A stretch of DNA of 56,999 bases, the filler included, from Dimargaris cristalligena (lineage: Eukaryota): assembly GCA_003614675.1 (NCBI GenBank). It is 2 parts of 2 records of this genome, joined end to end, with 100 filler letters (N's around TTAATTAATTAA, not from the genome) between each part and the next. Parts side by side here need not be neighbours in the genome. Positions count along the whole stretch, not along the records: positions 28,689 to 56,999 come from ML002501.1; 1 more part is not named here. One strand, given 5' to 3'. Positions within the stretch are counted from its first letter, which is position 1. Each line of letters opens with the position of its first letter. Under the pieces are notes generated by a model. It was not told the origin of the DNA. It was given only the letters and a program-made list of their open reading frames with translations, and did not search any database. Positions 1 through 56,999 of the stretch are shown piece after piece. The position numbers and the translations under genes are program-made.

Positions 1-1319
1 TCCCTTCTTATTATCTATCTTTTCAAATAAAGTTCAGTTTTCAAGGATTTGATTTTAGTTCTTTACACTCCCTATAAAAACTATATAGATATATCTAAAA
101 GCATACCCTATCAAACTAGTAAATATGTCTATTTTATTTTATACTACTATTATTATCATATTTTATTTGGTTATTAGTAATATACACCACCCTAAATATA
201 GCCTGGTGGATTATACTAATAAGCCACCAATAATATAAATTCTAATACACTCCAATTTACCACTTTCATATAAATGATGATAGATAAAATCCCATAGAGT
301 GTGTCATAGGTAATAATCACAGATATAATTAAATGGCTATGCCTTAGACAAGTTTATAAGAGATAACACACAAGAAGTTGATGTGAAGGGTGCTTTATAG
401 ATGATAATAAGGGGGATATCCAATAGATTGAGTTAACTATAAAAGGGGTTATAGAATAAATGGTAATTAACTAAAGAATACCTATAGGAATTGGCTTGGC
501 TTTATATAGCTAAGCAGACTAATGATAAAGGCATCAAACCAGTATAGAAGATACTGGAAGACACTACTATATAGTAATATATCAGGTAACTCATAATAGA
601 TGGTAGATAATGAAGGGGATATATAGAATAGGTGAATTGAGTGGCAGGAATGGCTGAAGGACACTGATCCTTCAACAAGGCCAAATTCCCATGCCTCATT
701 GATAGAACTAGGCAATGATGGTACCTAGTCCTTCATAGTTAGTTGGCTTTAATCCTATGGATTATTAAGCATGACAGAGTGGTATGCTATTATAATACCA
801 GTAAAATTAAAAATAATACTTCAAAAAGGGTATCTCTTGTTGATATACTAAAAAGTGTATTATTACCCTAAAATTGGTGATCCTGTGGGCCTTAATTATA
901 TTATGATAAATGTATGAATGCTATTAATGGGTGGTTATTTTTCAATGGGGCTCTCCTAATAGGGAGGGCCTAACCTATCACCTATAGATGATTAGTATAC
1001 TGATGACATGGGTGTTGGGTGGGCCTTTACATTCTATTAATATAGGTGAAATTCAAACCAGCTGTATAAGGTTTTACATAATACATGTATATATGAATAT
1101 ATGTGAGAATACCTTTTAACCAGTAATATTGGCCTTATCCAATGTATTTTTTGTTATACAGCTTGAATGAACTTCTCCCATATGTTGCAGTCATTGGGAT
1201 GTGACAAAGGTAACATTGATGTGAGTAATCCACCCTCTCCCTATGTGGATTCTTCCAAACATGGGTCCACTTGGTTATTATTTTGAGAATGGGTACCACA
1301 GGGAGATATCACCTGACTT
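1..1319. other. AT-rich, completely CpG-free block (degenerate repeat / TE relic)
   Basis: Line-by-line reading finds no CG dinucleotide before 1320-1321, although CC, GG, TG and CA are common. No credible ORF. Contains segments similar to 27800-28190 and 51567-51640. Confidence 0.75.
375..770 (+). repeat. Dispersed repeat, copy A (paralog of ~27805-28190)
   Basis: Collinear matches by eye, e.g. GGGTGCTTTATAGAT, GAGTTAACTA(A)TAAAAGGGG, TAACTAAAGAA..CTATAGGAATT..TGGCTTTATATAGCT, GAACTAGG..ATGGTACCT. Boundaries approximate. Confidence 0.8.
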
Positions 1320-1945
1320 CGACACTTGCATGGGCTCAGTGGGACACTTAATTAGGAATTGGATATATAATGGTGGATATTGCGAGCCTGCTTTATAAAA
1401 AATGGATCCAGAGCCCATTAGAGTACAGAAAAGGAAAGGGGAGGGGAGGGTGGAAGTCGAGTAAAAAGGGGTGATCCAACGCTCTTATAACCCAACTAGT
1501 ACGGAAACCAGTCGAACTGTCAACAGTGTCGGTGAGACTGCCCATCCTCCCATTCCCCAAGGCCATAAAAGACCAGTTGGCCAGATGGCTTGTATAAATA
1601 CAGGTACAACGAGATGTTCGGCTACCTCCCTTTATTTTTCTCGATTATTTAGTAATCAAATGCCCATTTTTTACTATCGGAGATTTTCATATAACACATA
1701 CATAAATATTTATCTACCTTACAATTGCCACAGTTACCTTCTATTTAGAAGCACCATTCTCCTCGCACTAATTGAGTTATCCTCACTGCTACCACAATCC
1801 TGTTGCGTATATTAAGATAGGCTTAACTACACGAATTGGCCTACTAGTGCTGCTACTAGGCGGAGGTATCCCACGTTCAGCCGCCGGGGCGACTTCTTAC
1901 CACCATGGACCTCCACCGGTTGACTCTGACTACGGCACACACCCG

Positions 1946-2166
1946 ATGGGTCTAGACTCCACGATTGTCGATTTCCCCCCACAACAAAGTTTGTCGTCTT
2001 CGTCGTCGCCGTCACCGCCCCAGTTGGTGCCATTGGCATCGCCGCCGTTACCTTGGGCTCCCCAACCTGGGGCCATCTGGACCAGTTCGAAAGGAGATAC
2101 GGAGATGGTAAAGGGAGGCATGGGTATCAGCTCCCTCCGCAACGGACCTGGCCCAACAACGTTCGG

Positions 2167-2216
<50 letters not shown>

Positions 2217-2563
2217 TAGTATATCCAATGAACCCTACTCGGGGTTCCTACCCACCATTGGTACGAATGTCCATCCACCACCTCTTATTTCGACACCCGT
2301 TCCTTCGTGTTCCGGCCAAGTCAATGAACAATCAGCAGCCCCCCCCCCCTCCCCCCGCTTCCCAAGGAAAACTAGTGTACCACTATCCCTTGTGTACCCG
2401 ACAGTTCGACAGCAACTATGCCCTTAATAATCATCGCCAGATACATTATAGAGGCGGAGGTGAAACCTGTAAAGGATGCCGGGGCCTCTATCCCAACCGT
2501 GATATGAAGAACCACCAGAATGGTCTCTGCGTCTACCGCTCTCCCTATTCTCTTTACAATTGA
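1946..2563 (+). CDS. Small orphan protein with C-terminal degenerate C2H2-type zinc fingers and poly-Ser/poly-Pro tracts
   Basis: First in-frame ATG of ORF 1772..2563 is at 1946. The C-terminus YHYPLCTRQFDSNYALNNHRQIH..CKGC..MKNHQNGLC has zinc-finger spacing, with the first Cys replaced by Tyr. Start uncertain. Confidence 0.5.
2168..2215 (+). repeat. (AGT)n microsatellite encoding poly-Ser
   Basis: Direct read of tandem AGT units. Confidence 0.95.
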
Positions 2564-3924
2564 TCTCACAGTTCTAATTCTGACTTCCTCTCACGACCAC
2601 AACCATTCTCCTACGGCCGGTTCGGTTGTTAACCAGCCCAACCATAAACCCGAAGGTGCTCAATTCAAAGACCGCCAACCGGGGGTCGTTGGCCACTCCA
2701 GGCTTAATCCTATCGAAAAAGAAGAAGAGAAAATCAGAAGGTTAATCATTTATATGTATATCGTATTACCGATATACTCTTGGATTCAACCTGGTCGTAT
2801 AAAATGTTCCTACTGGCATGTCCAATTTGATCCTGATGGTTCAAGAATTTTTACCATCAGTCCGTTTGGTTGAAATATTTCTAGCCACACGCATCCCGCA
2901 AAAAGGTATACCAACAGATGACTGTCCAACCCTTTTATGCCTTGTTTACTCTTAAAATTGCTGTTTCTTTTTATTGTTATTTTATATTCTTTGGCGATTT
3001 TTATGGTTCCAGGATCAGTTAGCCGCATTTCTTTAGCTATCATTTAATGGCTCTACCGATTAAACCACAATATATTGCGATAAGGGGCCAGTCCATACAA
3101 AGCGGAATAAGTGCTTTCTAACGTATGGCACTCATCTACAGAGATATCAATCTAGTGATTTCTTTTTTACACATTCATTTCAACCATCAGGCTAAAAGCC
3201 TTGAGTATCGAACAAAAAAAGCTACAGGTTTCTTAAGTGCCCAGAACGAGAAGAGGGAGGATTTATGTTATGCTATTCATTAAACGTGAGTTAGTAAACA
3301 ACGCACACATACATTCCAATCGAAGAAGAAAAAATATCACCGACTGGGTTGGAGATCTTTTCTCTAAAAAAATGAAGTTTGAAAATAAAATAATTTGGAA
3401 AGAGGCCGTTTCTTCCCTTCTAAATAATAAATAAAGTCAGAATCTCGCAGATAGCAAAAACCGGGCGGTAAAACGAGATATTATTGGGGTAACCGTGAAT
3501 AATAATGAAAAAAAAAAGTAATGTGAAAGAGAGTAATTGGAAAAGCTATACCAGGTTTAAATATAGTATTGGAGAATATAGAGGAATCGATGTTGAAGTA
3601 AATAATAATCAAAAAGGGGGAAGGAGAGGAGAGAAGGAACAATTTTACAGGGTAAATTGAAAAAAGAAAGATTAAGCTAATAAACAGGCCGTGTAGTATG
3701 AGTGTGTAGAAGGGAGGGAAGGGGGAAGAGTGGAAGATTCCATAATTAGATCGAACATATAGGTAGTGAATAAAAGAGAGGGAGTGCTAACTTAATGAAT
3801 ATAGAGCAAAAGGGTATATATGAAGCAGAGAAGTCAAGGTCTAATACGGGAAGGATAAGCCTCGCCATTCTCCGTATTATATAATTCAAAAATTACGGGA
3901 AGCAGGAAGCACGACCGAGCTACG

Positions 3925-6900
3925 TTACGCATCAGCCGAAGTAGGGCTTAATGAAATAACCGGTTCATTTGAATCACCGGCATTATTCTTATCGACGGAT
4001 TCCGATTTCACAGCATCGTCCGTCATCGGTTCGCTTAATGGAGGAGGAAAAGCAGTGAGGGGCGGCGACTGAGCCTCGGCCTGAGTGGGTGTCTGGGTCG
4101 GAGGAAGCGGCGAAGTGGCGGATTGGGCAGTGGTGGTAATAGTAGCTGTTGCCTGTACATGGGCCGGTGGAGCTGCCATTGGTGGAAGCAGTGACTGAGC
4201 ATCACCGAAATGGGATAGGAAGTCCGGGTGTTGTTGTTGATGTTGATGTTGTCCAGCAGCTATACTCATATTCATATTCATGTCCATACCCATATCGATG
4301 TCCATTTCCATATCCATCGACATCGGATCGTGATGAGGGTCCGTAAAGTCCAGCCCTAGGTCAGCTATACCCCCACGGGGACGATCCGGGGAGAGACAGA
4401 ACGAATCCGAGATGACTCCACCCCCGCCGAGACGGGTTCCATGGAGTCCGTTGATTCCTAACCCAATGTCACTGCGGCCGCTTCCACCCAAGTTTTCCGA
4501 ATGGGGATGGCGGGGCGGTGAAATCAAATGGTCGCCGGCTACGAGCATACCGTTGCTTTCATCGATATCTTCAATATCACCATTGTAAAAATGACCACCG
4601 TTAGTAGCAATCCGGCCGGCCCGATAACCGTTTAGCGAATCACCACCCATGAGGTCCAGTGCCGAGGTAGAATGCGGGGGCGACAGGCGCCCACTTTCCC
4701 CCATTAAGCGACGGGAACTGACTTCCTCAAGTCCCGGTGGGGTCAGTCGAGAGGAGGGTAATGGAGTTGAGAGAGATCCACGTCCGACTCCTTCGCCGAC
4801 ACCCGCCATAACATGGGCCGGGGCCGTCGTTTTAGCCAAGAGAGTTGATTCATCGTCACCATCCTCATCGACATCTTGGAAAATCTCTTCTTCGTCATCC
4901 TCCTCATGACCGTCGATACCAGTGTGGGGTAAGTTTTCATCGACATTCCCGTCGCCGTTCGGTGGGTCGTCGACGACCATGATTTCACCGAACGCGTACG
5001 GAACGCCCAGTCGCACCGCACATACCGGACACTGGTACTGATCCAACCGACATGCGTCCAGGACGGGTACATGCACACACTCCAGGTGAAACCATTGCCG
5101 ACAGGTATCGCACGCGATCATGGCCTGCTGGGGGTCGAACGGTTGTTGACATAGACAATATAGTGCCGAACCGTCAAAGAGTTTCTGGCCAATGGGAATT
5201 CGGTGGGGGCCGGCGATGACAGTGGGTCCCTCGAATGGCGCAGCGGCTCCATCCTGGAAACCATTCCCGCCCCCCACACCACCTACATCATGACCATTAC
5301 CACCACCGGGGATCGAAAAACCGGCATGGGTTTCAAGACCCACCGTTCCCGGTGACGTGGAGGTGGGTGGTGGTGAAGCCAGCGCGGACCGTGACGGGAA
5401 GGTGGACGATGACGATGGTAGGCCACCCCGAATATTCTGTTGTTGGCGGCGCTCGTTGTCCAGCTGTTGTTTAATGCGAGGGCGCTCTTTGGATAATTCG
5501 GTTTGGATCCATTCACGGGCTAACCGGTCGTCCGGACGAACCGCTAGACGTAGGTACATGGTCAATTTACGCAGGTCGGCCTCTTCGTAGGGTAAGGACA
5601 CCTCTACTCCCTCACACCGCCGGATAAGGGCCTGGTAAAGTGCTAGTAAGCCTAATGGGGTAGGGGATTTCCGCCGGTCGGTACCCGCTGTCATTGAGTT
5701 GGTGGCCATGGACGATGCAGAAGGGGAAGCAGATGCAGACGATGAGGGGGACGTAGCCGACGTACCCGCATGGTAGGAAGGGTGTGGTCGCGATAGCTGT
5801 GAAGGCGGTGGCGGTGGCGGTGGGGCCAAGTGGGCCGCCCCACCCACGGTCTTACCCCCGGTGGATGGTCTCGTTCCCTTCATACCGGGAATATCGATTA
5901 ATTTCTGCAGCTCCAGGGCCTGCAAGACGGCGCTGCGGAACCTCGACATGTCCAAGATGATAGTGACGAGGGGGTCCAGTTCCTGGGTCACAAAAGGCAG
6001 CTTCTCGCCCTCCTGAGCGTGGGCAATGAGGGTTTCGAGGGAGGGTCGTTTGGTGGGGTGGGGCATATCGACGTGGGCGGGGTCACAAATGGGGCACACA
6101 AAGTATGATAGGGCTTTGGTTTCGCGGCGGGAGATTTTGAGGCAACCACCGTGGTACCACTCGTGGCAAATATCACACTCGACCATGAACCCCTGTTCGG
6201 GCTGACGGCAGACACAGTACAAGGACGACGACGAAGAGCCGGCCGAGTCCCGGCGCCGGCGGTGTTCGGCGGAAAACGACTCATTGGGGTGCTGGTGGGG
6301 GTTGTATTCCGTTAGGGACGAGAGGAGGGGACGCGGTTTGCCCGTCGCCGAGCGGGACAGGAATTCGTTCGTCTCCGCCGCGCCGGCGGTCCCCAGGGTA
6401 TAGGCCAAACTTAGGGCCGGCGGGCTATGAGTACACCGCTTAACCGCCTCTTCCACTTCCAATAGCATTTCCACCCATTTTTTGGGCATGTTGCCGCGCG
6501 CGAAGAGTTTCTTACCGCGCAGGATCCACGAGTCAATCTGGGCCAAATCGTCCTTCAGCTCACCAATGACGGGGGGCCGAAAAGCCGGTGGGTTGAGGTA
6601 GAGTTGGTCAAACTGTTCCAGTAGGGACCGGAGACTGGCCATGAGGGGGCGCTTGGTCACGTCGCGGTGTTTCGTGCGGGCCACGGCCGAATTGGCTTCG
6701 GCAAGGAGATGGCTGAACTCTTTGCCCATGTGTTGGATCTTGGTGTAGACGGGGGGTTCGAAGGGGAGGAGGTGGAACCCGTCGCGTAAAATTCCCTGCA
6801 CCTCTTCGAGGGTCACTTCGGTTTTATCGAGGAACTCCTGGGCCCGATCGCCCCACTGTTGGCCTAGGCTGCGGACCTGGAGCAGGGCCACAAAGAGACA

Positions 6901-9900
6901 ATTGTCGCTCTGGATATGCCCCTCCACTGCCTCCTCCAGCAAACCGATAAACTCGTCAAAGGAAAGTTTGTCCGGAAACTCAAACCAGGAGGCGGTCAGT
7001 GTGGTGGGATCAGCGTGGAGGGCGGAAGCGGCCCGGGTGAAGGCGGTCTGGGCCCGCAGCGACCACTGGAGCCCCCCTAGGTAGCCCCGCAATTCCGCGA
7101 GTTCCGGAACGTACACAGGAAGGGCGAGACCGCGTTCGATAATGCGGTCCAATGCGGCGACGGTATTCCGGAGCACTTCAAGTCGGTGGGGGTCCCCCAC
7201 TTTGGCGAGGGTGAAGGTGGGTGGACTGGGCTGGAACAGGTAGAGGTCGCCTAAGCGGACGAGAAAGGACTGCAATTCGTGGTGGTAGTCGAGGACGCGT
7301 TGCCTCAGTTCCCGTAGAAGGTGGATTTCGGGCGCGTCGAACGCAAGGTTTTCAGCTCGGGTGAGGAGCTCATCTAGTCGGTTGAGGGATTGGGTGGCGG
7401 GAGCTGGGGTGGTTGGCTTAGACCCCTGGGCGGCTGGGATGAACGACCGGGCCAGTTCCAACAGAGCGGGGTCATCGGACATGGCAGCAACGGTGGATTG
7501 GAAACGGGGGGGCTCCGCATCCACCATGGGCGCGAAGGGCACGCGGTAGAGTGCGAGATAAACGGCAGGAGTTAGACGGTGAGGGGCGGCCGCGGTAGGG
7601 GAAGACGATGCTGAAGGAGAGGAGAGGGATGGGTAAACGGAGGCAGAGGTGGTCGAATAAGGAACGGAAAAGGAGGGAGAATTCGAATGGGATGGAGGAG
7701 GAACAACAGAGGAAGGGGAATGGAAGGAGGACGCTTGCGTAGATTTGGCTTGGGGTTGGCTGGGGTACGGCAGGTGGTGGTGGTAATAAGAGGAGGAGGA
7801 GGACAAAGAGTAGTGCTGGGTAGAGGAGAGAAGGTGCTCCTCGTCTTCGGCGACTTCCACCTGCCGCCGCCCCTCACTTTCCCCATCCGTCGTGTCCTCT
7901 TCAATCATCTCACCACTATTACTATTACTAATAGTAGCAGTAGTTGCTTCACTTCTCCTACCCGCCGTTCTTCGTCTTCCGCTTCTTCTTTCCTCCCCCA
8001 CGATCACCTGATCGGCAGCTGCACCACCACTATTGGAAGGAGTTGCCGCAGCAGCAGTCTCCACCACCCCCCGCCGCCTCTTAGTAGTGGGCTGGGCGCG
8101 TAGGTCGGTCGGGTAGCGTAACCGGAGAAACTGGTGGGCCTCCCGAACCCACGTCAGCACGCGACCCACGAATAGTTGAAGTACTCTAGCATCGTGAATG
8201 ACAGAAGGAATGAGGGCAGCCTCAACTAATAATTGGCACATTAGCAGTAAGTGGGGCTTGAAGGTAGCAATGGGGGTGTATGAAAGAGTGGGAACGACCA
8301 CCCCCCGCCGAACCCCACCGCCCCTCTCTGCCGCTGACGACGCAACTGATGGTGGTAGCGAGGGCGAGGGTGAGCGGGTTGCCGACGCCGTCAAGAGGGC
8401 CGTCGGGCTGGTAGGGGCGGTGGTGGTAGTAGTGGAGAGTGAAGGTGAAAAACTACCAGAAAGCATAAGTTGTCGAAATCTACGCACCCATTTTTTGGAC
8501 ACTGTGGCCAGGGAAACGATCTTGTCGGTGAGTTCACAGAGTTGGTGGTCCGAGTAGCGGAGCTCCACGTGTCGAGCCGAGGGGGGACAGTCGCAGAGCT
8601 AGTGCGGGCGGGATAAACATAGAATACATTCATAATTAGTTAGTTAGTCCAGACGACGGCGGTTCCTTTCTCACCAGTGTGCAAGTCACACAATATGGGG
8701 GGTATGCCTCTCTTGCTTTCTGCTAATGATTCCGTGTGAGGGGGAAGAAGTATGCTTTCCAAATCTATGGTAGGGAGGGGTAAAACTGCCCTATAATATA
8801 ATAATAATTACCAAATAGGTGGTGGAGGAGGAGGAGGTATACCACCAACTCCTCTCCCCACCAACTGGGAAAAACGATCCCCACACCCAGCCCAACTTAC
8901 CTGTTCCCAGTGCTGAAGGCAGCTGATGCGGGTGGTGCAGTTACAGGTCACCGCTGACAGGTAGGAAAAGGCCTTACAGTGGCAACACTGATTCTCCTCG
9001 TCCGGTGCGGGAAGCGCGGGCGGACGTTCTTCGTCCTTTCCGCTGCGGGCGACCGTACTAGACACTAACCCACGCTGCCGTACGGCGGCCCGGTCGAGAA
9101 GCTCCCGGTCACGTAGTTGGGTCATGTGGTGATGGAGCCTGTAATGATGGAGTATGGGGAGGGGAAGTGGACGTGAAGTCAAGTCAAGATGGAAGCACCG
9201 AAACAGAAGCAATCATAGACATGTAGGGAAAGAAGCTAGGCATTAGTCATGTATTCCTCTATGAGGGAGGGGGCATGGTACGAGCCAGTCAAATTACTCA
9301 GTATATCACACATCCCTCCTATCATTCGTCCTACGAAACCTCTATTGGAGGATCGTAACACGCAATCCTTAAAGGCTCCAAAGCAAATATTAATAATAAT
9401 AGCAGCATATAACTGCATTTCCCATTACTTACCATTCGGCTACTTCGGTAGACTGCGTATAACTGGCAATGGTCCAGAGCAGCTCGTCGTGGGAGAACAC
9501 CGGGAGTCGCTGGTATTCCTGGTACCGCCGAACACTATCCAGGCCGAAGGGCACCCAGTCGGGGGTAGCGAAATTGACCGCTTCGGCGAAGTTGAACCCG
9601 TGGTTGAAGCCCGCGTGATACGATTTGGGGAACGTCACCACAAACTGGCCCGGTCGCTGGTCCAGGGCGTACACGTCGACTCCGCTTTGCCGCAGCGTGC
9701 CTGGCGACAGCATCGTCACCAACTGGAACAGCAGATCCGGCTGCTGCTCGAACAACTCCGGCACCGCGCGCTGGATGGCCCGTTCGAATTGGTCGGCCGC
9801 CGCCCCGGGGATGCCGTACCACGTCTTGGTGTCCCCCCAGTGCATATAGTTGATGGAATAGGTATAATGGTCCTCGTTGTGCCAGCAAAACGTCGAGAAG

Positions 9901-11831
9901 CACATGCCCACGTAGAGCCAGGGGTTCATCATCCCAGAGATATCCGACTTGATGAAGGAAAACAGCGACTGCGGTAGAATGGGGATGACGTTGAGGTTCC
10001 ACGGGTCAAGGGAGTAGGGATCAAGGGGGTTGCGTTCCTTGGTGGGAAAAGCGCTGCCGTGCTGCATGGAGTGCAAATCAGCCCCGTATTCGACTTCGAC
10101 CGCTTCATAAGGGGATTCGACCAAGCGCCAGAATTCCGCCTCCACCACCTGCTCCGGGACTTTGCCCTCGACGAGCTCGTCGGTGGTGTCCCCCACCGCC
10201 GCCCCGGCGGGCGAGTCGAAATAGGAGGCAAACCAGTTCTTCTTGAAGGTGTTGCACTTCTTCTGGAACGCGTGGAGGGAGTACTCGCCTCCGTCTTCGA
10301 AACCAAAATCGCCGCCGGCCTGGAGGATACACTGGAGGCAGTACCAGTCCGTCCGGGGAACCTTGGAGAGTGGCGGATCGAGGCAGTAGAGATGGAAGCC
10401 GTGATCACAGCCGTCGCAGAGTAGCATTTGCTCCCCTTTTTCGGATGAATGGCAGATTTGACAGGAATCACTCTGAGCATCCGCCCCTTCGTCGGCATCG
10501 TCGTCTTCGTCTTTTTCAGCTGTCTCTTCGACCCCCTCGTTTGTTGCTTTCTTTGTCGGTTCTTCCACTTCCTCTACTTCTTTTTTTGGATCGGGTTTGA
10601 CGGGTGCGGGGAAGTGAATCCGAGGCCGACCGGGTCGCCGGGGAGTAGTGGTGGTGGTGGAGACGGCGGGAGTAGCGGTCTTCACTTTTGGTGGGGGGTG
10701 GGGGGGTAAAGCGGGCGACTTAGCACCCCCATGTTCGTCCCCTGGTGTGCCACCCACCTTACGGCGTTTGGACCGACGGGGTGTGATGGTATCGGTCGGC
10801 CCACCGGAGCTAGAGTGTAGGGTATCGCTGGTATCATTAGACCGCTCACTCATCACCGACAAGGCCGGACTACCGGGGCGGAGCTCGTCCTCACGTTTGG
10901 GAGTGACCGCAGTGAGGGGGGTAGTACCGGTTAGTGGCAGGGGTGGGGGTGGGGGCGGACTGAGAGGAACACCGTCCCGCCCATGGGAGTGACTGGCCAA
11001 GTCGCGCCGGGGAGTGGTGCTGCTGCTAGTAGTGGTAGCAGCTGTGGCGGTAGTGGGGGGTTGGCCTGGGGTGGTCGGCTCGGTTTTCTTGACCTTGGCC
11101 AGATAGAGTTCGTAGGGCAAGACGATGTTGGTGTAGGCCTTTTTAAGGGAATTGGACAGGGAAGTACACGAGGCGCGGTGGTAGTTGAGAACGCGCCCGA
11201 TTTCGGCCCATTTCTTGGCGGCGGTGACTTTGAGGTACCCGCCCCGTTGATCGACCTCTTTTTTCAGACTGTAGAGATCGATGGGCTTTTTAGCCAATTG
11301 GGGTACCTTCATGCCCGGATTCCCTTGTTGGGCGTGGAACTTGTAAAGTTGCTCCAGGTAATTGAGATTGGCGCGGGTTTTACCCTCGAGGGAATTGAGC
11401 TGTTGTTTGCGGGTGTGGAAGCGGAACACTTCCGTGTCTAACGCGAATGTCGGGGCCCACTGGGCGGGCGGGATGATTTTGCAGAGGCCAGCGTGTTCGG
11501 CCAGTGGGCGGATTTTCTCAATGTACTGCAGGGGATTGGCAAACTCCTCGGGGGTGGGGTAGAAGACGGGGGCTTCGGGGAGTCCGAAATGGCGATTCCG
11601 TGGGGTGGTTGGTGGCGGAGGGGAGGAAGCGGAGGCGGAACCGAGGGGGGAAGTGGTCTGGTGGGAAGGAGGGTCCTTGGGAGTAGTGCTGGCCGGCGGG
11701 GGAGGGGGCGTGGAGGAGGCCGGGGAGGCTCGTTCCTGGTAAGGGGTCCGAACGGAGCGCATGTCTAGCCGGGGGGCCCTGGGCGGGCCGTCGGCGACCA
11801 GAGGCGTGGGACCAACGTGGACCTTTTTCAT
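3925..11831 (-). CDS. KDM5: KDM5/JARID1-family histone H3K4 demethylase (JmjN-ARID-PHD-JmjC-C5HC2-PLU1-PHD-PHD), ~2436 aa; exons 11831-9433, 9138-8901, 8598-3925
   Basis: JmjN (EAPVFYPTPEEFANPLQYI), ARID (IDLYSLKKEV..GGY..KKWAEIG), PHD (CQIC..LLCDGCDHGFHLYC), JmjC with intact Fe ligands (WHNEDH...YHAGFNHG), C5HC2 finger (QCCHCK..CNC..SCLQH..LCDC) and two further PHDs (LYCVC..CDICHEWYHGGC; LYCLC..CDTCRQWFHLEC). GTAAGT..AG introns join the three ORFs in frame. Confidence 0.95.
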
Positions 11832-12299
11832 GGGGGTGGGTCAATGTGTAGATTAGAGATGGAAGAAAGGCGTACGCACTGGTTGGTGAATCGCAGGAAC
11901 CGAAGTGGACGAGTACCAAGGGTTTATAGCACGCGATAGTGGATAAGAAGAGGGACGTGAGTGAAACGGCAGAGAGGGAAAGGGATAGAGCGAACGGCTT
12001 AGCCGAACTGGATGCGACTATTAGGGCTAGCTAGAGCAGCCAGCGGTATTAAAGAGGCAAATATATATATATATATATAGATAGATAGATAGACAGCGGT
12101 GAAGTAGGGCAAGGAAAGTCACGTCGTACGTGGAATATAAAAAACCAGCGGTACTGAGAAATATTTTTTGGGTTTGAGTGAATGGACCAGAAGAGAGTAT
12201 AAGGAAATGGTCCGCGCCCAGGTAATAAGGAGGCGGGAAGCTCCAATAGCCGAAAAAAAGCGAGAGAGGGGAAATAGTCGGGTGGGAGAATAGAAGGAA

Positions 12300-12319
12300 G
12301 TGTGTGTGTGTGTGTGTAT

Positions 12320-12349
<30 letters not shown>
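12300..12349. repeat. (GT)n/(AG)n microsatellites upstream of KDM5
   Basis: Direct read. Confidence 0.9.
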
Positions 12350-12355
<6 letters not shown>

Positions 12356-14151
12356 TTGAGGAGGCGACGGAGGACTTTGTGCGGGCTTAGCGAACCGGCG
12401 GATGAAGAGACTCTTTGGGATAAGTAAGTGTGAGTAAGTAGGTTGTCAGACGAGGCGACCTAAACCAATACAAACGAACGGATACGGGGTGGGAAGGGAT
12501 CAGAGGAGGTATAGTAAACCTACCAGATGAAGAAAAGGTGTAACAGTATAATAGAATATAAGAGCAGCAAGGAGTGACGGACGGATCGGAAGAAAGAACC
12601 AGTCGAACGGGGATATAAGACATAAAAGGAAGTTAAGTTAAAAGCCCGTACATAACAGTGTCTACAGATCCGAAGAAAACGGAATAGATAGAATAAGAGG
12701 AAGGCGGCCGCGACCGTCGTTTTCGAGTGGCAGTAAGACTAAGTGGTTCAACACCATAGGTCGCCGAAGCCTATTTGCCGTGGTTTTCTGACCCATACAT
12801 ATCCTCTCTACCGAAAGAATCTCCATCATACATATATATATATTATATACATACATTACATACATCAGCACATACACAAGGCAGTATAAAACATCGCCAG
12901 TAGCCAACGTGTATGGGAGGAGGATGTATGTCTGTGTTATTCCATAGAAGAATTATGCGAATTACATAGTAGGAAAGGAGGACGGAGGGGGAGGTATATA
13001 ATATACATTGTAGACGCAGCAGAAGTTGCTCGGGCGGGCCATACTCTGGAGGTGCGTCTGCAGCTCTGACACTCTTCTCATTCTTATTACCATCACCACC
13101 CTTCCCGTACGGCATTTGTGAGAATGGCCGCGACTTATACAACAACACACGCCTGCCACTCCTTCCTATTCAATTTAAATTGGAAACAACATGTTCGTGT
13201 CCAATTAGTATAATTATAACCATTACCATTATCCATGAAATCGCCGGCTGAGATTATTGATTACTTGGCCGTATCTTCTAGACAAGAAGGGATCATCCCC
13301 AGTTTCCATGGGAGCATCGGGCTTTGGAGGAGGCACATTGGTTCTCAGAACTCTCGCCTTTTCCGGCTCCTTTCCCCAGTTGCCGGTTTCTTGTGTAAAA
13401 ATGCACCCTTCCCCAGCTGCTGGTTGTGCTTGTCCTATAGAGTACTACTACTACAGCCACCTCTGTTACACCCTATGATGATTGGATGATGGCAGGGCTC
13501 CATTGTTACCATATAATATATATATAATAGATGGCAGAGACCCCCCCAGCCAGATGTGCCCTAGAGCGCTATCTACTTACTACTAGTCATAATGGCTACT
13601 ACTGGCATTGCCTCTGTTTTAAGGGTGGGTGTGAATTATAATCACAGGGCAGCAGTGTTGTTGCTCTCCTTTTCACTCCATTCTTTCGGTTCAGTGCCTC
13701 CCTCCTTCTCAGCACACCCCATCGGTGCTGCTGAATTTACGTGTCCACTTCACTTGCTTCCCACTCCCCTAGTCTGCCGTTAATTTCCAAACCGAACGAA
13801 TAGGGAGAGGACATGTCCCCCTCTTTCCCCACTTTAATATACCACCCCCCACCGATATCATCAGGCTATTTTCAAATCCAAAGATCTTTGCTGCTTCATC
13901 CAACCCAACGCTGTTGTTAATCGACATGTCCGCTTGAATTTACAGGGTCTTCTCCAAGACAAATTGTATTTATTACCGTTCCTTAATTTGGTATAAGGCG
14001 GCCGAATAATTATCATGGGGAAATATATATATATAGGGTTAAAGAATGTACCCACACTCAAGTGCAGAGGAATCGAACGTCTTTCAACCCCAATTGTGTA
14101 GCGCACGGACAGAGTTGAGTCGTGAGGGTGAGGCGAGATAGGCGTATCTCT

Positions 14152-14864
14152 TTATTTGCCGCCGCCCATCTTTTTGAAGCTCTCCCGGTCCACCACCTTA
14201 ATTGATCATAAGTTCCAATTGGAAGTACACACGGGAACAAAGGTAACCCGCCATATAGATTGTCAAAGGTGGACAAATTTCCAGGTTTAGTATGGTGTGC
14301 AGTATATTCAGGCGAAAAGTGGGATCGATAGTATATATAACGCGATTAGTTGGTAAGTAAGTATAGGGGGGCAAGAGTCACTACTAGCTACTACTAGTAT
14401 TATTATTATTATGTACCTGGGGTAAGCATGTTTTATGGGAAGATATAGTAGAGTCCTCCTCCTCTCATATCAGCTATCATTGATTTATTCTAGCACAGTA
14501 TGGCTGCTACCACTGAGTGGGTGTGGTGGTGGAGGGGGGCTCTCTGTCTTACCTGGATCTTTTTGGGACCGTCCGGCACACGGCCTTCCACTGCGTTATT
14601 GACCACCCGCCCGGCCTCCTTCGTGCCCATGGACATGTCACCTTCGGTGGCCTGGCCTCCGCTGACCCGCGGGTCGTTATGGTAGACTTCTTCGCGCAGG
14701 GACTCAACCTCGTCTTCGCCCATCCGGCCCCAGTTATGGGAACCGGCGCCGTTTTTCTTGGGCAATCCGCGGATATCTTGAGGGCCGTGGCGAGGCAGGC
14801 TGTGATCGCGTTTGACGGCGCGGGGACTCATGTTGTTGTGGTGGTCGTTCTTGGGAAGCACCAT
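14152..14864 (-). CDS. Small Stf2/Tma10-like (HABP4/PAI-RBP1-related) hydrophilic protein; exons 14864-14553 and probably 14196-14152
   Basis: Motif DHSLPRHG..RGLPKKNGAGSHNWG is typical of this family. Donor GTAAGA follows KIQ. The AAG acceptor gives an in-frame VVDRESFKKMGGGK*. Second exon inferred. Confidence 0.7.
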
Positions 14865-15032
14865 GGTTGGAGATGGATAAATACGAAGGGGGGGGGGGGA
14901 GGGTAGGTTATAATTATAATTATTATAATAGAATAGTTAAGATGATATTGGGAATAAACGTTGTGAGATAGAAAGAGAGAAAGATGAGAGATATATGCTG
15001 GTTAATTGGACTAGTGGGTTTTACATGTAGAA

Positions 15033-15033
<1 letters not shown>

Positions 15034-15065
<32 letters not shown>
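15034..15065. repeat. (AG)n microsatellite
   Basis: Direct read. Confidence 0.9.
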
Positions 15066-15069
<4 letters not shown>

Positions 15070-15822
15070 TTAACACAGCCGGCGGGGGAGTGGGCTGAGG
15101 CAAGACCCTATATATCACCGCCGCCTCAACCCCCCCATGTTTGGCGTTGTGGGGTTTGAGTAAAAACGGGTTCTATTCTATTCTATTCCTAGGAGAAGGT
15201 GAAACCTATATCCCTTTCTCTCTCTACGGCTCGATCAACCACCCCATTCACAAATGATATTCCTCTATGGAACACTCCCATATGATATGTATCTTAAATG
15301 GGGAGTAAATGACGCCCACCCGGTGACGCCCCCCTCTCACGGCTGAAGATATCATATAAGCCTTATATGGTGGACACATATTACGGCGATTATTCCTAGC
15401 CTGTGTGACGCAGCCCCCGTAGGCTCGGGAAGGAGGCACCCATTCGCTCTCACCGTCATTAGGTAGAAATGTAATGCGTGTAACTTCCATTTCTTGGCTT
15501 TTGCCCTGAGACTCCCTGGGGCTTCTTCTCGTCCGCTTAAACTGGTCTAATCAAGCGGAACCAGCCGGATGTTAGCGACCCGGTGACCCCCCCCCTCTTC
15601 TTCTATCGCTCGGGTAACGGGCATAGTGTGGCCTATTAAGTGATGATTGGCACCTTGGTAGAGGGTATGTAGTGGTGACCTTTAGTTAAAATATTTTATA
15701 AAATAATGCACAGACTGACACACTGATATACTTATACTGAATAAAATAACATTATCATTAATTAGCCAGGCACCTTAGGTACAACACGATGGAGATCACC
15801 GGCGGAATAATGGAGTCGGTCG

Positions 15823-16608
15823 TTATCGATACATGACGTGTACGAAATGGTTAGGAGTCCGGCGCTGGCATAGTGAACAGTCGGCTTGAAACCCGAAGCG
15901 GACTACTCGCGGTTTAGGCACGGTTGGCGCAGCTGGGGATGAAACCGGAGACTGACCAGGCCGTCTTGATTGTTGAGTCACGGCACTGTTGTGGCCTGCT
16001 GGGTATGGTAATGGTAATGATGATGGCGCTGCTCCTATCCGTCCTGGTCGTAGTAGTGCGGACTGGGGCTGGCTGGCGGTCGGAGGGTATGGAATAGACC
16101 CAGGAGAGAGCATGGTGTTATTACTCCCGGGGATAGCCACCGCCGGTACTCCGAATGATGATGATGATGATGATGATGATAATGGCCCCTGGGCCGTCAT
16201 CGAGTTGGTTGAATCCACCAGCATGGCCATGGACGACGGGGGGTCCGAATGGAAAGAAAGTCGACGAAGGGGCTGGGAGAGCTGCGGTACGAGAGAGTCT
16301 TCGGGGTCCTGTGTGCGGAGGGGACGGTCTCCTTCCTCCCACCTGTGGTTCGGTGAGGGGGGGGCTATTCCTCTGGGGGGGTTAGTAGAGTCGAACAAGG
16401 ATCCCGGATAAGTGGTGGTCTGGAAACGGATTCGTTGGGTCCCGGTAGGGTTAAGCCAGCTGTTGAAATTACTACCGCTGTTATTACTACTACTACTACT
16501 ACTACTACTATCGCCGTTCATTAACAGCCGCCGCTTGGCCACCGGGAGTTGGTCATGGGAATAGTCTTGCTCGGCTATAAGTTGGGAGCGTTTGCAAGGC
16601 AGCGACAT
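15823..16608 (-). CDS. Disordered Ser/Pro-rich hypothetical protein with C-terminal GF/Y-x-ADC-x2-C-x6-H-x2-H motif
   Basis: ATG-initiated 261-aa ORF. N-terminal basic patches (CKRS..VAKRR) and a C-terminal FGFQADCSLCQRRTPNHFVH putative metal-binding motif of a kind I recall from fungal proteins of unknown function. Confidence 0.7.
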   Translation of the reverse strand: MSLPCKRSQLIAEQDYSHDQLPVAKRRLLMNGDSSSSSSSSNNSGSNFNSWLNPTGTQRIRFQTTTYPGSLFDSTNPPRGIAPPSPNHRWEEGDRPLRTQDPEDSLVPQLSQPLRRLSFHSDPPSSMAMLVDSTNSMTAQGPLSSSSSSSSFGVPAVAIPGSNNTMLSPGSIPYPPTASQPQSALLRPGRIGAAPSSLPLPYPAGHNSAVTQQSRRPGQSPVSSPAAPTVPKPRVVRFGFQADCSLCQRRTPNHFVHVMYR

Positions 16609-17338
16609 GATCCAAAAGAAATAAATAAATCTAGGGCATTACAAATCCAAGTAGGTCAAAAATAAATAACAAGGGACAGTTGGGCGGCTCCTATAAACAC
16701 CGAAAAGAATGAAAGCGGACAACAGAGTAAAATGCCTACTGAAGAATAGAGCAAAGGATGTGCTCTCCGAATGCGCTCAGCGTTTTTCAAGTTCTTTCTA
16801 CCTCTCACTGGCTGTATGCGCCAAATCGGCCAAACCATTCTTTCTGTCGCATCATATAACTAACTCTACTGGTAGTAGTGATAAGGAGTAAAAAGAAGAG
16901 GGAACTTCGACATATATATATATATATATATAGGAGCGAGGGGGAAATAATAGTCCCGTACTTTATTAATATTGGCCCTGCTTAGACAAGCCCGGACAAT
17001 ACCAAACGTAACCCTAAAAGCTGTTCGGTATGGCTGCTTGACTAGGGATGACCAAGTAGCTAGACTGCGCCCCATCCGGTGCATTCCAGCCGGCATAATA
17101 CCCCACAGTCTCGTTGCTGCTCTACATTGCCCGATACCCTTCTTTTCCTACCATACCTGTTTACCTCTATTATTTCCAGTTGGGTGCATTGTCTCTAATT
17201 CTCCCGTTCAAAACCATTCACAAGATACAGCGACTGCTCTACTTTTAGTTTCCCTTATAACCTACTTTTCCCCATTGATAGCACATCTTAACCCTGGATA
17301 AGCGCCGACCTAGCTTCCCAGCACCCCTACTTACCACC

Positions 17339-18965
17339 ATGTCCAAAGGCCATCTCTCCGATTCGTTCGGTCCCCTCCAGGGCCGCAGCTGGGATGAATT
17401 ACGCCGCCAGGTACGCACCCTCTCCTCCAGCATCGACCAAAACCTCGCCCGGTTCCACCAACTCTTTGCCACCGTCTCCAATGCAACCGATTCACTATCC
17501 TCCACCGGAGGAATAGGAGGTGGAGGTCCCCCCTCCTACTCCGACGTGCTGAGCGCCGCCGGTGGTGGGGATGAGTTCGTTATCGGTGGTGGTGGCCTGC
17601 GGCCCTCGTCCGCCGACGCGGGGCTGGCCAAAACGGAGGAGGAACTGGACTTACTGTATGATCAACTTCAGGCCACCGTTCGAGCCATGGCCCGCATTCA
17701 GGAATCCGGGGGGGATACGCCAGCGGGGGGCGGCAGTAGACCGTCGTCGGCAATGTTACATACTTTGCAGCGGAGTCGGGATATGGAATTGGATTACGGC
17801 AAAGAAATCCAGCGGGCTAAGGTTAGTTATAGTATAAAGTAAACTTGGGTGTGGCATTCGAGTAAACCATGCGGGGGGAGGGAGGCAATTGGGTCATATG
17901 AGGAGTCCAACAGTCTTTGTCGGGCCTTTTGCCGAGAATCACGCAACCCCCGTATATCGTAACTGGGGGGTGCATTGGCAATGGATACTAACTATGTGGT
18001 TCGATGCCAACCTACTTCCATTGTGCTCGGCCCATCTATCTATCCACGTATGTAGGATAAGGTACACAGTTATCGACAAAGAGCCGACTTACTCAGTGGC
18101 GGGGGACTATCTTCAGGGTAAGTGTATATACTCCATCAGGTGATGCTCAACGAATGGAAATACCAGGTTTCATACCACCCGCTGAATTTGAGTGCACTCA
18201 TACTACCCACATGTTTATTACTTGGTTGGTATACGCCGGGAAGCGGTGAGGAGTCGGGGAATGAAACCCAGAAAACCCTAATTTACCATGTTATTTGACA
18301 CCACCATTCTATAATGTTCTATATAGTGAGCCACGGGACGATGTCCAGAGTCTACTGCACGAGCGTGACCGGATAGACCATTCGCATCAAATGATCGACA
18401 TGACCCTCGGGTAAGTCAGGGGTTCAATTGTGCCACCGGCTTATGCTTTAGTTGATTGTTTCGAACCGTACACCAATTTGCCTTTTGTTTGGCGTATGAA
18501 TCCATATACCTTTGCCATACTAACCCGACTTTTATTTGGTCTTGTTGAACATCCGTGTCTATATATATAATATGTTTTTATGCGCCGATAGTCAAGCGTA
18601 TGCTGTACGAGGAGATCTCGATGAGCAGCGTAGTATGTTATCCAGGAGTATGGGTCGTATTGGGTTGGTTTTAGGTAAGTGTAGCTATTTATTTGGATAT
18701 GGTCTGGTTTGGTTGGGTCAGTAAACTACCATCACTATCTCTGGCCAAGTGCCCGCCCCATGGCTGGTTCATTAGTTGTACATGTGGTATCCACCGTCCC
18801 TGCTCACCAATCCTCTAATCACCTTCCTCCCTCCCGACAGACCGTGTTCCGGGCATCAATCTACTTCTCCGTAAAATCGGATACCGACGTCGCCGTGACC
18901 AGCTTATTATTGGCGGCCTGATCGCACTATTCCTATTTTTTATCCTTTGGTATAAATTTGGCTAG
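17339..18965 (+). CDS. GOS1: Golgi SNARE Gos1/GOSR1; exons 17339-17821, 18056-18117, 18327-18410, 18592-18674, 18841-18965
   Basis: N-terminus SWDELRRQVRTL..ID, then HTLQRSRDM..DY, LLHERDRIDHSHQMIDMTLGQAYAVR..L..QR, and C-terminus VPGINLLLRKIGYRRRRDQLIIGGLIALFLFFILWYKFG* (TM anchor). All four introns are GT-AG and preserve frame. Confidence 0.9.
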
Positions 18966-19799
18966 CGGTATAATGATTAGCCTTTTTCGGGGGCTACTCT
19001 ATTTTAGTCAAATGGCCTATCTTATCTAGCTGTGGGCTGTTTGTGGATTGGGTACGACTCATCTTTAACATACTTAATATAATGCCCTAATGGATGCGCA
19101 ATGTTGCCCTGCTGCTCTCTTATATAAATATATATTACCATAGAGCGAGTTGATACGCACTGACTTTCAATAGTATGGTATGGCAAGTGAGATAATAAAA
19201 GGGAGGGCAGTAATTTTGGTGGGTGGAGTGCGAATTTTAGAGTGTGAGCACGCCATTTCCCTCTTTCCTTACTAGTCCAGTAGAATGACGAATAGGGCAG
19301 GTGACTTTTTTCCTTTACCAAGAATGTGCAGACCCCCCCAGCTATATACAGACAATCAAAATGTCTAGCTGATTAAACAACACCACGCACACACTTGGTT
19401 TCAGAACTTTCTCCGCTTTAAAGGAAAAGGGAGAAACCCAAGGCGTAGAGCGCGAGTCTTTAATTTCTCCCTTTCTTTATTATTTAAATACCTTACCTCA
19501 GTACCGAGCTCTGTTTTAATATATATATATATATCTGTGCTCAGGACATTCATTGCCCAATATTATTCTCGTTGTGCTAGTTTATTTGGTATTTATCAAC
19601 TCCCTATTTCTAACCACCCCTCTTCCCCTTATTTCTCGACTTTAAAACTATATAGGTTCGGGGCTCCTTTAGGAATTGCCAATTCCCCCTCTCTTTATTC
19701 ACATTCGCATTCTTGTTAATTGTTCGCCCTATTTGCCCACACACCACTCTACCACCACCACTTCCTCTCTTTCACATTCTCCTTCTCAGTCCCTTCGAG

Positions 19800-20873
19800 A
19801 TGGTCGTCGTCTCCTTTGGCGCATTCCTCTCGGGCCTGCTCGGCTGGCTCTACTTTCTCGCCTGGTCTGTCAGTTTCTACCCCCAGGCTATCCTCAACTA
19901 CCGCCGCAAGAGCGTCCAGGGCCTGTCCATCGATTTCTTAGTCTATAATGCCTTTGGGTTCGCTTGTTACGCCTTGTACAACCTCACTTTTTACGCCAGT
20001 CCGGCCATCCGGCGGGAATACGAAGACCGCAACGAAGGGAAGAGCAACCTGGTGCAACTCAACGACGTGTTTTTTGCAGTACATGCCTTCTTGATTGCGT
20101 CGTTTACGCTTGGACAGTCGTTTGTGTATAAAGTAAGAAGGGATAACCATGGGTTTAAATTATAAGGGAAGGTGCGAGGGCCCTCCCTCAATCCCCTGCA
20201 TGGTCGACATTCCCAAATAGAGATATATTCTCGGGTGTTACTTGCGCGCCTGCCTGCTGCCTCTGACCCTGAAGTACTTTTATAGCACCCCCCTCCCCAC
20301 CACCCTCACTAACCCAGATATTTCCTCGAATTGTCGTCCACCATCTACCCTGTACCTTCCACCCCTCAGCGCAATACCACCCAGGAACTATCATTCGTGG
20401 CCAAGGCCTTTCTGTTCATCTCGGGCATTGGGATAGCCGCGCTCAGCGTCGGCATTACGTTTCGGGCCGCCATGTGGATTGACCTCCTGTACTTCCTTTC
20501 CTACATCAAACTATTCATTAGCTTGGTCAAATACTGCCCGCAAGTCTATGTCAACTACAAGGCCCAGTCCACGGTGGGATGGAGCATCCATAACGTCCTC
20601 CTCGATTTGACCGGCGGGGTGCTGTCCATGTCGCAACTGGTGTTGGACGCCGCCCGGCTGGATAACTGGGGCGGGATTGCGGGCAATCCGGTGAAATTGG
20701 GCCTGGGTCTGGTGAGTATCGCCTTTGACCTGGTGTTCATCGTGCAACACTATGTGCTGTACCGCCGGAGTGCGGATTTCCAGCGCTTGGTTGACGACGA
20801 AGGGGACGAGTTCTTGGCCAGTGGGCCCGAAGACTCTTTGTCGGACTATCAGATTGAGCCCCGATCCTCTTGA
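19800..20873 (+). CDS. CTNS: Cystinosin/Ers1-like PQ-loop vacuolar cystine transporter; exons 19800-20132, 20370-20873
   Basis: GWLYFLAWSVSFYPQAILNYRRKSVQGLSIDF and KYCPQVYVNYKAQSTVGWSIHNVLLDLTGG, then NPVKLGLG..FDLVFIVQHYVLY: two PQ-loop repeats. Phase-0 GT-AG intron. Confidence 0.92.
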
Positions 20874-21296
20874 TCTCTCCCGCTTTTTAACGAAAGGGGG
20901 GTAATGCCTCGACGGGATCTACATTTACCGTTGGTATCTGTCTGAGTCTTGATTCCCATCCATACCAATACCAATACCAATGCCAGGCTAGTACTATTAT
21001 TATATATGTATATTCTTTACCGTAGGGTTTCATGACTTGGTACTTGATCTAGTTTGTAGACAGCTGCAGCACAGCTAAGCCCCCTGGTCTTGGTCAGTAG
21101 TTCGTCCCCTTGAGGACCAAGCAGGTATTTTTTAACATTATTTGCCCGTCAACACCATGCCACTAAATTTCTTTTGATGGACTACTCTATTCACCACTTA
21201 AATATATATATATATATATTTGAACACATTTCCCCCTGTACCATTAAAATTGGGTCTATCCAGTTCGATGTCACAAGTGTTTGTTTATTGGATGCC

Positions 21297-21595
21297 TTAA
21301 AAACAGGCTATGCCACAATTAAAGGAGCGATGAGTGAGTGGATGAGGGAGTGAGCATCAGAATGGGATGATGTCCTCGTCTCTGGAATGGTGGGGTATAT
21401 ATATATATATATATATAACCACCATTATTGATTCTACTTCTTACGAAAGTCGGCCGGGTTTCGTTCCGCGAGTCTACCAACTGGAGTTGGAGGCACCCTG
21501 GTACCACCGGTCGGAGGGGGAAGAGCGACGGCCATGCACAACAGGGAGGCCATACCAAGCGTGAAGAGGGAGAAACGAAGGGTGATACAATGCAT
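21297..21595 (-). CDS. Putative 53-aa secreted peptide precursor (not in ORF track); exons 21595-21445, 21307-21297
   Basis: Hand translation: MHCITLRFSLFTLGMASLLCMAVALPPPTGGTRVPPTPVGRLAERNPADF|PCF*. Signal-peptide-like N-terminus ending AVA-LP, pyrimidine-rich leader, GTAAGA donor and CATAG acceptor. Unspliced reading would end ..ADFRKK*. Confidence 0.55.
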
Positions 21596-22164
21596 AGTGG
21601 AGGGGAGCGTAATGAAGTGGACTGTAATGTAATGGAATGGAATAGATAAACCAATTGGGGAATGATAATATGATTTAGCAAGAGGAAAGTCGACGGGTAT
21701 TTTTAGAGTTTCCCGGAGACCGATGGAGGTCTAGGGAGGAGGTTTCAAAGGTAATGTTCCCTCCTCGACTGGTGCAGTATACCTCCAGAATAATCAGGTA
21801 GGTAGGTGTGGGTTGGCAGCAGCGGACTATCGGGGTGGTGGTTGTTAATCGGCTGAGAGTCCTCGAAAGCTTTATCTTTAGGGATGCTACAGTAGTCCAA
21901 TCAGGCAGATATTCTTTAGAAATGGCAGCTGCCCGGGAGTTGCATAGCACTGGGCAATCCCCTACGCCAAGTCAAATCAAGGAGAAGAGGTGTTTATTTA
22001 ATTTAATGAGGGATTGCCCAAGGATACCAAGAGAAGGGGCCCATGGTGTCATATCAAACCCTCTTCTTTTATTGTAGGGCTTGATCTATAACGATATAAG
22101 CGCACTTTCTCCTGATGGGTGAAAATCCACCCGCCCGTTGCGCTGGCTTTTGACTATGGACAGT

Positions 22165-22212
22165 AGTAGGAGTAGGAGTAGGAGTAGGAGTAGGAGTAGG
22201 AGTAGGAGTAGT
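22165..22212. repeat. (AGTAGG)n hexamer microsatellite upstream of YPT6
   Basis: Direct read. Confidence 0.9.
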
Positions 22213-22469
22213 AGTACCCTTCCCTCCTTCCCTCTCTCATCTCTCCTACTCTGGAGTTTATGCCCTCTTTTCCGTTTGTTCCGTTTTCTCCCTTTAGGCT
22301 TAGAGATCCCCTTCCTCCCCTTTTCTTCGTTACTGTCTAGCCCTCTAACCCTTCCCGCTCGGCGACCGTGGTCATCTGGCCCATCTCTTTCCTCCCCAGC
22401 TCACCTTCATATATTTCATATATACAATATACATTTCTATATAAATCCCTCTATCTATTAATAGTAACC

Positions 22470-24179
<1,710 letters not shown>

Positions 24180-24988
24180 TTTATGTAAACCTCCTCCCCA
24201 TCTTTTCCTTCCTCCGTCGTTGCTCCGGGCGCTTACCATTATTCCCCTGTCATTCACACACTCCTCGCACACCACTTTATTTGCCAATTTTTGGGGGGAT
24301 TTCTTTCGCCCCCCACCCCCGCCCTTTCTTTTCTCGGCCACTTTGTTGCTTCGCATCAGCTATGCGCGCGTCCTCCGCTCCTTTTTATACCCCCCTTCCC
24401 TTTTAGCTATTTGTCCCCCGTGTTTAATTACCAATAAATTTCGCTATTTCATTCTCGCCCCTCATGGCCTCGTGTCTTTGCAGAGTTCGCTGGGGCTGTT
24501 AACGGTGGTTAACAATGGTTAAAGAAAGGGCATTCGTTAAAATGTTGAATCTCATCTATCTATCTATCTATATAAATATATATATAATTACTAGATTAAA
24601 CCCAATTATGTGAAGCCGGTATCTTCTCTAAAAATCTAGGGGACTGGGTATTAAATTACCATACACTAGATCATATCCCAGCTATTTGGTTCATACTAGA
24701 GCTGGCGGTCTAATTATCCCCCCTCAAAAACCCATTCCCCCAATGGGGGAATTGGAGATTCGAGGTTTGTAGTGTAATTTTCTATTCAATCACTTTTCGC
24801 TTGCCCTGTGGCTGGGGACTCTAGGCCATGGTCACAGTGTTAAGTGATTCGCATGTCTCTCCCATTCGACCCATTTATATTTACACTGACTTGTTATTTT
24901 TCTTTGTCTACCCCGACATACATTAATATTGGTGTATTTTTAACCACTTACTTGATTACTCTCGGTCCACCCCTCCCTCTATCTTGAC

Positions 24989-26262
24989 ATGTCCTTTTCA
25001 CTACCATTAGCGTTTGGGCGGTCTAGCCGATGGTCCGCATTCAATCTGCGGCAAGTCTATACCGCATGGTATGGGTCAGCCCGGTCTTATACTCGTCCAC
25101 TTCGATATAGCCATTCCCAGGCCCGACCAGAAGTCAACTTTCAAGTACAGTCTGGTGGTATAATAGTAGAAGCAGCGGCGGCAGCTGTCGAAACACCACT
25201 ACCAACCACAGCCACCGTAGCCGGAATTAAAAGCATAGGTTCAACAATGCAGGTAGGGACAGCGGTCGAGTGTAATAACTTAATATTTGCCGAAGGAGTC
25301 CGGAAAGTGCTTCGGACTATTGCCACACCAGGTAAGCCATATAGGTCTTTGTGGTATATTCGTATAAGCATGCTGTAACCGGTCCAAGGTTATCGAGAGG
25401 GCCTTGTCACCGTTGATCTAGTGGGTTTTATCATTATAGACTCTGTTGCCTAGCGAGATATTAATAGCGTTATTACACAATCTATACTTTTACACCTTAC
25501 GCGGGACCTTCCTCCCCCCCTTTTTTTCTACCAATACGCCTTTATTGATTTATCGCAGTCGTCGTATTGACCACTTACGACCCCGAACATGAACGGTCTG
25601 TTGGTATGACCGTTGGCTCCTTCTCCTCGGTCTCGCTACGACCGCCTATAGTCTCCTTCAACATTCGCAATCCATCCCGGTTCGGCGAAGCCTTGCATCG
25701 CAGTCGTCGGGTGGTCATTAATATTCTGGCCGGCGATCAGACTGCCCTAAGCGCCATGTTCGCGGATCCCCATCAACAATACCGTCCCGACCATAGTCCA
25801 TTTCGGGACATTCCACACACCCTTTTAACCGAAATGAAAGAGCAATATACTTTTACTGCAACCACCACCACCACCTCTACTACTACCACTTCTACTAGTA
25901 CTACCACCTTTGCTAATGCCACTATTGCCCAACTACACCCAATCCCGGTTTTAAAGGGAACGGTTGGGGGATTAGAGGGTTCGGTTCGGGAGATTGTACC
26001 CATGGGTGACCATGAGGTATGGTTTTTTAATGTACAGCAGTGTTGGGACCATTCCGCCTCCCTTAACCGGCCTTCGGCGGAAACGGAAGCTGCGGCCAGC
26101 TATCGGAATGATGGCCCTACTGATTCGCCCGTAACGGAACATACGTTGCATACCCCAAGTAATGCCACTTACCCACCGTCGGCTTTGCTCTACTGTAATC
26201 GGAGGTATCATGCTCTTGACTCTCACTCGGAACTGGGGCGACCTCTTTCAGGCAAGAGTTAG
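24989..26262 (+). CDS. Flavin-reductase-like FMN-binding protein, probably mitochondria-targeted; exons 24989-25331, 25559-26262
   Basis: VRKVLRTIATPVVVLTT..GMTVGSFSSVSLRPPIVSFNI..INILA..F..GDHEVW..LLYCNRRY is the flavin-reductase-like domain pattern. The Arg/Ser-rich, acid-free N-terminus resembles a mitochondrial presequence. Confidence 0.85.
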
Positions 26263-26884
26263 TACAGCCATTGCGGGATACGCGTGTCTTTTGGTTTTAT
26301 TCAACACCGGACATGTTGTGCAATCTCCCCATCCTTGCATACTCGCATTTTCACACTCACGCCTATATAGATACATATTTATTTATTTTTTAAGAGACTC
26401 CGCCTAATTTGGTTATGGTTCATCCGTAATAGCCTATGTATTATTACGCAAAGTAATCACTATAGGAGTGTCCCGAATATAGAGGCAAAAAATTAGGTAC
26501 TATTGAGGGGTTTTACAGGGTTGGCCACGGAAAAGGGATTGTTAGTAGTTTAACTAAGAAACTATATATATATAAAGGTCGGATAATAGAAAGATATAGA
26601 CGAGTGTGATACGCCATTTAGCACCAAATCGTAGAGCAATAACTCCAAATTCAAGACGTGTGGGTTGTAAAGGAGATATTGTCAATATACATAACTAGTG
26701 AATTCGGCGGAAGGTAAATTGAATACACGCTTAGCGGAGAACTGAGGCAAACCTAGGGTGATGTTGACTTGTCGAGAAATAAGCGAAAGTCTGTCATCCC
26801 CCCATCACTTGCAACCCTGAGAATAGCTGGTGTGCGTGGGGGGGGGGGAGGGGGTTTAGACTATCAAACCAATTCACCCTATTC

Positions 26885-27295
26885 TTAAGGGGCTCCGTCA
26901 CGATCTTGCAACTTGCGCTTCCAGTTCTGTTCCAGATAATACATGCACGTCAACTCGTGCAACCTCACACCATCTGGGGTTTCGCATAAAGTACAACAGA
27001 GGCTGCAGTTCAAACTGTGTTGCTGTATCCAGTGGATTCTGTAGTAAGCCGGATCCCAGGTAAATCCATGGCATAATTTGCAGATCAGGTTGAGGATAGA
27101 TGAAGGGAGGGCGTTGGCATCGACGTGGGTAGTATGTTGGGCGGGCTGAGTTCCCCCGAGTGGGTTGGGGGTTTGACTAGATTGGTGAGGTCCGTAACCC
27201 GATGCGTGGTCATTTTTAATAAGCGAGTCAGGTGTTAACGGCAGTGAATAATTAGCGGACCCACTTAATGAAGGGCTGCTAGTAGCTTCTTCCAT
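26885..27295 (-). CDS. Small orphan protein with two C-terminal zinc-finger-like motifs
   Basis: ATG-initiated 136-aa ORF containing CKLC..F..YYRIHWIQQH (C2H2) and CSLC..VRLHELTC (C2HC). Confidence 0.6.
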   Translation of the reverse strand: MEEATSSPSLSGSANYSLPLTPDSLIKNDHASGYGPHQSSQTPNPLGGTQPAQHTTHVDANALPSSILNLICKLCHGFTWDPAYYRIHWIQQHSLNCSLCCTLCETPDGVRLHELTCMYYLEQNWKRKLQDRDGAP

Positions 27296-27804
27296 TGGGG
27301 CGTGGGCGTGGATTGTGGTTGATTCGATTTGGAGTATTACTCGAAATAATCGACTGACCGGCTATAGTGGTCAGTTAGGAGAGCACTTAACCTAATAGTA
27401 AGTCGGAAAATCTTAAAAGGCTAATGTGGATATAGATATGTCGTATTGCATTAATAAACGGTAGATATGGTACGCGAACTGGGATCCCAGAGGTGGTCCA
27501 ATAGGGCTGCGAGAAGTTAGTTAGAACAGAATCGTAAGGCAATCAAAATAAAAATGTGACATTCAGTAGATGAGGCAAGTTAGCACATGATATATAACAA
27601 GATGGATGCAGCAATACAGTAATGATTTTGCTTAGAAAATCAATTAGCGATTTGAAATTTATGAGATAGCCATATGGTTAGGATGTGGCTTACACACACA
27701 CACATATATATATAGTTATTGGCAAATAATTCCGCAAGCAATAATCTAAGTAACGACTGGAATGTCAACACCTACAATGAGTAACATGAGCCAGTACACA
27801 GGCA

Positions 27805-28190
27805 GATGATGCGACGGGTGCTTTATAGATAACGAATAAGAAAAATATCGGCAGGTCGAGTTAACTAATAAAAGGGGGTATGTATTAAACACTAAGTAAC
27901 TAAAGAACCAACTATAGGAATTCACTGGGCTTTATATAGCTGAGTAGACTAACGATAAAGGCGTCGAACAGGCACAGAAGCTATTAGAAAATGCTATTCA
28001 AAGATTTAATGGATGGTGGATAACAATCGAAGAGTATATATAATATATGAATAGAATGGCGGAGATGGCTAAAGGAAAGTAATCCCTTAACGTAGAATTT
28101 CCGTGCATTACTGATGGAACTAGGTGATTATGGTACCTGGTTACCAAAGATACGCCGATTTTAATACGCTTGATTATTATGCACAGTAAA
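27805..28190 (+). repeat. Dispersed repeat, copy B (CpG-retaining paralog of ~375-770)
   Basis: Collinear matches to 375-770 (see copy A). Carries CG where copy A has TG or CA. Confidence 0.8.
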
Positions 28191-28289
28191 TAAAGGATCA
28201 ATATTTGATTGCTGGCAATGGTTATGGTTCTACATGGATCCGGTGCTTGGCTATTGCATACTATATCAAACATCAATTCCACGGATACC

Positions 28290-28588
28290 AATATAATAGT
28301 TGACCAGCGCTTTAGCGCGGTCTACAGGTATTATTCCCGGTGGGAATAATAGGTATAATCCATCTTTATTTTGGTTTTCGAACATAATTTTTTAGTAAAG
28401 TTTTTTCCCAATTGGAAAAAAAAAATGTAATCGATTTGAAAATATAAGGCAAGTATCCTCCCCATTCTGAGGATCCTTACCATCGAGTTCGCAGGAGAAA
28501 ATGCCAAGGGAATGGGAGCGGCGGGTTCTAATTCCCACCGGGAATAATACCTGTAGACCGCGCTAAAGCGCTGGTCAACTATTATATT
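28290..28588. mobile_element. Perfect 58-bp inverted repeat (28290-28347 / 28531-28588) around a 183-bp spacer; MITE- or Helitron-end-like, or an amplification/assembly artefact
   Basis: AATATAATAGTTGACCAGCGCTTTAGCGCGGTCTACAGGTATTATTCCCGGTGGGAAT is the exact reverse complement of 28531-28588. The right arm abuts the gap, so no TSD can be checked. Confidence 0.55.
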
Positions 28589-28688
28589 NNNNNNNNNNNN
28601 NNNNNNNNNNNNNNNNNNNNNNNNNNNNNNNNTTAATTAATTAANNNNNNNNNNNNNNNNNNNNNNNNNNNNNNNNNNNNNNNNNNNN
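28589..28688. other. Artificial 100-bp contig linker (44 N + TTAATTAATTAA + 44 N)
   Basis: Symmetric N runs flank a palindromic 12-mer that has stop codons in all six frames. Confidence 0.95.
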
Positions 28689-28923
28689 GCGGCATGGTGG
28701 GGGGACCTTCGTAACTTTGGGTTTCATGGTACACCGGGTTGGGGTCGAACCGCACCCGTCGGCGGGTTTGGATAGTAAGGTTGTGGGTGGCGTTCAGCAG
28801 CCCGGTGACTTCGTCGCCGCTGTTGTTGGCGGTTTCCCCGGGGTCGGCGGAGTCAGTGGGGTCCGTAGGGCCTACGGGGGCTGCGGGTTGGTTGGCACTG
28901 GTATTGTAATAGCTCGAATACAT
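28689..28923 (-). CDS. 5' fragment of a hypothetical protein truncated by the gap; carries an RVxF motif
   Basis: ATG in GCCATG context after a C/A-rich leader. Translates as MYSSYYNTSANQPAAP...TRRRVRFDPNPVYHETQSY. Confidence 0.55.
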
Positions 28924-31482
28924 GGCGAACGAAACGGGGTGTGTTTGGGTAGATATGTACTGAGGAGTGGGTGTGGTGGAGGTTGGACCTCAGCGAAGAC
29001 AGTAACGCAGAGTCAGTGTTGGGGAGGGAGTATGGGCAAGTGCAGGGCTGGAAGAAAGGGTGACTGAGTGGGGTGTAGGTTGAGGTGAGGTAACAAGCGG
29101 ACTACAGAGACCAGCGGGTGCAATGATAGGGGTACAAATATACAATATAATAGAAGATTAAAAGTAGATAGAAGAGAAAGGAAGGTCGAAGGGGTGAATA
29201 AGCGGTGGTCGAAGGAAATAGTTTGGGGGTATTTCGGCTAAACTAGGCGGTTGAAAATTGGGCAAGGAAGGTACGACGGATAAGGAATAGGATCCGCGGG
29301 GTGGTTAATATATAGCAGTAGAATAGATGGACATGGTACGCCAACGGGACAGTCAAAAGGAGCGATTTAGGCACAAGGTTGCTGAACGGCGCAGTAAAGG
29401 CCCAGGTTTTATACCACTGCCTGACTATGGAGGGAAGGGAGAAAGGAGAGGGGGGAGATGATGTGGTCACGCCCGGCGGGCTCTTCTGCATGGGGAACTT
29501 TCCTGGTCTCTGCAATTAACCATATGGCGGTGTTGTGGAGTGTATTGGTCACAGTTCCCTGACTCCATACATCCCCATTCTTCGGCCATTTTCCATACCA
29601 TGCCATAGCATTCCATGTCCCAAGTGGGTTAAGCGCACGGGAGGGAATTCCACACCTCGAATTTGAGGAACAAAGCCGAACGAACTTGGACGGGAAAGGG
29701 AGTATGGGAGGAGGGTTAATTATGGCGGTACCTAAAATGGGAACGAACGGTCTACCATCCCGTCTATAGCCATATCATCAGGGTATTCCGATGCCCATCT
29801 AACCCTTCCGCTCCTGATTGTCGTATAAAAAATACCCCTCCGATTGAATCCCACATAATCAATGTCCAACGAGCCCCGTTGGTTGACATAGCTCTTAATT
29901 CAAGCCCCCAATTAGGCTACTGAATAATCCAGCCTAGAAGCCCCCATTTTCGTTTTCAAAGCTTAGGTATCTATTTATACCCCCATTCGCTGACTTTCGG
30001 CGCTGGGTATATTATTATAACAAGGGCATACGTATGTATCTATGTATGTGTGCGTGTGTATACGACTGAGGCAATGGGGGTCGCATCTAACTTTATTTAC
30101 ACTGCCAAGTCGATGATTGTGGTCTACCTAACGCCGTGGTGATATATATCTAAATTTAACCCCGGGGCGGCGGCCTCACCCATGAACTCTTTAGCTGGTC
30201 GCCTGCACTAACATCTGCAGATCGTTTGACCCGGAAACGGGTCGCTTGCTGATCCTGACGAGCGTGCTGGTCAGGGATATAAAAAACAGGACGAGGGTAA
30301 ACTGATATAATCCCTAAATTAAATTTTAAAAAATAGTATTTCGGTCTCCCACATATTCACCCCCCCCTCCCACAGTCATCCGTAATGAAGATACTGCTAC
30401 CGAAGGTGCGCTTGATTTACTACTAGTGAGCCCTTTGCTTTTCCTCCTTTCCTGGCTTCACGCTTTAGAGGGGTTTTGCATTGACGTATCCGGCCGAGTG
30501 ACTGAGCGTGCGGGAGACTGGGAATGCAGAAAGTGGTGGCCGGGAACGGGGCCGGTCAGTTGACTTCTAGCCCGGACCCGATATAGCGTTAGTGGGTTAT
30601 GGCTGTATGGGGTGCACCGACTAATATATAGACAGCCTCCCACTCTATTTCGCTCACTCATTAATCCCCCATTGGTAAACTAGAGAGGGGTAGAAGAGGG
30701 ACGCGGTGACCCCCATCTGAGCCAAGCCAAACAATACCCCACCCACCACACACATCTATATTTATTACCACAGGGGCAGCGGGTGCTCCGGTCATTCCGA
30801 GCGTGATAATATCCGCTGCCGTGGTTGGGGGTGCTGGTCGGTCAGGCCATTCTGTCCGTTATACAAGCGAGCAGTAGGGTTTAATGGCATCTGCCCATTC
30901 TGGTCTTTTAATTGCCAAACGCTCAAGTCCTACATTTACCTGCACTAAAAAATCTCGGGGAGGGAGGGGTGATCGGCCAAATCGACTGAAAAAAAGCCGC
31001 TGCCGCTCATCCACCCACATAATCTACACACACACACCCTTGGCCATATTCCTGATCAAAAAAACCCACTGGGCACACCCTGGACCGTCTCGGCAGAGGC
31101 CTTTGGGCAATCATCCCGAGATAAATGATATTAGGTCCATGGCTTCAGGTGGGGTCACCTACCCAATATTACATATTCCCTTGAACCTTAAACCTAAGAA
31201 TAATAAGAAGTAGGAGAAGATAGAGACCCTGGCTCTAAGCATAGTGCAATGGGCCATTCCAGGACTGACAAGCCCATCGTTGAGGCAACGCCCCCTCCTC
31301 ATCCACCACCACAGGCGCAAGCCCGCCGCACCCCATACTTCATCAGCTTAAGCTTGGTAGTACATGTTCTTGTCTTTCTTATCGTTTTCCCCAGTCCTTT
31401 TCCCCCCCTTAGTCGTTTCTGGTCCGCTACTCCCTTTCCCGCCGCCACTCACCTTTCGATCCCAACCTACTCCACCTCCACG

Positions 31483-33648
31483 ATGGCTGCCCCACTGACC
31501 TCCGTCGTACAAAAGGCTCTTAAGAAGCACACTGCCACCGTCATCTTCATCCACGGACTGGGCGACAGTGGTAGCGGCTGGTAAGTAGGAATATCAAATA
31601 GGGGAAGAAAGAGTGAGCCCTCCCTCCCTCCCTCTCTCCCTTCCCTATTCCGCCTATCCACGTGCCAACATGATATTAGACGCTGGCTTCACAAGTGGGT
31701 GAAACGTCACAAAGCCCCCCCCCCCACCTCCATCAAAGGGTTCGTAAAGCCGACCACCCGTATTTTCCACCGAGCGGTTCCCACAGCACTGACTAACTGA
31801 CGTGGACCACTTTGCCGCTTATAATTTTACCCATTTTTGTATCCTTCTTCACCACCGCTAGGGCCCCCGTTGCCCGAGAATTGTCGCAGCACCTTCCCCA
31901 TGTCAAATTCGTGCTACCCAATGCGTAAGTACTTGTTTATTACACGGAGTTCGTTCATTTCTCATCCCGACCTGCTCTAAGTCAGCTGCCCTCCAGTTCA
32001 ACCCGCACCATTTCCTATTGTAATAGGGGGCTCAAAACTACCGGATAGATCAGAGGGCTTGAGAGAGGTGGCGATTAAACTGTCGCTATAGCAATACGCC
32101 ACTATTCAACCGCTGAGTCCTATTCGGGAACATCACCCCACCCTTTTTGTTGCTGATGAGATTATTCACCTAATCAATTAGGGTATTTCGTTGATGCTTG
32201 CGAATGCCTCGGACTTATCACTCACCTGCGCTAATATTTGGGGTATGACGGCCGCTAATTTACTTTGGGCTTTTGGTATGATTATTATTATTTATATATA
32301 TATAAATTCCACACACACACATACACATCGATGGATATGCTCCCCACGCCCAAATGACCCGAATTTACCCTCTACACCCATTTAGCCCCGTGCAGCCGGT
32401 GACGTTGAACAACGGATTCAAGATGCCATCCTGGTAAGTCCCATACCATCGTTAGGGTGTCCCTGCGTACCCAAATGGGGGAGATCTTCATGACTATACA
32501 GGTGACCAATCAGTTGGATACTAGTCAAATCCACCCGCACTTTACCTCTATCCCCGTTCCGTTCTACATTAACTGGTGTGACTGTCTTCTCACCTCTGGA
32601 CACTCCATACTTGGCCCATTCTATTATATTTCCTACTTTCCTCTTTGGTTTATCCCTGCAGGTACGATATCTACACTCTCGGTGACATCAACCGCCGGGA
32701 AGATCAGGAAGGCATGCTGCGGTCCGTGGCCAGCATCAACAAACTGATTTCTGAGGAGGTGGACCAGGACATTCCCTCGGAACGCATCGTCGTTGCTGGG
32801 TTTTCCCAAGGTATTTACTATTCTTATTTTGGAAATTTAATATTAAACCTTAAATCCCCTCTTGATATTCGATAATTCACCGCCCACGAATTGGGCCCTT
32901 TCAAGCCACCCATACGAATTAGCTGGGAACTATATAATACGGATGCTTGAGACCCGATAACCTTCTTTTCCATACCAACCCGCTATAGGAAATGCATGCT
33001 ACATGTAGGCCATTGAATATTAACCCATCCATCTATCTACCACCATACCGTGGTCTACAGGCGCTGCCATGACTCTGCTGACTGGCCTTACCTCGGAGCG
33101 TAAGCTGGCTGGGATGGCTGCCCTCAGCGGCTACCTCCCCCTACGTTCCTTGATTTTTTCGGTAAGTGTCACTTGTCCTATTTACCCATCGTCTAATTGG
33201 AAGATGGCGGCCACCTCCCGTTTCTAAGCTAGTCACACTTGGAGCAACCTTCCCAAATAGCTTTACATTAACCAATAGGCCAAGTTTTCTCTCTAACATT
33301 ATATATCCCATTTTCTTTCTATTACTTTACTTTACTTTACATTCATCACCCATCATCTCTTTTGCTTGTATTCCCGCTCCTCTCGACCAACCCACCTGTT
33401 GCACCAAACCCATGGGTTATAAATAATAGATGGCCAGTGACGTCAGCCGGTCGCTTCCCATTTTTATGGCGCACGGTCAGGAAGACGAGGTGGTGTCGTA
33501 CCATTTTGGACAACAATCAGCGGAGGCCCTTAAACAGAAGAAGTACAACGTCGACTTCCACACCTACCCCAATATGGGCCACTCGTCCTGTCTGGAGGAA
33601 GTCCAAGAGTTGACTCGTTTCTTGGCCCGAGTGTTGCCTGAAAATTAA
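31483..33648 (+). CDS. APT1: Acyl-protein thioesterase 1 / lysophospholipase; exons 31483-31580, 31862-31924, 32386-32433, 32662-32810, 33061-33161, 33430-33648 (possible upstream ATG at 31249)
   Basis: HTATVIFIHGLGDSGSGW, PHVKFVLPNAP..PVTLNNGFKMPSWYDI, RIVVAGFSQGAA (nucleophile), LSGYLP, PIFMAHGQEDEVV and MGHSSC complete the Ser-Asp-His triad. Five GT-AG introns preserve frame. Confidence 0.95.
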
Positions 33649-34458
33649 ACTACACCCCTCCCAACGACATACGCGCCCACAGCGACATATTCGTATGAAT
33701 ATATATAAGCCAGCGTAGCTCTATACATTCATTGGCGTATCTCCGCTTCATCTACATTTGACTGTGGTTTTCTGCTGATGTGCGTCCAGGACCATCTATT
33801 TATCCATTTCCGACACCTGGTTACCCCATTGGGACATTTCACTTGAGGTTAGTTACACCTTTTCCCTTTTTATTCTAACCATGATATTACGTACTGGTCA
33901 CTGGGTTTTCTGGCATTTTCTTCCATCTTTTAGGTTGGCTAATGGACTGGGGCAATATTAAACGGTCCAAATTTTCCAAACATTCATCACTAATTTGTCT
34001 TATTCTAAAGAACGGTATTTGGAAGATAATAGTGTACACTGATGTTTTTCGAAGGGAATTATTGAATTGGGGTTTGGGGGAACTTGGAAAGGTATTTTTG
34101 ATTATCGGTATATCAGATAACCCCAGATGGGCTGGATTGCAACTGATTAAATTCATAATCATACTTTTCACCCTGACAGGCCTTAATGCCAATCCTACGC
34201 GTTGCCCCTTAACAAATCTAAAGTTTTCCTAGGCATAGTTGCTAGACTTACCGATAATTACAGAAGTTTGAACTAAACCACTGAATCCGAATGGATCTAT
34301 TCGCCGGTGGTAATGCCGGATGAATTTTTTTTTTTGATGTGAACCCCACTCGGCCAGTGAAGTGCCATCGTGGGACAGATTCGGACTTGTGAAGTAGGAC
34401 CGAATAATGCCAAGGACGTTGGGAAGACGGCTGTGCGATAACTCCCATAATTGGTGCC

Positions 34459-34486
34459 TCCAAGTCCAAGTCCAAGTCCAAGTCCA
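34459..34486. repeat. (TCCAAG)n hexamer repeat
   Basis: Direct read. Confidence 0.85.
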
Positions 34487-35882
34487 AGCCCAATTCACCT
34501 TAACCAAAAGAGACACTTGCTTAGACCAAATAAAATAGATAAAACGGGATATCGTTACCGACTGGAGGTGGAGATGGGGAAGTACTCCTCAGCCCGGCTG
34601 GTCGGCAGTGTAACTGTGGTTATGGCTATTCGGAGGGCCGGATAAGGCCCGGAGGACGGGATGCACCCGAACGAAGGGGCCGCCCAGCTGTAGTGAGAGA
34701 GCACTCCAGGCCACAATTATTTTTGATGGGGTGGGGCAGCCATGGGCCAATGAGCCCTATCACGGTACAGTGAGCCGAATAATATCGATCTGGAATTGGT
34801 CAGTGATACAAATACCTCGCTATATACTATGCTCCTCTAAAAGTCACTTCACTTCCAGATCAGAGGCCTGAAATGGGACTAGTAAGCTGACCCGAGCCCC
34901 CAGGATACTGATTAAATATATTCTAGGCGAACGTAAAGGTGGGGATTAGGGTGTACCGAGGGACCAATTGGGAGAGCTATCTTGGGTACTGATCCTATAT
35001 TACATGGAGACTATCCCTAGTCATAGATGTTGAGTGAGATGGAAAAGTCCACTGCCCTAGGCGAGCCGAAGTGCGAGGGGCAGTAATGTCAGAAAAGCCT
35101 ACTTCGCAGGCCAATGGTCGGAGAACCCGTTCAGAAGAGTGTGGGGTACACGGGGATCATTATGATTGGGGGGGCGGGCGGGATAGCTTAACACTGCCGC
35201 TGTTACATTGTGCCGACTACAATGTTTTCATATACACCGTTCGAGCACGAATCCCGCCCCACTCTCTGGGGGGAGCGTATTATATAACCCCCGTCCGTTT
35301 CCGTTTACTTGTGTTGGTTGGTTACACTGGTTTTCTTGGCTAAACCTCACTTAACAATGGATTAGGACGTCCTTGTACTCGTACCCTGTCGGGTTTCGAC
35401 TTTTTCCCCCCTCTCCCCAAAACACACACACACACACAGACACAGGCATTCCTTAATACGAAACCTACCTTTTAAACCCTCCTACATTGGCCTAATTATG
35501 TAGTAGAAGAGCGGCCGTTTAGGCTAATTAGATGAAGGTATTTCCAAAGAGGGTGGCGTATAATGGGGTTGGTGCCCTGAATGTTGAAATATAGAAATGC
35601 TTTATATATATTGCATTGGGTTCTGTTGATGAAAGAATAGTACCATTTGCATAAACCCCTCTCCCCGTATCTTAGATAGTCCTATAGTGCTTTCTTGAGT
35701 AATGGTGTCCGTTTTTTTATTTTCAATTTACAGCGATGCCAACCCCTCCCCTAGTCTTGACCATATGCCAATCCCTACGCGGAACCGCTTGCTTAATGTT
35801 GGTGGCGTAACCATCGTGTAACCGACGAAGATTCCATATACACCAGCCCACCGAGACGCTTCATTTTATATTGTTTTATTTC

Positions 35883-35926
<44 letters not shown>
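35883..35926. repeat. (AAT)n microsatellite
   Basis: Direct read. Confidence 0.95.
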
Positions 35927-35928
<2 letters not shown>

Positions 35929-37632
35929 TAGCAATGCGGCTTTCAAGCACCGGTTAGCGGGTATTTGGAGCGAGATTGAAGTATGGCAGGTTGATTTCTC
36001 ATTTCCTATGTCATTGATAACACCACCCACCTCCTCCCGTTGTTTAAATCATAATGTCAACCGAGAACCACCTAATCACCTCATATACCAGCAAAGAAGG
36101 TTCGGGGTAAGGGGTGGCAACTGAACACTTTCATCCCATTTGACTTAATAGGAACATACGGATGGGAAGCGGCATCGAAAAGTTCATACAATCGACATGA
36201 ACTGCGTAAAAACGGGATTTTACTGCTTCGCCCACATTAAATTCTCTAATCTGACGCAGATATTTCCGAAAACCAATAAAACCTTGTATATCCGTAAAAC
36301 CAACCAAGTCAAATGTGACGACATAATACTGTAGGTAAGTGCTATACTGCCCAAGGTGAAAGTGGAGGTGTAGTAGAGAATTTAAGCGTTTGTTTAGCCT
36401 GCATCCTCAGGCATTTAGGATTGCTAGATGAATGGAAGGAACCCCAAGCTACTCAAGTACTACTATTACACCGACCACAAACCGGCCGGTTTGAGGTTTC
36501 TTTCTTTCCGTCCCCCTCCTCCTGACCTCTCATTTCCTTTTCTTATTCTATGATAGCCAACCTCGACTCAATGGCACTCGGGGGCCTAGAAAATCAGCCA
36601 TTGGTTCAGCGAAAATCTTGTGGCATCGTCGAGGGTACACTGGGTTTAGATGGATACCTAAAGCCACCACCACCATATCTCCTTGTTACTCCCCTTCCCC
36701 CAACTCACCAGTCCCCCGTCCTGCCACCCAGCCTTCCGCCGCCCTTGCCTTGTATACCTGACCCCTTCTCCCCCCTTTTACATTACACCCCCTTTGGCCT
36801 CGGGTCCTTTCGTCGCCAATCAATGGTCCACAGTAGAGAGAAGGGTCTATTTAAGCCCCGATGCGTCCACTCCACCTCGGTTGTTCTTTTATTTTTCCCG
36901 TTCGTTTGTTACATATATTAGGTTCATCAATCCAACCCGCGCGTCTTTCCGATTATACTTTACGAGTCCCACTGTCTTTTATAGATTTAATTTTACTACT
37001 TTTCCCCTTGACTGTCAACTCTACTGACTATTCTATTATTCGCCTACTCGTGACCTCTCGCAATAGCCGACTCCAACTATTGCCAAAGTCGTCGGAATTC
37101 CATACATATTCATTCATGGTTTAGACGCCGACTTTTATTTCGCCGCATCCTGTACCCCATACCAAAGGAGTCTTAATAGTCTTGGCTCCTTCGAGTACAA
37201 CCCAACCAAGTTTTTATTGGGTCCTGGGTTAGAATGGGCGGTTGGTACTATTGCTATCCTTCGTTTTCCGCTTAACTCCAAGTAGTTCTTTATATGTTTT
37301 CATCTCAACTAGCGACTGGCTTATTGAAGGATATTCGCACATCATTCTATGCGGTTAATTATCTCGTGCCTTGATCTGGCGACTTTGGCCATTGCATTTT
37401 AGCTTTAGTTAGACAGCTATAGCTGAAATCCGGTTCGTATATCTATATATAGATAGATATATATATAATAATTGTTTATTAGTTACTACTATTTCCGCCA
37501 TATTATCTGGGAATAGTCCATTGTATATGTATCTTTTAACCATTTTCCAACTCTTTTTACACATTAATCACATTTATCATTTCAATTATAGCATCCAATA
37601 GCTTTGATATATAGTGTAGTATCTATTCAACC

Positions 37633-39624
37633 ATGCTAGCATCCGCATCGTCTCAGCCCCGCCTGGGCCACTGTCCCGGTCGGTATCTATGGAAGGTGCT
37701 TTGCTTTTTCCTTATTTTGACTCATTTGGTACCGCACGTTCGGAGTAACAACCAAACCGAACAGCTCAGTATCCATTCCAACGAATTCCGGCAGTATTCC
37801 CTCGAAGGGCAGATGCAGATTTCCCCAGCCATGGGCTTGCTCGTGGGCACGAGTAGCGAGTATGACCACATCGACTGTAGCGGTATCTTTTTGACCCGTC
37901 GGATATTTCTGACCGCGGCGTATTGCGTTACGAACCCCGACGAATCTTCCATTGATCCAAAATTCCTGGTGGTATTGGCCCGGGGCCATCCCCCGCATAA
38001 CCAAGTCACTTCTTTTAAAGTGGCTTCGGTGCTACCCCACCAAAACTATGACCGAAATCTGCAACAGGTAGGTTCAATTCACTCAAGTTTTTATTTATTT
38101 ATTTAGGAAATTATATATTTAGATTATTTTATGACCCGGTCTCTAATGGAGAGTGGAGGCGGGGAAGATGACTACAATGGTCGGCCTACTACTGAAACCT
38201 ACTCTACATTACATTGTATTAATTAGGAATTCAGTAACCGGGTGGACTGTATGAGTTTCCCGTGCAAGAGAAGTATCTCGTCATAAACCACCCAGGGAAT
38301 GGGCGAGTGGGTGGTCCATTCAGAGTGGTTCGGTGGATTGGGGGACATCTGTCACCGCCTGTCTATTCGTCTCCTTCACCGGCTCCCTTCCCCAATTCAT
38401 CTGACCAAGGGCCTACGGATGCCATTTGTTTTGGTTCAGTAGCATTGGGGAGAGGGGGGGGGGGGAGTACCACAGGGGCCTGGATGATTCACACATTATT
38501 GAATTTGAATTTCCCTATTTGTGCAACTGCTTGGTTAGACAACCTTACTCCCATGAGAGGAGGGGTGGGCTTTTTTAATATGGCTAGAGTTGGATACGTC
38601 GGCAATGTGGTCCTGCACCGGTTTCAGAGCCCAGGTGCTACAATGGCTTATCATTATGCGCCTCCTCTTGCTTGAGCGGCCCATGCTGCCTTCTATTTTT
38701 ACGTCTTGTCCAGCAACCGTTGTTTGGTGTCTGCACTGCCCAGTGTGGTGGTACTTTACTCAGCACATGCCCCATTGCGCTCAACATTCCCTATCTGTTC
38801 CCGCTGTATCTCATCCGGTATCGTACCTTATTTTCCACCTCCTAACCCCCCCTCCCCCCTTCTAGAATGATATTGCCATGGTTCGACTCCAGGAACTCTA
38901 CACTGGCCTAAAAAAAGAGAATGTGCCGAAGCTGTACGCCTTTGAGCAAAAGCCCGAAGCCCTCCAAAACCGCGTTCCCACGGAGATTCCCGAGAACGAC
39001 GAGCAGTATTACGACAACCGAGAAGAGGATGAAGTAGCGGAGAGTAACAAACGTTTCCTCATTTCCGACTGGGTGACGGGAGAGGGCCAGGGGGGTGGTG
39101 TCCACCATAGCGACCTGACACCGCCGGCCCCGGCCAACATCTTAGCCCGCCACCGGCAAGTGGTGAATTGCCGGGCCTACCCGCGTTACTTCCAGGATTT
39201 TAAGAAAAACCTCCAACACCGCTCCATTATTTGCGTTAAACCGTCCTCGGAGGACATTCCGTGCGTTGGCAAGGCGGGCTGCCCCTTGTGGATTCGGACC
39301 GGACCTTGGGGGCGGGAACTCAAACTGGCCGGGTTTAAAAGTTTCTCCTACACCCGTGACGGTATTACGGTTCACGATTGCTCCATTAAGAGTCTGATCA
39401 ATGTGTACACCCGGTTGGATAATTTCATGGCCTGGATTCGTGTCAATAGTAAACTGAGCGACGAACACTTGATTTCCGGGACCCGGAGTTTCACCGAATC
39501 GGACTTCACTACTTCCGTGTCGGCCCCGACAATATCCGGCTTTTGGCCTACGTTTTGGCGATCAGTGGTTGGACCCGTTGTCATTTGTACGTTAATTATT
39601 TTCACCAACCCTACTCTATTATAA
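37633..39624 (+). CDS. Secreted/anchored trypsin-fold (S1) serine protease homolog, catalytically inactive; exons 37633-38067, 38866-39624
   Basis: Signal peptide (LWKVLCFFLILTHLVPHVRS), CSGIFLTRRIFLTAAYCV, PHQNYD..NDIAMVRL, PCVGKAGCPLW, LAGFKSF, VYTRLDNFMAWI and a hydrophobic C-terminal tail. 798-bp phase-0 intron. Confidence 0.85.
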
Positions 39625-40427
39625 CCTCCCCCCCTCTTAACGGTATACTTTCCCATTTTTCCGGTATTGTACCCTAGTGTAGATTGATTATCGTGGATGC
39701 GCCCCTTTAGAGTCAGGGCTGTGGGTGTTAGGGAGGATAGGGATAGGGATTGGGGAATATTCGAGTCCGTCTTGGAGGCCATTCTCATACCATTGGTTAT
39801 TTTTATAGAGATAATAAGTACACCGGTACCTCAATTACTGTTTAATTTACCCCCTTCCCTGTCCGCCTATTTGATTGTTCCTTCGCCTCACGGTCCACTG
39901 CCATTTCCGGTTTGCCCAAAAATTTCCTCATTTCGAAACCTATGATCGCCCAAACTTGTGTGCAGGGATTACATAAATTGTTAAGAATTTTTCCACCAAC
40001 TCTAATTGCGGGACCTAGTAGACTACACATAATTAATTTAGAGTAGCCTGGTCTGCTTATATGGTTCATCGAAAATGTAGACATAGAGGAATGCACTATT
40101 AACAAAGCTACTCTTCAACCACCATGCAAATAATTGGTGATATCCGCCTCGCACATCGCCTGCAGGCCCCATTTTCTTGCAGAATGCCTAGCACCGATTT
40201 TTTTTTTTGTATTTAGCTGGAATGTCCATATATAATACTAATGTTTCAAGGATATTCTAAATTGGGTGATTTATTGAATAATTTACTAACGCATGTGATG
40301 ACTGCTCTACAAAGATACATTTCTTTTAAATGATATATTGGTTAAGCAACCGGTCTAACGGATGCTTGGCTTTTTTTATTTTTTTGAATTCCCTGGGCAC
40401 ACGATACTCGGCCGGTTACTTGCTTAT

Positions 40428-41780
40428 CTACTTACGATTCTTGTATGTTATTTGGCGCTCAATGGCAGTTTTCCTGGCCAATTCCGTTAAATCGCGAATG
40501 TTGGCTTCGGTGGCTGGCATACCATTCACCCGATCAATTATAACATACATATCCTGCTTGTGCTGTACGAGTGACAGTATTGTCGAATTGAGTTCCTCAC
40601 ACGAATCGGTCCGGAAATCGAAGAGAGGGGTGACCATAAAATCCTCATTGGTGGGCTCCTCTTTGATACCGCGGGAGATTCTCACTAATTTGCTGGCGGG
40701 GAAACCGATATGATTGAAAAAGGCCACAGTGATCTTTACACTGATCATCTGCTCCTGTTGGAACAGGATGGGAAACTCGCCGTGGGGTCCGATGTATTTT
40801 TCCAGGACGGGGTTAAGGTCCAGTTCGGGTTGGTGTTCCTCAAAGGGTAGACGGGGAGTTACCCCAAGGTCCATGTCATTCTTGAGCTTCTGACATTCGT
40901 CAACCACAAATGACAGGGTGCCGCGTAATAGTTTGTATGGCCCAGCGGGGACAAACGTTTCCGCGGTCGGTGGGGAATCTGTTTCACCCCCGGGGGCGGG
41001 GTTGGGGCTGCTATTGATTGATGCTACGACACTCGACGAATATTCCGCATCATTGGGAACCACCCGGGTTTGGCGAAGGGAGGTACGATGGGGGCGTCTA
41101 ACGACGGGCGCTTCAGACGACGGGGATCGGAAGCGCTTGGGGGTAGATTGTGAGGGCCGCGACGGGTGCGGGCTGGGAGCCAAGGGGGACCGAATGGATT
41201 GCCAACGGGCCGGATTCGACGCCACTCTATTGGCAAGGAAAGTGGGCGGATACGGGTGGGTATCTGGTGGTGCATAGTTGAAGCGCAAGTGGCTGGGCAG
41301 GGATGGATCCTGCTGGTAAGAGTTGGTGGTCATAGGGGGGTTCGCCGGGGCCCGTTGGAGTGTGTAGGGAGCGGGGAACTCAGTCGGGCCACCCAGAGTC
41401 GCAAAATAGAAATTGGGCGCAGAGTAGGAGTTGGAAATATCACTGATGGGCTGAGAGCTAAGCGAAACGGGCGATGCCGCCGGCAGGGAAGTGAACTGAT
41501 AGGAAGTGTAGGGATAATTCTCGGGCTCAGTGGGTGGGGACTGGCTATTATAAGCTGAATTAATCATTGGTATATTGGCTGGTAATTCAACCGAAAGTCC
41601 GTTATATTCCAAAATATTATAACCTGAAGGCAAGGTGTTAGTCAATCGACGACCCTGGTTTAGTCGTCGCTGATAGGGCTGGTTCGGCGGTGGCCCGGAG
41701 TTGGGATTATCGCCTTGATACATGGCTTGAGCATGGCAAAAGCTCAGAGTGAAGAGTGCAAGCACAGTAATGCAGGCCAT
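40428..41780 (-). CDS. Orphan secreted Pro/Ser-rich protein (possible effector); 3' end may be spliced further
   Basis: In-frame ATG at 41780 gives the signal peptide MACITVLALFTLSFCHAQA, followed by a ~450-aa open frame. A GTAAGT overlaps the apparent stop. Confidence 0.65.
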   Translation of the reverse strand: MACITVLALFTLSFCHAQAMYQGDNPNSGPPPNQPYQRRLNQGRRLTNTLPSGYNILEYNGLSVELPANIPMINSAYNSQSPPTEPENYPYTSYQFTSLPAASPVSLSSQPISDISNSYSAPNFYFATLGGPTEFPAPYTLQRAPANPPMTTNSYQQDPSLPSHLRFNYAPPDTHPYPPTFLANRVASNPARWQSIRSPLAPSPHPSRPSQSTPKRFRSPSSEAPVVRRPHRTSLRQTRVVPNDAEYSSSVVASINSSPNPAPGGETDSPPTAETFVPAGPYKLLRGTLSFVVDECQKLKNDMDLGVTPRLPFEEHQPELDLNPVLEKYIGPHGEFPILFQQEQMISVKITVAFFNHIGFPASKLVRISRGIKEEPTNEDFMVTPLFDFRTDSCEELNSTILSLVQHKQDMYVIIDRVNGMPATEANIRDLTELARKTAIERQITYKNRK

Positions 41781-44700
41781 GGTGTTTGAACAATCTAGAC
41801 AGTCAGTAAAGGGGAGCAGTTCACACATTAAACAACGACCGAAAGAATAATGTTGAAGGGAAGGCCCAGGGGGAAAAGAATAATAGTAAATACAAGCGGA
41901 CGATGGATGAATAAACCATTCACATAGGTAAGTGCCGAATTGGGACATTTAAATAGTAATGGTTTTTACCCTTTAGACACTTGGTCAAAATGCCATTATA
42001 TCTATACAGCAGGATTGGGCAAATATAGTCTAAGGGATACATGCCAGAGGGAATTTTTGCGTTACCTTTGCGTCCCCTCTGTTCCCTTGTACATTTTTGT
42101 CACGAATAGCGAAGACGACGCGGCCTCCCAATGGGGCCGGTATCCTCTAGAAATATATTTTTGTTATGGTATTTTCAACCGACCCTTTAGCGCTAGGCTT
42201 TCTTAACCTATTGGAGGGTAGGTACTAGTAGATACACCCCACTATGAACCGAGGCCTTGCAAGTCGCATAATGGGACGGCAGGGATTGGGCTGACTAATG
42301 TCGGAGCGACTTCTGGTGAATTGCCCGGATTAATAGGAACCGCACAGCCCATACTCTCGAGGGTCTGGTATTTAACGGTTAATTACATGATGTATTTAGA
42401 GCGAACTGGCTGACTCGTTCTTTGGTGTATTAGAGTGCAGCTTGAGCAGCGGTTGAGTCATGGGAGAAGTTCAAAAAAATAATAGTAGATAACCATGCGT
42501 AACTAAACTGGAATTATAATGGGCCCTGTTTTACTGACTCGACGGGCCAACTCGCCGACAATGGGCACGTCAAGGAAGCTATCCACGAAGGCCAGCGTTT
42601 GGCCTAATAGATAAAAACCCACGCCTTAATTGAATAGGCCTTACCGTAAACCAGTGATAAAAACACCATGCTTCCTGACACTCTAGTTGAGTAGTAGAGC
42701 CGGTGCTTCTCGTGGACTGAAACAAGTTACATCGGTCTAGTTGTCGCTGAACACCAACATGGCTAAAAACATGAGCATTTCCGGCCCATGGTTCCACAGC
42801 GACTCTTAGGTTATACAATCGCCCTCCGATTACAACCGAACTATGTATTTACGCCCCTTGTTAGACTCTCGCTTTTTTTTTGTCAGGATAGCCCTACATA
42901 GTGACTGGCTCACCGAAAACGGGCCGACTGGGCGGGAAAAGGTCTTCTATCCCTCCGGTCCTTTTATGATGGTTTTGTAGCAGGGCTCTGGCCCAATGCC
43001 TCGGGCGTGGGGTATTCAAAATGTGACTAGGTGTGAAATATTATCTGACTTGCGATGCAGTAGTCCTGTTATAGACTTGAACGCCCACATGACGCGGACT
43101 ATCCCCAATCCCATTACCAACTGAAAACCACCCTGGTTGAAACAATGGTGTAATAAGGGAGCCATTGGCTGGATCGTGAAAATGGTTTGCTCTGGTTGAA
43201 TATTGGTTAGAATACCTTCTAGACTACCCTGGAACGGGCGGCATTACCGCGGATGCCAGCTTTTAATTCAGTGGAAAACCACCCGTTTGACATAAATGGC
43301 ATGATATCAGGAAATACATAGTTTTGCCGCCAAGTAGCCGCATATTTTAGGGATGCGACTTTCCTTTGGATTGGCTGACGATATTATTATACGGGTCGTT
43401 CACTTTCGGCTATTCAGTGGACTGACTCCTTCAATGTATTCACCCACATACTTGCACATGTAATATGCTCCATGTACACAATCGAATGGGAAAGTTAGTA
43501 GTGGCCTTCGTGATCCACAAGGCACAGTGCTAACCCGCCAGTCAGCGGACCAGTGCTGCTATTTGTAGGGCATCCAGTCGAATACGCCCCCATTTGAAGG
43601 CTTAACAACAATAGAGCAAAGCCCGGCGGATTTAAATTCCGAGTGTTCCTGTATAGTCGACTAGGGTGGAATTGAGTTACTTGGTCGTGAGGATGTCTTA
43701 AAAACGTGCCTCAAAAAAGGGTTTTAAACGGCCACTTTTAATGCCCGCTGCTCATTCCCCTACACCGTGTGAGTGGGATGGATAGGTAGAGGTCACTTTT
43801 TAATATGCGGTCCGATAGCCAACTGATGTGGGGCGAATGTTTTTCCACGGGCGGGAAGGTACATTTGCGCAGCTGGATATGAGCACGGGGGCGGGTCGTT
43901 CTATGCGAAAATAAAAATAAAAATACGAACTGGGGTGAACTATACTAGTCAACGGTCACCGTGACCAATAGACAAGGGAGTTGGGGAAACAAGGGATTCA
44001 ACCAGGTCAGCCCTAGCGGGCGGCCATTGGCGGTTGAATGGACGAGCTGTCGAGCACAAGGAAGGGCTTGTGCGACCAACAGCAGTTCGCTAAAGCTACG
44101 GAGATTCGTCCAATAGTGCCGAAATTGTACAACCGTTAGGGTTAGAGTAAAGGAATACGGGGGTGGGTGGATGTATGTGAAGGGGGAAGGAGAGAATGGT
44201 GGCTTTATTTCTTCGCTACCCATTAGGGACATTAGGGCTTGTCCCGTGGCTTGATTTGTGCACTGGACGAGATGGTGTTTAGCCCAGTTTCCTCGCTCAA
44301 GTCGATCAGCCCATATGGTGGACCCTTGGTCGGTAATTTGCCCGTTTCATCTCGCTTGCCCCCTCGATACTACCATATGCATGCCCCCCTCCCTTAACCA
44401 TAATATTCCCACTACATGGTATATTACATTCACTCGCCTGTGTTAGTAACGAAAAGTAGCCGATGGGAGCCTCCCGCGTGACCCTCTTGTTCATATCTAT
44501 ACACTGTATTAATATCAAACTTGTACCGCAAGCCGGTATTTCCAACCAGGCCACTCTGGGGCAAATTAGGTGAGACCAAGTCTGATCAGAAAACTCGGAT
44601 TTCTCACTCCTCTCTGCAGGCTATACTAGTTCGGTCTCTCAAGTCCTCCCCCTCTCTAATCTGCCGAAGTGCCCATCCGCCCGCTAGGGCTAAACTCCTG

Positions 44701-46236
44701 CATTTTTGGGCCTTCGGAAAATAACCATTATTCTAATATGCCACTTGATACGACCATTTTTAGATGTATGTTTATTACGCAGGTTATAGGAAGTGGTGGA
44801 GCAAGAGCGGGAGACACCAATAGAACTATTAATACACGGCTCCGGAGATGGATAGGTGAGAGCACCCCTGGAGTACAGTGATATCTTTAACCCCAGGTTC
44901 CACTCCGCAAACGCTGCATATCCTAGTACTTAACAGGAAACTCGCATTCCATTTCCATGGCTTTACAAGGCAATTTTATCCGAAGAATTAAATAATGAAT
45001 TCTGTTCCCAATTTTCGGATCCCACTACGTGCAAATCCGTCCATTAAAGTAAACATCCGACCGCAGGGCTTGATTCTTTGAACCTGCCCTACCGTTGGTA
45101 TTGCTGTTTCAGAGACTGGTTAAACAGACGAAGGGGAGGTGCCTGAGAGTAAAGTAAGGGAACAATATTCAAGTATTGCAAAAGGTGGACTAGTACCGGC
45201 ATTTAGGCGTACACTGTTGTACGCCCTGGTCGATATCCTCACTTAGTGTTTCCTTGGGGACCGCTGCTTCTGCTCCCTTTGGTGTAGGTCGGAGGGTAAG
45301 TGATTCTCCCCCAACAGATTTGGCTTAGTCCCCTTGCACTACTGTAGCCTACTTATACTCAATGACTCATAGTTTCTGCCGCAATTCCCTCTCTTCTCCC
45401 CACGTATCCTATTGATAGCCTCTTCCTTCTACCCTGTCGTCTCGCCCTAGTCGTATCCCCTCTTCCTTTCCGACCAGTTTCCCCTTTTCGACCGCACTAT
45501 AGGAATTATTGGCTAGCCTATGAATGACTTCACCGTTGGTTAGACCAGAATTCATCAATCCAAAGGGGGTTATAAAAGAGGCGATATTTCCTGTCGCTCC
45601 TAGTGTCCCTTTCCCCATCTTTATTTTCCCTCGGCCTATCCCCCTTGCATTTTCGTTTCTCCTCCTTTTTTTTTGGTAGTGTTTGCCACCCGTTCTCTAG
45701 CCTAGCGTATCCTAATAAAGGGGTTTTATACGGTTTAGTACTTGAGGTGGACGGTTATTTTGACTTGAGTCACCCCCCTCAATCCCCATTTATATATATT
45801 AAGCAACCAGCCATCGCACCGTCCAACCTGCTCCGGTTCATACATGAGACACTGTGCTCTTTCCCCAATTTCTCCATTTATTTCACCGGCCTTGAGCGGC
45901 AATTTTGACTAAATTGCCTCCCATCCTGTCCGACTTTAATAAACTCGTTCGGTTTAGTCCTTCTTTACTACCTAATCCCCCCAAACGACCATCTTTAATA
46001 TCCCCATTTTCTCTCATTTACCACTTTGCGGCCAATTTCTAGCCATCGCCACATTGAATACTCCTTTGATATACCTATAGAACCTCACCATTACCCATAA
46101 TACTATTATTATTTCCTATAGACACCCCTTCCCTTTTTTTTATACATTTTTGCTATACCCTTAAGTATCTGGGTTCGAGTGCCCTTTAATATCTATTTTT
46201 ATTTGGAGTAGTTTTCCTAAAGAACATCCCGACATC

Positions 46237-48360
46237 ATGGATACCAAATTTCCCTCGGACAGCGATTCGAGCGTGGAAAAGGTTTCCACTTTTGTGAGCA
46301 GCGATGACCAAGGCACGGCTCTCGAAAAACAGGGCGATTTGGGCCCACCGACCCTGAGCGGGCCCATCATGGACAAGAAGGAACTGTGGGGTTGGTACGG
46401 TATCTCATGGGCCGTGGAGCCTTACTCAGTCGTGGTGAGCGCCGTTTTCTTACCCCTGGTCCTCGAAAGTCTGGCCCACCAGGCCGGTTTCCAAGCCGAC
46501 CGCGTTACCCCATGCGACGAAGCGACCCTGTCCCGCGACTGCCAGGTCCTGTTTGGCGCTAGCTGGATCACTACCACGAGCCTGCCGTTGTACTGTTCGG
46601 CGATTAGCGTTGTTCTGCAGGCCTTCCTATTCGTAGGTCTGAGTTCCCTGGCCGACCACGGTGGTAAGTAGTAACTCCCTTTTTGGGAATTGATGCAGAC
46701 ATATGGAGACTGCAGAGAAGTATCCCTTTTTCTTTGTGCACTTCCTTTTTTATCGGAGAATACCCCGTGCATACTCTCAATTTTCACTTGCCATCATGGC
46801 TAATAGGTGATGTGGATGGAACTGGGGGTGTCCCGGGCCTGTTGTTTAATTTCCCTATTCATCCAAAGGGTGGTGAATAGGAGCAAGATAACGGAGCTTT
46901 GGAGGGGGGCTTGGCCTCTGCCACCTCATAACTTCACCCACTACTGCCTACGCCCCTGGGCCAGCATGACCAGTGCCACTGTTGCCTCTCCTTTCTTAAA
47001 TTAGTCTCCGGTTTACCACTTACAGTATATCCTCGTATACCATACCCCGCTGTATCCTGCAGGTGCGCATCGCTCCACCTGTCGATTATTTACATGACCC
47101 GTTCGGAAACTAACTCCCATATATGCAAAAATCCATCTAATTTTGCCTACGTTTTATCACTCCTACGCTCCACGCTTACCGTTGCCACAATCCATACATA
47201 AATACACAACTACCGTAGACTGGCGCAAGACGTTCCTCATCTTCTTCAACATCGCCGGTGCGCTGTCCACCATCTGTCTGTTCGCCGTCTTCAAACCCGA
47301 GCTCTACGGCCTGGCCACCGCACTGACCATTATCAGCAATCTCTGTTTCGGCGCTGTGCACGTTTTCTTCTACGCTTATTTGCACACGCTGACCGAACAC
47401 CACCCCGAGGTGGTGGAGGCGGCGCGTTTGGAAACGGAGGAGGAGCGCCGGGCCGTCCGGGAACGGGTGTCCAATTCCATTTCGGGCAACTGTTTCGCCA
47501 TCGGGTACGGCGGGGCCTTGATCATGCTTGTCGTGGGGGCTTTGATTGTCTATTTTTGCAACCAAACCAACTACAGCATGCTCATCTCGTGTGGCCTGTC
47601 CGGTATCTGGTGGCTATTTTTCACCCTGGTGCCCGCGTTGTGGCTGAAGCGGCGGCCGGGGCCGCCCCTGCCGGAGGGCGAAAACTACCTGTTTTATTCG
47701 TTTAAACAAGTTGGGCGTACGTTCCGCCAAGCGGGCAAACTGTCCAATACTTTCCTGTTTCTGATGGCCTGGTTTTTCCTGTCCGACGGTTACAGTACCA
47801 TTGTGTCCGTCTCTATTCTATTCGTCAAGAGTAACCTCAAGGCCAACAACATCCAGCTCATCATCGCCGCTTTTATCGTGCCTTTTTCCTCCATCATTGG
47901 TAATTTCCTGTTTTTGTTCATCCAGCGTCGCTTGAAGATATCTACCCGGAATATGATTATCATCATTGGTACGTTGTACATTCTCCTCCCCATCTACGGG
48001 ATTCTGGGCTTCTTCACCCCGTTTGGTCTGCGCCACATTTACGAGATTTACGTGGTGGCGGTGTACCACGGGCTCATGTTCGGCGCCGTACAGTCCTTCT
48101 GCCGGGTGCTGTTCTGCGAGTTGTTGCCCCCCGGTCACGAAAACGAGTTCTTCGGCTTGTACGAAATTACCGACAAGGGTAGTTCCTGGATCGGACCGTT
48201 GGTCTCGGGTGCCATTTCCGATCTCACCGGGGAGCTGCGCTACGCGTTCTACTTCTTATTGGCTATGCTGGCCATTCCTGTGGTCATTCTCTACTTCGTC
48301 GACGTCGAAAAGGGCAAGAAGGAGGCGATTGCTTTCTCCAAGCGTCAGAAGCGGCATTAA
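46237..48360 (+). CDS. ATG22: Atg22-family MFS vacuolar amino-acid efflux transporter; exons 46237-46663, 47219-48360
   Basis: KKELWGWYGISWAVEPY..FLPLVLE, ADHGDWRK, WLKRRPGPPLP..F.FL.AWFFLSDG, QSFCRVLFCELLPPGHENEFFGLYEITDKGSSWIGP..G.LRYAF. Phase-1 GT-AG intron. Confidence 0.93.
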
Positions 48361-48695
48361 AGGGTTGGGAGATGGTGTTAGCTAGTGTCATTTTCCCCGT
48401 TTAATATTTCCAAGACCCCTTTCTTATAATCCCCCTACTCGACAATTGTTATTCAATATAATATACCCCCATTTTATATATATATCCCGTGTGGCAAACC
48501 CACTACTTTGGACGTTTTTCTAATATTGTTTTTCTCTTTTTCTCGCTTAATATTTTGAATATCTTATAACTTTATTTCGGATAATATCGCAATGGAGACT
48601 GAGGAAGACTAAACGGCTACATAGTAAAGCAATACCTGCCTGGGTGGGCAGCACTTAATTGTGCAAATAGCTAAAAAATATACGGGATTCATGTA

Positions 48696-50276
48696 CTATA
48701 CTGGGTGCTGAAAAGGAGGTTGCAAAATATACAACGGCCCACATTCACCATTACCAACCCATTTGCTGTTTAGTGGTGGCTGCTGGGCAGGTTGGTGGTG
48801 GCCGGGGGGGCTCTTCAGCTGTTGGCCCTCTTCTTTTTTGGCCTCATTACCCGTCAGAGAACCGGCCGCCTTCAAAGCCACCCCCTTGATGCGATCACCC
48901 AGGCTGGGTTTGGGGGCTTCTGCTGTGGGGCGGGCGTTGGCTCCCGACAACAGTGCGGGGGTATCAGTGTGACCGGGCTTGCCGGTGTTACCACTGTGGG
49001 CGTGGCTGGTACCACTGGTGTGGTGTTGGTGGGGGTGGTCGTCGGTGGTTTGTTGCTGGCTCTGGTAAGCGTTAGCGCCCACGCCCAGGGTGGTAGTACC
49101 CAGGGCTTTATTGGAGTAGTCGCTGGCGCCTAGACCACCACCACTGCCAGTGGTATTGTGCGAAGGCTTGTCACTGCGGTTGTTATCACCGCTGACCCCC
49201 GCTGGGCGGGGTGGGATGGAGGGGGCTGCTGCGACGTTCCCGGACGAGATACCGCTGCTGCCGTGACCCTCCGCCGCCGCCGTTTGCATACCGGTCTTGT
49301 GTTGGGCGGAAGAATCGCGGTAGTGACCGGCAGTGGAAGTCACTCCGACACCTGGAACATTGGGGCCAATCTTGGTGTTAGCATTGTGCCCACTGCTACC
49401 ACCTCCAAAACGGTCGGTCTGATTGTAAGCGTTGCTGGCAGTGCTATCGTGGCTATAGTCGCGGCTACCGCGCGCGGTAGTAGGATGCTCGCTACGGTGG
49501 ATTCCCGTAGTCTCCTGCAGTTGCTGGTGGGTATTGACACCGCTGGGACGGGGGCCAGGGACCTGGTGGTCGCCCAAAGGGTTGCCGTAGTTCTTATGGC
49601 CGGACTGGTGGATATCGGCAATCGGCGTATTTGACGAAGGATTGCCGGACGAGACATGGGCAGCCTTGCCGGAAGAAATGGCACGGTCTCTATGACCGCT
49701 GGGGTCAAGGTTGGTTAGGCCAGTGGTCGTGGGATCATGGTAGTTGGACGCATCGTAAGTGCCAGCGGAGCCCGTAATTCCACCCGTGGCGGATGAGGCA
49801 GTGAGTCCGCCTTGGCGACCAATTCCGGTGCCGGTGGTATCTTGACCCAAGTGGCCACGGTGGGTGCCAGTGATATTCTGGTTTAGACGCCCGTGATCCG
49901 TGCCGGTAGTGTCCTGGTTGAGAGGGTTGTCGAGAGTAGATGATGGCGTATGGAAACCATGGGTCTGCGGATGTTCCTGCTGCTGCTGCTGCTGTTGGTG
50001 GTAGTTGCCGTGGGTCGACAGGTCAAGGGGGTTGCCTAGTCTAGATAAACCGGATTGGTATTGCCCATCGCGAGACTGCTGTTGAACAGGGAGACGGGCT
50101 TCATTTTGGGCACGGTTGTTGCTGCCATAGGCGCCTGAGAGGGTTTCAGAGGCGAGTTGGCCGTCGTTGGCCTGCTGCTGGGCCTGAGATTGGGATTGAA
50201 GGCTGCTTCCCTGGTAGTTGCTGTCCTTGGTGGTATCAAGACCAGTGGAGTGAGTGGTGATAGTGTTGGGATTCAT
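48696..50276 (-). CDS. Gly/Thr/His-rich hydrophilin (LEA/dehydrin-like) with C-terminal CsbD-like motif
   Basis: Single 526-aa ORF, highly hydrophilic, with QDTTGT-like repeats and KPSLGDRIKGVALKAAGSLTGNEAKKEEGQQLK. The exact 3' end may be spliced. Confidence 0.7.
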   Translation of the reverse strand: MNPNTITTHSTGLDTTKDSNYQGSSLQSQSQAQQQANDGQLASETLSGAYGSNNRAQNEARLPVQQQSRDGQYQSGLSRLGNPLDLSTHGNYHQQQQQQQEHPQTHGFHTPSSTLDNPLNQDTTGTDHGRLNQNITGTHRGHLGQDTTGTGIGRQGGLTASSATGGITGSAGTYDASNYHDPTTTGLTNLDPSGHRDRAISSGKAAHVSSGNPSSNTPIADIHQSGHKNYGNPLGDHQVPGPRPSGVNTHQQLQETTGIHRSEHPTTARGSRDYSHDSTASNAYNQTDRFGGGSSGHNANTKIGPNVPGVGVTSTAGHYRDSSAQHKTGMQTAAAEGHGSSGISSGNVAAAPSIPPRPAGVSGDNNRSDKPSHNTTGSGGGLGASDYSNKALGTTTLGVGANAYQSQQQTTDDHPHQHHTSGTSHAHSGNTGKPGHTDTPALLSGANARPTAEAPKPSLGDRIKGVALKAAGSLTGNEAKKEEGQQLKSPPGHHQPAQQPPLNSKWVGNGECGPLYILQPPFQHPV

Positions 50277-51724
50277 GGTGGCGAATAATAGGAGGGAGAG
50301 TTGGAAAAAAGAGAATACAAAGTTAAGTAAATGAAGAAAGAGTGGAAGTGATGGATAATTGATCAGATTGGTAGGTTAATTGAGTGATTGAGCAGATATG
50401 GTGAAAAATAAGAAGAGTAGGACAACGGGTCTCTTTATATGAGACTGGTCGCTCTTGGATATAGCCCATGGTTGGTATCGATTTGTCGATTTGTTTTCGG
50501 TAATAAAACTATTCCCCGAATTGCCTTTGGACATATGTCATGACTTTTAATGCTATGCATCATAGGCGCATCTCTCGCGTCCAACCTGCTTCAGGGATGA
50601 CATCAACATAATAATGAGGCGTGGTCCCCCCACTTTCGTCTCAGGTAGTCTAGGTTGGGCAATACTCCCAAATCTATCCAGCTGCCTAAAAGCCCATTAC
50701 CATGGAATAACCGATTTTCGTCACAGGATCTCAGCTTCGGCCGCTTTGTGAAATGACGGCGATGATGACGACGAATATAAACAATACTGCGGTATTATGG
50801 CGAAATTTTCCCTAGATTGACGATGGGCCAACCATCTCAAAAAACAGCCTTCCATTTTTCGACGACATTACCTAACTTCTACGCATCCGTTTGCTCATTG
50901 GGTGCGAAGCCGTTTTTCGTCGTGAGCGGATTTTTTCGACAGGATAAACCAATGAATACAAAGTGATACACTCTACTGACTATACTACTCCCTCCCTAGT
51001 GATATTGGCCACAATCGTCATTTGCCCGGAATAGATTAATATCCCCTCGCCGCTTCCCCGCCTTACCACTACTACTGGGGAAAATAGGTGCCGGCATTGC
51101 TTTCCAAATTAATAGCCAGGGAATTCGTCTTCTTGGTATCCGCATATCCCCTCCCCACATGCGACCACCGTAGTTGGTTGGCTACCATCCCAACTATTTC
51201 CAGGGTGGACTATTCCAAAGGGTGTGCAGCCATACTATAGGCCTTGCTGCCACTTGGCTTCTGGTAATCGCCATGGCAATAAATAGAAAGAATGATATTC
51301 CACTCATATTCAACTGAATTATTTTGGGATATTGAAGAAGGGGAGGGCACTCGTTTGTGGATACTTACTACCCAGCCACGATTAGTTCATTTTTAATACG
51401 AATTCCTTCTATCTGCCCAACCTGGCTGGTTTCACACTCATAAGTTCTATTTTTGCTTTATAGCCGGCCTAAATAGCACACTACTGGTGTATAAGTGTTA
51501 AGCCCAGTGCAATTGTATAGATATCCAAATGAAATGTAAATAGTAAAAGAGGAGGGGGAAATTAATTTTTAACAGGTAAAACCTGTCCCACCAAATGATG
51601 TATTTTTGTTATACAGCTGGACTGCGTATCTCTACCATCTCAATGATTCACCAAGTCTCGTGGTGTCGACCACTTGGCCAGACGACTCAAACGTTGAATC
51701 GGTCCCGGATATTCCCCCACAGCC

Positions 51725-52853
51725 CTACCCATTTAATGAGTTACGAACCAATTTACACACTGGGCCGTAATCCAGACCAAACGGGTCCGGGTATAAAAAT
51801 ACTGACGGCAGGCTGGGACCAGCCGGGGCCAATCCCGATAGGAAGTCGATGAGCTCGTTACGGATGGGACCCTTCGGGCAAACGGGTCGAGAGGCGGGGG
51901 TGGATGAAGCCAACTGGGGGGGAATCGACATCTGGGGGGATGGTGATGGTTTTGGCGGTTCTTGGCGGGCACTGCTCGGCGGTTGAGTGGTTTTGGCAGC
52001 GGGGGTGGTCAGGGGGATGATGGAAGGGGGCTTGAGGCCCATCTTCTTCGTGCACGGGGGCTGGGGAGTAGTAGTTTTGGGTTGATCGACTGGTTTCGGC
52101 AACGGGCCAGTGGATCCCAGGGTCTTGCTTCGCGCCAAGGCTTTTTTTATGTGTTTTTTACCAATACAATGCGGTGAGACGTCGTTGGCGCAAAGCACGC
52201 GTGTGCAGGCTAAGCATTTGTACCAACCGGACTCATCCAACAAGATATGCTCATCTATATTAGTGGGGACCTTTGGTTTTTGGTATCAGTGAAGGTTATG
52301 CGTTAAACAAAATAGGCAAGTGGTCACAATTTCAGGGTTAGCAATCGCAAGAGGAGCATACCCAAGGTCTCTCTCTCTCTTTCTTGCCAGCCCAAAAAAA
52401 GTAATATATATATATATATATAAAGAAAAGGAAATATCAAGTCGCATAAGAATATCATGTATAATAATAGTGGGAGCATTTGAGGATAACGGGGTAAATA
52501 ACACATACCTTGAATGTACGCTGTTTCTTTTTGGCAGGGGGCTGCTGGGCGGCATCCGGGTCCTTCGACCCCGCGTTTGGACCAAATATAGCGGCTTGAG
52601 CAGCTTTGGAGGCTGGATGAAGTTTAGCTGCTTTAGCAAGTTTGTCGGTTGGAGCGGGTTTGGCGGCTTTAGAAGATTTGGCGGGTTTAGCAGGTTTAGA
52701 AGTTGGAGCAGACTCTGGCGTAGTGGCTTTGGATCGAGGGCAAAGGACAGGTGGATCTACTCGGTTATCTACAAGGCAGTCCCGATCGGGGGAATGGGAT
52801 CTTGAATAGTACTCATCCTTTCGGGGGGTAGAGAGATTCTTAGAATCGGCCAT
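51725..52853 (-). CDS. Lys/Pro-rich protein with U1/matrin-type C2H2 zinc finger; exons 52853-52509, 52270-51725
   Basis: GTATGT donor after RTFK, GCTAAC branch point and AAG acceptor join two ORFs in frame (..TFK|VPTNIDEHILLDESGWYKCLACTRVLCANDVSPHCIGKKHIKK). NLS-like PPAKKKQR. Confidence 0.65.
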
Positions 52854-53675
52854 GTATGGCACCGGGGTTATAGCTGCTCAAGGAAAGGGCGTAAAGCGAT
52901 AGAGACTTGGTATGGTGAATAGGAGAAACGGTTTGTGAAATTACGTAGACATGCACAACATGAAGAAGACAAACGGCTTTCTTATTTAATATTGATTACT
53001 ATTGTTTAAAAAAATGTAATATTCTCGAATGGGCAGGGAAGAAGCTCTGCTCCAATATAAAATATCGAGAGGGGCACCACTGTTTGTGGGAAATCATTGG
53101 CTAGGCAAATTTAATTTTACCTTGGCCCTATAATTCAAGTCACTCGGGGGACAGCTCGTGCGAGCATGTTGTTCCTTGGTTGAGGATTTCACGAAGGCTA
53201 AAGGCAAAAGCCGCCTCGCCCGAAAATCGGGGAATCCGGGTCTTGCGAGGCCCTCCCTTTTCCCTTGGCGTTACTACCGTTCCTACATCTAAAGATATAG
53301 GTCTCTGGTTATTCCTGCCCCCATAGTCATAGGCATGTTCGTATAACTCAGACCTACCAGCGACAAAGGCACGCAGGGCAACCGACTATCAGTATAGCTA
53401 ATTATGAAGTAAGCCGATATCTATAGAGCCACTCTAAGTTAGTCCAGGATTATGACAATATACCACTATCGGCACGGTTGAGTAGGCAGCTTGTTCAGGT
53501 ACTTTGCCAGTCTAACGAGTTATAATTTCCCGTTCGAGTACTAGGGTTTTATTAATTGGATAGTACCTCGTGGCCAGGTAATAAAAAACGACCAAATCTG
53601 ACACAAATAGCGGAGCGATACCTCCTTTACCTATCAGACTTGTTAATGGAATCAACAGGACATGGCTGATGGGAA

Positions 53676-54723
53676 TCATTCATCATCTTCCCGCGGTCGC
53701 TTAATACTTGTGGAAGTTGCCTCCGAGGACTCCTCGGCCTGAAGATCGGCCGTTTCGGAAGGCTAGTTCAAGTAAGACGAAGTGTATTTTATTTATAGAG
53801 GTTAGGATCCCGTTTGTAGATAACATGTTGGGTCGAGACGAATAAATCACTATGCTAGTTATTTGAAGTCCAAAGTACAATTCCGTAAAAATATACAAAC
53901 AATAAATTACCTCGGCGGATTGCTTCATGGCTGCAATCTGTTGGGCAATGGAAGAGAGTTCCTCGCGCAGTTCGCGAAGTTCAGCCCGCTTGGCTTCAAT
54001 CACTGAGTGTTATTAGAAACAGGTTACAAAGATTGTATATAGAGCTTGATGGTTACGATAGGAAGGGGGTCTGTATAGATTCTGGGCTCATTACAGATTT
54101 CATCAGAATATGGGTAAGCCAAGGCTAGGGTAGGTCAGAGTGATTATAGTAGTAAGGGTTTTTGGTCCATAGGGAGCAATGGTTGGTAAACTACGAGAAA
54201 CTTACAGGCTAGCGGCTAAATAAGATGACAGAAAGGAGTCGATGGATTCAGGAAATCGGGGTAAGTTAGAGGCAAAAAGTCTCGGTATTAAGTTAGTAAA
54301 GCTAGTGAGTATACCACAGCCTATGCCATGGGTGAAGTGGGTAGCGATTGTGGCGGCGGAATAGGCCCCCTTAAATTGATCGTAAAATCTGGTATTCGTC
54401 TTACATCGTCCGGTTTGGGGAGCTCGATACTTGCCCATTCCTCTTCGGGTAATTCATATCTAGGAACAATGGGCATTGATTTAATAGAAAATAGGTTAAT
54501 AAAAATTGGACGAATCATTGTTGTTGTTTTTTTGAAAAATATGACTATACTGTCCAATATATGAATAAAATACAGGACCATTGATTAGGAGTTGAAAGAC
54601 GACAATATCCACTTACTGGTCTTTGTTCTCCTGGAGCTTTCGCCTGATTTCCTCGCGCGTTAATTTGGCTAATAACATAGGGTATACCAATTGAGACTCG
54701 GGGTTAGGTAGTTCTAAAACACA

Positions 54724-54764
<41 letters not shown>

Positions 54765-55397
54765 GATTATACGCCATTAACATGGTCGAACCGAATTATA
54801 CGTTGGACCATGGGACACTTACCACCTGTGTTAACAATGCAATTGTTTTTGCGTTTGATATCCGCACCCTGTTTTTTCGAATTCAGTTCACCAATGACAA
54901 AAGGATCAATGTGAAGGCCCGCAAACTCTAACGTTGTTGAATCCACAGACATATTTCATATAGGAGTGATTGAGAGCCATGCCACCCGAATCGATGAATA
55001 CCGGTTAGTACAATGTTATTTACAGGTTACTGGCGGCCATATAGCCTCTTACACCCGCAGTACCGCCCATTGGCAGTGGGTAGAAAACCACCCCAGCATA
55101 CTGCATTTAGACGACAAACTTACCGGCTGTACTTTGCTGACCCAGCATACGCTGGGCCTGGAGGTTCATTTGGGCGATAGTTTTACCAATGAGGCATTGC
55201 GAGTCAATGATTTTAGCCCAGTTACCGATGCCGAATCGCATAAGGGCTTTGCGAAGAATCTGGACTTCTTCTAGGGTCCACCCGGGGGACAGAGTACAAT
55301 TCCACAGACTGGCTGAGTCGTTGGAACGCAGGACGTTCCGCTGCCCCACGGGCATACTACGGGGTTTGAGAGCATCGGCAGATACAACGGTAGTCAT
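53676..55397 (-). CDS. p1 (Myb/HTH-like DNA-binding) subunit of the MTA1c/AMT1 ApT N6-adenine DNA methyltransferase complex, ~224 aa; exons 55397-55124, 54927-54823, 54668-54617, 54459-54405, 54215-54206, 54002-53911, 53762-53676
   Basis: Spliced product SLWNCTLSPGWTLEEVQILRKALMRFGIGNWAKIIDSQCLIGKTIAQMNLQAQRMLGQQSTAEFAGLHID..NSKKQGADIKRKNNCIVNTGAKLTREEIRRKLQENKDQYEL..IELPKP matches my recollection of ciliate p1 motif by motif (SLWNYTLSPGW..FGIG.W..CL.GK..Q.QRLLGQQS..F.GL.ID..RKNNCIINTG). Six GT-AG introns preserve frame. Confidence 0.85.
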
Positions 55398-56633
55398 GGG
55401 AGCGGGGGTAATTGCGTGGTAGGGGGTTGTGGGTTTTCGACTGTGGGGAGTAGGTGGGTAAGAATGCGCCGATGTGGAGTAAGAGCGATGTTTACATAAG
55501 TAAGGGTAGAGCGAGTTCAATAAATATAGCCAAGGCCGGGGGGTTACAAAGGCCACGCTGGATTTGCCGCAGAGAACTAAGGGAGAGGAAGATTAGTGGA
55601 ATGCAGGTGGTAGAAGGAATTGACTTGCGCATCTCGCATATAAACAAGTTGCCTAAATAAATAAACACCGTCAGGCTGTGGATATGGATATGGGACAATT
55701 TCGGGGGATTAAGTGAAGATGGTATGCAATTTTGATAAATGGGAATAGATTCCCGTTCTCAGACCGGAACTCCCCACTTCTCGGCTAATTGTTGCCAATC
55801 TTGACTTCTTTATTTTCGCATATCAACTGGTAGCCCTCTCCACCCGCTTGTTTAGTACACTTGCGTTGTACCTAAATTGTACGCTAACTATATTATCCAA
55901 TACCATACGTAGCTGCTCTAGTCGACGATAAACTGCAGGCCTTGTATTAAATCCTATATTGCGTCTTGACCTCCCCCCCCCCGCCCAACTGATAACCCGC
56001 CCTTAATTATGAGTTAGCCTCGCTTGGGGGTAAAATGCCCTGGACGACACTCGCACTACCAAAAACCATCGACTCACCTACACCAGAGAGTAAGGCCTAC
56101 ATTCACTATTATAGTAATTATATGTGTATAATTGCGTAATTAGGCCAAAATGCAGTGAATAGCGGATCCGAAAATCAACGTCAAGACTATGACAGGACAT
56201 TAACAGTTAGTTAGCTTTGTTCCTTTGACCTCAATTTCAACTAGTCCAGGGAAAGAGGCGTCGGCTGATAGTCCAGATAAATTGTTAGCTAGCCTCTATT
56301 GACAGCGGAGAGGAGCCGCCCACCCACCCACAGCAGCGAACCAACCAACCATACTATAATTATATCTCTCAACTTATCTAAACGAGGTGCGTGGACTGGT
56401 TCCCCCTCGCCCTACATTCCTTTCTTTATTTTTATTTTGAGTTTTTAAAACTGTCAATTTTCTCTTGGCCCACTGCTCTTCGCAAATTCAATACAAGGCC
56501 GCGAATGGCTTCTACCCACCGAACTCCTCATTCATTCTCTCCACAGCCGTAACCCCCCTCTCCCAAATACTGGAATTCTTCCTCATCTCAAGCGGTCTGC
56601 ATTCCCCTTTCCTAAGCAATTCCGCTGCCCGTC

Positions 56634-56944
56634 ATGGAGAACATTGCCGAGGCCAGAGCCCGCTCGCAGGCCAAACTTATCACCACCTTTGAGAGCATTT
56701 TCCAGCGGTACAGCCAAGTCCCCGACGACGAATGCGACGAAATCGACCTAGCCGGGGAACAAATCGTAGTGGACCGGGGGGTATGGCATCGTCTACTGGA
56801 GGAAGAGAAGCAGACCTGCCGCCGACGCCGGCGTGACAAACACCCACAACAGCAACACCAACTAAAGCGGCAGCAGCCCTCACCATCACTCCCACCGAAT
56901 GAAACCGATCCCGACGGTTCCGAATCCCCGACTAGAGATAGTAT

Positions 56945-56999
<55 letters not shown>
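56634..56999 (+). CDS. SCM3: Scm3/HJURP-like CENP-A (CenH3) chaperone, 5' part, runs off the window end (not in ORF track)
   Basis: MENIAEARARSQAKLITTFESIFQRYSQVPDDECDEIDLAGEQIVVDRGVWHRL fits the Scm3 CENP-A-binding pattern (R..S..KL...FE.I..KY....DEIDL....IVVD.G). The frame is open to 56999. Confidence 0.8.
56946..56999 (+). repeat. (AGT)n microsatellite (poly-Ser in the Scm3 frame) at the window end
   Basis: Direct read. Confidence 0.95.

Follow-up and report, generated by a model that had tools for sequence, protein, structure and literature searches.

The gene on the minus strand at positions 53676-55397 of the window, by which we mean the whole 56,999-nucleotide stretch of Dimargaris cristalligena DNA that was analysed, most probably encodes P1 (AMTP1), which clamps the DNA but is not itself catalytic, as part of a working ApT 6mA writer, the MT-A70 adenine methyltransferase complex MTA1c (AMT1 complex); we give this reading a probability of about 0.9. 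That an MTA1c system exists in this fungal lineage is already known, and the catalytic partners of the species are in print: supplementary file 5 of PMC12019607 gives D. cristalligena accessions under Mta1, Mta9 and Mettl3, and the same paper tabulates P1 for Kickxellales and other Zoopagomycota. According to PMC12695648, p1 and p2 co-occur with AMT1 only, and the pathway is traced to the last eukaryotic common ancestor. The D. cristalligena P1 accession has no occurrence in the text-readable supplements of PMC12019607, the picture figures of which may show it, and its P2 was not found in those text-readable supplements either. What the P1 gene itself adds is little, a correct name for a protein labelled hypothetical in databases; more broadly, a mycoparasite appears to retain an entire four-subunit DNA 6mA writer alongside the RNA m6A pair METTL3-METTL14.

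Reading the three frames of the strand and listing donors and acceptors yielded a single gene of seven exons (Table 1), which splice into 675 nt coding for 224 amino acids with a single stop, and the exon count and protein length given in the initial annotation were borne out. The product is identical at 224 of 224 residues to the public protein P0001 (RKP37397.1, KAJ1991721.1); these entries are gene models as well, and the match is agreement with the junctions and not proof of them. The six introns measure 148-203 nt and all follow the GT-AG rule, with the donor GTAAGT in four, GTAAGA in one and GTAATT in one, and each contains at least one branch-point-like motif. Four splice models were compared. 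Without the 10-nt exon 5 the frame is lost and the protein stops at 177 aa; the models that either skip this exon or shorten it to 3 nt were rejected for their early stops at 177-178 aa and the loss of the C-terminal helix. The residues coded by the micro-exon are found again in the proteins of Dispira, Tieghemiomyces and D. verticillata, the three other Dimargaritales aligned. A model using the acceptor at 54714 stays open and gives 239 aa, and was set aside for adding 15 residues absent from all 22 aligned homologues; the branch-point-like motif of intron 2, moreover, falls within the 45 nt that this acceptor would turn into exon. On the homologues and the branch-point position together, the acceptor at 54669 is favoured. 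KL two residues past the NTG motif, as in the 224-aa form, is found in 92 of the 120 homologues listed.

Table 1. Exons of the P1 gene, genes of the methyltransferase families elsewhere in the genome, and other genes of the window. Exon and neighbour positions count along the window; partner genes are given by locus and contig.
Feature	Location	Strand	Size or extent	Remarks
P1 exon 1	55397-55124	-	274 nt, aa 1-91	N-terminal loop, PGW linker, Myb/homeodomain-like three-helix DNA-binding core, up to GQQS
P1 exon 2	54927-54823	-	105 nt, aa 92-126	p1-specific extension; ends in RKNNCI.NTG and the start of the clasp loop
P1 exon 3	54668-54617	-	52 nt, aa 127-144	basic helix, N-terminal domain
P1 exon 4	54459-54405	-	55 nt, aa 144-162	short helix and linker; conserved in fungal p1 proteins
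P1 exon 5	54215-54206	-	10-nt micro-exon, aa 163-166	C-terminal helix begins
P1 exon 6	54002-53911	-	92 nt, aa 166-196	long amphipathic helix
P1 exon 7	53762-53676	-	87 nt with TGA, aa 197-224 and stop	acidic, poorly conserved tail, basic KRPR end
MTA1/AMT1	L002:1495-2468, G000:C338	-	two exons	DPPW; upstream exon encodes long N-terminal helix
MTA9/AMT6-7-like exon	L005:1351-1800, G000:C189	+		DPPL replaces DPPW
METTL3	L001, G000:C486			E 3e-116
METTL14	L003/L004, G000:C374			E 4e-44
P2	L012:1093-1746, G000:C211	+	217 aa	intronless
PQ-loop protein	19656-20870	+		
Flavin reductase-like protein	25549-26259	+		
Trypsin-like	37615-38103	+		weak match
Atg22-like transporter	46165-48357	+		

The initial annotation had also called the gene fragmented, and this description is misleading: there is neither a stop nor a frameshift, only canonical introns, and the gene is, by its sequence, intact and single-copy. 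Searched against the genome, P0001 finds this gene as its sole locus, in six exon-sized matches on one contig. In a track of open reading frames, a 10-nt exon and six introns do look like a broken or decaying copy, but a frame that stays open via canonical introns, two identical public annotations, the single copy and an identity of 76-79% to two Dimargaritales relatives in the alignment make such decay highly improbable. Some public models of P1 in other fungi, by comparison, probably contain annotation errors (P0003, P0048, P0051, P0124 and P0127): P0003 lacks the stretch corresponding to Dimargaris exons 3-4, and the other suspect models are fusions to neighbouring genes, with small GTPase domains in Mucorales and a cupin/ARD domain in a Coemansia.

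The public labels of the protein, hypothetical protein of Dimargaris cristalligena in two NCBI annotations and Myb-like in UniRef, are those predicted for it in the initial annotation, and the second of them arises because Pfam yields the Myb-like domain alone: exon 1 matches PF00249 at E 3.1e-6 and P1 contains no other Pfam domain. One could accordingly take the protein for a general Myb/SANT transcription factor or a telomere-binding protein, unrelated to adenine methylation, and it fits such a role that the Myb domains of TRF2 and TERFA are the next-best matches and that the Rhizopus P1 recognises an AAC motif, as plant Myb factors do (PMC12019607). The top matches, however, are neither Myb repeats nor telobox domains. 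Searched by itself against solved structures, exon 1 finds three sequences of the Tetrahymena p1 (E 6e-22 to 1e-21) and, as the next family, TRF2 at 5.7e-4. Exon 2, which lies beyond the Myb core, matches p1 exclusively: of the 177,635 solved sequences, three pass E<=10, each a p1 chain with E between 7e-4 and 1e-3. A profile built from 32 homologues matches three p1 chains of Tetrahymena over positions 20-201 at E 1.5-2.5e-52, followed by TERFA at 5.8e-4 and the p2 chains at 0.009-0.013, which places p1 ahead of TRF by some 48 orders of magnitude. Of 281 candidate homologues, 185 passed E<=1e-10, with early-diverging fungi the source of 116 of the best 120 of the 185; GQQS is present in all of these 120 and RK..N[TS][GE] in 118. 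A transcription or telomere factor is thus very unlikely and, at the level of the protein family, these comparisons have already refuted it; orthology to P1 holds over the whole N-terminal domain, beyond the Myb core.

The initial annotation had proposed comparisons with the p1 of Tetrahymena and the P1 of Mucorales and would have been undone by a lack of similarity over the region GQQS..RKNNCI.NTG. The alignment to p1 spans that region, with the Tetrahymena p1 at the top of the profile search (E 1.5e-52), and the identity to P0125, the R. microsporus P1 (locus 216539), is 63% over 219 aa. Locus 216539 is the p1 entry of R. microsporus in supplementary file 4 of PMC12019607 and the protein studied at the bench; it was reached via its cluster, and the p1 entries published in the same file for Linderina (267705), Conidiobolus (4704), Syncephalis fuscata (440873) and Sporodiniella (440457) are among the homologues too.

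The predicted fold points the same way. The AlphaFold2 model of P1 has a mean pLDDT of 81 and a pTM of 0.69, with helices at residues 42-55, 60-65, 74-85, 131-145 and 163-194, the last of them with high confidence, and with low confidence beyond residue 200. Foldseek gives two matches at E<=0.001 (E 1e-10 and 1e-9), both to p1 chains from cryo-EM structures of MTA1c, and as modelled, the p1 fold, a homeodomain-like core with an extension and a separate C-terminal helix, is present. Sequence, profile and fold hence agree on the p1 identity that was first proposed. The fold is common to P1 and P2, and the chains at ranks 3-5 in Foldseek are those of p2, which raises the question of whether the protein could be the paralogous subunit P2; with scores of 262 bits to the published Rhizopus p1 vs 27 bits to the published Spizellomyces p2, and with a distinct P2 gene on another contig, the chance of this is close to negligible.

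The initial annotation had called for a search of the genome for MTA1 and MTA9, on the expectation that the fungus has an MTA1c system and with the absence of an MTA1 homologue as an argument to the contrary; both were found, and P2 too. The search with PF05063 gave five matches in four genes (Table 1). Locus L002 is MTA1, matching the Tetrahymena MTA1 at E 3e-72 vs METTL3 at 1e-34, and the MTA9 assignment of L005 has a modest margin, with one exon compared (MTA9 E 4.5e-11 vs MTA1 2.6e-9). Neither METTL4 nor AMT2/5 was among the five MT-A70 matches, which come from an exon-by-exon search and are a lower bound. A pattern search for p2 gave 13 matches at <=1 mismatch vs 9 in the reversed control and, because of this, only the single exact match, L012, was pursued, on homology; the similarity of L012 to solved structures is weak (Paramecium p2, E 0.011), while the published Spizellomyces p2 is matched at E 5e-54 with 61% identity. 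As MTA1, MTA9, P1 and P2 are all found, the whole MTA1c is encoded, on four separate contigs, and P1 is, on these matches, accompanied by an MTA1 bearing DPPW, an MTA9 and a P2.

By the same homology evidence, the RNA m6A pair METTL3-METTL14 is kept beside the DNA 6mA complex. We considered whether such co-retention might be novel for a land fungus and dismissed the idea, METTL3-METTL14 together with MTA1c having been published for chytrids, Umbelopsis, Endogone and Glomeromycota (PMC12019607). In the portion of that paper's accession list that was covered (part 4 of 5), no row for Zoopagomycota was found in the Mettl14 column, and the METTL14 of D. cristalligena was not found in the list; the Dimargaris METTL14 is therefore at most a small addition.

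Work on the ciliate complex suggests how the parts of the protein may function. The Tetrahymena complex has MTA1 as its catalytic subunit and MTA9 as a scaffold, p2 makes stable binding of SAM possible, and p1 and p2 contribute to the DNA channel (PMC9174199); the N-terminal domain of p1 is disordered before the substrate arrives and then closes on the DNA opposite MTA1-MTA9, and K57A and K101A are the p1 mutations with the largest loss of activity (10.1101/2025.04.24.650485). When the Tetrahymena residues were mapped to Dimargaris by hand from the alignments, K57 (K72), K101 (K118), Q67 (Q82), R68 (R83), Q73 (Q88), S13 (S28), S15 (S30) and PGW (38-40) were found to be kept, and the positions of K114 and K118 to be occupied by Arg. 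Among the DNA contacts, K14 is changed to A29, K44 to N59, K46 to A61, Y63 to N78, M64 to L79 and R117 to I134, and in the clasp loop D110 is changed to A127 and N111 to K128; the changed contact positions are mostly common to other fungal P1 proteins. Judged from this mapping, the residues of mutational importance (K57, K101 and Q73, and the N-terminal loop) are retained and the lesser contacts K44, K46, Y63 and R117 are not. Exons 1-3 encode the clamp domain, which by comparison with Tetrahymena would close over the DNA. In the Tetrahymena p1, the helix L167-L181 anchors on the N-terminal helix of MTA1 in a leucine-zipper-like manner (PMC9174199), and by analogy we infer that the 32-residue helix of exons 5-6 (163-194) pairs with the N-terminal helix of MTA1, the part coded by exon 6 making the contact. 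Its hydrophobic residues L174, L177, L181, I184 and I188 are spaced 3-4-3-4, and its alignment with the ciliate helix in the 32-homologue profile is loose. The C-terminal end is basic in most aligned homologues, and the terminal KRPR is possibly a nuclear signal.

The recognition helix deserves a separate comment. It has I74 and N78 where WER has N106 and N110, and so differs from the two-asparagine helix of the Mucorales-type P1, a feature that, with its AAC motif, defines a subtype of P1 and not the family. Ile at the first asparagine position is an already published exception of Zoopagomycota (PMC12019607). Among the homologues listed, with lineages assigned from the source names, the first position is Asn in none of 42 Zoopagomycota (all have Ile or Val), in 68 of 69 Mucoromycota and in four of five chytrids, and the remaining four of the 120 have Ile or Val. 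The possibility that I74 marks a defective P1 was set aside: the Tetrahymena p1 likewise has Ile at this position, and genera with Ile or Val have 1-1.6% 6mA.

What the complex achieves in the genome is a different matter. In Mucor, knockouts of p1 and mta1 remove all symmetric 6mA sites (PMC11258239); the Rhizopus P1 interacts with Mta1 and occupies 6mA-rich linker DNA after gene starts, and the genes of the Rhizopus complex appear to be essential (PMC12019607). Dimargaris has no occurrence in the supplementary file of PMC11258239 that holds the 6mA table and no entry in the supplements of PMC12695648. The ApT ratio of 1.10 and the TAT ratio of 1.27 come from the 57-kb window only and are uninformative on 6mA; in most species, ApT content has no clear link to 6mA (PMC12695648). 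The presence of the genes does not guarantee abundant 6mA, as seen in Mucor lusitanicus, and it is conceivable that P1 is a true P1 and the complex works, and that symmetric 6mA is nevertheless rare, with few loci marked and the complex not the main adenine writer. Although it carries mta1, mta9 and p1, M. lusitanicus has very few symmetric sites (PMC11258239), the symmetric sites being 0.32% of the total according to the review PMC13297926; Glomeromycota and chytrids have less than 0.3% 6mA though their representatives encode the genes, and Linderina has 0.31% (PMC11258239). Relatives speak against such a low output. Kickxellomycota and Zoopagomycota are counted with the groups richest in 6mA (0.8-3.8%), and five of the six relatives' values lie at about 1% or above: 0.98 and 1.24% have been published for Coemansia, 1.6% for Basidiobolus and 1.07 and 1.51% for Syncephalis. 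As D. cristalligena also encodes all four subunits, we regard sparse methylation as unlikely, albeit as the one alternative with a real share of the doubt, and keep to P1 as part of a working ApT 6mA writer.

The P2 gene leads to a result that, in a small field, may carry more weight than the P1 gene itself, as it questions the subunit make-up of the best-studied fungal complex. The Rhizopus complex is described as Mta1/Mta9/P1 (PMC12019607, PMC13297926), and Mucor is stated to lack p2 (PMC11258239). Of 469 candidates found from L012, 128 reached E<=1e-10, and among these are, judged by homology, P2 orthologues of R. microsporus (P0254), Linderina pennispora, Syncephalis fuscata, Absidia repens and Coemansia spiralis; P0254 belongs to the same locus-tag set as the listed p1 of R. 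microsporus. Supplementary file 4 of PMC12019607 leaves p2 empty for these five fungi and for five other species with p1. The five proteins score 146-194 bits with 48-60% identity to the Spizellomyces p2 vs 22-27 bits to p1. Of the five other species, the fungi M. lusitanicus, Hesseltinella, Rhizophagus and Rhizoclosmatium gave no P2 in the matches listed (best 120 of 128), and other Mucor species did. No published correction of the fungal p2 absence was found by title or abstract. Because P2 orthologues are found in five fungi tabulated without P2, the published three-subunit complex may reflect under-detection of P2.

In ciliates, MTA1 needs p2 to bind SAM stably (PMC9174199), and a fungal P2 would accordingly be expected to be essential. 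If P2 were truly lost or decayed in M. lusitanicus, this could explain the near-absence of symmetric 6mA in that species. If the four-subunit reading is true, Dimargaris, with its four subunits, ciliate-like Ile and both METTL3 and METTL14, would approximate the ancestral fungal set. The joint reading, according to which the fungal 6mA writer has four subunits almost everywhere, with P2 both overlooked and essential and Dimargaris near the ancestral set, we hold as tentative and at somewhat short of even odds.

The surroundings of the P1 gene were also annotated. Its head-to-head neighbour at 56634-56999 (+), about 1.24 kb from the P1 start, is the N-terminus of a protein with an Scm3 domain (Pfam E 5e-14), Scm3 being a centromeric histone chaperone family, and the reading enters an AGT repeat at the end of the window. 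Downstream and on the strand of P1, a gene at 51200-52852 (-) begins rich in proline and alanine and has, near 52250-52150, a CxxC...H zinc-finger-like motif; four pieces of this gene gave no Pfam match. At 3928-11840 (-) lies a KDM5/JARID1-type H3K4 demethylase (JmjN, ARID, PHD, JmjC, PLU-1), which is on the other contig of the window and therefore provides no evidence for clustering with P1. The contigs (C293/C294) are joined at 28589-28688, where two 44-N runs flank 12 bases.

Among known systems, the DNA-binding domains of TRF1/TRF2 and c-Myb (PF00249) share the three-helix core at residues ~40-77, leaving the N-terminal loop, the extension of exons 2-4 and the C-terminal helix unmatched. 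p2/AMTP2 has a homologous Myb/homeodomain-like fold (profile E 0.009; third to fifth in Foldseek) but differs by an identity of ~25% over just 55 aa, by the lack of a p1-type MTA1-binding C-terminal helix and by having a gene of its own, L012. The p1/AMTP1 of Tetrahymena thermophila (PDB 7F4L, 7YI8, 8XYL, 9U9E, 9O6K; PMC9174199) is alike in its fold and in the order of its motifs, whereas the Dimargaris protein is without ~19 residues before the C-terminal helix, without the long ciliate tail and with changes at K44, K46, Y63, R117 and, in the clasp loop, the DN. Rhizopus microsporus and Mucor lusitanicus have a P1 (Lax et al. 2024, PMC11258239; 2025, PMC12019607) that resembles the Dimargaris protein in the N-terminal domain and the C-terminal helix, and the partners in the genome are the same. 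The Rhizopus protein has 301 aa vs 224 aa in Dimargaris, the acidic tail of which is shorter; at the position of I74, the P1 of Mucoromycota has Asn (68 of the 69 listed); and Dimargaris keeps METTL3 and METTL14, for which both cells are blank for Mucorales in the table of PMC12019607.
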